Source of the DNA: Corallococcus sp. CA049B
Lineage (GTDB): Bacteria; Myxococcota; Myxococcia; Myxococcales; Myxococcaceae
NCBI RefSeq assembly: GCF_003611685.1
Contig: NZ_RAWC01000041.1
Location: forward strand, 1-53,140
DNA: 53,140 bases
Direction of reading: 5' to 3'
Shown here: one piece after another, positions 1-53,140 of the stretch
Layout: the number at the start of each line of letters is the position of its first letter
How positions within the stretch are numbered: position 1 is the first letter of the stretch
The notes under the pieces: generated by a model
Databases searched by the model: none
The model's input: only the letters and a program-made list of their open reading frames with translations
Told to the model about the DNA's origin: nothing
Made by a program: the position numbers and the translations under genes

Positions 1-8205: not shown

Positions 8206-9807
8206 GTGACCGTCTCCAATATCCGCATCAAGTCGGGTGACACGCTTACCGGGCTCGCGAAGCGCTACAACACGACCGTCGACGCGCTGGCCAAGGCGAA
8301 CAACATCAAGGATCCGAACAAGATCCAGGCCGGCAAGACGCTGAAGGTGCAGGACGGCTTCGACACGAAGGGCACCACGAAGTCGAGCGCGGGGACGAAG
8401 ACGTCGGGTGACAGCTTCACGCAGGCCACCGACGGCGCGAAGGCGACGACGCCCGCGACGAACACGTCCTCCAGCAGCGCGGCCAGCGGGGAGCTGGGCG
8501 GGCTGAGCCGCAAGTACGAGGCGCGCGGCCCCGGCACCGTGTCCACGGGCAAGGGTGACAAGGGCGGCGTGTCCTACGGCTCCTACCAGTTCGCCTCCGC
8601 GAACGGGTCCGCGCAGTCGTTCGTCAACTCGCTGAAGAAGACGCACCCGGAGTTCCACCAGGCGCTGTCGGGCAGCAAGCCGGGCTCCGCGCAGTTCTCC
8701 GCCGCGTGGAAGCAGCTGGCGGCGAAGGACCCGAAGGGCTTCGACAAGGCGCAGCACGACTACATCAAGGCCACGCACTACGACAAGGGCGCCGCCAACA
8801 TCAAGAGTGCGACGGGCATCGACCTGGACAAGCGCTCCGCGGCGCTGCGGGACGTGGCCTGGTCCACCTCCGTGCAGCACGGCCCGGGCAAGGCGGATGA
8901 CATCTTCAAGAAGGCGCTGGCCGGGCGCGACCCCTCGAAGGTGAGCGACGAGCAGCTCATCAAGGACATCTACGCCGAGCGCGGCCGCACCAACGGCAAC
9001 GGCACCCTGGTGCACTTCTCCGGCAGCTCCAAGGACGTGCAGAAGGGCGTGGCCAACCGCTTCAAGTCGGAGGCGAAGGACGCGCTCGCGATGCTGAAGC
9101 AGGAGAAGTCGGGCGCCACGACGAAGCCGGCCAACACCAACACGGGCGTGGTCCCCCCGTCCGTGAGCGGCGACTCGAAGCCGGGCCGCACGGAAGGCCA
9201 GGGCACGAACACGTCCAAGCCCACCACGGAGGCGGCCCCCGCGAACACGGAGCAGGTGGCCCCGTCCAAGGACAAGCCGGCGGTGCACGTGAAGGTGCCG
9301 TACTACAGCCAGTTCGAGAACGGCCACGGCTACACCGCGAGCGACACGGCGTGCTTCAAGGCCGCGACGGCCATGTCGCGCGACGCGGGCGCGACCGTGC
9401 TGGGCCCCGACCGCCGCATCCAGGTGGGCACCAGCGAGAACGGCGTCGGCGCGCTGAAGGTGGACTCGAAGAAGGCCGCCGAGGGCCGCAACTACATCGA
9501 CAAGCAGCTGGAGGCCGGCAAGCCGGTGGTCGTGGGCGTGAGCCACAAGGACGCGAGCTACAACGCGGACGGCCTCACGGACCACTTCGTGACCATCACG
9601 GGCCGCGGCGTCGACGAGAAGGGCCGCACCTACTACACGTTCCACGACCCGGGCACGAAGAACGCCAGCACGGGCAAGGACACGAACCCGAACAACCGCT
9701 TCTACGTGGATGACAAGACCGGGAACATGTACCGCCCCGGCAAGGCCGCGAACGGCTACGTGACGGAGCGCCACTACGACGTGGCCATGGTGCGCCGCAA
9801 CGCGTAG
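8206..9807 (+). CDS. LysM-domain protein with a central lysozyme/transglycosylase-like region and a C-terminal C39-like (papain-fold) cysteine peptidase domain; putative cell-wall hydrolase or effector
   Basis: The N-terminal LysM domain reads [41 protein letters not shown]. Low-complexity Thr/Ser/Lys linkers separate the domains. The C-terminus has [27 protein letters not shown]...[12 protein letters not shown]...[10 protein letters not shown]...TFHDPG, a Cys-His-Asp C39_2-like pattern. There is no N-terminal signal peptide. Confidence 0.75.
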
Positions 9808-9841
9808 TCCCTGGCGCAAGGCAGCCCTCCGGAAGTGCTTC

Positions 9842-9875
9842 GGCCCGGCGACCTCGTGAGGAGGTCGACCGGGCC
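9842..9875. terminator. Hairpin between the convergent LysM-peptidase gene and phhA
   Basis: ggcccggcgacctc pairs with gaggtcgaccgggcc (a 13-14 bp stem with one bulge) around the loop gtgag. Confidence 0.45.
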
Positions 9876-9912
9876 GTTGCACGTCATCCGTCTGTGATTC
9901 GAAGCGACGGCC

Positions 9913-11508
9913 CTACGCGTGCGCCGCCTCGCGCCGCGCGGGCACCTCGCCGCGCAGCTCCGCGACCTCGGCGCGCAGGAGCCAGTCGGACGGGAAGTCC
10001 GTGCTCGCCCGGGCGATCTGCTCCAGCCGCTCGGGGGCCAGCTGCCCCGCCTCGCGGATGCGGCGCACCTCCGTGTAGAGGGCGGCCAGCGACGGGGGCA
10101 GGGCCTGCGCCTTGCGCTCGCGCGCCTGGGCCTCGCCGTCGCCCGCGGTGAAGGCGTCCAGCTCCCCGAACCACTCGTCCCACGTGCCCGGGTCGGCGGG
10201 GCCGCCCGCCACGGACGGCAGCCGCTCCGTCAGGTACAGGCGCGCCATGGACGGCAGCGTCAGCTCCTGGCCGGCCAGCGTGCCGCGCAGGGCAATCACC
10301 TCGCCGCCGCCCACCGCGAAGCCCTCCAGCACCAGCCCGCTGTCGAGCGTGAGCTGGAAGCTCCCGCGCTCCGGCAGGGTGCCCTGGCCAAAGGCGACCA
10401 GCGCCGCGCCGCTGAACGGCTTGTCCACGGCGTGCCCGTTCACGGACGTGAGGATGGGGCCCTCCAGCCGGGCCAGCGCGGTGGACAGGCCCGGGGCCAC
10501 GTCCTTCGCGGCGGGCAGCAGCTCCACGACCTTGCCCGTCACCTCGCGGCCGTCCGCGAGCACCAGGTGGTTGACCGTGCGCGCGCGCAGCGCCTCGTTC
10601 AGGCCGTGGTCCCCGCCGCGCTTCCACGCGAGCGTGGACTCGAACTCCGCCAGGACTTCGAAGAGGTGTTCAAAGTCGCGCGCCACGAAGAGCTGCGGCT
10701 GCATGCGGGTGATGTCGTAGTCCGTGTCCGCGCACGCCACGCCCAGGGGCAGCTTGTGCACGGCGGACGTCAGGCAGTGCCGGGCCTCGCCGATGCTGGA
10801 CAGCAGGCCCGCGCCGTAGATGCGCGGGTGCTTCAGGTCGCCAATCAGCCCGTACTCCGCGGTCCACCAGTACAGGCGGCTCGCGCGGGTGCTCTCGCTG
10901 ATGTAGCGGTGACTGGCGTTCGCGGCCTCCAGGCGGGCCTGGGCGTGGGCGATCTCTTCTTCCGTCGCGGTGGGGTCCTCCTTCACCACGGAGAGGTTGC
11001 GGATGGCCTCGAAGACGGCCTGGTCCTCCACGCTGGCGATGGCCTTGAAGCCCACCAGCCCCACGGCCTTGAGGTACTGGGCATACCGCGCGTTGGCGAT
11101 GATGGGCGCGTGGCCCGCGCTCTCATGGACGATGTCCGGCGCGGGCGTGTACTGGATGTGCTCGTGCGTGCGGATGTCCGCCGCGATGGCCAGCACGCCC
11201 AGCGCCTGTAGCTCCGTGAAGACGGCCGGCGGGATGAAGCCGCGCACCGCCACGCAGGCCCAGCCCAGCTTGGACAGCTTCTCGTTCATCTCGTCCAGGC
11301 TGGGGATGGCCTCCGCGCCAATACCCGTGGCCTCCAGGCCCTCCAGGTAGACGGGGTGCGCCTTGTCGCTCAGGTGCTCGCGCAGCTGCCCCAGGATGTG
11401 CCGCCACACCGCCTGATCCCGGGGCGTGTACGCCGCGTAGTCCTGGCTCACCACGTAGCGGCGCAGGTGGGCGGGAAGGCGGGCAATGGTCCGTTCCGTG
11501 GGCGTCAT
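9913..11508 (-). CDS. phhA: Phenylalanine-4-hydroxylase (biopterin-dependent aromatic amino acid hydroxylase) with a roughly 230-aa C-terminal extension
   Basis: The start is MTPTERTIARLPAHLRRYVVSQDYAAYTPRDQAVW, preceded by AAGGAG. The core motifs PDIVHESAGHAPI and YWWTAEYGLIG are present. The first ATG of the six-frame ORF lies upstream and lacks an RBS. Confidence 0.8.
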   Translation of the reverse strand: MTPTERTIARLPAHLRRYVVSQDYAAYTPRDQAVWRHILGQLREHLSDKAHPVYLEGLEATGIGAEAIPSLDEMNEKLSKLGWACVAVRGFIPPAVFTELQALGVLAIAADIRTHEHIQYTPAPDIVHESAGHAPIIANARYAQYLKAVGLVGFKAIASVEDQAVFEAIRNLSVVKEDPTATEEEIAHAQARLEAANASHRYISESTRASRLYWWTAEYGLIGDLKHPRIYGAGLLSSIGEARHCLTSAVHKLPLGVACADTDYDITRMQPQLFVARDFEHLFEVLAEFESTLAWKRGGDHGLNEALRARTVNHLVLADGREVTGKVVELLPAAKDVAPGLSTALARLEGPILTSVNGHAVDKPFSGAALVAFGQGTLPERGSFQLTLDSGLVLEGFAVGGGEVIALRGTLAGQELTLPSMARLYLTERLPSVAGGPADPGTWDEWFGELDAFTAGDGEAQARERKAQALPPSLAALYTEVRRIREAGQLAPERLEQIARASTDFPSDWLLRAEVAELRGEVPARREAAHA

Positions 11509-11601
11509 CGCGGGCGGCTCCTTCTGGAGAAACAGGACTCCTGAAGAATACGCATGACGCTGCAAGACGGAAATCCGGCAGAATTCGACGTCTTCGTCGG
11601 A

Positions 11602-12522
11602 TTATCGCCGTTTCCCCAGGCGACGACGCACCCCGTCGAGGATGGCCTGGACGGCGGGGCTGAGGCCGCCGGAGGGCCACACGGCCACGACCTCCACCAC
11701 CTGGGGCTCCCGTTCGCGCAGGGGCCAGACGTGGAGGTCCGCCGGGAAGGGCTGGGTGGGGCGCACGTCCGGGGCGATGGTGCAGGCCTTGTAGGCGCGC
11801 AGCAGCTCGTAGAGGTGGAGGAAGCTCTCCACCCGGCCGACCTCGGTGACGGAGACGCCGTGCGCGGCGAAGCGCGCGCTGTTGGCGCCGCCGTAGGGGT
11901 CGTCCCGCAGCCAGTCCACGAAGCGCTGACCCTGGAGATCCTTCACGTCCAGGGAGCGGCGGGAGGCGTGCGTCCGGGCGAGCGCGGAGTCAGGGCCCGC
12001 GATGACGACGAAGGACATGCGCAGCAGGGACTCGGTGTCCACGCCCTCGTGTGGGGGCAGGGGGGTGAAGTCGAGCGCCAGGTCCTGCTGCCGCGTCTGC
12101 ACCTGCCGCATGAGCTCGTGCGAGCCGCCGAAGCCCACCACCAGCTTGAGGTCGGCGGCGGCGGCGTCCTGCGCGATGCCGCCCAACAGCGACATGGACA
12201 GCGTGGGGTTGAGGCCCAGGCGCAGGGTGGGCTCCACGCGGGCCAGGTCCATCAGCCGCTTCACGTCCAGCTGGTGCAGCGGCGTCTGGGTGCCCGCGTA
12301 GAGGCGCTCGCCGCGCGCGGACAGTTGCAGGCGCCGGCCCGGCCCCCGCTCCAGCAGGGCGGCGCCATCCGCGAGCGCCTCCTCCAGGGCGCGGATGTGC
12401 TCGCTCACGACGGAGCGGGCGACGCCCAGGTGCTCCGCGGCGGCGTCGATGCTGCCGGCCTCCACGGCGGCGGTGAAGGACTCGAGCCAGACCAGGTGCC
12501 GCTGGAGCTTGCGCGGGGGCAT
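11602..12522 (-). CDS. LysR-family transcriptional regulator
   Basis: An N-terminal HTH (LQRHLVWLESFTAAVEAGSIDAAAEHLGVARSVVSEHIRALE) is followed by a LysR substrate-binding domain. Confidence 0.85.
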   Translation of the reverse strand: MPPRKLQRHLVWLESFTAAVEAGSIDAAAEHLGVARSVVSEHIRALEEALADGAALLERGPGRRLQLSARGERLYAGTQTPLHQLDVKRLMDLARVEPTLRLGLNPTLSMSLLGGIAQDAAAADLKLVVGFGGSHELMRQVQTRQQDLALDFTPLPPHEGVDTESLLRMSFVVIAGPDSALARTHASRRSLDVKDLQGQRFVDWLRDDPYGGANSARFAAHGVSVTEVGRVESFLHLYELLRAYKACTIAPDVRPTQPFPADLHVWPLREREPQVVEVVAVWPSGGLSPAVQAILDGVRRRLGKRR

Positions 12523-12537
12523 GGGGCCTGAGGCGCG

Positions 12538-13368
12538 CTAGAGGAAGAAGTCGGGCAGGAGCTCCGCGCCGGGGACGGACTGGTACTTGTCCAGGTCGGT
12601 GATGCCGGCGGCGCGCAGCACCTCATCGTCGATGCAGAAGTTGCCGGTGAAGGAGCGGCTGGGCTTGGTGAGGATGGTGTACGCGGCGTCCGCCATGATC
12701 TCCGGCTTGCGGCTGCCCTTGATGGTGTCGTCACCGCCCAGCAGGTTCTGCACGGCGGCGGTGGCGATGACGGTGCGGGGCCACAGCGTGTTGACGGCGA
12801 TGCCGTCGTCCTTCAGCTCCTCCGCCATGCCTAGCGCGCACAGGCTCATGCCGTACTTCGCGATGGTGTAGGCCACGTGCGGGCCGAACCAGCGCGGCTC
12901 CATGTTGAGCGGCGGCGAGTTGTTGAGGATGTGCGGGTTGGAGGACTTCTTGAGGTACGGGATGCACGCCTGCGAGCACGCGAAGGTGCCGCGCGTGTTG
13001 ATGCCGTGCATCAGGTCGAAGCGCTTGAGCGGCGTGTCCAGCGTGCCGGTGAGGCTGATGGCGCTGGCGTTGTTCACCAGGATGTCAATGCCGCCGAAGG
13101 TCTCCACGGCCTTGGCGACGGCGGCGTGGATCTGCGCCTCGTCGCGGATGTCCACCACGCACGGGAGGGCCTTGCCGCCGGCCTCTTCAATCTCCTTCGC
13201 CGCCGTGTAGATGGTGCCGGGCAGCTTGGGGTGCGGGTCCGTGGTCTTCGCCGCGATGACGATGTTGGCGCCGTCACGGGCCGCGCGCAGCGCGATGGCC
13301 TTGCCGATGCCGCGGCTGGCGCCGGTGATGAAGAGGGTCTTGCCTTGGAGGTTGGACATGGGCCGCAT
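12538..13368 (-). CDS. Short-chain dehydrogenase/reductase (SDR) family oxidoreductase
   Basis: The sequence has the TGASRGIGKAIAL Rossmann motif, NNAS, and the YxxxK catalytic motif (YTIAKYG). Confidence 0.85.
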   Translation of the reverse strand: MRPMSNLQGKTLFITGASRGIGKAIALRAARDGANIVIAAKTTDPHPKLPGTIYTAAKEIEEAGGKALPCVVDIRDEAQIHAAVAKAVETFGGIDILVNNASAISLTGTLDTPLKRFDLMHGINTRGTFACSQACIPYLKKSSNPHILNNSPPLNMEPRWFGPHVAYTIAKYGMSLCALGMAEELKDDGIAVNTLWPRTVIATAAVQNLLGGDDTIKGSRKPEIMADAAYTILTKPSRSFTGNFCIDDEVLRAAGITDLDKYQSVPGAELLPDFFL

Positions 13369-13466
13369 CCTCGCTCAATCGCGCGGCGCCGCAATGCCCG
13401 GAGCGGCCGGACCCGGCTGGGACCGGCCGCTCGTCGACAGAGCTTCAGCGGAGTTTCAGGTGGGCT

Positions 13467-15812
13467 TCAGGGGCTCGCGGGCGTGTAGACGAGCACGGCG
13501 CTGACGCTCCCAGGGGTGTCCCGGTCCCAACCGCCGATGAAGAGCACCTTGCCGTTGGGCAGCACGGTGGCGGCCATGGAGTAGCGGTTGGACGCCATGC
13601 TGGTGGAGAACGCGGAAGTGCCCGTCGCCAGGTCGAAGACCTCCGTCGTCAGGCCCAACGTGGAATTTCCGCCCGCGAGCAGCAGCTTGCCGGAGTTCAG
13701 CTGGACCAGGGAGGAGTTGGCACGCTCGTAGGTGAAGTGGCCCAGCGTGGCCTGGACGTTGAGCACCGGGTCGTACGTCGCGACCAACGTCCCGTCCACC
13801 AGGACGACCTTGCCAGACTGCTGGAGGAATGCGTCCGTGAAGGTCCGCGTCGTCAGGCCGGTGGCGATGCTCCAGGTATTGTTGGACGGATCGTAGATCT
13901 CCGCCGGCAGGCTACCGCCCAGGACGAGCACCTTTCCCGAGGGCAGCAGCACCGCGCGGTGGCTCGACCGGGGGTGAGTCGGGCTCGCGACCGGTACCCA
14001 GCTGTTCGTGGCGGGGTCGTAGAGCTCCACGACGCGGTTGCTGACGCTGTCACCGGAATTGATGCCGCCGACGGCCAGGACCTTGCCGTTAAGCAGCAGG
14101 GTCGTGGTGTGGGCTCCGCGCGCGTAGGCCATCTGCGGGCCCGCCGTCCAGGTGTTGGTCGCGGGATCGTAGAACTCCACGGCGCGCAGCGGGGTGGTGG
14201 CCGAGTACGACGCGAAGCCGCCCGTGACCATGACCTTACCGGAGGGCAGCAGCGTCACCGCGGGGTTGTAGTGCGAGGTGCCCAGCGTTCCAGCGGAAGA
14301 CCAGGTGGCCGTCGCGGGATCGTAGAGCTCCGCGGTGCCCAGGATGGGGTTGGAGCTCACCGTCCCGCCGAAGACGAGGATCTTCCCGGAGGGCAGGGCG
14401 ATGAGGCTCGCGCCAAAGCGGCGCTGCGTCAGGCTGGCCGTCAAGTCCCACCGCGCGACCGTCGTGGGCGGCGTGCACGCGGGGGCGTTCTGCACCGCCA
14501 CGGTGAAGGCCTGGGACGCGGAGAAGCCCTGCGCGTTGGTGACGGTGGCGGTGACGGTCGCGTTCCCGCCCGTGGGCGCGCAGGTGGGGGCCTTCCAGGA
14601 AATCTCGCTGGAGGTGAAACCCGACACGGGCGTCGCCAGCGTGCCCGTGCTCGAGGCCCAGTTGAAGGTGAGGGCGCCACCGTTGCCGTCCTCCGCGAGG
14701 ACGCGGAACGTCACGGTGCTGTCGCCCACCACGGACGCGCTGCTCTGGTGCGCGAGGACGATGCGCGGGGGGACGTTGGCGCTCGCGCCGTCGCCCACGC
14801 AGATGCGCAGGGTGCCTTGCGTCTGTCCGCCCTTCGGGTCCTTCACGGTGACGGTGAGCGCGCAGTTGCCGCACGAGTCGCCAGCGGGCACGGCGGTCGG
14901 GGTGAAGGAGGCGATGCTGGAGGTGTCATCCGCCCAGGTGCCCGCGCAGGACGCGGCCCACTGGTAGGTCAGCGCGTCGCCGTCCGGATCCGTCACGTCC
15001 GCGGTGACGGTGGTGCTCTGGCCCACGGGCACGGGGGACCGGGACGCGGTGACGCGGGTGACGGCGGGGGAGATGTTGAACGTGACGGACACCTCCGCGG
15101 TGCCGGCCGTGGTGCCGCCGTCCTTGGAGATGACCGTGATGTCGATGCGGATGGTCGCCGTGGCGCCGCGCGAGTCGGTGACCGTCAGCGTCAGCGCGTA
15201 CACGCCCGGGGTCGCGGGGGCCGTCCAGGTCGTCGACGTGAGCGTGGGCGAACCGAAGGTGCCCTCCGCCGCCGTCCAGGCGTACGTGAGGGTGTCGGAC
15301 GCGTCCGGATCATGCGCCGTGGCCTGGAGGGAGAGGGTGCCCCCGGGGAGGACGGCGCTCGCGGACGCCACGAGCGAGTCGATGCACGGGGCCGAGTTGT
15401 CGAACGGGCCCGGGACATCCAGCGCCTGGAGGGTGATGGCCACGATGGAGGTGGCGCCCGCGGTGATGGTGACGTCCGAGGCCACGCCCCGGTAGCGCAG
15501 GGCGCCGTCCGCGGCGAAGGCCTCCGCGGTGAAGGTGCGCTGGGTGCCGGCGGGCACCTGGTACATGGTGCCGCTCCAGCCCTCCGTGCCCTTCGTGAGC
15601 ACGGTGGTGGCGGAAGGCACGCCGGACGCCGTCAGCGTGACGGTCACGCGGGTGATCTCATCGCCCGCGAGCGCCTGGGGAACCGCGCTGACGAACCGGA
15701 CGTTGCCGGTCTCCCGCTCCGGTTCGCCACCCGTGTCGCAGGCCGTGACAGAAATGACAGCGCTGATTAATGCGTAAAACAAAACCCGAGACAGAGTGGC
15801 TTGTCGGCGCAT
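13467..15812 (-). CDS. Large lipoprotein with multiple Ig-like (PKD/Big) domains and a C-terminal Kelch-type beta-propeller
   Basis: The start is MRRQATLSRVLFYALISAVISVTAC (lipobox) at 15812. Repeated Thr-rich Ig-like segments follow. The C-terminus has repeated LLPSGKVLV.GG and TWS..A... Kelch blades. Confidence 0.75.
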   Translation of the reverse strand: MRRQATLSRVLFYALISAVISVTACDTGGEPERETGNVRFVSAVPQALAGDEITRVTVTLTASGVPSATTVLTKGTEGWSGTMYQVPAGTQRTFTAEAFAADGALRYRGVASDVTITAGATSIVAITLQALDVPGPFDNSAPCIDSLVASASAVLPGGTLSLQATAHDPDASDTLTYAWTAAEGTFGSPTLTSTTWTAPATPGVYALTLTVTDSRGATATIRIDITVISKDGGTTAGTAEVSVTFNISPAVTRVTASRSPVPVGQSTTVTADVTDPDGDALTYQWAASCAGTWADDTSSIASFTPTAVPAGDSCGNCALTVTVKDPKGGQTQGTLRICVGDGASANVPPRIVLAHQSSASVVGDSTVTFRVLAEDGNGGALTFNWASSTGTLATPVSGFTSSEISWKAPTCAPTGGNATVTATVTNAQGFSASQAFTVAVQNAPACTPPTTVARWDLTASLTQRRFGASLIALPSGKILVFGGTVSSNPILGTAELYDPATATWSSAGTLGTSHYNPAVTLLPSGKVMVTGGFASYSATTPLRAVEFYDPATNTWTAGPQMAYARGAHTTTLLLNGKVLAVGGINSGDSVSNRVVELYDPATNSWVPVASPTHPRSSHRAVLLPSGKVLVLGGSLPAEIYDPSNNTWSIATGLTTRTFTDAFLQQSGKVVLVDGTLVATYDPVLNVQATLGHFTYERANSSLVQLNSGKLLLAGGNSTLGLTTEVFDLATGTSAFSTSMASNRYSMAATVLPNGKVLFIGGWDRDTPGSVSAVLVYTPASP

Positions 15813-15974
15813 CGCACCTTCCTGGGGCAGTGAGAGGAAAGGGCGATCTATCAGGTTGAAAACATGAAGACAGACGTGTTGTGAGATTTTGGGGTGTCTG
15901 TCCAAACCCGATCGGGGTCTATGACTACCCCACGGAGGGGAGCCGCGTGGGCTCCCCTCGTCCAGGCGGGGTTG

Positions 15975-16611
15975 CTACCAGGTGATGCAGGTGACGGTTT
16001 CGAGCAGGGTCACGTTGGCGTTGCCGGTGGTGTTCCAGTTGCCCACGCCGTTCGTGCCCACGATGTACGTATAGGCGGAGCCGCGGATGGCGGTGGTGAA
16101 GCTGCGCACGTTGACGTGGCCCAGGTCCTGGCAGAAGCGGCGGGCGGTATCCACCGGCGTGCTGAAGTTGCCGGACGGGTAGTTGGGCTGGATGGTGCCG
16201 ATCTGGTAGCCGTTGACCTTCGGCGTCGTGTACGTGACGTCCGCGGGGGAGGGGGACGTGGAGGTGACGCAGGTGATGCTCTCCAGCATGGTCACGTTGG
16301 AGTTGCCGGTGGTGTTCCAGGGGCCCACGCCATTCGTGCCAACGATGTACGTGTACGAGGCGCTCCGGATGGCGGTGGTGAAGCCTTGCGCGCCGGTGTG
16401 GCCCTGATCCTGACAGAAGCGGCGGGCGGTGTCCGCGGCGCTGCTGAAGTTCCCGGTGGGCTGGCTGGGGAGGACGGTTCCAATCTGAAAGCCATTGACC
16501 GTGGGCACCACGTAGGTCTGGTAGGTGTCAGCGCTGGCCGGCGACGCGAAGCCCACGACGAAAAGCAGGGACACGAAGAGGGAGGGGAGACCGCTGTTGC
16601 GACGAGACATG
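15975..16611 (-). CDS. Secreted protein made of two tandem roughly 90-aa repeats (unknown fold, 2 Cys per repeat)
   Basis: The start MSRRNSGLPSLFVSLLFVVGFASPASA is a signal peptide preceded by AGGAAG. The repeats YVVPTVNGFQIGTV...TARRFCQDQGH...YTYIVGTNGVGPWNTTGNSNVTMLESITC and TTPKVNGYQIGTI...TARRFCQDLGH...YTYIVGTNGVGNWNTTGNANVTLLETVTC are about 75% identical. Confidence 0.65.
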
Positions 16612-16773
16612 TTCTTCCTCGGTTTGTAGCTGAAGCGGGGGGATCTGGACCGTAGCGGCTCGCTGGGTTGAACGCACTGATTCACGGACCTGGAGACATC
16701 TCGAGACTGCTGTGAGTGCGGGTCGAGCCATAGGCCCGGTGCGCGACTTGCGCATGGTCTACGCTGCGCCCCC

Positions 16774-19458
16774 ATGCGACTGCTTCCACTCCTGGTGCTG
16801 GTGGTGTTGACCGTCCGCTGTGCGCACGCGCCAGAGGCCGCGCCAGCGGCTTCCGCGCCGCCCGCTGTTTCGTGGCCGGAGGCCCTGCCTCCCGCGCTGC
16901 GGCTGCCGGACACCGTGCGGCCCGTGCACTACGCGCTGGACCTGAAGCTCGTGCCCTCGGAGGACACGTATCCGGGCAGCGTCACCATCGACGTGGAGGT
17001 CCGCGCGCCCGTGCGCCAGGTGTGGCTGCATGCGCAGGACCTGGAGGTGACACGGGCTCGCGTCACCGTGGCGGGCCGCACGTTCGACGCGAAGCCTGTC
17101 ACCGCGCCGGAAGGACGTCTGGGATTGCTGCTGCCGGAGGAGTTGCCGGCAGGCAAGGCCCAGCTCCTGCTCGACTTCACCGGCAAGGTGGACCGCGAGC
17201 GCAGCCAGGGCCTCTATGGGGTGGACGAGGGCGGTGATCCCTACCTCTACACGTTCTTCGAGCCCATCGACGCGCGCCGCGCCTTCCCGTGCTTCGACGA
17301 GCCGACCTTCAAGGTGCCGTGGCGCCTGCGCTTCACCGTGAAGGCCGGGCACGTGGCGCTGGCCAACCATCCCATCGTGTCGCGCGAGCCCCTGTCGGAC
17401 GGCTTGGAGCGCGTCACCTTCGCGGAGAGCAAGCCGATGCCCAGCTACCTCGTGGCCTTCATGGTGGGGCCGTTCGACGTGGTGGAGGCCGGCGCCGTGG
17501 GCCGCACGAACGTGCCGCTGCGCTTCATCGTCCCCAAGGGCCGGGGCGCGGAGACGCGCTACGCCGCGAGCATCACGCCTCGCATCGTGAAGGGCCTGGA
17601 GGACTTCTTCGACCAGCCGTATCCGTACGAGAAGCTCGATGTCGCGGTCGTGCCCCGGTACTGGGGCACCATGGAGCACCCGGGCCTCGTCGCGCTCGGG
17701 CAGCCGCTCACGCTCATCCCGCCCGGTGAGGAGACGCTGGCCCGCCGCAAGTCCTACGCGGTCATCGCCAACCATGAGCTGGGCCACTACTGGTTCGGTG
17801 ACGTCGTCACCTGCTCCTGGTGGAACGACATCTGGCTGAACGAGTCCTTCACCGCGTGGCTGGACCGTCAGACCGTGGACCGGCTGGAGCCGTCCTGGGA
17901 TTACCAGCAGGAGCGCGCCATGTTCGCGACCCGCTCCGCGCTGGCGTCGGATGAGCTGGCGTCGGCGCTGCCCGTGCGCAAGCCGGTGGAGAGCAATGAT
18001 GACATCGTCGGCTCGTTCGACAACGGGACGACGTATGACAAGGGCTCGTCCGTCATCGCCATGTACGAGGCCTGGCTGGGACCGGAGCGCTTCCGCGACT
18101 TCCTCCGGGGCTATGTCCGCAAGCACGAGTGGAAGGTCGCGACGATGGAGGACCTCCTCGCGGACCTGTCCCAGGCGGCGGGGCCGGAGGTGGCGCGGTC
18201 CTTCGGCGGGTTCATCGAGCGGACCGGAGCGCCCCGGATCACCGCGCAGCTGTCGTGCCCGGCGGGCGGCGCTCCGTCCGTGAAGCTGTCCCAGGAGCGT
18301 TACCTGCCCGTGGGCTCCAAGGCGGACGCGCGGCAGGAATGGCAGGTGCCCGTGTGTCTTCGCGTGGGCACGGGCACGCAGTCGTCGCGGGTGTGCTCGA
18401 TGTTGCAGGGACCGTCCGCGGAGGTCGCGTTGCCCACGAAGCAGTGCCCGGCGTGGGTGCTGCTCAACGCGGGCGGCACGGGTTACTACCGCGGCGGTTA
18501 CACCCGCGAGCAGTTGACGAAGCTGCTCGCGACTCCGGTCGCCGCCTTCACTCCTGCGGAGCAGGTGTCGCTCTGGGCGGATGTGGATGCGGCGGTGACT
18601 CGGGGCGACCTGCCGCTGGGGGAGGCGCTGAAGGCGGTGCCTGCCTCCGCGAAATCGCCGAACCGGCTCGTGGTACAGAGCGCCGCCTCGCTGCTGGAGC
18701 TCGTGCGCCTGGATCAGCTCACGCCCGAGGAGCGCCAGCGCTTCCGCGCGTGGGTGGCCTCGCTCTACTCGGCGCGCGCACATGCCATGGGCTGGGTGCC
18801 GAAGCCGGGCGAGGACGACTCCGTGAAGGACTCACGCTCCCTGTTCCTCCGGCTGGCCGGCGGTCTGGGCGATGACCCCCGGCTGGTGAAGGAGTCGCTG
18901 CCCCTGGTGCGGGCCTGGCTGGCGGACCGGAAGTCGGTGGATCCAGAGGCATTCGGTGCCGCGCTGCCCCGAGCGGCGACGCACGGTGATGCGGCGCTGT
19001 TCAACGCGCTGCTGGAGGCGGCGAAGAAGGAGCCGGACCGCACCGAGCGGTCCCGGCTGCTGACGTCGCTGGCGTACTTCCGGAACCCGGACCTGCTGTG
19101 GCGGGCGCTGGGGCTGGTGGTGTCGCCGGACTTCGACGTGCGGGACTCGCAGGTCATCCTCCGGATGGCGTTGATGTCACCGGAGTCGCAGTCGCTGGCG
19201 TGGAACTTCTACCAGACGCACTTCGATGCGCTGACGCAGCGGCTGCGCTCGGATGAGCTGGGCCGGCTGATTGGCCAGACGGGGAGCCTCTGCGATGACC
19301 TCCACCTGGCGCAGGTGGAGACGTTCCTCACGCCCCGCGTGGACAAGGTCGAAGGCGGTCCGCGCGCGCTGACCCGGGCCCTGGAGTCCATCCGGCTGTG
19401 CATCGAGTCCCAGAAGCTCCAGTCCCCGAGCGTCAAGGCGTTCCTCCGCGCCCGGTGA
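16774..19458 (+). CDS. pepN: Aminopeptidase N (M1 family zinc metallopeptidase), secreted
   Basis: The protein has a signal peptide, the HELGHYWFGD HExxH motif, WLNESFTAW and a C-terminal ERAP1-like domain. Confidence 0.9.
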   Translation: MRLLPLLVLVVLTVRCAHAPEAAPAASAPPAVSWPEALPPALRLPDTVRPVHYALDLKLVPSEDTYPGSVTIDVEVRAPVRQVWLHAQDLEVTRARVTVAGRTFDAKPVTAPEGRLGLLLPEELPAGKAQLLLDFTGKVDRERSQGLYGVDEGGDPYLYTFFEPIDARRAFPCFDEPTFKVPWRLRFTVKAGHVALANHPIVSREPLSDGLERVTFAESKPMPSYLVAFMVGPFDVVEAGAVGRTNVPLRFIVPKGRGAETRYAASITPRIVKGLEDFFDQPYPYEKLDVAVVPRYWGTMEHPGLVALGQPLTLIPPGEETLARRKSYAVIANHELGHYWFGDVVTCSWWNDIWLNESFTAWLDRQTVDRLEPSWDYQQERAMFATRSALASDELASALPVRKPVESNDDIVGSFDNGTTYDKGSSVIAMYEAWLGPERFRDFLRGYVRKHEWKVATMEDLLADLSQAAGPEVARSFGGFIERTGAPRITAQLSCPAGGAPSVKLSQERYLPVGSKADARQEWQVPVCLRVGTGTQSSRVCSMLQGPSAEVALPTKQCPAWVLLNAGGTGYYRGGYTREQLTKLLATPVAAFTPAEQVSLWADVDAAVTRGDLPLGEALKAVPASAKSPNRLVVQSAASLLELVRLDQLTPEERQRFRAWVASLYSARAHAMGWVPKPGEDDSVKDSRSLFLRLAGGLGDDPRLVKESLPLVRAWLADRKSVDPEAFGAALPRAATHGDAALFNALLEAAKKEPDRTERSRLLTSLAYFRNPDLLWRALGLVVSPDFDVRDSQVILRMALMSPESQSLAWNFYQTHFDALTQRLRSDELGRLIGQTGSLCDDLHLAQVETFLTPRVDKVEGGPRALTRALESIRLCIESQKLQSPSVKAFLRAR

Positions 19459-19459
19459 C

Positions 19460-19861
19460 TCACGGCCCGTAGGGACACATCTTCAGCATCTGCGCGATGG
19501 GGGGGCGGCAGAGCTCCAGGAGCTGTGTCTCGTCCAGGAACGAGGAGTTCCGCGCCTTGAGGAAGCAGGACGCGGGATCATCCGAGGGCGTGGCGTACTG
19601 GCAGAGCTGGAGCGCCTGCGGGTCGGCGAGGAAGCCCTTCTCCTGCACCCGGAGGAAGCACCGTGCCGGGGAGTCGGAACGGGCACCCTGGCAGAGCTGC
19701 GCCGCGATGCTCTCGCTCACCGAGCTGCCCTGGCGCGCCGCTTCGAAGCAGGAGTATTGCGACGAACCCTCGGGAGGGCCTTCCAGTTGCCCCGCCGCTG
19801 GAAGCCCGAGCAGCGCGGCAGCCAGCCCCCAGCAACGTCTCCATTGGCCTCGCTTCATCAT
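19460..19861 (-). CDS. Small secreted protein with three roughly 28-aa Cys-containing repeats
   Basis: The signal peptide is MMKRGQWRRCWGLAAALLGLPAAG. The three repeats are SCFEAARQ...AAQLCQ, RCFLRVQEKGFLADPQALQLCQ and SCFLKARNSSFLDETQLLELCR. Confidence 0.5.
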   Translation of the reverse strand: MMKRGQWRRCWGLAAALLGLPAAGQLEGPPEGSSQYSCFEAARQGSSVSESIAAQLCQGARSDSPARCFLRVQEKGFLADPQALQLCQYATPSDDPASCFLKARNSSFLDETQLLELCRPPIAQMLKMCPYGP

Positions 19862-19941
19862 TCACCTCCCACGGAAGGTGGGGGAGTCATGGCCCGCATG
19901 GGAGGGACGGGCGGGAAGACAGCCGCCGTGCGCAGGCTGCT

Positions 19942-20286
19942 TCAGCCGTGCACGGTGCGACTGTCAGCGGGCACGGCCGCCCGGTCCGTCAAGCCGTAGT
20001 CCCTCACGACGTGCGCCACCCGCAGCCGGTAGTCGCTGAACACGCCTCCCCGGCCTTCGCGCTGGGCTTCACGGTGGGCCTCCAGTCGCCGCCATTCCGC
20101 CACCGCTGCCTCGTCTCGCCAGTAGGACAGGGACAGCAGCTTCCCCGGTTCGCTGAGGCTCTGGAACCGCTCGATGGAGATGAAGCCGTCGATGTCCGCC
20201 AGCAGGGGCCGCAGCTCCGCGGCGAGGTCCAGGTACCGCTGCCGATGCGACTCGTGTGCCCGGACCTCGAAGATGACAGCAATCAT
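19942..20286 (-). CDS. Antibiotic-biosynthesis-monooxygenase (ABM) domain protein
   Basis: The MIAVIFEVRAHE...SLSYWRDEAAVAEWR pattern marks an ABM fold. ATGA overlaps the stop of the upstream P450 gene. Confidence 0.7.
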   Translation of the reverse strand: MIAVIFEVRAHESHRQRYLDLAAELRPLLADIDGFISIERFQSLSEPGKLLSLSYWRDEAAVAEWRRLEAHREAQREGRGGVFSDYRLRVAHVVRDYGLTDRAAVPADSRTVHG

Positions 20287-21404
20287 TCCAGTCCTCCCAG
20301 GACGCGGGTGTTGGTGGCGGCACGCCAGGTGACGGTGCGCGACAAAGGCGACAGGTCCAGGCCATTCGCGAGCACTCGCTCCGCCGCCGCCGTGGCCATC
20401 GTCGTCGCGAGCAAAGACCCAGGACAGGCATGCGAGCCCAGGCCGAAGGTGAAGCTCTTGCGCCCCGCGCGCCGTGGAAGGAAGGCGTCGGGCTGGGGAT
20501 TCTCCAGGGGATCCCGATTCGCGGCGGCGAGCACGACGACCACGGTCTCACCGGCTTCCAGCGCCTGACCCGCGACGACCGCGGCGGCATGGGTGAAGCG
20601 CCGTGTGTTCTGGACCGGGGAATCGTGACGAGCTGCTTCCTGGACCACGTCGTCCATCGTGCAGGTACCCCGTGAGAGCTGTTCACGCAGCTCGGGCATG
20701 CGAGCGAAGGCCCGCAGCGTCGCGCCCAGAAGACCGGCCGTCGCTTCATACGCCTGGGTGAGCAGGCCCACGGTGTTGGGAACGAGCAGGTCCTCCGGGC
20801 CGTGGCCTTCCATCAGCCGGGCCGTGAACGCGGTCCTCGCCGTGGACCGGAAACAGGCCGCCACGCGTTCGTGCAGCCTCGCCGCCCCCTTGCTGCCAGC
20901 AGGGGACCCGGCGACCGAGCGGACATAGGCATCCACATCCCGCACGCTCGCCTCCAGCGTGTCTTCTGGGAAGCCGAGCAGCGACCCCAGCACGAACACG
21001 GGAAGCTGGAGGGCGGCGTCCGGCAGCCGTGACAGCGAGGGCGTCGAGAACAACCGTGTCGCCTGGCGGCGGCTCTCCGCTTCGACCTCCCGCAGCGCCA
21101 ACGGCAGCGCACTTGAAAGTGTCTGCTTCACGGCGGGGTAGGGGCCACCGTCGTTCATCCGCACCAGCCGTCCAAAAAGGGCCCCCGCGGCGGTGCCCGC
21201 CAGGTGCGGAGGCACTGGCTCCGACCGTGGCCGGACCCGGCAGTGCTCGCTCGTGAGCACCGCGCGGACGGTGGCCGCATCCGCCGCGATCCATGGCCCG
21301 AAGCCGGGGACGCGGTGCAGGCCGCCCCGGGCTCGAAGCTCCGAGTAGTAGGGGTAGGGGTCGGGGTGGGTGACGGCTTGATACGGGTCGGTCGGCGGTG
21401 TCAT
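20283..21404 (-). CDS. Cytochrome P450
   Basis: The heme-thiolate signature FGLGSHACPGSLLA is present, as is the ExxR motif (EAARHDSP). The start is the internal ATG at 21404 (MTPPTDPYQAV...). Confidence 0.8.
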   Translation of the reverse strand: MTPPTDPYQAVTHPDPYPYYSELRARGGLHRVPGFGPWIAADAATVRAVLTSEHCRVRPRSEPVPPHLAGTAAGALFGRLVRMNDGGPYPAVKQTLSSALPLALREVEAESRRQATRLFSTPSLSRLPDAALQLPVFVLGSLLGFPEDTLEASVRDVDAYVRSVAGSPAGSKGAARLHERVAACFRSTARTAFTARLMEGHGPEDLLVPNTVGLLTQAYEATAGLLGATLRAFARMPELREQLSRGTCTMDDVVQEAARHDSPVQNTRRFTHAAAVVAGQALEAGETVVVVLAAANRDPLENPQPDAFLPRRAGRKSFTFGLGSHACPGSLLATTMATAAAERVLANGLDLSPLSRTVTWRAATNTRVLGGLE

Positions 21405-21467
21405 CGGTCCTCGTGGCCGGGCACTCTGCCGCCGTTGCCGTGTCCGTGTGCTAGGAAATGGTTCGTC

Positions 21468-22151
21468 ATGGACCGAACGATGAATGCAGGGCCGGACCTC
21501 GCGACGCTGGCCACGGCCGTGGGGGATGCCACGCGGATCCGGATGCTGGAGTTGCTCATGGAGGGCCGGGCGCTCGTCGCGAAGGAGCTCGCGTTCGGTA
21601 CGGGCGTCAGCCCCGCGACGGCGACCGCGCACCTCCAGCGGTTGGAGCAGGCCCGGCTGGTCCGCGCCACCCGTCAGGGGCGCAACAAGGTGTTCCGGAT
21701 CGCCACGCCCACCGTGGCGCGGATGGTGGAGGCGCTGATGACCGTGGCGGTCCGGGGCCCCCGAGCGTCAGCGACTCCGGAGCCCCTGAGGGCCGCGCGC
21801 TACTGCTACGACCATCTGGCGGGCAGACTTGGCATGGGCATCACCGACGCGCTCCTGCGGGCCGGGCACCTGTCCCTTCGCAAGCGCGCGTTCGCGCTCA
21901 CCCCGAGCGGCGAGGCGTGGTTCCAGGACTTCGGCATCGACCTGGCGCCCGTGCGCGAACAGCGGCGCCACTTCGCCCACCGGTGCCTGGACTGGAGTGA
22001 GCGGCGCGATCACCTCGCGGGGGCGCTGGGCGCGGCGCTCGCGGCCCGGGTGTTCGCATTGGGATGGGTGGAGCGTCAGCCCGACTCACGCGGCCTCATC
22101 GTGACGCCTGGAGGCCAGCGGGGGCTCAAGCGTCACTTTGGCGTGCTGTAG
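21468..22151 (+). CDS. ArsR/SmtB-family winged-helix transcriptional regulator, divergent from the P450 gene
   Basis: The HTH is ATLATAVGDATRIRMLELLMEGRALVAKELAFGTGVSPATATAHLQRLEQARLV. The start is the ATG at 21468, inside a longer GTG-started ORF. Confidence 0.75.
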   Translation: MDRTMNAGPDLATLATAVGDATRIRMLELLMEGRALVAKELAFGTGVSPATATAHLQRLEQARLVRATRQGRNKVFRIATPTVARMVEALMTVAVRGPRASATPEPLRAARYCYDHLAGRLGMGITDALLRAGHLSLRKRAFALTPSGEAWFQDFGIDLAPVREQRRHFAHRCLDWSERRDHLAGALGAALAARVFALGWVERQPDSRGLIVTPGGQRGLKRHFGVL

Positions 22152-22984
22152 GCCGCGGCGTTCGCGTCCGCGCGCTCGCGGGTGCGCTGGATGGCGACGG
22201 AGACTGCTTCGCCCACGACGCGAGTCAGACCGTGGGCGTCCATCGCCTTCAGCCCTGCCTCGGTGATGCCTCCCGGGGTCGCGATCTCCGTGATGAGGCG
22301 AGGGGTGGTGGCGCCGGGTTCGGCCAGCAGCTTCGCCGCGCCAATGAGCGTTTCCCTGGCGAGCGCCTCCGCTTCCGCCGCGTCCATCCCGTGCGCCATC
22401 GCGGCCTGGGCCAGGGTCTCCACGAAGCGGAAGACATAAGCGGGGCCCGTGCCGCACACCCCCGTGCAGACCGTGAGCGCCTCCTCGGTCATCCACATGG
22501 GCCGTCCCGTCGCCGCGAAGACGGACTCGGTGGCCAGCCTTGAGGTCTCCGTTGCCCGGGTCCCGGCCGTCAGTGGCGTCACGCCCGCTCCCACGCGCAC
22601 GGGCGTATGGGGCAGGGCGCGGATGACGGAGACGCAGGAGGGCAGCGCCGCTTCCAGCTGCGCGAGGCGCACGTCCGCGGACAGCGACACCACCGTCTGC
22701 CCGGGTTCCAGAGCCGGCGAGATGACCTCCATCAGCTCGCGCAATTGTGCCTGCCGCACCGCCAGCAGGACCACCCCCGCGCCCCGCACCGCCTGCGCGT
22801 TGTCCATGAGGACGTTCACGCCGTGCCGGGAGCGCAGCTCCTCTCCGCGCTCGGGCCGGCGCACCGTGACGCGAAGGTCCGAAGGACGCACGTGGCCGGA
22901 GCGCAACAGTCCCAGGATGAGCGCTTCAGCGATCTTGCCGCCTCCCAGGAGGACTACGGGAGCAGAGATGGAATGGGACGCCAT
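22133..22984 (-). CDS. proC: Pyrroline-5-carboxylate reductase
   Basis: An N-terminal NAD(P)-binding motif (VVLLGGGKIAEAL) is followed by the CGTGPAYVF and TPGGITEAG motifs. Confidence 0.85.
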   Translation of the reverse strand: MASHSISAPVVLLGGGKIAEALILGLLRSGHVRPSDLRVTVRRPERGEELRSRHGVNVLMDNAQAVRGAGVVLLAVRQAQLRELMEVISPALEPGQTVVSLSADVRLAQLEAALPSCVSVIRALPHTPVRVGAGVTPLTAGTRATETSRLATESVFAATGRPMWMTEEALTVCTGVCGTGPAYVFRFVETLAQAAMAHGMDAAEAEALARETLIGAAKLLAEPGATTPRLITEIATPGGITEAGLKAMDAHGLTRVVGEAVSVAIQRTRERADANAAAYSTPK

Positions 22985-23094
22985 CGCTAGAGCCTACCCT
23001 CAAGCGGGCCGCCAGGAGTTCGCCAACAAGGTCCGCCTTCGAGGGTGCAGCGATGTGGCTCGATTGGATGCAGGAGCGGAGGGCAGGTCGGGCC

Positions 23095-23412
23095 CGGAAC
23101 GCTCAGAACCTGTCCGACAGTCGGACAGGATTCGCGGCAAGCAGTCCGAGGCCACGCCAGTCCACCAGGTCAGCGACGTCATGCGTGCGCGAGCGCAAGG
23201 TCGTGACACGGGGAGAGGGGCCGCCCGGGTCCGGTTCGCTCAAAACCTGTCCGACAGTCGGACAGCTTTTCGAAGCATGCGGTCCGAGGTCGCGCTGGGC
23301 CGTCGGTCGAGCAATGTCATGCGTGCGTGAACTCCAGGGATGGACTCGGACAGAGGCACCCGCCTGGGACGGGTTCCCTCAAAACCTGTCCGACAGTCGG
23401 ACAGGTTTCAGA
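23095..23412. repeat. Three tandem roughly 138-bp repeats, each containing the near-perfect palindrome CTGTCCGAC-A-GTCGGACAG
   Basis: The palindromes lie at 23110-23128, 23247-23265 and 23386-23404. Each is preceded by (c/g)ctcaRaac and followed about 60 nt later by a gtcatgcgtgcg-like box. The array sits in the roughly 750-bp non-coding gap between proC and the DUF481 gene. Confidence 0.8.
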
Positions 23413-23735
23413 CACCTGAGGCCCGGGGGCCGCGCTGGCCGACGGACGATGCGGACGGTGGGCCTTCGCGCTCATGTCAGACCCCAGTGGTTGGATGGCC
23501 ATGCTGGGACGAGGAGGGGACGGGGATGGGGAAAGCGAAGCTGACGCGTCTCTATGACGTTTGTCGGGACACGGCGCACGAGGCGCTGCGGTGGCTTGCT
23601 GCGCGGGACCTTGGGGGCCAGTGCCCCAAGAACAATTCTCGCGCTGTGACAGTGGATGCGTCGTCGACGGAGGAGATGCGTCCTCCCGCGCCTTGTTTGC
23701 GCGCCCGATGCGTCAACGCGCTGCTTGCCGCCCAC

Positions 23736-24512
23736 TCAAAACTTCACTCCCACCGTGGTGCGCAGCTGCGTGTCCAGGGGCGGCACCGTCGCGGGCGGTG
23801 CGCTGTCGTAGGTGAGGTTGAAGCCGATGCCCACCGTGACGCGGGGATTGGGCGTCACCGCGAAGATCGTCTCGTTGAGCACGCGCAGGTCGGAGGGGCG
23901 GGTGACTCGCGGCTGGAAGTAGACCGTCTCCACGAGGTCGATGTTCTCCATCAGCTTCACCCGGGCCAGCAGATAGCTGGAGACTCGCGGATCCATGTAG
24001 CGGTCCCCCGCGTCCGGCTCGCCGTCCTTGCGCAGCCGCTCGTACTCCAGCATCAGCGCCACCCCGAAGGTGAACCCCAATCGGGTCTCATTGAGCAGGA
24101 TGAAGCGCGGACCCGCGCCCAGCAGGGCCCGGAACTGGAGCCGGCGGAACTCGTTGTATTCGTGCTGCGCGAAGACCTCGCCCGACACCGTGTCCGTGAA
24201 CTTTCGCCGGTAGCGCACGTGCTCCAGCACCTGGCTGACGATGCGCTCGCCACTGGCGAACGAATATTCACCCCGGATGACGCCCAGCCAGACGTCTCGC
24301 TCGGAGCGCAGCTGGCCCACCAGCGAGCCCCGGATGGCGAACAGCTCCGTGCTGCCCGTGCGCCAGTCGCCCCCGAGTTCGATGGCAGCGGCCGGCCCCG
24401 GCTCCGCCTTCTCGTCGAAGAGCGCCTGCACGTTGACGATCTGCGCCGCCGCGCCGCTCGCGTGGAGCAACGCCACCAGCACCACCCACGCACCCGACTT
24501 CAGGAGATTCAT
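23736..24512 (-). CDS. DUF481-family outer-membrane beta-barrel protein (YdiY-like)
   Basis: The signal peptide is MNLLKSGAWVVLVALLHASGAAAQ. The sequence has alternating amphipathic beta-strand character and ends in a C-terminal Phe. Confidence 0.6.
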   Translation of the reverse strand: MNLLKSGAWVVLVALLHASGAAAQIVNVQALFDEKAEPGPAAAIELGGDWRTGSTELFAIRGSLVGQLRSERDVWLGVIRGEYSFASGERIVSQVLEHVRYRRKFTDTVSGEVFAQHEYNEFRRLQFRALLGAGPRFILLNETRLGFTFGVALMLEYERLRKDGEPDAGDRYMDPRVSSYLLARVKLMENIDLVETVYFQPRVTRPSDLRVLNETIFAVTPNPRVTVGIGFNLTYDSAPPATVPPLDTQLRTTVGVKF

Positions 24513-24654
24513 GCATCTTGCTGTGCCTGCTCGCGCGCTCTCGTTCAACCTTGTTGTGGGGGCTCCGGTGCGTCGGGCCAGCGCTTGACGCCGGCGGTGG
24601 CGCGGAGCATGCCTGCGACGTTCCCCTGGCCCTTGCCCTGTCCGGAGTCCGCCC

Positions 24655-25542
24655 ATGCAGGTTCACATCATCGATGCCTTCACCCGCACTGCCGGTGCAG
24701 GAAACCGCGCGGGCGTGGTGCTCGACGCTGCGGCGCTGGAGGTCCCCACGATGCAGCGGACCGCCGCGGCCGTCAGCGCGTCGGAGACCGCGTTCCTGCT
24801 GTCCCGGCCCGGCGACGCCACCGTGCGCCTGCGCTACTTCACGCCCGTGGACGAGATTCCCTTCTGCGGCCATGCCACGGTGGCCACCTTCCACCTGCTC
24901 GCGGAGAAGGGGCTCCTGCGAAGCCCGGGGACGTACACGCTGGAGTGCCCCGGTGGCACGTTCAGCATCGAGCTGGAGCCCCAGGGCACGCGCGGGACTC
25001 GGGTGTGGATCACCACGCCCCCGCCGCCCGCGCAGCCCAACCCCGTGGCCCTGGACGCACTGATGGCCACGCTGGGCGGGACCGCGTCGCAGGTGGAGCC
25101 GTCGCTGCCGGTCATCCGCCAGGGCCACCGGCTGGTGGTGCCCCTCCGGCGGCTCGCGGACCTGGAGGCCCTGACGCCGCGAGGCGCGGCGATGAACGCG
25201 CTGCTGATGCCGCACGGCTTGCGCGGCGTCTACCTCTTCACCCGCGAAGCGAAGGAGGAGGGGAGCGTGGCCCAGGCGCGCTACTTCGTCCCGGGCTTCG
25301 GCATCCTGGAGGACCCCGTGACGGGCTCCGCCGCGGGACCGCTCGCGGCCTGGCTCGCCGAGCACGGGAGCCTTCGCCTGCCGGAGCACGGCGGCACGGT
25401 GTCGAGCCGCATCGAACAGGGCGACACGCTCGGCAAGCCGGGCCGAATCGACATCCAGGTCACCGGCCGGCCAGGCCACATCGAACGCGCTCGCGTTGGC
25501 GGGGTGGCCCTCACCGTGATGGACGCCACGCTGCTCGCGTAG
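24655..25542 (+). CDS. PhzF-family phenazine-biosynthesis-like isomerase
   Basis: The start is MQVHIIDAFT...GNRAGVV. FCGHATVA is present, as is the second-half motif YFVPGFGILEDPVTGSAAGPLAAWL. Confidence 0.8.
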   Translation: MQVHIIDAFTRTAGAGNRAGVVLDAAALEVPTMQRTAAAVSASETAFLLSRPGDATVRLRYFTPVDEIPFCGHATVATFHLLAEKGLLRSPGTYTLECPGGTFSIELEPQGTRGTRVWITTPPPPAQPNPVALDALMATLGGTASQVEPSLPVIRQGHRLVVPLRRLADLEALTPRGAAMNALLMPHGLRGVYLFTREAKEEGSVAQARYFVPGFGILEDPVTGSAAGPLAAWLAEHGSLRLPEHGGTVSSRIEQGDTLGKPGRIDIQVTGRPGHIERARVGGVALTVMDATLLA

Positions 25543-25697
25543 CGGGGCGCCCGTGAATGCCAGACCGCGGGGCCGGGCCCCCTTGATGGCCCCGCCGCGC
25601 GCCTCCAGGTTTGGGGTTGGGATGATCCCATCCCCGCTTGAGTGACCGGTGCGGTCCGGCGGCCGGGGGCCAGCCGGCTCCACCGGGGGAGGACGTC

Positions 25698-26363
25698 ATG
25701 GCAACCGACAACAGGAACGCAGGCGCGCAGGGGGAGCCCTCCTCGCCCGCCGTGAAGAACGCCCAGGCCGGTGCGCCGGGCGCCACCTCGCAGGGGCAGG
25801 AGCCCAGGACGGGCGCTGGCATCAGCCGCCGCGAGTCCCCGGCCCCCGCCATCGGGAGGGAAGCCGCGCCCGTGAGCCCGTTCGGGCTGCTGCGTCGCAT
25901 GATGGAGGACATGGACCAGCTCGTCACCGGCTTCGGAGGCCGGGGCATTGCCGCCCGGAGCGGCGTGCTGGACGAGGGCCTCTGGTCGCCACAGGTGGAC
26001 GTGCTGGAGCGGAACGGAAGCCTCATCGTGAAGGCAGACCTGCCGGGGATGAAGCAGGAGGACATCTACGTCGAGCTGCAGCCGGACCTGCTCATCATCG
26101 AAGGCGAGCGCTCCTTCGAGCTGGAAGAGGAGGAGGAGGCCGAAGGCATCTGGAGCCTGGAGCGCAGCACCGGGCTGTTCCGCCGCGCCGTTCCGCTGCC
26201 GGAAGGCATCGACACGGAGTCAGTCCAGGCGCACTTCGAGAACGGCGTCCTGGAGGTCTCCCTGAAGCTCCCGGAGGAGCTGCCCCAGGGCAAGCGCATC
26301 GAGGTGAAGGGCGGTTCGCGCGAGCAGGCCCGCCGGATGACGCGCGGGAAGCCCATCCACTGA
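25698..26363 (+). CDS. Hsp20/alpha-crystallin family small heat-shock protein
   Basis: GGAGGA lies upstream of the ATG at 25698. The alpha-crystallin domain reads WSPQVDVLERNGSLIVKADLPGMKQEDIYVEL...AVPLPEGIDTESVQAHFENGVLEVSLKLP. Confidence 0.8.
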   Translation: MATDNRNAGAQGEPSSPAVKNAQAGAPGATSQGQEPRTGAGISRRESPAPAIGREAAPVSPFGLLRRMMEDMDQLVTGFGGRGIAARSGVLDEGLWSPQVDVLERNGSLIVKADLPGMKQEDIYVELQPDLLIIEGERSFELEEEEEAEGIWSLERSTGLFRRAVPLPEGIDTESVQAHFENGVLEVSLKLPEELPQGKRIEVKGGSREQARRMTRGKPIH

Positions 26364-26379
26364 GGGAGGGGCGCCTGCG

Positions 26380-27075
26380 TCAGTGCGTGTGGCGGCGGCC
26401 CTCGTCCTCCACGACGGCCGCCGCCACCTTCTCCGATGAAGCGCGAAGCTCCCACTCGGAAGGCGAGTGCCAGGACTCGAAGGCGAACAGCTTCCGCATC
26501 AGCTTCCCGGCCTGATAGCCGGGGCGCAGCTCGATGGCGTCGAACATCCACGACAGCGCCTCGTCCGCGAAGGTGTACCAGGCCTCCTCGCAGCCCGTGG
26601 CGTCCATGGTGAGGGTCATCGTGGTGACGATTCCCTCCGCCAGGGCCAGCGTCCGGATGTCATTGTCGTCCGGGCCCGAGGGCAGGTCCCGCTTCAGCGC
26701 CTGGAAGTGGGCCTCCAGCTTGAACAGCCATTCACGCGACCGCTCCAGCGCGTCGATGATGAGCTGGATGTTGTATTCCACGCTCATGTCCGGCGTGGGC
26801 TTCTGCCGGAAGAAACGGTGACACCAGCAGTAGCCGCCGAAGCTCTCATTGCCCAGATACAGCCCCGTCTCCGTGTACCAGGGCCCCAGGTTCTGGTTGA
26901 GCATCCACTGGATGTGTTTCGCCATCGTGTCGTGCTGCTCGTCCGTGAGCTTGCGCGTCCCCGGGGGCACGCGCGGCGCCAGGTATTCACGCAGCATCCG
27001 GATGAGCTTCTCCGGGTCATACCCCTCCAGGCTGTCGCGGATGAGCCGCCAGTGCCCCAGGGCTGGCCGGCTCAT
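26380..27075 (-). CDS. Unknown-function protein, paralogue B of a tandem pair (231 aa)
   Basis: It shares W(R)xIRDSL.xY.P..L, LGPWY.E.GL.LGNE..GGYCWCH.FF.Q.P, NIQL..DALER and CEE.WY blocks with the upstream gene. ATGA overlaps the upstream stop. Confidence 0.6.
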   Translation of the reverse strand: MSRPALGHWRLIRDSLEGYDPEKLIRMLREYLAPRVPPGTRKLTDEQHDTMAKHIQWMLNQNLGPWYTETGLYLGNESFGGYCWCHRFFRQKPTPDMSVEYNIQLIIDALERSREWLFKLEAHFQALKRDLPSGPDDNDIRTLALAEGIVTTMTLTMDATGCEEAWYTFADEALSWMFDAIELRPGYQAGKLMRKLFAFESWHSPSEWELRASSEKVAAAVVEDEGRRHTH

Positions 27076-27737
27076 ACGGCCACCTCCGCCACCCGCGCCG
27101 CCGCCTCACGGAGCACCTCCGGGGGAGGCGAGATCCAGGACGTGAAGACGAAGGCCGTGTCCAACTGCTCCAGCGTGGCCTCCGACAAGGGCAGCCCCAT
27201 CGCCTCGATGCACCACGTCATGGCGTCCTGCGCGACCTGGTACCAGGTCTCCTCGCAAGACGTCGTCTCCGCCGTCAGGTCCACGGTCCGCACCAGCCCT
27301 TCCGCGAGCGCCTGCGCCCGGAGAGCCTTGTCGTCAGCCGCCAGCTCCAGCTGACGGCGCGAGGCCTGATACACGCCGTCCAGCGCGTACAGGAACGAAC
27401 GGATCCGCTCCAGCGCGTCCAGCATGAGCTGGATGTTCTCATCCACATCCAAGGTCCGATGCGGCGGGTTCTGGTTGAAGAACGAGTGGCACCAGCAATA
27501 GCCCCCCAGCACTTCATTGCCCAGGGGCAGGCCGCTCTCGATGTACCAGGGACCCAGCTCGGCCTGGAGCAGGTCCTGCACGGCGTTCTTCGCCTGCTTG
27601 AGCCGGCTGGTGTGGATGCTTCCGGTCCGCAGGGGGGCCAGGGCCTCCCTCAGCCGGGACGCCAGCGATTGAGGTGAGTAGGCATCCAGGCTGTCGCGGA
27701 TGCGGCGCCACGTGAAAGCCGAAGCGTTGCTGCTCAT
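27072..27737 (-). CDS. Unknown-function protein, paralogue A of a tandem pair (221 aa)
   Basis: It is about 40% identical to paralogue B. Its start overlaps the fic stop (ATGA). Confidence 0.6.
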   Translation of the reverse strand: MSSNASAFTWRRIRDSLDAYSPQSLASRLREALAPLRTGSIHTSRLKQAKNAVQDLLQAELGPWYIESGLPLGNEVLGGYCWCHSFFNQNPPHRTLDVDENIQLMLDALERIRSFLYALDGVYQASRRQLELAADDKALRAQALAEGLVRTVDLTAETTSCEETWYQVAQDAMTWCIEAMGLPLSEATLEQLDTAFVFTSWISPPPEVLREAAARVAEVAV

Positions 27738-28471
27738 TCAGGCACCTCGTTGCGGCACGGGGCGTCCGGCCCCGCGAGGGTCCGGGCCAGCAGCCTCGCC
27801 AACCGCGTGTAGTTCACCGCGTCTCCCGGCCGCTTGGGCCACAGCACCACAGGCGCCAGCGGTGGCGTGGGCAGCCGGCCCCGGCGCAGCATGTACTCCA
27901 GCCACAGCCGCGCCGCGCGGGCGTTGCCGTCCGGGAAGGGGTGGAAGAAACACAGGTCCAGGTACAACCGCGTGGCATGTGCCACCGGGTGACGCTCTTC
28001 CCGTGCGTCCGCTTCCACCTTGTCGCGGAAGGCCGCCTCCAGGCCGGGCGCGTGCGCATAGCGGTGCGCGCCACCCCACGCGAAGGCGTCCCCGGTGCGG
28101 AAGCCCGTGGGCCCGCCCAGCAGCTCCGACTGGACCTCCACCATCCGGGCGAAGGTCAGCGGCTCGCCCGCGTCCGCGAGCCGCCGCACCCGGGCCAGGG
28201 CCCGCTCGAAGCGCTCCGTCCGCGCCAGCCCCCAGGCTTCATGGGCCGGTGCGTCATGGCGGTGCAGGAAGTCCTCCTGGGCCCCTGTCTCCCGGAAGGG
28301 CTGCCGCGCCGCCGCCACCAGGTCCGCCCGGAGCGAGGGCAGCGCCCAGTCCAGGGCGCGCGTGGCCTCCCGGTGAGGCTCGAGCTGCTCGGTGGGGGAC
28401 GGGGCTTTCACTCGGGGTCCGGGACGAAAACAGGGGGCGGAGAGCCCAGCATGGACGGGGCCGGGTGACAA
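27734..28471 (-). CDS. fic: Fic/Doc-family protein (putative AMPylase or related nucleotidyl/phosphocholine transferase)
   Basis: The Fic motif HPFPDGNARAAR (HxFx[DE]GN[GA]RxxR) is embedded in FFHPFPDGNARAARLWLEYMLRRG. The ORF has a TTG start in the track, so the true start is uncertain. Confidence 0.7.
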   Translation of the reverse strand: MSPGPVHAGLSAPCFRPGPRVKAPSPTEQLEPHREATRALDWALPSLRADLVAAARQPFRETGAQEDFLHRHDAPAHEAWGLARTERFERALARVRRLADAGEPLTFARMVEVQSELLGGPTGFRTGDAFAWGGAHRYAHAPGLEAAFRDKVEADAREERHPVAHATRLYLDLCFFHPFPDGNARAARLWLEYMLRRGRLPTPPLAPVVLWPKRPGDAVNYTRLARLLARTLAGPDAPCRNEVPE

Positions 28472-28569
28472 ACACCCCGGGCGATGAGGCCCTCCCGTGG
28501 GTCACGGAGTGGAGCCTTGGCTCACAATTGCGTAAACAGGCCGTTCTGGCAGCAGGGAGAAGGCACTGA

Positions 28570-29490
28570 ATGAAGACGTTCCTCGTGGTCAACCCGCGCA
28601 GCGCCAACGGGCAGACGGGGAAGCGATGGGTGGAGATCTCCGCGCAGGTGGGCAAGGTGCTCGGTGACTTCGGGTCCGGCTTCACCAGCGGCGGCATGGA
28701 TGCGGCGCGTCTTGCGCGGCAGGCCATTGACGACGGTTATGAGTGCATCGTCGCGGTGGGCGGCGACGGCACGCTCAACGAGGTCACCAACGGCTTCTTC
28801 CGCGACGGACAGGTCATCAACCCCCAGGCCACGCTGGGCCTGCTGCCCCGAGGCACGGGCGGCGACTTCCGCCGCACCTTCGGGTGGGACCTGGAGCTGA
28901 CGTCCGCGCTGGAGCGGCTGCGCACGGAGAAGACCGAGCCCTTCGACGTGGGGCGGCTGGAGTTCACCGGCAACGACGGCAAGCCGGCCACGCGCTTCTT
29001 CGCCAACATCGCCTCGTTCGGCGTGAGCGCGGTGGTGGCCCGCGAGGTGAACCAGGGCAGCAAGGCGCTGGGCGGCAACCTGAGCTTCATGTGGGGCACC
29101 GTGAAGGGCCTCATCAAGTACCAGGAGCAGCAGGTGCGCCTCACGGTGGACGGCGGCGAGCCGGAGGTGGTGAGCGTCACCGCGGTGGCCGTGGCCAACG
29201 GCCGCTACTTCGGCAGCGGCATGTTCGTGGCGCCGGAGGCGGTGACGCACGACGGCCTCTTCGACGTCACCATCTGGTCCAACTACGGCCTGTCCGACTT
29301 CGTCCTCAAGTCCAAGGGCGTCTACAACGGCGACCACGTCACCTGGAAGGGCACGCGCCGGCTGCGCTGCCGCACGATCCACGCGGAGCCGCTGACGGGC
29401 GACGTGTTCCTGGACGTGGACGGCGAGACGCCGGGTCGGCTGCCCTGCACCATGACGCTGTTGCCGGGCGCCATCCGCCTCAAGGTGTAG
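28570..29490 (+). CDS. Diacylglycerol-kinase-family lipid kinase (YegS/DagK catalytic domain)
   Basis: The sequence reads MKTFLVVNPRSANG...GYECIVAVGGDGTLNEVTNGF and carries the GGDG ATP-binding motif. Confidence 0.8.
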   Translation: MKTFLVVNPRSANGQTGKRWVEISAQVGKVLGDFGSGFTSGGMDAARLARQAIDDGYECIVAVGGDGTLNEVTNGFFRDGQVINPQATLGLLPRGTGGDFRRTFGWDLELTSALERLRTEKTEPFDVGRLEFTGNDGKPATRFFANIASFGVSAVVAREVNQGSKALGGNLSFMWGTVKGLIKYQEQQVRLTVDGGEPEVVSVTAVAVANGRYFGSGMFVAPEAVTHDGLFDVTIWSNYGLSDFVLKSKGVYNGDHVTWKGTRRLRCRTIHAEPLTGDVFLDVDGETPGRLPCTMTLLPGAIRLKV

Positions 29491-30373
29491 CGCCGGAGCG
29501 GGGAGGGCGCCGCGCGTCCTCCACGGGCACGCTGACGCCAGACGCGGCGGGCGTGGGGCGGTACCAGCTCGTCTGTCCAATCAGGTGCCGCGTGAAGCCG
29601 TCCTCCACCAGGGGCGAGGCCTCCGCGGCGCCCAGCACCAGGTAGCCGTCCGCGTGGAGCATCCGCCGCACGCGGGCGAGCACCGCGCGCCGGGTGGGCG
29701 CGTCCCAGTAGATCATCACGTTGCGCAGGAAGACGAGGTCCACGGGCGCTTCCCGCGGGACGTCGTCCATCAGGTTGAGCGGCCGGAACTCCACCGGCTT
29801 GCGCACCTGTTCGCTCAGCCGCCACCCGTCGCGCTCCTGGTGGAAGTAGCGCTGGCGCAGCTGGGGCGTCAGGCCCCGGTGGATCTCCTTCGCGTCGTAG
29901 CGGGCCTCGCAGGCGCGGACGATGGCGCGGGTGGAGAAGTCCGTGGCGAGGATGCGCACCGTCCATCCGGTGATGAGCAGCCCGGCCTCGGCCAGCGTCA
30001 TCGCGACGCTGTAGGGCTCCTGACCGTAGGCGCACGCCGCGCACCAGATGCGCAGGGTCCTCGTGCGGACGCGCTTCGCCAGCAGGCCCGGCAGGACGGT
30101 GGTGCGCAGGGCCTCGAAGACGGGCGCGTCGCGGAAGAAGGCCGTCTCGTGGTTGGCCAGCGCCTCCGCCAGGCGCTGGTGCAGCGGACTGCCCTCCGGC
30201 TGCGAGCGCAACCGCGCGACCAGGGCGGAGAGGCCCGGCAGCCGCTCCTCGCGCATGAGGGGCGTGAGCCGAGTCTCCACCAGCGCGTACGTGTCGGGCT
30301 CCAGCACGAGCCCGGAGCGGCGCAGCACGCGCTGCCGCAAGTAGGCGAAGTCGTCGGGAAGCAGGGACATCAT
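29480..30373 (-). CDS. cheR: Chemotaxis protein methyltransferase CheR
   Basis: The sequence has HETAFFRD, then LRIWCAACAYGQEPYSVAM (the SAM-binding site) and VFLRNVMIYWD. The start MMSLLPDD overlaps the cheB stop (ATGA). Confidence 0.85.
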   Translation of the reverse strand: MMSLLPDDFAYLRQRVLRRSGLVLEPDTYALVETRLTPLMREERLPGLSALVARLRSQPEGSPLHQRLAEALANHETAFFRDAPVFEALRTTVLPGLLAKRVRTRTLRIWCAACAYGQEPYSVAMTLAEAGLLITGWTVRILATDFSTRAIVRACEARYDAKEIHRGLTPQLRQRYFHQERDGWRLSEQVRKPVEFRPLNLMDDVPREAPVDLVFLRNVMIYWDAPTRRAVLARVRRMLHADGYLVLGAAEASPLVEDGFTRHLIGQTSWYRPTPAASGVSVPVEDARRPPRSGATP

Positions 30374-31437
30374 CCAGTCCTCCGTCCGCGCGCATCCACG
30401 CGCCGCGCCAGCTCCAACGCCAGCGCCTCCAGGGGCACCACGGCATCCGCGAGCCCCGCCTGCTCCACCGCGCCCGGCATGCTGCCGACGACGCAGCTGG
30501 CCTGGTCCTGCACCACCACCTGTCCGCCTGCCTCGCTCACCCGCCGGCAGCCGCGCAGCCCGTCCTGGCCCATGCCGGTGAGCACCACCGCCAGCACCCC
30601 CGCGCCGTACACCTCCGCCGCGGAGCGGAAGAGCAGGTCCACCGCCGGACGGCACGCGTTCTCCGCGGGCCCCTGGTGCGTGAGCAGCCGCACGCCCATC
30701 GCATCCCGGCGCACGGCCAGGTGGAAGTCGCCGGGAGCGACCCACACCTCGCCCGCCTGCACGGAGGCGCCCGTCAGCGCCTCGCGCACGGTGAGCGGCG
30801 TCACGCCCTGCAACCGCTCCGCGAGCAGCCGGGTGAAGAGGGGCGGCATGTGCTGCACGATGAACACCGGCACCGGCAGGTCCGCGGGCAGCCCGGACAC
30901 CAGGCGCGCCAGCGCGCCCGGGCCCCCGGTGGACGCGCCGATGACGATGGCCTCCACCCGCGCGGGCGACCTCGGCCGGGCCAGGGGCTCGCGTGGCACC
31001 GGGGCCAGCGACGGCGGAGCGGACGGCGCGCGCACGTTCAGCGCCTTGAGCTTGCGCACCAGCTCGTCCCGCACGGCCTCCACGGTGATGTTCATCCCGC
31101 CCGCGGACGTGGGCTTCGTCACGTAGTCGCGGGCCCCCAGCGCGAGCGCCTCCAGGGTCAGCACGCCCGCGCGTTCGGTGAGCGCGCTGAACATCACCAC
31201 GGGCAATTCCGGGGCCCGCTGGCGCAGGAGCTTCAGCGTCTCCAGCCCGTCCAGCTCCGGCATCTCCAGGTCCAACAGCACCACGTCCGGCTGGAACTGC
31301 TCCACCTTCGCCAGGGCGATGCGGCCATTGGCCGCGGTGGCGACGACCTCCAGGCCCGGGGCCGCGCCCAGGAGCAGCGACACCTGGCGCCGCACCACGG
31401 CCGCGTCGTCCACCACCAGGACCCGGATGGCGTTCAT
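30370..31437 (-). CDS. cheB: Chemotaxis response regulator protein-glutamate methylesterase CheB
   Basis: The receiver domain (MNAIRVLVVDDAAVVRR...DVVLLDLEMPELDG) is followed by the methylesterase domain (IVIGASTGGPGAL...FIVQHMP...GMGQDG). Confidence 0.85.
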   Translation of the reverse strand: MNAIRVLVVDDAAVVRRQVSLLLGAAPGLEVVATAANGRIALAKVEQFQPDVVLLDLEMPELDGLETLKLLRQRAPELPVVMFSALTERAGVLTLEALALGARDYVTKPTSAGGMNITVEAVRDELVRKLKALNVRAPSAPPSLAPVPREPLARPRSPARVEAIVIGASTGGPGALARLVSGLPADLPVPVFIVQHMPPLFTRLLAERLQGVTPLTVREALTGASVQAGEVWVAPGDFHLAVRRDAMGVRLLTHQGPAENACRPAVDLLFRSAAEVYGAGVLAVVLTGMGQDGLRGCRRVSEAGGQVVVQDQASCVVGSMPGAVEQAGLADAVVPLEALALELARRVDARGRRTG

Positions 31438-31448
31438 TCGCACCTGCT

Positions 31449-31784
31449 TCACCGCGCCGCGTGCGCGACCGGGCAGCGGCCCAGGGGGGCACCGGAGGCC
31501 CTCTCGCCGTACACCTCGTGGCGCGGCCGGCTCGCGAGGATGGCGCTGGCGCCCCAGTCCGTCACGCGGTGGAAGGCCTCGGACGCGATGAAGGCGTCGA
31601 AGCCCTCGCGGCTGTGCCACTCGGAGACGATGAGGTAGCGCCCCGGCGCTCCCACGCTCTTGAACAGCTCCGTGTGCGCGTGCGCCGGCAGCTTGCGCAT
31701 CGCCTCCAGCACGAGCGCGAACTTCCGCTCGAAGGCTTCCGCCTTGCCCTCACGCACTTCGTAGTTCATGCCGATGGTGACCAT
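31449..31784 (-). CDS. ABM-like (antibiotic biosynthesis monooxygenase fold) small protein embedded in the che operon
   Basis: The 111-aa product MVTIGMNYEVREGKAEAFERKF...LIVSEWHSREGFDAFIASEAF has the ferredoxin-like ABM pattern. Confidence 0.5.
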   Translation of the reverse strand: MVTIGMNYEVREGKAEAFERKFALVLEAMRKLPAHAHTELFKSVGAPGRYLIVSEWHSREGFDAFIASEAFHRVTDWGASAILASRPRHEVYGERASGAPLGRCPVAHAAR

Positions 31785-31806
31785 CCGTCACCTCCTTGTC
31801 CGTGTG

Positions 31807-33399
31807 TCATTCGAGCCAGACCCGGACACGCCGGGGGCCCTCGTCCAGGTGGAACAGCTCCGACGGCCGCAGCCCCGCCGCGACCGCCGCGATCCCCATG
31901 GCCGCCGCATCCAAGCCCCGCGCCGCCAGCTTGCGAGGCAGGTCCTCCGGGAGCAGGTCCTCCAGGTGCGCCGCCACGTCCGCGCGGAAGGTCAGCGCGA
32001 CGCGCGTGTGCCCTCGCTCCGTCACCAGGACCTTCAGGTAGCGCGCGGCGCCCTCCACGCGCGCCTCCGGTGGCGAAGGCGGAGGCGGCAGCGACGGGGC
32101 GCGGGCCTCGTCCAGGAGCGGCCCCCAGGCGATGGGCACGTCCAGCACGTCCAGGTGGCGCACCAGCCCGTGGAACGCGCGCAGGACGAACAGGAGCGAC
32201 GCGGGCCCCGCCGCGCGGAAGTTCCAGCGGTGTGGCCCCAGCGCCTCGGTGAGCCGCTCGCCCAGCCGCCAGCGTCGCGCATGGAAGGGACGGTCCAGGA
32301 GGAAGGGCTCCAGCAGCACGCGGCTGACGGCGGGCAGCGCCTCCGCCATGGGCTCCAGCAGCTCCGGGGCGAAGCCCAGCATCACCCACGCGGACAGGAG
32401 CTGATCCGGGCGCGGCGGCGTGCCCGGACCCTTGAGGAGTGCGAGCAACCGCCCCAGCCCCACGGCCAGCTCCGGCGGCAGCGGCTTCACACAGCCGAAG
32501 TCGAGCACGCCCAGCACGGGCTGTCCGTCCTGTCCCCGCGACACGCGGTAGTTGCCCGGGTGCGGATCCGCGTGGAGCGTTCCCCACGTGAAGCAGCCGT
32601 GGAGGAACAGCCGTACGAGTGTCGTGGACAGCGCGCGGCGGTCCGCTTCGCTCCAGCGCCAGCCCTCCGCGAGCGACGCGCCGTCCACCCAGGTCATCAC
32701 CAGCAGGTCTTCCCGAGTGAGCGAGTCCACCGGCACGGGGACGATGACGCCCGGCACGTCCGCCATGCGCGTGCCCGCGTCCCGCAGGGCCTGGGCCTCG
32801 TGGCGATAGTCCAGCTCGCCCTGGAGCATGCGGGCCAGCTCGTGGCGGTAGGCGGACAGGTCCAGCTTCCCGCGCCAGCCTCCCAGCGGCGCGGCCAGCC
32901 ACCCCAGCGCGCGCAGATCATCCCGCACGGCCTCCGCGATGCCCGGGTGCCGCAGCTTCACCGCCACGGCGCGCCCGTCATGCAGCACGCCCCGGTGCAC
33001 CTGGCCCAGCGACGCGGCGATGCCCACACCCTCCAGCGACTGGAACACCTCCCGCCACGGGCGGCCCAGCCGGCGGGACACCTCCGCCAGCGCGGCCTCC
33101 GGCGCGAGCGGGGAGGGCGCCTCCGCGAGCGAACCGAACCCCGGCGTGTCCGCGCCCAGCTCCGCGAGCGTGAGCACCTGGCCCACCTTCTGGGGCAGCC
33201 CGCGCATCCCCAACAGCCGCTCGGTCAGCTCCCGCTGTGCTCGCTCCGCGTCCTGGGGCCGGGACACCCGCCGCAGGCGCGTGGAGGCACGGGCCACCTG
33301 GCCCAGCGCCCACCACCGCTTCAATCCGGTTCGCACGTGCCGTGGCTCCCTGTGCCTGACGCCGCCCGAGCTACTTCGTCCGCGCCTGCGTGGAGGCAC
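31807..33399 (-). CDS. UbiB/ABC1 (ADCK)-family atypical protein kinase embedded in the che operon. The 5' end is ambiguous because it runs into a tandem duplication.
   Basis: Kinase-like motifs are present: SLGQVHRGVLHDGRAVAVKLRHPGI (the Lys-containing VAVK), the catalytic block HADPHPGNYRV, and DFG (LDFGCV). The listed start is a GTG inside duplicated sequence. Confidence 0.65.
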   Translation of the reverse strand: MPPRRRGRSSSGGVRHREPRHVRTGLKRWWALGQVARASTRLRRVSRPQDAERAQRELTERLLGMRGLPQKVGQVLTLAELGADTPGFGSLAEAPSPLAPEAALAEVSRRLGRPWREVFQSLEGVGIAASLGQVHRGVLHDGRAVAVKLRHPGIAEAVRDDLRALGWLAAPLGGWRGKLDLSAYRHELARMLQGELDYRHEAQALRDAGTRMADVPGVIVPVPVDSLTREDLLVMTWVDGASLAEGWRWSEADRRALSTTLVRLFLHGCFTWGTLHADPHPGNYRVSRGQDGQPVLGVLDFGCVKPLPPELAVGLGRLLALLKGPGTPPRPDQLLSAWVMLGFAPELLEPMAEALPAVSRVLLEPFLLDRPFHARRWRLGERLTEALGPHRWNFRAAGPASLLFVLRAFHGLVRHLDVLDVPIAWGPLLDEARAPSLPPPPSPPEARVEGAARYLKVLVTERGHTRVALTFRADVAAHLEDLLPEDLPRKLAARGLDAAAMGIAAVAAGLRPSELFHLDEGPRRVRVWLE

Positions 33400-33494
33400 G
33401 GGCCACCTGGCCCCGCGCCCACCACCGCTTCAATCCGGTCCGCACGTGCCGTGGCTCCCTGTGCCTGATGCCGTCCGCGCTACTTCGTCCGCGC
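33288..33494. repeat. Tandem direct duplication of two copies of about 100-105 bp, spanning the mcp 3' end and intergenic region and the 5' end of the UbiB-kinase ORF
   Basis: gcgtggaggcacgggccacctggccc.gcgcccaccaccgcttcaatccggt.cgcacgtgccgtggctccctgtgcctga.gccg...gctacttcgtccgcgcc occurs twice with about 93% identity. The second copy contains the true mcp stop codon. The first copy carries a relic of it. Confidence 0.8.
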
Positions 33495-35582
33495 CGGCTT
33501 GTCGGAGGTGTCCACCTGCACGACCAGCCGTTGCAGCGACTGCGCCATGTGGGCCAGCTCCACCGCGGAGCGCTGCGTGCTGCCCGCGCCCTCGGTGGTG
33601 CTGCGCGCGGCCTCCGCCACGGCGGCCATGTTCTCGGAGATTTGCTGGCTGCCCTTGGCGGCCTCGCCCACGTTGCGGAGGATCTCCCCCGCGGTGGCCG
33701 TCTGCTCCTCGACGGAGGAGGCGATGGACGTCTGCAGCTCGTCGATGCGGCTGATGGTGGCGCCGATCTCCAGGATGGCGTTGACCACCTCCTCGGTGTC
33801 GCCCTGGATGGTGCCGATCTTCTGGCCGATGTCCTCCGTGGCGCGGGCCGTCTCGCGCGCCAGCTCCTTCACCTCGTTGGCCACCACCGCGAAGCCCCGG
33901 CCCGCCTCACCGGCGCGCGCCGCCTCGATGGTCGCGTTGAGCGCCAGCAGGTTCGTCTGCTGCGCGATGGAGGTGATGACCTTGATGACCTTGCCGATCT
34001 CCTGGCTGCTCGTCCCCAGCTTGCCGACGACGTTGGACGTGGAGTCCGCGAGCTTCACCGCGGACGCGGCCACCTTGGCGGCGGTGCTCGCGTTGCGCGC
34101 CACCTCGCGGATGTTCGCGTTGACCTCCTCCATGCCGGACGCGACGCTCTGCACGTTGCGGCTGACCTGTTCGGCGCCAGCGGACACCTGCGTGGCCTGC
34201 GCCGCGGTCTCCTGTGCGTTGCTCACCAGCTGCTGGCTGACGCTGGACAGCTCCTGCGACGACGCGGCGAGCGTCTGCGAGTGCTGCGTCACCTCCTGGA
34301 AGATGCCGCGCAGGGTGGTGTCCAGCTCCTGCTCGCGCTGCTGCACGGCGAGCTTGTCCGTGATCAGCTCCCACGTCACCATGGGGCCCAGGTAGCGGCC
34401 CTGGCCGTCGTACACCGCCGTCACCAGCAGGTCCGCGGTCTCCGGGCCAATGGGGATGTTCGCGCGCACCGGCAGGTTCTTGTCGTTGGCCAGGATCTTC
34501 CGCTGGTACGCCACGTCCCGGTGGAAGACGTCGATGTGGGAGCCCAGCACCCGGTCCGCGGCGACGGGCAGGTGCTTCTCCACGCGCTGCAACAGCCGGC
34601 GCGAGGCGGGGTTCAGGTAGATGATCTTCAGGTCCAGGTCCGCCACCATCACGCAGGTAGGGGCGTTCTCCATCATGGCCCTGAGGCGCGCCAACTCCGT
34701 GTCCGTGCGCTGCTGATCCGTGACGTCCGTCCACGTCACCACGTAGCCGGTGAGCGCTCCGCCCCGGCCGGAGATGCCGTCGATGCGCGCCTTGATCAGC
34801 GTGGGGCCCACCGCGAAGTGGGCCTCGTGCGGCAGCGCGGAGGGCTCCAGCAGCCGCTCCTCCTCCAGCCGGAGCTGGTGCTCGAAGTGGGCGAGGAAGT
34901 CGCCGCCCGCGTCCCCCGCGCCGTCGCGGAGGCCGGACGCCTGGTGGATGCGCTCGATGGCCTCCGACGAGGACGCGTTCGAGAAGACGATGGCCAGGTC
35001 CGCGTCCAGGACGAACAGGTTGACGCTCGCCGCGTCCAGCACCGCCTCGCTCAGGGCGCCTTCGAGCGGCGTGGGCGCGCGGCGGCGCGAGGACCGGGCC
35101 GCGGGGGCGGACGCGGCGGCGACCCGGCGTCCCTCCGTCCGGGAGGCACGCGCCGGAGCACGCTTCACGGCGGCGGTCCGCGAGGCGGCCTTCGCCACGG
35201 GCCTGCTCACGCTGTCGCCCTGCGACGAGCCCACGGCCGCCAGCAGCTCGCGGGCGACGGGGCCCGGCACGTCCAGGTCATCCAGCACGGTGGCCAGGTG
35301 TTCGGCGACGCGCCCGAAGTGACGGGGCTTGAGTTCCATGCGCGCGTGCACTTCGCGCATCGACGGGCCCTTGTAGACGCCCGGACCGCCCAGGTGCTGG
35401 GTGAGGAACGCGACCATCTGGCGCTGTAGCTGGAGCATGTCCGCGCGGCGGAAGTAGGGCTTGAGCAGCGCGTCCGTCATCACCCGCGCGTAGAGCTTCT
35501 GCACGGCGGCCGTCAGGGGGGCCTTGCCGCCCAGGCGCTGGAAGAGGGTGGTTTTCACGGCGGGCGCGGTCGGGCGGGCCAT
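33480..35582 (-). CDS. mcp: Soluble methyl-accepting chemotaxis protein with an N-terminal truncated hemoglobin (group I 2/2 Hb) domain and PAS domains
   Basis: The N-terminus [26 protein letters not shown]...[43 protein letters not shown] matches trHbN (mycobacterial ...[25 protein letters not shown]...). PAS-like segments follow. The C-terminus is an MCP signalling domain (...[31 protein letters not shown]...). No transmembrane segment is present. Confidence 0.85.
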
Positions 35583-36070
35583 CAGCGGGACTCCTGGGGA
35601 AGCAGGGGGAAGGAAGGGGAGGCGGAGGCGCTGGACGCGGGGGAGAGCCCGTCCACCACCGCGTCCGCGGACAACACGAGCAGCAGCCGGTCCGGCAGCG
35701 CATGGACACCCAACAGCAGCGAGCGCAGCGGCCCGCCCAGGTTGTCCGGCAGCGGCGCCAGGTCCGACTGCTCGAAGGGGAGGATGTCGCCAATGGCATC
35801 CACGCGAAGGCTCACCGCGCCCTCGTCGCCGCGCAGCACGACGTGGGGCGCGTCCGCGGGGGCGGTGCCCTCAGGGAGGTCCAGGCGGCGGCGCAGGTCG
35901 ATGGCGGGGACGATCTGCCCGCGCAGGTTGAGCAGCCCCGCCACCTCCGGAGGCGCGCCGGGGAGGCGCGTGAGCGGGGGCGGCAGCAGAATCTCCTGCA
36001 CGCGTTCGATGTCCAGGCCGAACAGGTGGTCACCCACCTGGAACGAGCACAGCTGGCGGGAGCCGCTCAT
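35582..36070 (-). CDS. cheW: Chemotaxis coupling protein CheW
   Basis: The 162-aa product [28 protein letters not shown]... is a CheW-like domain. Its start overlaps the cheA stop (ATGA), and its stop overlaps the mcp start. Confidence 0.8.
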
Positions 36071-38205
36071 GGCGCACCGCCTGTCAGCAGCTCCGGGTGC
36101 ACGGCGCGCACGGTGCCCTCCACGTCCAGGAACTCGGTGGCCCGGGCCTGCACCACCATGGAGCCCAGCACGCCCGGGCGGCGCGTCTCCCGCTGGAGCG
36201 CGAGCTCCACCTCCGCGACGTCGAGGATGGCGTCCACCACCAGCCCCACGCGCGTGTCCGCGTGCTGGGTGACGACGACGGACAGCGACTCGCCCAGGGC
36301 GACCTGAAGGTGTTGCGTGATCCGCTCCGTCGCGCCGGGCCTCGCCTCCAGCACGGACGCCACGCGCACCAGCGGCAGCAGCTGCCCGTGGTAGCGCGCC
36401 ATCTCCATGCCGCCGCTCAGCCGCTCCACGTCCGACGCGGGCAGCTCCTCCAGCCGGGCCACGCGCGACAGGGGAATGGCCACGCGGCCCTCCGCGCCAT
36501 TGCGGCACAGCAGCACGCGCTCGCGCGGCTCCTCCGGGGCCGGTGTTTCCGGAGCGGCCTCCGGAATGACGACCTGGGCCTGCGCCTCGGTGACGGTGCC
36601 CAGGCGGCGGCCCAGGCCCATGGCGTCCAGGATGAGCGCCACGCGCCCGTCGCCCAGCACCGTCGCCCCCGCGTAGCAGGCCAGCCCCTTCAGGTGCTTC
36701 CAGAGCGGCTTGACGACGATCTCCTCCGTGTCGTGGATGGCGTCCACCCACAGCCCGAAGGTGCGCTCACCGGCCTGGAGCACGACGACGGTGGCGCCCT
36801 CGTCCAGGTCCGGCAGCGCCGGCCCCACGCCCAGCTCGGCGGCGAGCACCACCAGCGGGAGCAGCTCTCCGCGCAGCCGCAGGACGCACGCTCCTTGGAT
36901 GCGGGTGATGTCCTTGCGGGCCTGGGCCGGCTCCAGGAACACCACCTCCCGCAGGGAGGCCTGCGGCAGCGCGTAGCGGTCCCCCCGGCAGGTGACGAGC
37001 AGCGCCGGGATGATGGCCAGCGTGAGGGGAATCTTCAGGGTGAACGTCGTGCCCTGGCCGGGCCGGCTGTGCACCTCCACGGTGCCGCCGATGCGCTCCA
37101 CCTGCGAGCGCACCACGTCCATGCCCACGCCCCGGCCGGACAGCGACGTGACGCGCTCCGCGGTGCTGAAGCCCGGCATGAAGATGAGCATCCGCGCGTC
37201 CGCGTCCGGCATCCGCGCCGCCTGGTCGGCCGTGAGCAGGCCCCGCTGCACCGCGACCTGCCGCACCCGCTGCACGTCGATGCCCGCGCCGTCGTCGGAC
37301 ATGCCCAGGTGCACGAGCCCGCCTTCATGCGACGCGCTCAGCGTCAGGCACCCCACGGGCGGCTTGCCCGCGGCGCGGCGCTGCTCGGGCGTCTCCACGC
37401 CGTGGTCCACGGCGTTGCGCAGGAGGTGGGTGAGCGGATCATGCAGCGCCTCCACCAGCGTCTTGTCCAGCTCCGTGTCCGCGCCCTGCAGCTGCAACCG
37501 CACCTGCTTGCCGCACCCGTGCGCCAGCTCGCGCACCAGCCGGGGAAAGCGGTTCCACACCTGGCCCACCGGCTGGAGCCGCGTCTTCATCACCACCTGC
37601 TGCACCTGCGTGGTGACGACATCCAGCCGCTGCGACGCGGTGAGCAGGTCCGCGCCCGGCGTGGACGAGGCCCCGCACTGGAGGATGCGGTTGCGCGCCA
37701 GCACCAGCTCGCCCATCAGGTTCATCAACCGGTCCAGCAGCGCCACGTCCACGCGCAGCTTGGAGTCCACCCCGGTCGCGGCACCGCGCCAGGGCAGGGC
37801 GCCCGGAGGCGTCAGGGGCTCGGACACCTCCTGCGGCGCGGAGCCCGCCGCCGCGCCCGCCATGCGAGCAAGCAGCGCGGAGTGGTCCACCGCGGGCTCC
37901 AGCCCCGTCACCTCGATGTGCTCCAGCGTCCCTCGCGCCGCGTCCGCCAGCGCCAGCAGCGTGGACACGCGCTCGCGGTCCAGCACCAGCCGCCGGTCGC
38001 GCGCCAGGCAGAGCATCTCCTCGGCGGCGTGCATCAGCGCCTCCAGGCGGCTGAAGCCCAGGAAGCCGCAGGTGCCCTTCACGGTGTGCAGGGCCCGGAA
38101 TAGCTGCGCCATCAATGGCTGAGCGCCCGGCTGTGCCTCCAGCTCCAGCACCGTCGCCTCGATGCTCTGCACGTGCTCGCGGGACTCGAGGAGGAACTCC
38201 CGCAT
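36067..38205 (-). CDS. cheA: Chemotaxis histidine kinase CheA with two C-terminal CheW-like domains
   Basis: The P1 Hpt domain (MREFLLESREHVQSIE...LFRALHTVKGTCGFLG) is followed by the dimerization and HATPase domains (...GRGVGMDVVRSQVERIGGTVEV). Two CheW-like segments follow. The likely start is the internal ATG at 38205. Confidence 0.85.
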   Translation of the reverse strand: MREFLLESREHVQSIEATVLELEAQPGAQPLMAQLFRALHTVKGTCGFLGFSRLEALMHAAEEMLCLARDRRLVLDRERVSTLLALADAARGTLEHIEVTGLEPAVDHSALLARMAGAAAGSAPQEVSEPLTPPGALPWRGAATGVDSKLRVDVALLDRLMNLMGELVLARNRILQCGASSTPGADLLTASQRLDVVTTQVQQVVMKTRLQPVGQVWNRFPRLVRELAHGCGKQVRLQLQGADTELDKTLVEALHDPLTHLLRNAVDHGVETPEQRRAAGKPPVGCLTLSASHEGGLVHLGMSDDGAGIDVQRVRQVAVQRGLLTADQAARMPDADARMLIFMPGFSTAERVTSLSGRGVGMDVVRSQVERIGGTVEVHSRPGQGTTFTLKIPLTLAIIPALLVTCRGDRYALPQASLREVVFLEPAQARKDITRIQGACVLRLRGELLPLVVLAAELGVGPALPDLDEGATVVVLQAGERTFGLWVDAIHDTEEIVVKPLWKHLKGLACYAGATVLGDGRVALILDAMGLGRRLGTVTEAQAQVVIPEAAPETPAPEEPRERVLLCRNGAEGRVAIPLSRVARLEELPASDVERLSGGMEMARYHGQLLPLVRVASVLEARPGATERITQHLQVALGESLSVVVTQHADTRVGLVVDAILDVAEVELALQRETRRPGVLGSMVVQARATEFLDVEGTVRAVHPELLTGGAP

Positions 38206-38410
38206 CACGTCGTCCCAGCCCGGAGTGTCACTCACGGACAGGACGCCCTTGGACAAGAGTCCAGACAGACTGTATGTGTTTGATGAGACGGATTTGACTG
38301 GCGCTGCCCATGGGCAACGGCCCCCCCGACCCACAAGACTCCGGAGTCGAAATCCCAGCATCCTCCAAAGTCAACGCCGTGAAAGCTGTCCCGGAGGGCA
38401 GGCGCCCTGC

Positions 38411-39334
38411 TCAGAAGAACAGGCGGAGCAAATCGTAGCGAGTCTCCGCGCCCAGCTTCCGGAGCAGGTTGGTCTGGTGGAATTTCACAGTGCGCTCGGT
38501 AATTCCTAGCACTGTTGAAATGTCGGTCGGCGAGCGGCCGAGCGCGAGATATCGCAACACATCGCCTTCCCGCTCGGACAGCCGCGCGGCGTGCGCCATG
38601 CGCCGCACCTTCGCCTCGAAGAGGCCGCTGAGGGTCTCATCCCCGATGGTGTGAACGCTGACACGCGCGGTGCCGGCGCCCGTGGGCGTGGCGGTGACGA
38701 CCTCATAGCCCTCGGCGTGCTCGGCGGCCTGCCGCACGATGGTGTGTGGCCACGAGGCAGGCGCAGCCACCGTCAACGGACAGTCCAGGCAGGGGGCGTC
38801 GCGGTGCGCGAAGGCGCCGAAGCACGGCTGGCCCACCATCTCCTCCTGCCGCGCCTCTCCGGACGTCCACACCGCCTTGAGCGTCCCGAACGACGACAGC
38901 TCGGTGGAGATTTCGTAGCTCAGGTCCCGGTGGGGGCCCTGGGCCGGGGCCGGCTCCGGGACGACGGTGCGCTCGGGGACGGAGAGGGGCGCAGAGGCGC
39001 GCGTGATGATGGCCACCAGCCGCAGGGGAGGGCGGCCCACCGCGGCCACGTCCAGCTCCACCGACAGCCGCTCGCCGTCGCGCGTGAGCACCTCCGTCTC
39101 CAGCCGCGTCTCCGCGCTGGTGAAGATGGCCCGCAGCGCCTGGCCCACCTCGCGTCCGTGCTCGCGTGGCGTGCAGACATCCGTCCAGCGGCGCCCCAAC
39201 AACTCCTCACGGGGCCGGCCCAGCAGCGACGTGAACGCGCCGTTCGCCAGCTCGATGCGGCCTCGCCGGTCCATCACGACGATGGGGCGTGTGTCCCGCT
39301 CCGCGAGCAGCGACGCGGTCAACGACCAGTCCAT
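38411..39334 (-). CDS. PAS-domain plus LuxR/GerE-family HTH transcriptional regulator upstream of the che operon
   Basis: The N-terminal PAS (IVVMDRRGRIELANGAFTSLLGRPREELLGRRW) is followed by a C-terminal LuxR HTH (EREGDVLRYLALGRSPTDISTVLGITERTVKFHQTNLLRKLG). Confidence 0.7.
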   Translation of the reverse strand: MDWSLTASLLAERDTRPIVVMDRRGRIELANGAFTSLLGRPREELLGRRWTDVCTPREHGREVGQALRAIFTSAETRLETEVLTRDGERLSVELDVAAVGRPPLRLVAIITRASAPLSVPERTVVPEPAPAQGPHRDLSYEISTELSSFGTLKAVWTSGEARQEEMVGQPCFGAFAHRDAPCLDCPLTVAAPASWPHTIVRQAAEHAEGYEVVTATPTGAGTARVSVHTIGDETLSGLFEAKVRRMAHAARLSEREGDVLRYLALGRSPTDISTVLGITERTVKFHQTNLLRKLGAETRYDLLRLFF

Positions 39335-39355
39335 GAGGCCCCCCGGCCGTTGCAA

Positions 39356-39620
39356 GCTCGTTCAAGCTTTACATGGGTAGTGCCGAATTCCTTGTTTTGA
39401 GTAGCTTACAGCGAAGCGACTGCGTTTGCATTTGGACATAGGTCCAATCACATACCGTGGTGATGGGAAGAGGACTGTCCGTGCGTGGCCGTCCGCCTGG
39501 AGGGCGTGCTGGAAACCTGGAACGTCGCGCTGAATCGGGGCAACCTGCTGCATCACCTGGGCTCGGGGATTACTCCCAGGGCTTCCCCGCCGTCCCCTCC
39601 GTGGGAGAGGAGCTGCACGC
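39356..39620. promoter_or_regulatory. Relatively AT-rich divergent intergenic region. It probably holds the promoters for the regulator/che operon and the DUF72 gene.
   Basis: Local GC drops well below the window mean (segment ...gctttacatgggtagtgccgaattccttgttttgagtagcttacagcgaagcgactgcgtttgcatttggacat...). No motif was verified. Confidence 0.3.
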
Positions 39621-40679
39621 ATGAGCGCACCGCGAAGACCCGCGCAGTTCGACCTCTTCACCGGCGCGGTGGAGGAGCCCCCGGCGTCGTCGCGGCGCAG
39701 GACCCAGCCGGTGGGGCCCGCCGAGCCGTCCGACAGCCTGCGCCTGCTGGGCGAGCAGCTCCCGCGGGGCGTCTACCTGGGCACGTCGTCGTGGACCTTC
39801 CCCGGTTGGGACGGGCTCGTCTACGACCATGAGGCCAGCACCACCCAGCTGGCGCGCGAGGGCCTGGCTGCCTACTCGCACCACCCGGTGCTGCGCACGG
39901 TGGGCATCGACCGGACGTTCTACGCGCCAGTGCCAGCCACCACCTTCGCCGAGTACGCCCAGCAGGTGCCGGACGGCTTCCGCTTCCTGGTGAAGGCCCA
40001 CGAAGCCTGCACGCTGGCGCGCTTCCCCGTGCACGACCGGTACGGCGCGCACCGGGGGCAGGTGAATGACCGCTTCCTCCAGGCGGCCTACGCGGTGGAC
40101 CACGTGGTGGCGCCGTTCCTGGAAGGGCTGGGCGACAAGGCCGGGCCGCTCGTCTTCCAGTTCCCGCCGCAGGACCCCGCGGCATTGGGCGGCGCGGGCC
40201 GCTTCGTGGAGCGGCTGCACGCGTTCTTCTCCGCGCTGCCCCGGGGGCCGCTGTACGCGGTGGAGGTGCGCAACGAGGAACTGCTCACGGAGGGCTTCGC
40301 CCAGGCGCTCGCGGACACGGGCGTGAGCCCGGTGCTCGCGGTGTGGGCCCACATGCCGCCCGTCGCGCGGCAGGCGAAGCTCACGCGCGCCTTCGAGGCC
40401 CGCGCCGTGGTGGTGCGTTGGATGCTGCCGCCGAACCTGGGCTACGAGGAGGCCTATGCCCGCTACGCGCCATTCAACCGGCTGGTGGACGAGGACGTGG
40501 GCACCCGCGACGTGCTGGCCCGGGTGTGCATGGCCGCGGTGCGGCGCGACCGCCCCGTCTTCGTGACCATCAACAACAAGGCGGAGGGCAGCGCCCCCCT
40601 GTCCGCCGTACGGCTCGCTGAACGCGTCGTGTCACACAAGGAGGAGGGCGGTCAGAGAGGCGCCGTTCACGCAACATGA
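39621..40679 (+). CDS. DUF72 (UPF0759, YecE-like) family protein
   Basis: The LGTSSWTFPGW signature is followed by a TIM-barrel-like pattern typical of DUF72. Confidence 0.75.
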   Translation: MSAPRRPAQFDLFTGAVEEPPASSRRRTQPVGPAEPSDSLRLLGEQLPRGVYLGTSSWTFPGWDGLVYDHEASTTQLAREGLAAYSHHPVLRTVGIDRTFYAPVPATTFAEYAQQVPDGFRFLVKAHEACTLARFPVHDRYGAHRGQVNDRFLQAAYAVDHVVAPFLEGLGDKAGPLVFQFPPQDPAALGGAGRFVERLHAFFSALPRGPLYAVEVRNEELLTEGFAQALADTGVSPVLAVWAHMPPVARQAKLTRAFEARAVVVRWMLPPNLGYEEAYARYAPFNRLVDEDVGTRDVLARVCMAAVRRDRPVFVTINNKAEGSAPLSAVRLAERVVSHKEEGGQRGAVHAT

Positions 40680-40711
40680 CTTGCGCGCGAGCACGGCGCT
40701 TGCTTACGTGA

Positions 40712-41023
40712 TTGGGCATGATGGTGATGACCCTGGCTGCGCTGTTGATGCAGATGACCTCCTCCGGTGGAGCCGGCTCGGAGGGCAGGCGTGCGGGCAA
40801 TCACGTGGAGGGGACTGGCGAAAGCCACCCGCGAGCGGTGAAGGAGGACATCAACCAGCTCAAGGGGGAGATCACCAGCCTCAAGGAACAGTTCCGGCTG
40901 GCGCGCGAGCGTCAGCGTCTGGCGGCCGAGGAGAAGCAGCGCCAGGAGGAGGCCCGCTACGGTGTCTCGCCGAAAGCCACTCCCGCCCCTGCCACCGGAG
41001 GGTCCGGAGCCGCCGCCCGATGA
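40712..41023 (+). CDS. Short coiled-coil ORF overlapping the Smr start in another frame; a possible N-terminal part of a frameshifted Smr gene
   Basis: KEDINQLKGEITSLKEQFRLARERQRLAAEEKQRQEEARYG looks like real heptad coiled-coil coding. It overlaps the 40962 ORF by 62 nt. Confidence 0.3.
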   Translation: MGMMVMTLAALLMQMTSSGGAGSEGRRAGNHVEGTGESHPRAVKEDINQLKGEITSLKEQFRLARERQRLAAEEKQRQEEARYGVSPKATPAPATGGSGAAAR

Positions 41024-41294
41024 GCTGGATGCGGTAGAAATTCCGGTCGATGGGAACCTCGACCTGCATCTCTTCCAGCCTCGCGAGGTGAAGGAGCTCG
41101 TCACCGAGTACCTCTGGGCCTGCCGCCAGAAGGGCGTGCTCGACGTGCGCATCATCCACGGCAAGGGCACGGGCGCGCTGAGGCGCACCGTGCAGTCCCT
41201 GCTGCCCACGCTGCCAGAGGTGGAAGGCTTCCAGACCGCCTCCGAGGCGGACGGAGGCTGGGGCGCGACGTGGGTGCGGCTCAAGCCCCTGTGA
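40962..41294 (+). CDS. Smr (MutS2-related small) domain protein
   Basis: The Smr domain reads VEIPVDGNLDLHLFQPREVKELVTEYLWACRQKGVLDVRIIHGKGTGALRRTV. The product has a GTG start and a proline-rich N-terminus, and there is no in-frame ATG. Confidence 0.6.
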   Translation: MSRRKPLPPLPPEGPEPPPDELDAVEIPVDGNLDLHLFQPREVKELVTEYLWACRQKGVLDVRIIHGKGTGALRRTVQSLLPTLPEVEGFQTASEADGGWGATWVRLKPL

Positions 41295-41315
41295 CGGGGC
41301 CCGTCGCCAGACGGC

Positions 41316-44144
41316 TCAAGACAGCCAGAAGTACGCGGAGGCGATGAGGGTGCGCTTCTCCGTCACGCGCGCCTTGTTCGCCAGCTCCGCCATCTGCCGG
41401 TCCTTGGAGGCGTAGCGCTTCTCCTCTTCATTGCGCAGCGACGCCAGCTTGCGGCGATAGTCGCGCTCCTGCCGGTCCGCGTGCGCCCGCGCCTTCGCGC
41501 GCTCCGCGATGTCCTCGATGCCGGAGACTTCCTTGCGCGCGTCGAACCACGCCTGGCGGGCGGACTCCACCACCTCGCGCGACTCCATCAGGCAGTCCTC
41601 GACGTAGCGGTCCGCGCGCTCCTTGGCCTTGTCCAGCTCCAACGCGTTGCGCCGTTCCGCGGCCCGAATCAGCTCATCCTTGGCGGTCATCAGCGACTGC
41701 TCTTGCATGAGCTGGACCGACACCGGCGCGGGCTGCCGGCGCTTCTCTTCCTTGGCGTCGAGCTTCGTGAAGTGGACACCGTCCGTCAGCGGCAGGGCGC
41801 GGAAGCCGCCGTCCCGGTCCTTCACCAGCACCAGGTGGACCAGCTTCTCCTCCGGCTTGAGGCCGGTCGTCTCGAACTTGTAGACGAACCACCAGCCCTC
41901 GCTGCCGGCCAGCCGCGCCAGCCGCGAGGGGAGCCCCGCCGCGTCCAGCTGCAGGTAGCTGACGGTGTCCTGGGTGCGGTCGCGCACCGCGTAGGCGGCC
42001 TTGGCCACCTGGAGCCGTCCAGAGGTGCGGCTGCCCAGCACGGAGCCGGTGAGCGCCTTCGCCTCCTGCTGGCGCCTGGCCACGACCTCCTTGGCCGCGT
42101 CTCCCGCCACGCGCAGCCGGCGGCGCACGTCGCCGTCGAAGCGCTCCAGCACCACCGAGCGCATGGACGTCATGCGCTGGTTGATGCTGCCCTCCAGCTC
42201 CTCGCGCAGCTTGTCGAAGGCGACGTTGATGTCCTTCGGGTCGCGGCAGGACTGGTAGATGTCCAGCACGCGACGCTCGAAGTCGACGCCGCTCTCCAGC
42301 GCGCCCAGGATTTCGTCGGACGCGCCGAACACGCCGTCGAAGAGGTTGAGCTTCTTCTCCAGCAGCTCGAACAGGCGCGCGTCCGCCGCGTTCTGCCGGT
42401 TGAGGAAGTTCACCACCAGCACGTCGCGCTGCTGGCCGTAGCGGTGGCACCGGCCGATGCGCTGCTCCACGCGCTGCGGGTTCCACGGCAGGTCGTAGTT
42501 CACCACCAGGTTGCAGAACTGGAGGTTGAGGCCCTCGGCGCCGGCCTCCGTGCAGATGAGGATCTGCGTCTTGTGGCGGAACTCCTCCACCAGCGCCCGG
42601 CGCTCCTCGGGCGTGCCGCCGGCGTCGCCGGACAGGAGCGAAATCTTGTCCTTGTAACCGTGCTCCGACAGCAGCCTGAAGAGGTACTGCTGCGTGCGCT
42701 TGGACTCCGTGAAGATGAGCGCCTTCTCCGGCCAGGAGTGCGTGCGCATCACCGCGAAGGTGCGGTCCAGGGCGCGCTTGAGCGCCTCACCCTTGGCGTT
42801 GATGCGGATGGAGTCAGCGAGGTCCGCGTACTGGCGCAGCTCCCAGACCTCCTGCTCCAGCGTGCGGACCTGGGGCGCCTTGGCGGGGTCGTCGGACCAC
42901 TCCTCGCCCTCTTCCACGAACTGCTTGGCCTCTTCCGGCTCGAAGAGCGACAGGGCCTGCTGTCCCAGCCGCGCGGCCGACAGGCGCTTCTCCAGGTTCT
43001 CCGACAGCCGCCGCAGCGTGGGCGCGATGGCGAACGTGGAGGAGGCCAGGAGCTTGCGGTAGCACAGCGTCAGGAGCGTCTTCTTGCCCGGCTCGATGGC
43101 CGCGGCCTCCGAGCGCTGCAGGTACTCACTGACCTTCTCGTAGAGGTCGTGCTCCTCGGGGGAGGGGAGGAAGTCCTCCACGATGCTGCGGCGGTTGGTG
43201 TAGCGGACGTACTCGCGCACCTGCCGGCGCAGCGTGCGTTGCACCACCGGGGCCAGCCGCTCCTTGAGCTCGCACGCGGCGGCCTCCGTCATGCCGCCGC
43301 CCTCGTCGGCGCGGTAGCGGCTGCGGAAGGCGTGCTCGGGGCCCAGAATCTGCTCGTCCAGGAGCGACATCAGGCCGAACAGCTCCATCAGGTCGTTCTG
43401 GAGCGGGGTGGCGGTGAGCAGCAGCTTGGGGCGGCCCGCCAGCGACGCGCGCAGCGCCTGGCCCGTCTTGTTGTTGGGACGGTGCGCGTTCCGGAGCCGG
43501 TGGGCCTCATCGATGATGATCAGGTCCCACGGAATCTCCGACACGAGCGCGGAGCGGTTCGCCGCGAACGGGTGCGAGCAGATGACGGGGAAGGGCTGAT
43601 CGAAGCAGTTGTTGTGCTTCTTCACGTCGCGGCCGTCGACGAGGACGCTGTCCAGGTCGAACTTCTCGCGCAGCTCGGCATTCCACTGCGCGCGCAGCAC
43701 CGCGGGGGCGAGGATGAGGATGCGGTTCTTCCCCTCCGCCATGAGCTGGGCGATGACGAGGCCCGCCTCGATGGTCTTCCCCAGGCCCACCTCGTCCGCG
43801 AGCATGCAGCCGCCGCGCGACAGGGCGTCCAGCGCGAACATCGCGGCTTCGACCTGGTGGGGGTTGAGGTCCACCTTCGCCTCGGCCAGCGCGTTCGCCA
43901 GCCGCTGCTGCGTGTCTCCGCTGCGCGCGAGCAGTTCCTCGGCGAGGAGCCGCTCGTGGAAGGGCGTCAGCCCCGCCTCCACGAGCTCCTCCGCGGCACG
44001 GGCCGCGATGGCCGCGGCGTCCGCCTCCACTTCCAGCTTCAAACCCCTCGCGACCTCCGCCAAGTCCCGCCTCCCGTCCGGTTTGGAGCGTGCGCGCGTG
44101 CGCGCGAACAGTTGAGGCGCGCCATTCTGGGGAGCGATCGGCAT
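41316..44144 (-). CDS. SNF2/Swi2 family DEAH-box helicase with a long coiled-coil C-terminal extension
   Basis: The start is the ATG at 44144, with GGGAGGA upstream. Walker A is LADEVGLGKT and the DEAH box is IIIDEAHRLRN. TATPLQN and the helicase-C motifs (NYDLPWNPQRVEQRIGRCHRYGQ) are present. Confidence 0.85.
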   Translation of the reverse strand: MPIAPQNGAPQLFARTRARSKPDGRRDLAEVARGLKLEVEADAAAIAARAAEELVEAGLTPFHERLLAEELLARSGDTQQRLANALAEAKVDLNPHQVEAAMFALDALSRGGCMLADEVGLGKTIEAGLVIAQLMAEGKNRILILAPAVLRAQWNAELREKFDLDSVLVDGRDVKKHNNCFDQPFPVICSHPFAANRSALVSEIPWDLIIIDEAHRLRNAHRPNNKTGQALRASLAGRPKLLLTATPLQNDLMELFGLMSLLDEQILGPEHAFRSRYRADEGGGMTEAAACELKERLAPVVQRTLRRQVREYVRYTNRRSIVEDFLPSPEEHDLYEKVSEYLQRSEAAAIEPGKKTLLTLCYRKLLASSTFAIAPTLRRLSENLEKRLSAARLGQQALSLFEPEEAKQFVEEGEEWSDDPAKAPQVRTLEQEVWELRQYADLADSIRINAKGEALKRALDRTFAVMRTHSWPEKALIFTESKRTQQYLFRLLSEHGYKDKISLLSGDAGGTPEERRALVEEFRHKTQILICTEAGAEGLNLQFCNLVVNYDLPWNPQRVEQRIGRCHRYGQQRDVLVVNFLNRQNAADARLFELLEKKLNLFDGVFGASDEILGALESGVDFERRVLDIYQSCRDPKDINVAFDKLREELEGSINQRMTSMRSVVLERFDGDVRRRLRVAGDAAKEVVARRQQEAKALTGSVLGSRTSGRLQVAKAAYAVRDRTQDTVSYLQLDAAGLPSRLARLAGSEGWWFVYKFETTGLKPEEKLVHLVLVKDRDGGFRALPLTDGVHFTKLDAKEEKRRQPAPVSVQLMQEQSLMTAKDELIRAAERRNALELDKAKERADRYVEDCLMESREVVESARQAWFDARKEVSGIEDIAERAKARAHADRQERDYRRKLASLRNEEEKRYASKDRQMAELANKARVTEKRTLIASAYFWLS

Positions 44145-44278
44145 CTGTAAAGGGGGTCCTCCCGGAGGCCGAAAACTCGGCCTCCGCGCGATTGGCAAGC
44201 GTGCTGTTCGGCGGAGCGACGCATGCGCGCGCGAGCGCTGGAAGGTTTCAAAGGGCTTGACGAATGCGTCGTGAGCGC

Positions 44279-45604
44279 TCAGAGGCGCCCGCGCGCCTTC
44301 ACGTCCAGGTACACGTTGAGTGCAGCGGCGCCGAAGCCGCGGGCCGGCGCGCGCACCACCAGTGCCCCCGCGTCGCGCAGCGTGGTGGCGGTGCGGCGGT
44401 ACTCGGACTCCATGCGGGAGGCGGCCTGCCGCGCGTAGGCGGACGTCGCGTCGCCGGGCACGTCCGTGGCGGCGGCCTCCAGGTCCTCGTCCAGGAGCGA
44501 TGCGACGACGGGCAGGTGCCGGGGGCGCAGGGCCAGCGTGCGCGTGAGGAGCGCGGAGGACGCGTCCGGATCCACCAGGTCGGTGAAGAGCACCACCAGC
44601 GCGCGGCGCGTCTGGCGGGCGAAGGCGAAGTCGAACGCGCGGCCGTAGTCGCTCTCCTCCAGGCCGGCCTCCGCGCGGTAGAGGGACTCGGTGATGAGGC
44701 GCAGGTGCTCCGCGCCCTTGCGAGGGGGCAGGAAGGCGCGCACGTCGCTGGCGAACGCGAGCACGCCCACCACGTCGCCCGCGTCCAGGCTCACGCGCGC
44801 CAGCCGCAGCGCCGCGTCCACCGCGTGGTCCAGCTTCCTGCGCCCCTGCACCCGGCCCGCCATGTGACGGCCGCAGTCCAACAGCAGCAGCACCGGCTGG
44901 TTGCGCTCCGGCTGCCACGTGCGCACCAGCGTGTGGCCGTGGCGCGCGGAGGACTTCCAGTCGATGTGGCGGTAGTCGTCGCCGGGGCGGTACTCGCGCA
45001 GCGACTCGAACTCGCGGCCCTCCACGGACTTGCGCAGGAGCGTGCGCGCGGACACGGCCTCCGACGCGCGCGCCAGCGTCAGCGCCTCGCGCGACAGGGC
45101 GCGCAGGTCCGGGTACACCTTCACGTCCTGGCCCGCGGGCAGCCGCACCTGCCGCGAGCACAGGCCCAGCGGCCCCATCAGGCGCAGGTTCACGTCGCCG
45201 AAGCGCGCGTCGCCCCGGGAGGGAGGGTGCACGCGGTACGTCAGCCGCGTGGCGTCTTTCGGCTCCAGCGTGAAGGACTGACGGTGGCCATGGCTCTCCA
45301 CGTCCAGGGGCGGCTCGTCGCGCAGCTCGCCGCGCACGGGCCGGTCCGTGCGCGAACGCAATTCCCAGCGCACGGTGTTGTCCACGCCGGAGGAGAGGAT
45401 GGGCTCCACCTCACGGCGCGCGTCGACGTCCTGGGCATGCGGCGCGCGCAGGAAGTCCACCGCGCACAGGAGCAGGACGGCCACGTCCACCGCGAGCGCC
45501 AGCCACCCGAAGGCGGGGCTCGCCACCGCGAGCGCGGCGGGCACCAGCGCTCCGGCGAACAGCGCCACGGCGAGGCCGCTGGGGACGGGGCGCCCGAGGC
45601 TCAC
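44279..45604 (-). CDS. DUF58 (vWA-like) domain protein, MoxR partner
   Basis: The N-terminal TM helices are followed by the DUF58 motif region (SLREYRPGDDYRHIDWKSSAR). ATGA overlaps the moxR stop. Confidence 0.8.
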   Translation of the reverse strand: MSLGRPVPSGLAVALFAGALVPAALAVASPAFGWLALAVDVAVLLLCAVDFLRAPHAQDVDARREVEPILSSGVDNTVRWELRSRTDRPVRGELRDEPPLDVESHGHRQSFTLEPKDATRLTYRVHPPSRGDARFGDVNLRLMGPLGLCSRQVRLPAGQDVKVYPDLRALSREALTLARASEAVSARTLLRKSVEGREFESLREYRPGDDYRHIDWKSSARHGHTLVRTWQPERNQPVLLLLDCGRHMAGRVQGRRKLDHAVDAALRLARVSLDAGDVVGVLAFASDVRAFLPPRKGAEHLRLITESLYRAEAGLEESDYGRAFDFAFARQTRRALVVLFTDLVDPDASSALLTRTLALRPRHLPVVASLLDEDLEAAATDVPGDATSAYARQAASRMESEYRRTATTLRDAGALVVRAPARGFGAAALNVYLDVKARGRL

Positions 45605-46536
45605 CGGGGCACTCGCACCCGTTCGAGCATCTGCTTGAGCACGTCGTCCGCGGTGACGCCCTCCACCTCCGCCTCGGCCTTGAGGAGGAGGCGGTGGTTG
45701 AGGACGCTGGGCGTGACGGCCTTCACGTCGTCCGGGGTGACGAAGTCGGTGCCCCGGAGCGCCGCGTGCGCCTTGGACGCCGCGAGCAGGGCCTGCGCGG
45801 CGCGGGGGCTCGCGCCCAGCCGCACGCGAGGATGTGCACGGGTGTCGCGCACGAGCTGCACCACGTACTGGAGGATGGAGTCGTCACACGCGACGCGCGC
45901 CGCGCGGTCCTGCAGCTCCGTCAGCGTGCCAGCGTCCAGCACGCGGGACACGGCGGGTGGCCGGCCCTCGCGCTGGTGGAAGGCGCGCAGGAGGGACGTC
46001 TCCGCGTCGCCATCCGGGTAGCCCACGCGCACGCGCATGAGGAAGCGATCCAGCTGCGCCTCGGGGAGGGGATAGGTGCCCTCCAGCTCCAGCGGGTTCT
46101 GCGTGGCGACGACGAAGAAGTGCGGCGGCAGCGCGTGGGTGACGCCGTCGATGGTGACCTGCCGCTCCTCCATGGCCTCCAGGAGCGCCGCCTGCGTCTT
46201 GGGCGGCGTGCGGTTGATCTCATCCGCGACCAGGACCTCCGTGAAGACGGGGCCCTTCATCAAGCGGAAGGTCTGCTCCTGCGGCTGGAAGACGTTGGTG
46301 CCCAGGATGTCCGCGGGCATCAGGTCCGGGGTGAACTGCACGCGGGAGAAGGACAGCCCCAGCGCCCCGGCCATGCTGCGCGCGGTGAGCGTCTTGGCGA
46401 CCCCGGGCACGCCCTCCAGCAGCACGTGGCCGCGCGCGAGGAAGGCCGTCACCAGGTCGGCCAGCACGCGGGGCTGGCCCACGACGGCCGAGCCCAGCGC
46501 GTCGAGGAGGCGGGAGAGGGGCGTGGCGTCGGACAT
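45601..46536 (-). CDS. moxR: MoxR-family AAA+ ATPase
   Basis: Walker A is LEGVPGVAKT and Walker B is VLVADEINR. The C-terminal region has the form typical of MoxR. Confidence 0.85.
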   Translation of the reverse strand: MSDATPLSRLLDALGSAVVGQPRVLADLVTAFLARGHVLLEGVPGVAKTLTARSMAGALGLSFSRVQFTPDLMPADILGTNVFQPQEQTFRLMKGPVFTEVLVADEINRTPPKTQAALLEAMEERQVTIDGVTHALPPHFFVVATQNPLELEGTYPLPEAQLDRFLMRVRVGYPDGDAETSLLRAFHQREGRPPAVSRVLDAGTLTELQDRAARVACDDSILQYVVQLVRDTRAHPRVRLGASPRAAQALLAASKAHAALRGTDFVTPDDVKAVTPSVLNHRLLLKAEAEVEGVTADDVLKQMLERVRVPR

Positions 46537-46594
46537 GGTGGCGGGCGACGGTAGCCCGCCTCACGCCCGGCGCGGCAGCGAAATCCTCGCGGGC

Positions 46595-47266
46595 CTACTC
46601 CTGGCGCTTCAGGCCCATCAGGCCGCCCAGCACCGCGATGACGCCGCCGAGGATGCCCAGGAAACAGCCGATGCTCGGCGACGAGTTCATCATCTCCGCG
46701 TTGCCCAGCGGCGACGGCACGAGCGTGGTGTCCGAGGACAGCTTCAGGAACACCAGCGACCAGACGAGGGTCACCACGCTGCAGACCATCTGCGCGCCCC
46801 ACGGCAGCATGGGGTTCACCCAGGTCATCACCTGACGTGCCCGCAGGCCCACGAAGACCATGGTCGCCACGGCGAAGAGGAAGGAGATGAACCCCAGGCT
46901 GATGAGGCCCAGGAAGTCGCCGCCCTCCGCCGTCTCCTTCCACGGCATGAAGCAGGAGAGCACCACCAGCGTCGCGCCCCAGAACGCGATGCGGTCGCCG
47001 CCCTCCAGCTCGCGCAGGAACGAGCGCGCGTCGTCCAGCAGGACCTCCGGATCGTCGATGGGCGAGCGGGGCGACTCCAGCTCCCGGGCCTCGCGCGACC
47101 AGGGATCCGCCACCGCGTCGCCCGAGTCGTCCTCTTCCTCCTCGACGGGAGCGGGCGCCGGGGCGCGACGGGCCGGCGCGCGAGCGGCCCTGGCGGCGCC
47201 ACCGCCCCGGGCGGGAGGCGCGGCACGTTGGGCCTTCTCCCGGGCGATGTCGTCCATGCTCCGCAC
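46595..47266 (-). CDS. Membrane protein with 4-5 C-terminal TM helices; coding likely continues upstream to a zinc-ribbon motif (see findings)
   Basis: The track ORF is GTG-initiated. The same reading frame stays open upstream to 47596 and encodes CPGCNRKVAEDTAICPHCDHII plus a Pro/Arg-rich linker, but it has no canonical start codon. Confidence 0.55.
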   Translation of the reverse strand: MRSMDDIAREKAQRAAPPARGGGAARAARAPARRAPAPAPVEEEEDDSGDAVADPWSREARELESPRSPIDDPEVLLDDARSFLRELEGGDRIAFWGATLVVLSCFMPWKETAEGGDFLGLISLGFISFLFAVATMVFVGLRARQVMTWVNPMLPWGAQMVCSVVTLVWSLVFLKLSSDTTLVPSPLGNAEMMNSSPSIGCFLGILGGVIAVLGGLMGLKRQE

Positions 47267-47659
47267 GTTGGTGGCGTCGTCGCTCGGCGGCGGCGCGGCG
47301 GGGCGGGCGCCCGTCCTGGCGCGGGCCGGAGCAGGGCGTGCACGAGGCTCCGGAGCCGCCCGGGCCGGAGGGGGCCGCGAGCGCGGCGGAGGACGGATGC
47401 CGGTGCTCTCGTCTTCACCGCCGGAGTTCCCCTCATCCCCGGTTCCCCCAAGGAAGGACTCGTCGATGATGTGGTCGCAGTGGGGGCAGATGGCGGTGTC
47501 TTCCGCGACCTTGCGATTGCAGCCTGGGCAGTTCAGGGCCGGTGCTCCGGGAGGGGGGAAACGGCCCGATATCTTCCCGGCCCCGGCGCGCGGCTGTCAA
47601 ACCTGTTCAGCGGCATAACCCCTGGATTTTCGCGGGGAATTGACCTAGCCCATTCGAGC

Positions 47660-49756
47660 ATGGCTCGCCTGCCCGCCGCCGTGTCCGCCGGAGTCCTCCT
47701 CGTGAGCGCCTGTGTCCGCTCGGTGCCGACGCCCGACGTGCCTCCGCCCCAGGAAGCGCCCGCACAGGTCCTCGCGCGCATCCAGGACTGGGAGGACCGC
47801 CGCTCGCTGGGCGGCGGGGAGCTGGTGCGGCTCGCCACCTCCGCGCCGCAAGTGGCCGTGCGCGTGCGAGCCCTCCGGGCCCTGGCGCGAATCCAGGACG
47901 TGGCGACGTTGGACGCGGTCCTCTCCGGGCTGACGGCGCCGGACAAGGCCGTGCGCGACGAGGCCGCCTTCGCGGCGGGTGAGCTGGCGCAGTCGTGGGA
48001 GCCGCTGCCGGAGGACGCACGGACAGCGCTCACGCAAGCGCTGGTGCACGCCGAGGCCACGGAAGCCGACGGCTGGGTGCGCATCACGCTGTTGGAGGCC
48101 CTGGGCAAGCTGGCCACGCCGGGGGCGGTGGAGGTGCTGACGGCCCGCCTGTCTCCGGCCAGTGGTCCCTGGTCCGAGGCCGCGGCGACGGCGCTGGGCG
48201 TGGCCGCGCGCAAGGCGGGCGCGGCGGCGGTGGCGAACGTGCCCCTGGAGACCATCCGCGCGCTGCTGAAGCCCCGATTGCGGAGCGAGGTGAACCTCGC
48301 CGGGGCGTACCTCCTGGCGGCGTCGAAGCGGCCGGATGCAGTGGATGCGCTCCAATCCTGTCTGGCGAACGGGCATCCGGACGTGATGGCCCTCTGCGTG
48401 AAGGGCCTGGGCGACGTGGGCAGCCCGCGGGACGCGGTGGCGCTGACCCTGATGATGGGCGACACCACGTCCCGCGTGTCGGCGGAGGCCGCGCGTGCGT
48501 TGGCGAAGCTCGCCGCGAAGTGCGAGGCCGGCTCACCCTGTGCCCCGCTCATCGCACTGGAAGGCCAGGCGCTCCTGGCGAAGCAGGTGGCGGAGGGGAA
48601 GGCGGCGAAGGGCCACGTGTTGCTGGCGGTGGCGCAGCAGGGACTTCCGCTCCAGGGCCGGCCGGTGTTTTCGCGCATGAGGGGGGCGCTGGCCGATGCA
48701 GACCGCGCGGCCGTGTCCGAAGAAGCCCACGCGGACCTCGCCTGGCTGGACTGCCGGATCGCGGCGGCCATGGACCGGCAGCAGGGCGCGCTGGAGCAGG
48801 TCCTCCAGTGCGGCTACGGTCGTGTCCCCGAAGCGCGATGGCTCGCGCTGGGCCTGCACGAGGTGGCGCAGTTCAAGGGACAGCCCACCGGCGCTGCGTT
48901 CGCGGTGCCCTACCTGGACCACGTCAGTCCCATCGTGCGCGGCGCCGCGCTGGATGCCCTCTCCGAACGTCCCGTGCCCGAAGCGCTGGCGCCCATTCGC
49001 GCGCTCATCGGAGGAGGGGACGCGGTGGTGGCGGGGCTGGCCGCGGCCGCCGCCGGCAAGCTGAAGGACGCCGAAGCCCTGACCGCGGTGCAGGCCCTGG
49101 CCGACCGCGTCCCCAAGGAGCCGGACCTGGCGGAGGCGGTGGCCGGCGCGCTCGTCGCGTTGCAGGGAAAGGCCGCGGAACCGCGCCTGCGCGAGTGGCT
49201 GGGCCATCCGCACGCCAACGTGCGCCGGGTCGCGGCCGAGTCCCTCACGACGCTCACGGGCACGCCGGTCCGCTCCGCCCGCGTGGAGCTGCCTCCGGAG
49301 ACGTACCGTCCGCCGGCAGCGCCCTCCGGCACGACGCTCATGCTGCGCACGCGCAAGGGCGACATCACCGTCCTGTTGGATCCGGACGCGCCGCTCACGG
49401 GCGGCAACCTGGTGGCGCTCGCGAAGCAGGGCTACTTCCGCGGCATCACCTTCCACCGCGTGGTGCCGGACTTCGTCGCACAGGGCGGAGACCCGCGCGG
49501 AGACGGGGAGGGGGGGCCCGGTTACTCCATCCGCTGCGAGATGACGCGCCGTCCGTATGCGCGGGGCACCGTGGGGATGGCGCTGTCGGGCAAGGACACC
49601 GGCGGCAGCCAGTTCTTCTTCACCCACTCACCGCAGCCGCACCTGGATGGCCGCTACACGGCCTTCGGTGAAGTGATTCAAGGCATGGACGTCGTGGACG
49701 CGCTCCTGGAGGGCACGATCATCGACGAGGTCGCCGTCGGCACCCGCGCCCCCTGA
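47660..49756 (+). CDS. Lipoprotein with HEAT/PBS-lyase-like repeats fused to a C-terminal cyclophilin-type peptidyl-prolyl isomerase domain
   Basis: The start is MARLPAAVSAGVLLVSAC (lipobox). Repeated ...VR..A..ALG.L... HEAT-like units follow. The C-terminus reads GGNLVALAKQGYFRGITFHRVVPDFVAQGGDP...GTVGMALSGKDTGGSQFFFTHSPQPHLDGRYTAFGEVIQGMDVVDAL, a cyclophilin fold. Confidence 0.8.
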   Translation: MARLPAAVSAGVLLVSACVRSVPTPDVPPPQEAPAQVLARIQDWEDRRSLGGGELVRLATSAPQVAVRVRALRALARIQDVATLDAVLSGLTAPDKAVRDEAAFAAGELAQSWEPLPEDARTALTQALVHAEATEADGWVRITLLEALGKLATPGAVEVLTARLSPASGPWSEAAATALGVAARKAGAAAVANVPLETIRALLKPRLRSEVNLAGAYLLAASKRPDAVDALQSCLANGHPDVMALCVKGLGDVGSPRDAVALTLMMGDTTSRVSAEAARALAKLAAKCEAGSPCAPLIALEGQALLAKQVAEGKAAKGHVLLAVAQQGLPLQGRPVFSRMRGALADADRAAVSEEAHADLAWLDCRIAAAMDRQQGALEQVLQCGYGRVPEARWLALGLHEVAQFKGQPTGAAFAVPYLDHVSPIVRGAALDALSERPVPEALAPIRALIGGGDAVVAGLAAAAAGKLKDAEALTAVQALADRVPKEPDLAEAVAGALVALQGKAAEPRLREWLGHPHANVRRVAAESLTTLTGTPVRSARVELPPETYRPPAAPSGTTLMLRTRKGDITVLLDPDAPLTGGNLVALAKQGYFRGITFHRVVPDFVAQGGDPRGDGEGGPGYSIRCEMTRRPYARGTVGMALSGKDTGGSQFFFTHSPQPHLDGRYTAFGEVIQGMDVVDALLEGTIIDEVAVGTRAP

Positions 49757-49774
49757 GGCGGGGCCCTTCGCGCG

Positions 49775-50896
49775 TCAGGCCCCGGCGGCGCGCGCGGGCA
49801 CGGGCTCGCCCTGGGCGTTGAGCTTCGCGCCCGTCCAGCGGTGGCTCTCCGACTCCTCCATCATCTCCACCTCACGGCGGATGCGGGCCCACTCCGTCTC
49901 CGGCAGCCCGAGGAACGCCTCCGCGAGCATCGGATCGAACTGCGTGCCCGCGCAGCGGCGGACCTCGTCGCGCGCCACGCTCATGGGACGCCCCTTGCGA
50001 TAGGGCCGGTCGGAGGTGATGGCGTCCAGCGTGTCCACGAGACAGAAGATGCGCGCCCCGATGACGATCTCCTCGCCCTGGAGCCCCAGCGGATAGCCCT
50101 TGCCGTCCCAGCGCTCCTGGTGCTGCAGGACGACGAGCGCCGCCTCGTGCAGGTACGGCATCTTCGCCAGCATCCGGTAGCCGAACTCCGGGTGCAGCTT
50201 CATCTCCACCCACTCATCCGGCGTGAGCGGCCCGGGCTTGAGCAGGATGGAGTCCCGCACGCCAATCTTCCCGATGTCGTGCAGGAGCGCGCCCTGCTCC
50301 ACCACGTCCAGCGCCGGCCCGGTGAGGCCGATCTCCTGCGCCAGCCGCCGCGCGTACAGCGACACGCGCCGCGAGTGCCACTGCGTCTCCGTGTCGCGGT
50401 AGTCCAGCGCGCTGATGAGTCCGTCCAGGAGCCCCGTGGTGCGCTCGATGATCCGGCGCTCCAGCCCCTCGTTGATGGACAAGAGCTCCGCGTTCTTCTC
50501 CGCGACCTCGCGTGTCAGCCGCTCGTTGGCCGCCACCAGCCGGTGGTGCTCGATGGCCTGCCGCACGCTGCTGGTCAGCTCGCTCAGCGCCCACGGCTTG
50601 CCCAGCAACCGGAAGACCTCGCCCCGGTTCACCGCCTCCGACGCCGTCTTGAAGTCCGCCGCCGCCGTCAGCATCAGCCGCACCGCGCGAGGGTTCTTCT
50701 CCCGGAGCGCCGACAACAGCTCGATGCCGTTGAGGTACGGCATCATGAAGTCCGTGAGGACGACGTCGAACCCCTGCTCCCGCGCCGCCAGCACCGGGTC
50801 GCTGTGGGTCACGACCTCGTAACCCTCCGCGTGGAGGATCCGGGACAGCGCCGCGAGGATGAGCACGTCGTCGTCCACCACGAGGATTCGGGCCAT
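49775..50896 (-). CDS. Response regulator with an HD-GYP phosphodiesterase output domain
   Basis: The receiver domain (MARILVVDDDVLILA...DVVLTDFMMPYLNG) is followed by the HD-GYP domain (LLHDIGKIGV...HQERWDGKGYPLGL). The start is the internal ATG at 50896. Confidence 0.8.
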   Translation of the reverse strand: MARILVVDDDVLILAALSRILHAEGYEVVTHSDPVLAAREQGFDVVLTDFMMPYLNGIELLSALREKNPRAVRLMLTAAADFKTASEAVNRGEVFRLLGKPWALSELTSSVRQAIEHHRLVAANERLTREVAEKNAELLSINEGLERRIIERTTGLLDGLISALDYRDTETQWHSRRVSLYARRLAQEIGLTGPALDVVEQGALLHDIGKIGVRDSILLKPGPLTPDEWVEMKLHPEFGYRMLAKMPYLHEAALVVLQHQERWDGKGYPLGLQGEEIVIGARIFCLVDTLDAITSDRPYRKGRPMSVARDEVRRCAGTQFDPMLAEAFLGLPETEWARIRREVEMMEESESHRWTGAKLNAQGEPVPARAAGA

Positions 50897-51143
50897 GGGC
50901 TGATACGCTCCGAGCGAGTGGGCTGCGTTTTTTCTCAGAGTCTTATAGCCGGTCCGCATGCGGGCAAACAGGCCCCCCCAAGCTTTCCAGTACCGCCAAA
51001 CTACCGGAATTCTTGAGGTTTCCCTGAAACAGGCGGTCGCTGGATTCCACGTCCTGCTTGCCTGCCCGTCGAGCCGTGTTCTATGGTGGCCTCCTACCCA
51101 ACGTAAATGGCTGTAACCCCTTGGAATTCGGGAGCAATCTCCG
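50897..51143. promoter_or_regulatory. Lower-GC divergent intergenic region between the HD-GYP regulator and the DapB-like gene
   Basis: A T-rich and AT-richer segment (gcgttttttctcagagtcttatagcc ... ggaattcttgaggtttccctgaaacagg) is present. No promoter motif was verified. Confidence 0.3.
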
Positions 51144-52145
51144 ATGGCTAGAGCCCCTGATGGGCCGGTGCCGGTGGTGGTGATGGGGCTGGGGTTCATC
51201 GGGCAGGAGATTGCCAGGGCAGCCCTGTCGTCCCCCGAAGTGGAGCTGATGGGCGCGGTGGATCCGCAGCCCTCCCTGGTGGGTCGTCCCCTGGGCGACG
51301 TGCTGGGGCTGGCCGGCCCGCGCTTCAAGGTGGCGGACTCGCTGGAGAAGGCCGTGGGGCGCCGCAAGGGCGTGGTGGTGCTGCACGCCACCAGCTCGCG
51401 GCTGTCCCAGGTGATGGATCAGCTGCTGGAGGCGCTGAAGCTGGGCCTGCCGGTGGCCAGCACCTGCGAGGAGCTGGCGTTCCCGCACCTCAAGTACCCG
51501 GAGCTGGCGGAGAAGCTGGAGCGCGCCGCGCTGAAGGCGGGCGTCGCCATCGTGGGCACGGGCGTGAACCCGGGCTTCGTGCTGGACCGCCTGGTGGCCA
51601 CCGCCGGTCAGGTGTGCGGCCCCGTGCGCAAGGTGACGGCCAGCCGCGTGGTGGATGCCCGCACGCGCCGTGAGGCCCTGCAGCGCAAGGTGGGCGCGGG
51701 CCTGACGGAGGAGGAGTTCTTCGACCTGGTGGACCGCGAGGAGCTGGGCCACGTGGGGCTGGTGGAGTCCGCGGCGCTGGCGGCGGTGGGGCTGGGGCTG
51801 GATTGTGACGACTTCGAGGAGGAGGTGACTCCCGTGTTCGCCGAGGAGGAGATCACCGGCGGCGCATTTGTCGTGAAGAAAGGCCGCGTCGCGGGCATGT
51901 TCCAGTCCGTGGTGGGTTTGGAGGAGGGGCAGGAGCGGGTCCGCCTGGAGCTGACCATCGCGGTAGGGGCGGACAACCCACGAGATCGCATCGAAATCGA
52001 CGCGGATCCGAAGCTGGTGCTGGAGATACCGGGGGGAGTGGCGGGCGACCGGGCCACCGCGAACGCGCTGGTGAATGCCGCGCCACGTTTGACGGCCGCG
52101 GAGGCCGGGCTCCTGACGGTGCTCGAGCTTCCGTCAGGTCGCTGA
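51144..52145 (+). CDS. DapB-like NAD(P)-binding oxidoreductase (dihydrodipicolinate-reductase / amine-dehydrogenase family)
   Basis: The N-terminal Rossmann motif is VVVMGLGFIGQEIA. A DapB-like C-terminal domain follows (GVNPGFVLDRLV). Confidence 0.6.
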   Translation: MARAPDGPVPVVVMGLGFIGQEIARAALSSPEVELMGAVDPQPSLVGRPLGDVLGLAGPRFKVADSLEKAVGRRKGVVVLHATSSRLSQVMDQLLEALKLGLPVASTCEELAFPHLKYPELAEKLERAALKAGVAIVGTGVNPGFVLDRLVATAGQVCGPVRKVTASRVVDARTRREALQRKVGAGLTEEEFFDLVDREELGHVGLVESAALAAVGLGLDCDDFEEEVTPVFAEEEITGGAFVVKKGRVAGMFQSVVGLEEGQERVRLELTIAVGADNPRDRIEIDADPKLVLEIPGGVAGDRATANALVNAAPRLTAAEAGLLTVLELPSGR

Positions 52146-52165
52146 AGGTTCATCAGGAGAGGGAA

Positions 52166-52615
52166 ATGCTGGACAAGAACGCGATTGGCCGCGCCTCGCC
52201 GCCGACGCTCAACGAGGTGGAGAAGGGCGCCATCCGGCGCTTCGCCGAGGCAATCGGCGACTACAATCCCATCTACTACGATGAGGAGTACGCCCGCGCC
52301 TCGGGCTACCCCACCATCGTCGCGCCGCCCACGTTCCCCGCGTCGTTCCATTCCGCCGCGGACCTCCGGGAGCTGTTGGGGGTGGGCATCAAGAGCCTGC
52401 TGCACGCCGAGCAGGGCTTCGACTACGAGCGGCCCATCTTCGCGGGGGACCGCATCTACGTGTCCACCCGCGTGTCGGACGTCTTCGAGCGGCCGGGCAT
52501 GTCCGGCAAGATGGACATCGCGGTCATCGAGGACGAAGGCCGGGACGAAGAGGGCAACCTCGTCTTCCGCGCCCGCCGGACCCTCGTGGTGCGTGCCGCC
52601 AAGGAGAACGCCTGA
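52166..52615 (+). CDS. Hot-dog fold protein, HadA-like non-catalytic subunit of a MaoC-type (3R)-hydroxyacyl dehydratase
   Basis: The IGDYNPIYYD motif has Tyr at the position of the catalytic His in MaoC dehydratases. The stop overlaps the next start (TGATG). Confidence 0.65.
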   Translation: MLDKNAIGRASPPTLNEVEKGAIRRFAEAIGDYNPIYYDEEYARASGYPTIVAPPTFPASFHSAADLRELLGVGIKSLLHAEQGFDYERPIFAGDRIYVSTRVSDVFERPGMSGKMDIAVIEDEGRDEEGNLVFRARRTLVVRAAKENA

Positions 52616-53140
52616 TGCCCGCGCGCAAGCTCTACTTCGAATCCATCCGCGTCGGTGACGAGCTGCCGGCGCTGGCCAAGGCCCCGGTGGACCGCGTCCA
52701 GCTGTCGCGCTACGCGGGCGCCTCCGGCGACTACAACCCCGTGCACGTGGACGAGCTCTACGCCAAGAGCGTGGGCATGCCGTCCGTCTACGCCCCCGGC
52801 ATGCTCGTCATGGGCATGCTGGGCCAGCTCATCAGCGACTGGGCCCGCGGCGGCCAGCTGCGGCGCTACAACGTCCGCTTCATCAAGATGGTGTGGCCGG
52901 GCGACACCGTGGTCTGCAAGGGCCGCGTGAGCGACCGCCACGGCTCCGGCGGCCGGTACTTCGTCGAAATCGACCTCTGGGCGGAGAACCAGAAGGGCGA
53001 GCTCGTCATGAAGGGCGGCTCGCAGATCCAGCTCTTCTACTCCCTGGAGGACGAGAACCGGCAGCGCTCCGGCCAGTCCCCCATCGTGGTGGAGGTGCCC
53101 CGCGAGAGCCTGGTCGTCCCCGCGCCCGCCTCCCCGGAGG
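52615..53140 (+). CDS. MaoC-family dehydratase, HadB-like catalytic subunit. The gene runs off the window end, so the 3' end is missing.
   Basis: The SGDYNPVHVD motif has the catalytic Asp and His, and the product has a hot-dog fold. No stop codon occurs before the window end. Confidence 0.7.
   Translation, partial: MPARKLYFESIRVGDELPALAKAPVDRVQLSRYAGASGDYNPVHVDELYAKSVGMPSVYAPGMLVMGMLGQLISDWARGGQLRRYNVRFIKMVWPGDTVVCKGRVSDRHGSGGRYFVEIDLWAENQKGELVMKGGSQIQLFYSLEDENRQRSGQSPIVVEVPRESLVVPAPASPE

Follow-up and report, generated by a model that had tools for sequence, protein, structure and literature searches.

The window analysed here, a 53,140-nucleotide stretch of DNA from Corallococcus sp. CA049B, contains a DUF481 family gene and a proC-like paralog of pyrroline-5-carboxylate reductase that are read in the same direction (Table 1). 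Pfam confirmed both neighbours, and the array of palindromes described in an earlier note on this DNA does lie between them. The nearest homolog of the proC-like protein is 95% identical and comes from Corallococcus sp. AB045; the DUF481 orthologs are called at 258 aa. The 751-bp gap between the two genes had been taken as gene-free, which proved incorrect, since it holds the remnant of a FadR/GntR-family regulator gene: the translation of 23526-23735 aligned by BLASTP with residues 32-79 of a paralog from strain EGB at 52% identity over 48 aa (E 1e-10).

The 19-mer CTGTCCGACAGTCGGACAG occurs exactly at all three sites where perfect-arm palindromes had been reported (starting at 23110, 23247 and 23386), with spacings of 137 and 139 bp. 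When up to 3 mismatches were allowed, these three array sites were the only matches in the whole 53-kb window, compared with 0.05 expected from shuffled sequences. Tandem Repeats Finder (TRF) described the array as a repeat with a period of 138, 2.2 copies and 77% matches (23102-23409), and a repeat search of the array returned direct copies of 48-90 nt and palindrome arms of up to 13 bp. The ctcaRaac leader was found in three of three units. The gtcatgcgtgcg box, said to accompany each palindrome, is present in units 1 and 2 (23178-23189 and 23316-23327), and unit 3 instead has the related gctcatgtcagacc at 23470.

Table 1. Features of the DUF481-proC interval, in positions of the window.
Feature	Position	Strand	Evidence or remark
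proC-like pyrroline-5-carboxylate reductase paralog	22133..22984	-	Pfam P5CR_dimer and F420_oxidored
Left CTCAA direct repeat, candidate target-site duplication	22999..23003	.	Sequence
Left terminal inverted repeat (GCGGGCCGCCAGGAGTTCGCCAAC...)	23004..23054	+	End-profile match 23005-23054(+)
Tandem array, 3 units of ~138 bp	23081..23449	+	Imperfect ~65-nt hairpin plus linker with gtcatgcgtgcg box
Palindrome 1	23107..23131	.	19-mer 23110-23128; missing from the orthologous relic in AB045
Palindrome 2	23244..23268	.	19-mer 23247-23265; identical 19-mer in AB045
Palindrome 3, gene-proximal	23383..23407	.	19-mer 23386-23404; perfect 13-bp arms 23382-23408
Conserved cassette leader (...CATGTCAGACCCC...GGTTGGATGG...GGACGAGGAGG) with ribosome-binding site	23408..23525	+	Precedes ATG 23526
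FadR/GntR pseudogene, 5' remnant	23526..23686	+	Winged-helix part only; internal 81-nt deletion; effector domain lost
Right terminal inverted repeat (...CGTTGACGCATC...)	23687..23734	-	End-profile match 23734-23687(-)
Right CTCAA copy	23735..23739	.	Contains the DUF481 stop codon, TCA 23736-23738 on the + strand
DUF481 family gene	23736..24656	-	Pfam PF04338

Palindrome 3 is centred 131 nt 5' of the ATG at 23526, and the sequence that joins the two is shared with other loci. The segment 23347-23532 (palindrome 3 plus 130 nt) is ~77% identical to the DNA upstream of FadR/GntR paralogs at at least 13 other loci, and the alignment continues through the ribosome-binding site and the ATG into the conserved ORF. 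This ORF downstream of the leader encodes a GntR-family regulator (PF00392), with weak FadR/NanR-like matches across its helical C-domain. Within the window, positions 23533-23676 match the 5' coding region of the EGB regulator at the nucleotide level (L122, 1516-1373), and the orthologous relic in AB045 keeps regulator residues 5-81. A tblastn search of the window with an intact regulator missed the remnant, which was seen only by nucleotide and pairwise protein comparison. By eye, no promoter could be assigned within the conserved leader.

The regulator family comprises 288 clusters at 90% identity, of which the best 120 are all from Corallococcus; at 50% identity, ~50 clusters were recovered at E 1e-30 among 1.84 billion representatives, and all of the named ones are Corallococcus. 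C. exercitus SDU142 alone encodes at least 13 regulator paralogs. Among the paralogs the recognition helix and the wing are nearly invariant, the effector domain varies, and the C-terminal tails are hypervariable. A PF00392 gene adjoins the palindrome in 22 of 118 loci, and it is the sole specific gene family enriched near copies. In 28 of 28 cassette genes the palindrome is centred 103-135 nt upstream of the start codon, and this set includes L125 and L126, which were fetched by protein rather than by palindrome, and L127, fetched likewise but lying on a contig of the palindrome set. Tandem units of 138-140 bp that are homologous to those of the window lie upstream of intact genes in C. coralloides KYC2213 (7 units, L056) and in DSM 2259 (4 units, L125).

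Intact copies, about 1.5-1.7 kb long, have this order: a left inverted repeat, ~150 nt, 1-7 palindrome units, a ~120-nt leader and the regulator gene, whose 3' end is overlapped by the right inverted repeat. The complete cassettes L101 and L045 are 1.48 kb and 1.68 kb long, respectively. Several cassettes have a second palindrome, ~155 nt inward from the right end, and solo cassette ends are present at L005, L108 and L117. The only ORF family inside the cassette is the PF00392 GntR family, and no transposase is encoded. Among the 130 loci examined, none carried a cognate transposon with the inverted repeats of the cassette, and comparison of the cassette with plasmid and phage collections gave no match.

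The ends of the insert in the window were located with a profile built from cassette ends, and both are imperfect inverted repeats that delimit 731 bp (23004-23734) with CTCAA on either side. Outside the window, the profile matched only at the ends of FadR/GntR cassettes, and it also found ends that were absent from its training set (both ends of L045, and L015, L053, L104 and L121 right). Both ends were matched, in inverted orientation, at L045, L101, L121 and the window. In L126, L104, L101 and L091 the left-end motif likewise precedes the palindrome by ~150 nt, and the right end of the insert aligns with the right ends of L101, L098, L005, L108 and L121.

To reach the same chromosomal site in relatives, we used proC homologs to collect the orthologous DUF481-proC loci. 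In C. caeni (L123 and L124) the site is empty: the DUF481 stop codon, 15 nt and the ATG of proC follow one another with no palindrome. Cutting 23004-23734 and one CTCAA out of the window leaves a stop codon, 15 nt and an ATG, which matches the spacing of the empty site in C. caeni. GCA_013116625.1 (L130) has a 165-bp gap with one solo unit, whose core carries the compensated changes CGGTCCGACAGTCGGACCA. Strain EGB (L122) has ~3 kb at this site, with seven degenerate palindromes 49-51 bp apart, an IS630-like pseudogene that is a secondary insertion, a perfect palindrome, the leader and an intact regulator gene of 421 aa. Strain AB045 (L121), whose proC is 95% identical to that of the window, has a 735-bp relic with two units, next to the 731-bp relic with three units in the window. 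Pyxidicoccus was tried as an outgroup and set aside, as its proC locus is not syntenic. Since AB045 was found through proC, its comparison with the window is free of palindrome selection bias; the two shared cores are 49/50 identical, and the remaining insert is 74% identical.

The insertion point coincides exactly with the DUF481 stop codon, and the cassette parted DUF481 from proC, two genes that lie 15 bp from each other at the empty site. CTCAA flanks the insert on both sides in AB045 as well as in the window, and no flanking direct repeat was evident at the complete cassettes L045 and L101. Because the direct repeat is known at one independent insertion site only, its assignment as a target-site duplication is only suggestive. 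Overall, the ends, the leader, the regulator remnant and the empty allele strongly support the identification of 23004-23734 as a decayed cassette copy, i.e., a cassette relic.

The palindrome itself is far more widespread than the cassette. The earlier note had offered a repeat-element family as one reading of the array, and an exact-match scan for CTGTCCGACAGTCGGACAG with one genome per species bore this out, returning at least 120 stretches in which the 19-mer is dispersed. Among the matches listed, nearly all came from Corallococcus species, and a few from an Archangium MAG, Hyalangium versicolor and two other myxobacterial MAGs; two matches in Gemmatimonadaceae were unrelated simple repeats and were discarded. 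Counts in two related genomes gave at least 55 exact and at least 110 near-exact copies in C. exercitus SDU142 and at least 26 exact and at least 64 near-exact copies in C. coralloides KYC2213. The palindrome is thus clearly neither unique to this locus nor unconserved, being a dispersed family whose cores are kept in AB045. The conserved core reaches AAC-19mer-GTT, with the consensus AAC-CTGTCC...GGACAG-GTT; the flanks are GC-rich and loosely palindromic, and therefore the unit is a hairpin of ~65-70 nt.

The genomic placement of the copies was evaluated in loci most of which had been picked for carrying a perfect 19-mer, with genes called by our own GC3-based predictor. In this set, 116 copies are intergenic and 15 lie within predicted genes, against a coding share of ~81%. 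Neighbouring copies are most often 68-73 bp apart, with further modes at 81-85, 90-93 and 137-141 bp, and arrays reach 13 units, also where there is no regulator gene. Copies outside cassettes lie at a median of 79 nt from stop codons vs 160 nt from start codons, and convergent gaps are over-represented among them (22 of 63). These non-cassette copies behave like repetitive extragenic palindromes (REPs) and unlike promoter-operators. In MAG MFD05674, neighbouring units keep the flank scaffold and have other palindromic cores, such as TTGTACAC-TTAC-GTGTACAA and CTGTCCAC-TAA-GTGGACAG, which suggests a wider REP-like superfamily. No transposase family, including Y1/RAYT, was enriched near copies. 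Since the palindrome also lies outside cassettes, near the 3' ends of genes, the putative operator and the dispersed repeat belong to a single sequence family.

What is conserved within the core was examined in 143 degenerate copies. Their mismatches cluster at positions 1, 2, 6, 9, 10, 14, 18 and 19, with G3 T4 C5 / G7 A8 and G11 T12 C13 / G15 A16 C17 almost invariant. At positions 6 and 14, C and G are often exchanged independently of each other, so that the long stem is broken and each 7-bp GTC-N-GAC box is kept. The covariation check in related genomes that had been suggested for a structured RNA was carried out on these copies, and among the deviating pairs 102 were broken and 4 compensated. 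The operator consensus of the FadR subfamily is TKGT-N3-ACMA (PMC4494728), and one E. coli FadR site reads AGCTGGTCCGACCTATA (PMC4259882). Both CTGT-CCG-ACAG and CAGT-CGG-ACAG in the Corallococcus core match the GT-N3-AC motif, the central bases being free. Conservation between orthologs, the mismatch spectrum and the type of motif thus point to protein recognition rather than to structure.

Taken together, we consider it probable that 23004-23734 is a decayed, transposase-less cassette bounded by inverted repeats and that its palindromes are the orphaned operator repeats of its FadR/GntR regulator. On this reading, a transposase-less cassette would have multiplied across Corallococcus genomes between its inverted repeats, and one copy, inserted at the DUF481 stop codon, would have separated DUF481 from proC. 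In the lineage of the window the effector domain of the regulator would later have been lost, and the three units would be tandem duplicates of the 138-bp upstream segment. Each palindrome, made of two GTC-N-GAC boxes, is a putative operator through which the cassette regulator would control its own promoter; since the promoter-proximal position is fixed in every cassette, autoregulation seems the most economical mechanism. The sites in the window would now be orphaned: because the adjacent regulator is truncated, only paralogs from other parts of the genome could bind them, in trans. On the minus-strand DUF481-proC transcript they would form three strong hairpins (-29 to -33 kcal/mol), with GUUUUGAG or GUUCUGAG after each, and may attenuate read-through into proC. 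A terminator consensus scan of 22800-23900 gave 0 sites; the hairpins are followed only by GTTTT, GTTCT or CTTTT, so that they would be weak attenuators at most. The earlier suggestion of operator sites for a dimeric factor therefore stands as plausible with respect to the kind of site, but not with respect to the target, since the sites belong to a decayed FadR/GntR gene that reads away from proC.

A possible, though clearly less probable, account keeps the same history of the cassette relic and regards the palindromes as purely REP/BIME-like, spread and maintained by an enzyme or by gene conversion, with a FadR-like protein that does not bind them. They would then be at most hairpins or attenuators at the 3' ends of mRNAs, and the regulator would merely carry one copy upstream that was copied as the family expanded. 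The intergenic excess, the position near stop codons with enrichment of convergent gaps, the folding of the units into ~65-nt hairpins, the arrays of 69-73-bp units with up to 13 copies and no regulator nearby, and the independent solo unit at the same DUF481-proC site in another lineage (L130) all agree with this account. The 19-mer also turned up in genera that gave no member of the regulator family: in the Archangium MAG, Hyalangium and another myxobacterial MAG, 0 of 20 loci with the 19-mer had a regulator gene. Against it, conservation fits two GTC-N-GAC boxes and not a stem, with the 6/14 pair freely broken; all 28 cassettes keep the palindrome at a fixed distance from the regulator start codon; neither Y1/RAYT nor another transposase family is enriched near copies; the GTAG/CGTC head is absent; and the terminator scan of the gap was empty. 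This account keeps substantial weight because most copies have no regulator gene beside them, because other genera carry the 19-mer, and because of the alternative cores in MFD05674. The two accounts are compatible if the regulator family arose in Corallococcus to exploit a repeat that was already there, or if the dispersed copies descend from cassettes.

It is very unlikely that the three sites are phased operators of a host factor for proC (or DUF481), as the earlier note had in part suggested. The sites do sit 5' of proC (123-399 nt, on the side of its coding strand), and the 137/139-bp spacing is close to 13 helical turns, but the idea is largely refuted by the empty site, where the DUF481-proC pair of C. 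caeni is palindrome-free. Furthermore, the array, the leader and the ATG face away from proC and match the upstream region of another gene family, and the number of units varies between close strains (2 in AB045 and 3 in the window, with 7 in KYC2213). Since the commonest spacing in the family is 68-73 bp, phasing is not a property of the family.

An RNA reading, with every unit encoding a small RNA or acting as a structured cis-regulatory RNA, is more improbable still. Stable hairpins are predicted on both strands, and tandem sRNA paralogs are known in other bacteria. The array units fold at -29 to -37 kcal/mol (z -2.3 to -3.1), and the 25-mer alone at -16.9 kcal/mol. Against an RNA, Rfam returned no gathering-score match in the whole window (the best E-value in the gap was 4), and a promoter consensus scan of the gap returned no sites. 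Native pairs of flanks folded no better than chimeric ones (-43.2 vs -44.2 kcal/mol), and ungapped symmetry of the extended hairpin showed no within-copy excess and no covariation. Because both the symmetry and the chimera tests were null, the long hairpin reflects the consensus of the family and is not evidence of structural selection. Changes of the wobble type are even across strands (42 vs 41), and strand-specific G-U tolerance showed only a weak bias in co-directional gaps (25 vs 12), to which no weight was given. With compensated pairs rare and far exceeded by broken ones, the small structured RNA of the earlier note found no support.

A degenerate CRISPR array can practically be dismissed: the dominant spacing of 68-73 bp at other loci resembles repeat-plus-spacer periods, but the inter-repeat segments are mutually homologous (identical in L033, similar in L039 and L050, and 77% identical to each other in the window), leaving no unique spacers and marking the arrays as tandem duplications, and no cas-like family clusters near arrays.

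Compared with known systems, the Corallococcus repeat shares with the REPs and BIMEs (REPINs) of Enterobacteria and Pseudomonas short GC-rich palindromes in tens to hundreds of copies, almost always extragenic and often just past stop codons, which occur singly or in tandem clusters and differ in copy number between strains. REPs typically have a GTAG or CGTC head. The Corallococcus repeat has no such head and no RAYT (Y1 transposase) gene was seen near copies, whereas the hairpin palindrome, the dispersed extragenic copies and the arrays are all present. It differs further in that its core is a perfect 19-25-mer of two GTC-N-GAC boxes, its units are direct tandem copies, and one subfamily is built into a regulator cassette with a constant distance to the start codon. 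Intergenic minisatellites such as mycobacterial MIRUs and enterobacterial ERIC/IRU elements also form 50-140-bp tandem units, which lie between genes of one transcription unit and vary in number from strain to strain; unlike these, the Corallococcus units have a strictly conserved palindromic core and lie inside a bounded insertion with a pseudogene.

Mobile insertion cassettes (MICs) carry passenger genes between inverted repeats without a transposase (IS231-MICs of B. cereus; TnXax1-MICs of Xanthomonas, PMC4337579). The Corallococcus cassette fits this definition, with a passenger gene between ~40-50-bp inverted ends and no transposase inside. It is multi-copy and has solo ends; a 5-bp direct repeat flanks it at the one site for which an empty allele is available, none being seen at L045 or L101. 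Unlike MICs, its right end overlaps the passenger ORF, it contains internal palindrome arrays, and no cognate transposon accompanies it at any of the 130 loci. Its ends may resemble the repeats of the Tn3 family (roughly 38 bp ending ...CGAAG, with a 5-bp duplication). With GntR regulators of the FadR subfamily, the system shares palindromic GT-N3-AC boxes with a free central base upstream of the regulator's own gene, and a protein with a winged-helix N-terminus and a helical FadR-like C-domain. In contrast to FadR operators, the putative operator of Corallococcus fuses two boxes into one perfect palindrome, and its sites occur in 138-bp tandem units and genome-wide, mostly at the 3' ends of genes; the presence of at least 13 paralogs per genome with hypervariable tails also sets the protein apart from FadR regulators. 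The known kinds of element that the Corallococcus system resembles are a REP-like repeat, a MIC and a GntR operator. Nothing relevant to the 19-mer, to REPs or MITEs of myxobacteria or to repetitive DNA of M. xanthus was found in the searchable literature.

A more speculative and rather doubtful extension is a self-propagating pair of protein and site, made up of the FadR-like regulator and the palindrome: a counterpart of RAYT-REP that is based on a transcription factor. Binding sites would lie near both cassette ends and in arrays, and binding by the regulator might control the cassette or join its ends for a transposase acting in trans. If so, the shed sites would provide a genus-specific, fast-changing binding landscape for the at least 13 paralogs with hypervariable tails.

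These data indicate that the array in the window is no host operator array of proC: it is the repeat-bearing 5' part of a mobile regulator cassette that has decayed, and its palindrome belongs to a genus-wide REP-like family. For annotation, gaps of this kind are better read as insertion relics than as host regulatory regions, and the 19-mer together with the cassette ends can serve as markers for strain-level insertion polymorphism. If the reading of the palindromes as operators of the cassette regulator holds, Corallococcus has a repeat system, undescribed in the searchable literature, in which a REP-like palindrome has a core that resembles a FadR-type operator, and it would offer a tractable case of a transcription factor and its binding site spreading together and rewiring intergenic regions.

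In several independent copies of the cassette (the transposase-less element bounded by inverted repeats that carries palindrome units, a leader and a FadR/GntR-family regulator gene), 0-9 nt lie between the cassette end and the TGA stop codon of the adjacent gene (…TGAGCAG/GTCGCC…). This closeness suggests either that the cassettes insert preferentially where ORFs end or that the stop codon comes from the end of the element itself. At the DUF481-proC site, where the window carries its decayed relic, another Corallococcus (GCA_013116625.1) has a solo unit, about 150 bp long and independent of that relic, with a core variant bearing compensated changes, CGGTCCGACAGTCGGACCA, and with CCCT as a possible direct repeat. 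The repeat family has therefore landed immediately beyond the DUF481 stop codon at least two times. In strain EGB (CP079946), the cassette is interrupted by an inserted, frameshifted IS630-like transposase pseudogene, which separates a distal array, made up of seven degenerate palindromes spaced 49-51 bp apart, from the gene-proximal palindrome.

Positions of the features described, by compared locus
Feature	Locus	Position
TGA stop near cassette end	L101	about 1416
TGA stop near cassette end	L098	about 1605
TGA stop near cassette end	L091	about 4412
TGA stop near cassette end	L002	about 3740
TGA stop near cassette end	window	23736-23738
Solo unit, DUF481-proC site	L130	2336-2500
IS630-like pseudogene in strain EGB	L122	about 1850-2800
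Region of the proC-like gene and its cluster	window	21204-25542
109-bp tandem duplication	window	33279-33495
Minus-strand gene	window	about 31807-33324
Minus-strand gene	window	33480-35582
Alternative-core units	L113	5620-5900
Alternative-core units	L019	1880-2060
Alternative-core unit	L027	about 5001
Alternative-core unit (MAG MFD05674)	L107	about 1019

The gene order HSP20 - PhzF - DUF481 - proC - ArsR-type HTH - P450 - ABM monooxygenase is conserved in the window and at the orthologous loci L121 (strain AB045), L123 (C. caeni) and L130, and the genes appear to form a small cluster for accessory metabolism. Only Corallococcus, Pyxidicoccus and a single Myxococcaceae MAG were found to have the proC-like paralog; beyond those taxa its homologs are at most 44% identical, and the named ones are from actinobacteria. 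Elsewhere in the window, a tandem duplication (2.0 copies, 95% identical) bridges the junction of two minus-strand genes, doubling the stop codon and junction region.

In the protein alignment of the regulator paralogs (P0002-P0116), the C-terminal tails past residue about 245 are hypervariable, of low complexity and apparently frame-shifting. The right inverted repeat contains a conserved coding motif, ...GFVNELLAT..., and the annotated frame is not always the one encoding it.

Neighbouring units of ~70 nt at four further loci have a common flank scaffold and differing palindromic cores (TTGTACAC-TTAC-GTGTACAA, CTGTCCAC-TAA-GTGGACAG and TGGTTCGATGGTCGGACCA), and GT...AC-type boxes are present again in most of these. 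The shared scaffold with differing cores suggests a repeat superfamily that is modular and comprises several core classes.

Follow-up and report, generated by a model that had tools for sequence, protein, structure and literature searches.

A Fic gene and two overlapping paralogues in Corallococcus may be a two-domain Fic protein in split and duplicated form

A stretch of 53,140 nucleotides from Corallococcus sp. CA049B (contig NZ_RAWC01000041.1; hereafter the window) encodes a Fic protein followed by two mutually related proteins in overlapping genes, which raises the question of what these two proteins do with, or to, the enzyme. All three ORFs run in the same direction along the minus strand, in the order Fic, paralogue 1, paralogue 2. 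Upstream, the Fic ORF is open as far as a TTG at 28471 (27734–28471; 245 aa). Annotated orthologues measure 225 aa, which makes the GTG at 28411 the more probable start and gives a putative catalytic subunit of 225 aa at 27734–28411 with a predicted class II-like fold. Paralogue 1 (27072–27737, minus strand; 221 aa), the upstream copy of what we call the partner domain, is identical (100%) to the NCBI hypothetical protein D7W82_12500, and paralogue 2 (26380–27075, minus strand; 231 aa) is the downstream copy. Both gene junctions are ATGA start/stop overlaps of 4 nt (GAATGAGC and GTATGAGC), and the two paralogues share 43% identity over 215 residues (E = 5e-60). An earlier note, made from the letters of this DNA, had described a Fic ORF with a Fic motif that is coupled through ATGA overlaps to two roughly 220-aa paralogues, about 40% identical and sharing the blocks LGNE..GGYCWCH.FF and T(S/G)CEE.WY. 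That description holds throughout, with both blocks present in both paralogues.

A divergent intergenic region of 98 bp (28472–28569) separates the Fic operon from a DAGK/YegS-like gene on the plus strand (28570–29490), and presumably contains the promoter. A scan of positions 26200–28700 for sigma-70 promoter and terminator consensus sequences found none, as expected for a myxobacterium with 70% G+C, and an Rfam search of the whole window returned no matches.

The paralogues matched no family in Pfam, NCBIfam, PADLOC, PHROGs or the PDB, in line with their earlier designation as proteins of unknown function, and in the literature that we searched neither this domain, nor the locus, nor such a Fic-associated domain had been described. 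The partner represents a domain family not described before, and the Fic protein adds a member to a known class. While a word-indexed homologue search returned 24 Myxococcaceae proteins only, an exhaustive profile search (alignment A1) yielded 214 representatives of clusters defined at 50% identity (E ≤ 1e-3), 70 of which were found at E ≤ 1e-10. Conservation, computed over 151 cluster representatives and given in paralogue 1 numbering, is pronounced around a family-wide T-x-x-x-[D/E]-[A/S/T]-W-Y motif (T159, 78%; [D/E]163, 91%; W165, 98%; Y166, 87%). The motif reads T159-SCEET-W165-Y166 in paralogue 1 (27240–27263, minus strand) and T160-GCEEA-W166-Y167 in paralogue 2 (26575–26598, minus strand; sequence and alignments A1 and A3), and the residue that follows its acid in these representatives is A, S or T, never G or N. 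Similarly conserved are W175 (89%), F198 (93%), S200 (97%), W201 (95%) and P204 (94%) and, nearer the N-terminus, W64 (97%), C81 (88%), H84 (82%) and S85 (72%).

Many of the 214 representatives are proteins of 406–550 aa, in which the partner domain spans roughly the first 220 residues and Fic PF02661 lies C-terminally. The Fic half of these fusions carries HPFxDGN[A/G]RxxR, and one such protein (P0076) was recovered independently by the Fic search and by the partner search. On account of these fusions, we regard the paralogues as stand-alone versions of a domain that usually makes up the N-terminal half of proteins in this Fic subfamily. We then scanned 34 loci in six frames with HMMs of both domains; 11 of them were Myxococcaceae genome loci, those from Hyalangium, from a Planctomycetota MAG and from three metagenome contigs were reached through their Fic or partner proteins, and a set of 17 metagenome loci came from a search with the partner pattern, the metagenomes being from soil. 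In 33 of the 34, the partner adjoins or is fused to the same Fic subfamily, and the remaining one (L027) stops at a contig edge just after the partner. Gene order in the Corallococcus and Pyxidicoccus loci (L001–L011) and in Hyalangium (L012) is Fic followed by partner; outside these genera it is always partner followed by Fic, either in one ORF or as overlapping genes. Upstream partners in other phyla comprise 160–260 aa, and even two partners just 18–21% identical to paralogue 1 (P0172 and P0164) immediately precede a Fic gene. For the partners of the Planctomycetota and L015 loci, homology is recognisable in the C-terminal ~100 residues only, for which reason we consider the C-terminal half, with T..[D/E]AWY and F.SW.P, to be the conserved core. 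Taken together, the fusions and the tight linkage indicate that the partner works with the Fic domain and almost certainly on it. The possibility that the paralogues might belong to a well-known family unrelated to Fic biology and lack synteny with fic elsewhere was not borne out, given that no family matched and 33 of the 34 loci are linked.

The partner domain also occurs in another setting: four clusters of ~510-aa proteins combine it, motif fully retained, with an unrelated C-terminal domain of ~300 aa. The single neighbourhood inspected for this class (that of P0123) contains no Fic gene. The ~300-aa domain was considered as a hidden Fic domain and rejected, with an hhalign probability of 0.4% and nothing in Pfam. 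Retention of the motif in Fic-less architectures therefore fits a module with a function of its own rather than an active-site plug.

For the structure of the partner, we relied on two AF2 models: one of paralogue 1, which came out all-helical (pLDDT 85), and one of a chimera with paralogue 2 in front of Fic, which mimics the natural fusions and was computed from an alignment that included natural fusions and orthologues (pLDDT 93.3; pTM 0.68, which is moderate). In both models, two long helices are joined by the loop that holds the T-xxx-[D/E] motif, a helix-loop-helix turn, and the Thr of the motif closes the preceding helix instead of capping the helix that bears the acid.

With respect to the Fic subunit, Pfam PF02661 gave 36.2 bits on the ORF, above the gathering cut-off of 24. 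The signature loop HPFPDGNARAAR (27908–27943, minus strand; residues 177–188 of the 245-aa ORF, read from the sequence) keeps the H, F, D, G, N and both Arg of canonical HxFx(D/E)GNGRxxR, with Ala replacing the second Gly. A column census revealed GNAR to be the rule across this Fic subfamily, GNGR being found in a few members. AMP transfer by the window Fic is an activity that we infer and do not take as given, since the signature loop has this Ala throughout the subfamily.

Does the enzyme hold itself in check? The earlier note had seen no convincing (S/T)xxxE(G/N) helix in Fic. We found a similar string, TGAQED (T62-G-A-Q-E66-D67 in the numbering of the 245-aa ORF; 28271–28288, minus strand), whose Thr and Glu are conserved in the stand-alone Fic clade but which ends in D; the former verdict should be revised to a conserved TxxxE at the class II position. 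Class II Fic proteins are defined by an inhibitory helix located N-terminally, preceding alpha1 (PMC3667792). In the chimera model, TGAQED (model residues 273–278) opens a helix (275–287) just before alpha1, with the Thr as N-cap and the Glu in the first turn, so that a same-chain helix is predicted ahead of alpha1 as in class II. Helices 293–311 and 318–329 and then a beta-hairpin flap (340–349) follow, and the model thereby endows the window Fic with both the FIC helical core and the flap. In superpositions of this model, about 200 of the 225 Fic residues aligned on class II structures, as compared to 141–147 on those of classes I and III. Foldseek agrees with a class II-like Fic, with FICD among the closest structures.

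The conservation of the string differs between the two forms of the protein. We tabulated 60 stand-alone Fics, of which 57 cover the E66 column; Glu occupies it in 47, and 42 of these 47 have a Thr N-cap. By contrast, the Glu is present in only 2 of 44 fused proteins, which usually read xDGHxxFI. The residue after the Glu may be D, E, R, A, N, T, V or I across the clade, and in the column census a Planctomycetota member (P0059) alone reads TDDQEN. The best reading of sequence and models is that the window Fic would be a class II-like, putatively self-inhibited enzyme whose string fails the motif at its last residue only.

How old is the three-gene arrangement? The trio with both ATGA overlaps was found in eight loci of Myxococcaceae, seven of them from named Corallococcus genomes and the eighth from a Myxococcaceae MAG, and this recurrence of overlaps and gene order argues against a chance arrangement. 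Fic with paralogue 2 only, paralogue 1 being absent, characterizes two loci (L009 and L010), and Pyxidicoccus and Hyalangium have Fic with one partner. According to a neighbour-joining tree, the duplication arose within Corallococcus once this lineage had separated from Pyxidicoccus. As the two loci devoid of paralogue 1 nest among loci that possess it, paralogue 1 appears to have been lost twice. The earlier note had proposed to look for the trio across genomes: the linkage to Fic is indeed conserved, but the conserved unit is a pair or fusion and the trio is specific to Corallococcus. Given that the partner adjoins or is fused to Fic in 33 of the 34 loci, the ancestral unit was most plausibly one Fic with one partner.

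The two copies have since fared differently. Paralogue 1 carries an in-frame internal deletion (L006; C. coralloides KYC2213) that removes the T..EE.WY motif, and other strains have shorter versions of 141 and 186 aa. Paralogue 2 is intact in the window and in all ten Corallococcus-clade loci (L001–L010). Median pairwise dN/dS values (Fic, 0.27; paralogue 1, 0.54; paralogue 2, 0.42) indicate that all three genes are under purifying selection. Judged from these comparisons, it is paralogue 2 that has been conserved as the partner, while paralogue 1 evolves faster and is dispensable. Flanking the locus are the divergent DAGK/YegS-like gene and, in most Corallococcus, a convergent Hsp20 gene; the divergent DAGK–Fic layout is conserved in Corallococcus, Pyxidicoccus and Hyalangium. 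A tblastn search of plasmids and phages, with paralogue 2 as the only query, returned no matches. As far as these genomes indicate, the locus has been passed on vertically at a fixed site rather than being a mobile module.

We propose that the three genes correspond to a two-domain Fic protein that has been split and then duplicated in part. The Fic gene would supply a class II-like FIC domain complete with catalytic loop residues, flap and its own N-terminal TxxxE helix. Each paralogue would bind Fic stoichiometrically as a non-catalytic subunit, a suggestion that we draw from the fusions because the domain is the N-terminal half of the Fic polypeptide in most relatives, and ATGA translational coupling would keep the amounts of the subunits matched. 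The partner may dock via its invariant aromatic and acidic surface (T..[D/E]AWY and F.SW.P) and gate the self-inhibited active site, and its Cys/His cluster may serve as a sensor. On the whole, we lean somewhat towards a class II-like, self-inhibited Fic for which the partner is an obligate subunit without catalytic function; that the partner specifically gates such an enzyme is a more tentative proposition, somewhat short of even. That a complex forms, and in which direction regulation would run, are points that we infer. A role of the partner as a labile antitoxin plugging the active site with a Glu is not thought likely.

Some observations count against an obligate subunit of a self-inhibited Fic and deserve to be set beside it. 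The TxxxE string ends in D, so auto-inhibition is a prediction; likewise, with Ala for the second Gly of the signature loop, AMP transfer and the choice of nucleotide are putative, and the pTM of the chimera model is moderate. Most fused relatives lack the Glu of the Fic helix, and the partner could supply an inhibitory acid there. Moreover, overlapping genes and a Fic that always comes with a partner suit a toxin–antitoxin system equally well.

Toxin–antitoxin function would mean that the partner is a large, atypical antitoxin that neutralises a growth-arresting Fic in trans, with the motif acid replacing the Glu of class I; Corallococcus would then carry two antitoxin copies. We judge this unlikely, albeit the strongest of the alternatives. 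Class I FicTA modules (VbhA/VbhT, EcFicA/EcFicT, AntF/Fic-1) likewise consist of an overlapping operon of Fic and a non-catalytic partner, and the partner here shares their T-xxx-acid string: its motif reads T-xxx-E/D, the acid being 91% conserved, and the Glu is missing from the Fic's own N-terminal helix in most fused relatives. The genes overlap by 4 nt, the partner is directly upstream of Fic in non-myxobacterial loci—the usual toxin–antitoxin order—and among the 34 loci (one cut by a contig end) Fic is never found without it. Precedents exist in class I VbhA/VbhT (PMC3667792) and in the downstream-encoded AS1 antagonist of Sofic (PMC12249575).

However, class I FicTA has a small antitoxin directly upstream, whereas the window encodes partners of 221 and 231 aa downstream, and these lack a DNA-binding domain; the earlier note was right that this is not a classical Fic/antitoxin pair. 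The class I antitoxin supplies an (S/T)xxxE(G/N) helix. The partner, by contrast, has T-xxx-[E/D]-[A/S/T] in a turn, which the models place in a loop whose Thr closes the preceding helix and does not cap the helix of the acid, and the acid is followed by A, S or T, never by G or N. The same motif is retained in Fic-less architectures, and the window Fic has a TxxxE of its own. On the grounds of geometry, last residue and retention in Fic-less proteins, we downgraded the partner motif as an inhibitory helix (alpha-inh) acting in trans. Vertical inheritance at a fixed site, and the lack of plasmid or phage matches to paralogue 2, also speak against an antitoxin.

The anti-phage module Sofic-AS1, in which the downstream-encoded AS1 counteracts the Fic protein (PMC12249575), resembles the window in having a Fic gene with a downstream-encoded protein, and the window Fic produced weak matches to the PADLOC SoFic models (E = 1e-5 to 1e-7). 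Yet AS1 is short, and the window locus has neither a defence-island nor a mobile context and appears vertically inherited. The PADLOC matches (SoFic, PDC-S04 and PDC-S24; E = 4e-7 to 2e-3) are partial, weak hits to the Fic core, which amounts to generic Fic similarity; PADLOC matched nothing in the partners and no full-length defence system.

Next in likelihood, and improbable in our view, the partner could be a specificity subunit that recruits targets, like the N-terminal TPR domain of FICD/HYPE, and carries the substrate to the flap of Fic, in which case the same enzyme would be steered to two targets by the two paralogues. In the fusions, the partner precedes a class II-like Fic within the chain, which is also where FICD, itself among the closest structures, has its TPR domain, and the paralogues have diverged to 43% identity with core motifs kept. 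Compared with class II proteins that have an N-terminal accessory domain (FICD/HYPE, SoFic SO_4266 and BT_2513), the accessory domain of the window is a separate, duplicated, downstream gene, its partner represents an undescribed fold family rather than TPR, its inhibitory string ends in D instead of G or N, and its loop reads GNAR instead of GNGR. The split, permuted and duplicated layout adds a variant to the known architectures of Fic regulation and is not a new type of system.

Still less probable, though worth spelling out, is that the partner is a new sensor domain whose Cys/His cluster binds metal or senses redox and allosterically switches the class II-like Fic. The cluster lies in the block LGNEVLGGYCWCHSFF of paralogue 1 (27477–27524, minus strand) and LGNESFGGYCWCHRFF of paralogue 2 (26809–26856, minus strand; sequence and alignment A1). 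It reads CWCHS in Myxococcaceae and WCCxxHS in fusions and is absent from the Hyalangium partner, and to assign it metal binding or redox sensing is speculation. Were a sensor domain at work, Fic would be switched between inactive, AMPylating and possibly de-AMPylating states; oligomerisation switches FICD between states. The two Corallococcus paralogues would then represent two alternative input or target channels, and the Fic-less carriers would make the module a portable regulator of other effector domains.

Finally, it is very improbable that the paralogues are substrates whose invariant Thr or Tyr in the T..EEAWY loop is AMPylated by Fic, with auto-modification in cis in the fusions: Fic enzymes do modify Thr, Tyr or Ser hydroxyls, the loop Thr and Tyr are 78% and 87% conserved and auto-AMPylation is a common Fic read-out (PMC3667792), but fusion to the enzyme in most relatives and retention beside a non-Fic domain would be unusual for a pure substrate, and nothing points to a partner activity that the modification could regulate.

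Returning to the partner as a non-catalytic subunit, we here describe a new domain family of ~214 clusters that is tied to one Fic subfamily, fused or adjacent, and that must on this basis act on or with the enzyme. To our knowledge, how most bacterial Fic enzymes are released from auto-inhibition, and what their targets are, is largely unknown. The natural split form in Corallococcus offers separable subunits along with two natural variants of one of them, which renders regulation testable by co-expression. A domain entry for the partner family would be warranted, and the finding that it is now and then fused to another domain of unknown nature hints at a reusable module. The locus thus provides a clean natural handle on the control of a Fic enzyme.

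The partner domain, the ~220-aa all-helical domain that makes up paralogues 1 and 2 and forms the N-terminal half of Fic fusions in relatives, was also found attached to a C-terminal domain other than Fic. P0123, a cluster-representative protein of ~510 aa encoded at positions 1950-3464 of its locus (L035), combines it with a ~300-aa C-terminal domain, and the same architecture, length and conserved C-terminal domain recur in P0121, P0132 and P0138. Their partner domains carry GNESFGGCWCHSP and the motif form T.C.ESWY. The ~300-aa domain matches nothing in Pfam and does not resemble Fic, and the neighbourhood of P0123 lacks a Fic gene. A further architecture is that of P0113 (328 aa, JGI metagenome), in which a TIGR02996-type N-terminal segment (LVYADWLEERGE...) precedes the partner domain.

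Among metagenomic partner-Fic fusions, two (L022 and L023) have HPFDDRNGRSAR as their Fic signature loop, with the first Gly replaced by Arg; these may be inactive members or members with altered chemistry. At another locus, L026, the open frame containing the fusion (1377-4859) continues upstream of the partner domain for ~700 codons and could represent a much longer multidomain protein, or merely an open frame in GC-rich DNA. In Corallococcus coralloides KYC2213, paralogue 1 (L006, 6001-6456) is shortened to 151 aa by an in-frame internal deletion of ~70 aa that takes out the T..EE.WY motif; the adjacent paralogue 2 is intact.

Elsewhere in the window, three direct repeat copies (23081-23449; unit 48-90 nt, spacing 137 and 139 nt) are flanked by genes for a P5C reductase and a DUF481 protein, each copy enclosing the near-palindrome AACCTGTCCGACAGTCGGACAG. 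The unit had no Rfam match and, on searching the rest of the window (0 copies expected by chance), proved confined to this site. A triple operator and a small repeat element are both possible readings of the array.

Divergent from the Fic operon lies a DAGK_cat/YegS_C lipid-kinase-like gene (28472-29490, including the intergenic region). This arrangement is common to Corallococcus, Pyxidicoccus and Hyalangium; non-myxobacterial partner/Fic loci lack such a neighbour. The pairing may reflect shared regulation or simply inherited synteny.

Follow-up and report, generated by a model that had tools for sequence, protein, structure and literature searches.

A predicted Aer2-like soluble chemoreceptor of Corallococcus with a tethered group I truncated hemoglobin as putative second heme module

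The window that we analysed, a stretch of 53,140 nt from contig NZ_RAWC01000041.1 of Corallococcus sp. CA049B, contains a chemosensory gene cluster on the minus strand, in which a chemoreceptor gene at 33480..35582 encodes the 700-aa protein WP_120618563.1. The start ATG of this gene overlaps the stop codon of cheW (35582..36070, 162 aa, Pfam CheW E=1.2e-29) in a TGATG and is preceded by an AGGAG 10 nt upstream. Together with the ATGA shared by cheW and cheA (36067..38361, alternative start at 38205; Hpt, dimerisation, HATPase_c and CheW-like domains according to Pfam), this overlap translationally couples cheW to both of its neighbours. On the other side of the chemoreceptor gene lie a GTG-initiated gene for an ABC1/UbiB-like atypical kinase (31807..33399, 530 aa, PF03109 E=2e-47), a gene for an ABM-fold protein (31449..31784, 111 aa, PF03992 E=3.8e-14), and the Pfam-assigned genes cheB (30370..31437, REC and methylesterase domains) and cheR (29480..30373), which overlap by 4 nt at the cheB stop. 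The order of all seven genes, CheA-CheW-MCP(Bac_globin+PAS)-ABC1-ABM-CheB-CheR, and their Pfam architecture are those of the Cc-5 cluster of Corallococcus coralloides DSM 2259 (WP_014397683-689), a comparison that was extended to sequence identity for the MCP.

The operon contains no CheY, and the slot that CheY occupies in homologous clusters is taken by the ABC1 kinase gene together with the ABM gene; Pfam annotation of the cluster genes also revealed no reductase partner. The UbiB match of the kinase is partial and below the cutoff. The ABM protein was considered as a heme oxygenase of the IsdG/MhuD type and rejected as a canonical member of that family, its similarity to MhuD and HmoB being weak (E about 1e-4) and Trp66 and His75 of MhuD aligning with Phe65 and Glu69.

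Over all 700 aa and without a gap, the chemoreceptor is 95% identical to WP_014397685.1 (Cc_4972), with which it shares a 90% cluster; it is the ortholog of Cc_4972 and differs from it in nothing of substance. The globin-PAS-MCP architecture of this ortholog was described in silico in 2018 by Sharma, Parales & Singer (PMC6194562) and repeated in a 2026 review (PMC13401364). The fusion is real, as proposed in a preliminary description of this DNA that called the receptor an unusual type, but it has been known as a prediction since 2018 and is not a discovery. The 2018 study gives neither a truncated hemoglobin (trHb) group nor pocket residues and does not mention Aer2, and its statement that Cc-5 occurs in only one myxobacterium (PMC6194562) is now outdated: the receptor is carried by at least 17 Corallococcus 90%-clusters, and a globin-less version is present in Hyalangium rubrum.

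From the N- to the C-terminus, the chemoreceptor consists of a group I trHb, a linker of some 50 disordered residues, two PAS domains (PAS1 and PAS2) and an MCP kinase-control module. Pfam matched Bac_globin (PF01152) at aa 12-110 with E=1.7e-17 and 64 bits (cutoff 21), PAS/PAS_8 at aa 298-341 and MCPsignal at aa 497-658 (E=1.2e-32), and these matches far exceed what chance would give. No transmembrane (TM) helix was detected in a hydropathy scan, in which the highest 19-residue Kyte-Doolittle window reached 1.67, and none was reported by TMHMM for Cc_4972 (PMC6194562); a soluble receptor with its MCP signalling domain on the C-terminal side had been proposed before and is borne out. The window of highest hydropathy (aa 181-199) was rejected as a TM segment, as it includes Asp residues and is modelled as a helix and β-strands of PAS1. 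Within the genus, identity decreases from 96% for the kinase-control module through 92% for PAS2, 84% for the globin and 69% for PAS1 to 59% for the linker.

The globin domain (aa 10-124, 35211..35555) was assigned to group I by three approaches that agree with each other and with the preliminary alignment of the N-terminal 120 aa or so. PF01152 is the sole globin family matched, with no Protoglobin (PF11563) or Globin match at E<=1. The 18 best PDB matches are all group I trHbs (E 4e-19 to 3e-13), among them Tetrahymena 3AQ5 (E=3.6e-19), Chlamydomonas THB1 and Mycobacterium tuberculosis HbN, and group II matches are far weaker (1e-9 to 1e-5). The AlphaFold (AF2) model predicts a 2/2 fold with a pLDDT of 80-93, which Foldseek superimposes on structures of group I trHbs (trHbN) with TM-scores of 0.84-0.91 and an rmsd of 1.3-1.7. 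This model is a monomer, and contacts between globin and PAS domains in a dimer lie outside its scope.

The heme pocket is formed by Tyr31 (B10), Phe44 (CD1), Leu52 (E7), Met56 (E11), His79 (F8, codon 35346-35348) and Val92, a non-Trp residue at G8, and the Gly-Gly motifs are located at residues 18-19 and 65-66. The preliminary description had placed the proximal His in an 11-residue motif, which corresponds to aa 72-82 and in which His79 indeed aligns with His F8; the "HF" is H88-F89, with F89 as Phe G5 (kept in 47 of 49 fused globins). It had also asked for an alignment of the pocket, naming loss of the proximal His or of pocket residues as the finding that would speak against a heme-based sensor. 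In that alignment, His F8 is present in 49/49 fused globins, Tyr B10 and Phe CD1 in 47/47 each and Val G8 in 41/49, and the hinges G18-G19 and G65-G66 are kept in 47/47 and 46/49 (46/47 of the sequences covering the column), respectively, so that the pocket is intact across the set. The pocket residues are invariant across Corallococcus; E11 is Met instead of Gln in 18 of 19 domains from this genus, and E15 is Leu, where the gate residue of HbN is Phe. Sequence and model confirm the domain as a group I 2/2 hemoglobin with an intact heme pocket and hence a putative heme binder. Because within-genus identity amounts to 84% and the pocket is invariant, the domain is clearly under purifying selection.

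The globin is followed by a tether (aa 125-176, 35055..35210) that is rich in Ala, Arg, Ser and Pro, carries a net charge of +11 and is modelled without secondary structure at a pLDDT of 29-37. Across the family, its length varies from 31 to 68 aa at 28% identity, and 62-88% of its residues are disorder-prone. The net charge is +9 to +13 in all Corallococcus sequences, whereas most other lineages range from -4 to +1.

PAS1 (aa 177-295, 34698..35054) and PAS2 (aa 296-415, 34338..34697) belong to a family of 120-residue repeats related to the PAS domains of Aer2 receptors. In these receptors, the heme/O2 residues have been defined experimentally: Eη-His coordinates the heme, Iβ-Trp stabilises O2, and Hβ-Leu fills the ligand cleft (PMC10107281). 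PAS2 keeps all three as His354 (34521-34523), Trp404 (34371-34373) and Leu385 (34428-34430), and they are retained in 166, 168 and 167 of 168 family units, respectively. His354 aligns with His234 in the FH motif of PaAer2. PAS2 matches PDB 3VOL at E=7.8e-15 as well as 4HI4 and 6CEQ, its model superimposes on these three structures with a Foldseek TM-score of about 0.82 (0.81-0.82) and an rmsd of 1.7-2.0, and there is a partial match to the NCBIfam model of Vibrio Aer2 (E=2.4e-55). The site corresponding to the DxT motif reads W-E-L-I-T, in which the Thr (Thr408) is kept, as in 165 of 168 units, but Leu stands in place of the Asp; 167 of 168 PAS2-type units have Leu, Val or Ile there. On this evidence from sequence and structure prediction, PAS2 is an Aer2-type heme-PAS domain and a predicted O2 sensor.

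PAS1 keeps Trp284 and, as D286-V-T288, the DxT motif, but its Eη position is Glu234 (codon 34881-34883). Glu occurs at this position in 20/20 Corallococcus sequences versus His in 61 of 64 units of other lineages, which indicates that the heme-ligand His of PAS1 has been lost in Corallococcus by a His-to-Glu exchange. His235 is unlikely to substitute for it, since Gln occurs there in 3 of 18 Corallococcus sequences. PAS1 is folded in the model and shows the lowest within-genus conservation of all folded domains. The count of two PAS units given in the preliminary description is correct, but these "PAS-like" segments are more than passive parts, given the residues retained in PAS2.

A predicted helix (aa 408-421) leads from PAS2 directly into the kinase-control module (aa 416-700, 33483..34337) with no HAMP domain in between, and a Pfam search of the whole receptor returned no HAMP even at E<=1. 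As PAS2 reaches to about aa 415 and the kinase-control module takes up everything after it, a di-HAMP would not fit. The 19-aa hairpin tip of the module begins at aa 553, 137 residues after aa 416, and a single EEQTAT methylation-like site is located at aa 625; the module is roughly collinear with the E. coli Tar/Trg models. All characterised Aer2 receptors couple PAS to the kinase module through a di-HAMP, and its absence here counts against the explanation that we favour below.

Relatives of the globin domain were gathered by an exhaustive HMMER search. Of the 13 cluster representatives of globin-MCP proteins that were checked, 11 also had an Aer2-like PAS unit bearing the FH...W signature, which favours a functional coupling of the two heme modules. 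Receptors combining a trHbN with an Aer2-type PAS were found in Myxococcota and in MAGs of Nitrospirales and Vicinamibacterales. Published complete genomes with the Bac_globin+PAS+MCP combination extend to Planctomycetes, Nitrospirae and Alpha- and Gammaproteobacteria. In three relatives (P0218, P0266 and P0252), the trHb lies next to the MCP module with no Aer2-type PAS. Conversely, the globin is absent from 68 of the 116 family members with PAS units. Globin-less receptors share the CheA-CheW-MCP-...-CheB-CheR context, and a search for a split gene found no stand-alone trHb gene near those of Hyalangium or a Gemmataceae MAG.

The explanation that we consider probable from sequence comparison and modelling is that a soluble PAS-heme gas receptor of the Aer2-like kind gained a group I trHb, which forms a second, tethered heme module. 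We assign the primary role to PAS2 because it adjoins the kinase-control module and is more conserved than the globin, which many family members lack. Because the linker is disordered and variable in length and the globin is missing from so many homologous receptors, the globin is more likely an accessory second heme site than the sole sensor. In the proposed mechanism, O2 or another diatomic gas would bind to the PAS2 heme, Iβ-Trp and Hβ-Leu would rearrange, and the change would run via the PAS C-terminus to the kinase-control module by analogy to PaAer2, VcAer2 and VvAer2. Because PAS2 has Leu in place of the Asp of the DxT motif, this Aer2-type transduction route is an extrapolation. The PAS2 signal would then set CheA activity, with adaptation by CheB and CheR. 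The trHbN would bind heme and gas independently, as an accessory, and might either tune PAS signalling through ligand-dependent contacts, similar to the upstream PAS domains of VcAer2 and VvAer2, or condition the gas signal locally, for instance through chemistry on O2/NO. The predicted heme count in Corallococcus would be two per monomer rather than three.

A broader proposal, tentative and in our estimate rather unlikely, is that trHbN and Aer2-type PAS together define a distinct and widespread class of dual-heme soluble chemoreceptors in which the globin works on the signal itself and of which the Corallococcus receptor is a remodelled version. The globin could then be a second sensor of different gas affinity or selectivity, or a local NO/O2 filter for the PAS heme, and the remodelling could comprise the heme-less PAS1, the Met at E11 and the polybasic tether of about +11. 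Such a class, if real, would give truncated hemoglobins a defined signalling role.

The preliminary description had taken the globin as the sensor; on this reading, the PAS domains would only transmit or dimerise, and the receptor would follow the logic of HemAT with a 2/2 globin. We regard this as improbable: the constrained globin with its invariant pocket, the heme ligand lost from PAS1 and the rare relatives with a globin and an MCP module but no Aer2-type PAS fit it, but PAS2 retains all Aer2 heme/O2 residues, is conserved above the globin and adjoins the kinase-control module, whereas the globin is optional among receptors of the same operon type and sits on a disordered, length-variable linker that is ill-suited to a rigid conformational relay. 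Because the globin is under purifying selection and relatives without an Aer2-type PAS exist, a direct sensing role of the globin is nevertheless conceivable.

We likewise give little credence to the view that the trHbN takes no part in signalling and instead serves, on its tether, as a buffer or as an enzyme such as an NO dioxygenase, shielding the PAS2 heme from NO or excess O2 so that O2 is reported faithfully. NO dioxygenation is the established function of M. tuberculosis HbN, in which Gln E11 partners Tyr B10. Tyr B10 and Leu E7 are shared with HbN and the fold agrees at a TM-score of 0.84-0.86, but Gln E11 has been replaced by Met in nearly all Corallococcus domains and the Phe E15 gate by Leu. 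A flexible tether and the recurrent pairing of trHb with Aer2-type PAS would suit such local chemistry, yet the operon lacks a reductase partner, and a stoichiometric tethered globin would be a poor scavenger without turnover. A heme-free structural remnant resembling the non-heme globins of RsbR, acting only as an N-terminal cap or in oligomerisation, is very improbable: although the globin is dispensable in many homologs and a non-heme globin family is known in signalling proteins (PMC8717448), the pocket residues invariant in the genus and the His F8, Tyr B10, Phe CD1 and Gly-Gly motifs kept across the fused globins form a pattern unexpected for a heme-free domain.

To the known architecture, our analysis adds a likely assignment as an Aer2-like receptor, with the heme-PAS as the probable transducer and the trHbN as a putative tethered second heme site, and the recurrence of the trHbN/Aer2-PAS pairing across phyla. 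Specific to Corallococcus are the His-to-Glu exchange in PAS1, the Gln-to-Met exchange at E11, the polybasic linker and the ABC1 and ABM genes in the CheY slot. The roles of bacterial trHbs are largely unclear, and a trHb wired to a chemoreceptor offers a direct behavioural or kinase read-out; the result is relevant mainly to research on heme-based sensors and myxobacterial chemosensory systems. Our literature searches found no work linking Aer2 with a truncated globin, and the bacterial trHb chimeras listed in a 2020 review all belong to groups II or III (PMC7475203).

The globin domain shares 28-36% identity with the group I trHbs M. tuberculosis HbN, Tetrahymena/Paramecium trHb and Chlamydomonas THB1, and it has in common with them the 2/2 fold, the Gly-Gly motifs, Tyr B10, Phe CD1, His F8 and Val G8, as well as the Leu E7 of HbN. 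Unlike these proteins, it is fused to a receptor and carries Met rather than Gln at E11 and Leu rather than Phe at E15. The Myxococcus xanthus protein FrzCD, a cytoplasmic receptor that binds the nucleoid through a basic tail (PMC5716589), is likewise a soluble myxobacterial MCP with a strongly positive disordered segment N-terminal to the signalling part; however, FrzCD has no heme domains, and its basic segment is an N-terminal tail rather than an interdomain linker. By analogy, the polybasic tether could hold the receptor array to the nucleoid, although DNA binding by this segment is conjecture.

HemAT and other globin-coupled sensors also combine an N-terminal domain of the heme-globin type with an MCP module in a soluble receptor of presumed aerotactic role. 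HemAT uses a 3/3 sensor globin (Protoglobin PF11563; PMC6194562), whereas the globin described here is a 2/2 group I trHb (PF01152) that is set off from the MCP module by the disordered tether and two PAS domains. The preliminary description was thus right in separating the globin from the HemAT type, but overlooked Aer2 as the closest known receptor class.

The Aer2 receptors of P. aeruginosa, V. cholerae and V. vulnificus are soluble MCPs with variable N-terminal modules, and the receptor resembles them in its PAS2 domain, which is homologous to Aer2 PAS domains (E about 1e-14, TM about 0.82) and shares their Eη-His, Hβ-Leu and Iβ-Trp. Its tandem PAS units recall VcAer2 and VvAer2, and its kinase-control module is, as in Aer2, roughly collinear with 36-heptad receptors. 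In contrast to the Aer2 core of last PAS, di-HAMP and kinase-control module, it lacks the di-HAMP, PAS2 has Leu at the Asp position of DxT, the heme-ligand His is missing from PAS1 in Corallococcus, and the N-terminus carries a truncated hemoglobin, which has been reported for no Aer2. Judged from its sequence, the receptor is Aer2-like but not a canonical member of the Aer2 class.

The preliminary description of a chemoreceptor joining a truncated hemoglobin (trHb), PAS and an MCP signalling domain was confirmed, as an ORF call returned exactly a 700-aa reading frame at 33480..35582 on the minus strand and Pfam identified Bac_globin (PF01152, the truncated-hemoglobin family; aa 12-110, E=1.7e-17, 64 bits versus a cutoff of 21), PAS (aa 298-341) and MCPsignal (aa 497-658, E=1.2e-32) in its product. 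Neither HAMP nor Protoglobin was matched by Pfam in the 700 residues, and, as had been proposed, no segment along the receptor qualified as a TM helix in a hydropathy scan. The ATG of the gene, preceded by AGGAG, overlaps the stop codon of the upstream cheW (TGATG), and cheA and cheW overlap in ATGA. Because of these overlaps, we regard the three genes as translationally coupled. Directly upstream of cheA, also on the minus strand (38411-39355), lies a gene for a 314-aa regulator with PAS and LuxR/GerE-type HTH domains.

The two PAS-like segments that had been recorded do correspond to two PAS units, but the probable nature of the second, PAS2, as an Aer2-type heme-PAS had been missed. An NCBIfam model of Vibrio Aer2 gave a strong partial match (E=2.4e-55, aa 182-418), and the PAS region matched the PaAer2 PAS-heme crystal structures (3VOL, E=7.8e-15; 4HI4) and VcAer2 PAS2 (6CEQ). 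An AlphaFold2 model spanning aa 1-422 aligned with 3VOL, 6CEQ and 4HI4 at TM 0.81-0.82 in Foldseek. Signature residues of Aer2 are a heme-coordinating Eη-His, an O2-stabilising Iβ-Trp, a cleft-occupying Hβ-Leu and a C-terminal DxT coupling motif (PMC10107281). The PAS units of the family are 120-residue repeats with constant FH-to-W spacing, and PAS2-type units retain the Eη-His (166/168; His354 in our receptor), the Hβ-Leu (167/168; Leu385) and the Iβ-Trp (168/168; Trp404).

PAS1 is degenerate in Corallococcus. All 84 PAS1-type units carry the Iβ-Trp and 78 the DxT Asp, and the Eη position is Glu in 20/20 Corallococcus sequences (Glu234, 34881-34883, minus strand) versus His in 61 of the 64 units elsewhere. 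The adjoining His235 is unlikely to substitute as the PAS1 heme ligand, since three Corallococcus sequences carry Gln at that position. The predicted heme content is two per monomer rather than three.

The globin behaves as a bona fide group I trHb in all the sequence tests that could be applied, as originally suggested; its closest solved structures all belong to this group (Tetrahymena 3AQ5, E=3.6e-19; Chlamydomonas THB1; M. tuberculosis HbN), versus 1e-9 or worse for group II structures. The modelled domain (pLDDT 80-93) superimposed on trHbN structures with TM 0.84-0.91 and rmsd 1.3-1.7 Å in Foldseek. Pocket positions were assigned from an alignment of Mtb HbN and the Tetrahymena trHb with 49 fused globin domains, drawn from 48 family members. 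His F8 (His79) was present in 49/49 domains, Tyr B10 (Tyr31), Phe CD1 (Phe44) and the AB Gly-Gly hinge (G18-G19) each in 47/47, the EF hinge (G65-G66) in 46/49 and Leu E7 (Leu52) in 39/47; G8 was Val in 41/49 (Val92) and Trp in none. Because the proximal His and the pocket are conserved, the loss that had been named beforehand as counting against the proposal did not occur. E11 is Met in 18/19 Corallococcus domains (Met56, 35415-35417, minus strand) whereas in other lineages 21 of the 28 domains that could be scored have Gln, giving the HbN-like Tyr B10/Gln E11 pair; E10 shifts from Arg/Lys to Gln together with this change in Corallococcus. The change might alter ligand affinity or allow Met-iron coordination.

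The pairing of trHb with Aer2-like PAS units is not random. An exhaustive HMMER search with a globin-only query yielded 3114 representatives at E≤1e-3, and of 20 long single-globin proteins that were checked, 13 were MCPs, one was CheA-like and three were globin-PAS fragments; 11 of the 13 globin MCPs have an Aer2-like PAS unit recognisable by its FH...W signature. Other arrangements were globin-HAMP-Aer2-like PAS-GAF-MCP (P0204), a trHb placed between the HATPase_c and CheW domains of a CheA-like protein (P0238), two tandem trHb domains followed by four Aer2-like PAS units and an unrelated PAS (P0019), globin-MCP-PAS_3 (P0266) and an MCP with a C-terminal trHb (P0252).

Alignments and the model indicate that the globin is optional and held on a tether. 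The linker joining it to PAS1 (31-68 aa across the family, 28% identical, 62-88% disorder-prone residues) was modelled as coil with pLDDT 29-37. Within Corallococcus, mean pairwise identity falls from 96% (kinase-control module) through 92% (PAS2), 84% (globin) and 69% (PAS1, the least conserved folded domain) to 59% in the linker, which varies from 34 to 57 aa yet stays positively charged. In all Corallococcus orthologs its net charge (aa 125-176, 35055-35210, minus strand) lies between +9 and +13, against -4 to +1 in most other lineages. A similarly basic tail of M. xanthus FrzCD binds the nucleoid (PMC5716589); that the linker binds DNA is only a conjecture from this analogy. The globin is absent from 68 of 116 family members having PAS units. 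Globin-less receptors in Hyalangium rubrum and in a Gemmataceae MAG are encoded in the same type of cluster, CheA-CheW-MCP-CheY-CheB-CheR, and no stand-alone trHb gene was found near either of them. Short Corallococcus-type variants lack PAS2 (P0022, 572 aa), begin at PAS2 (P0026, 404 aa) or lack PAS2 together with all but the C-terminal part of the globin (P0030, 496 aa); such forms could reflect either real gene deletions or errors in gene calling.

Reasoning from homology with Aer2, we propose that a gas bound by the PAS2 heme would reposition Trp404 and Leu385, and that this shift would be relayed along the PAS C-terminus and the following helix to the kinase-control module, setting CheA activity, with adaptation from CheB and CheR. 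O2, NO, CO and redox state are all candidates for the physiological signal. The trHbN would bind heme and gas independently of PAS2 and either modulate PAS signalling or condition the local gas signal. We consider this picture, with PAS2 signalling to CheA and the globin as a second heme site, reasonably probable. A globin acting as the primary sensor seems unlikely, and a purely enzymatic or buffering globin equally so; P0266 and P0252, exceptions to the pairing with Aer2-like PAS units, make a direct sensing role of the globin conceivable. A heme-free remnant is very improbable, and we give as little credence to readings outside these four.

In the Corallococcus operon, Pfam identified no CheY. 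The slot between MCP and CheB (31449-33399, minus strand) holds an ABC1/UbiB-like kinase and an ABM protein instead of the single-domain CheY that occupies it in homologous clusters of Hyalangium, the Gemmataceae MAG and a JGI metagenome contig (11769-12143 in comparison locus L001, 12056-12427 in L002). The best annotated matches of the ABM protein (31449-31784, minus strand) are heme-related (MhuD/HmoB, E about 1e-4; HmuQ, E=1e-3; a partial match to the NCBIfam 'heme-binding protein' PRK09565, E=4e-11), but Trp66 and His75 of MhuD align with its Phe65 and Glu69; that it handles heme next to a heme receptor is conceivable but finds no support. Streptomyces has trHb-ABM fusions (Bonamore 2007, cited in PMC7475203). 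In two planctomycete-like contigs (L002, 5310-7217; JGI 3300047160, downstream of CheX), the homologous che cluster has a Ser/Thr protein kinase-receiver fusion beside it, which suggests a non-motility output for such systems.

WP_120618563.1, our receptor, falls in the same 90% cluster as WP_014397685.1, with 663 of 700 residues identical (95%) in a gap-free alignment. The latter, Cc_4972, stood at the centre of the study by Sharma, Parales & Singer (2018; PMC6194562), who described its Bac_globin, PAS and MCPsignal combination without TM helices, the seven-gene cluster Cc-5 with its ABC1 and ABM genes, and the same set of domains in six further genomes, and proposed a role in aerotaxis. Because this architecture was published in 2018, the core finding of the preliminary description was already known: the feature is real and had been recognised correctly, but it was in print as a prediction, and the reading given to it was right only in part. 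A July 2026 review (PMC13401364) cites the 2018 work as in-silico prediction only. The 2018 statement restricting the cluster to a single myxobacterium no longer holds.

Our analysis adds a more precise, testable model of the receptor. The term 'Aer2' has no occurrences in PMC6194562, and the trHb group, pocket residues, Aer2 link, PAS1 ligand loss and linker nature are new relative to it; bacterial chimeric trHbs in a 2020 globin review belong to groups II and III only (PMC7475203). In Aer2, a di-HAMP comes after the last PAS (PMC10107281), whereas in our receptor a predicted helix (aa 408-421) connects PAS2 straight to the kinase-control module, and the Asp of the PAS2 DxT motif is replaced by Leu. 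Because the Aer2 residues are kept but this Asp and the di-HAMP are absent, the receptor would work like Aer2 without being a canonical member.
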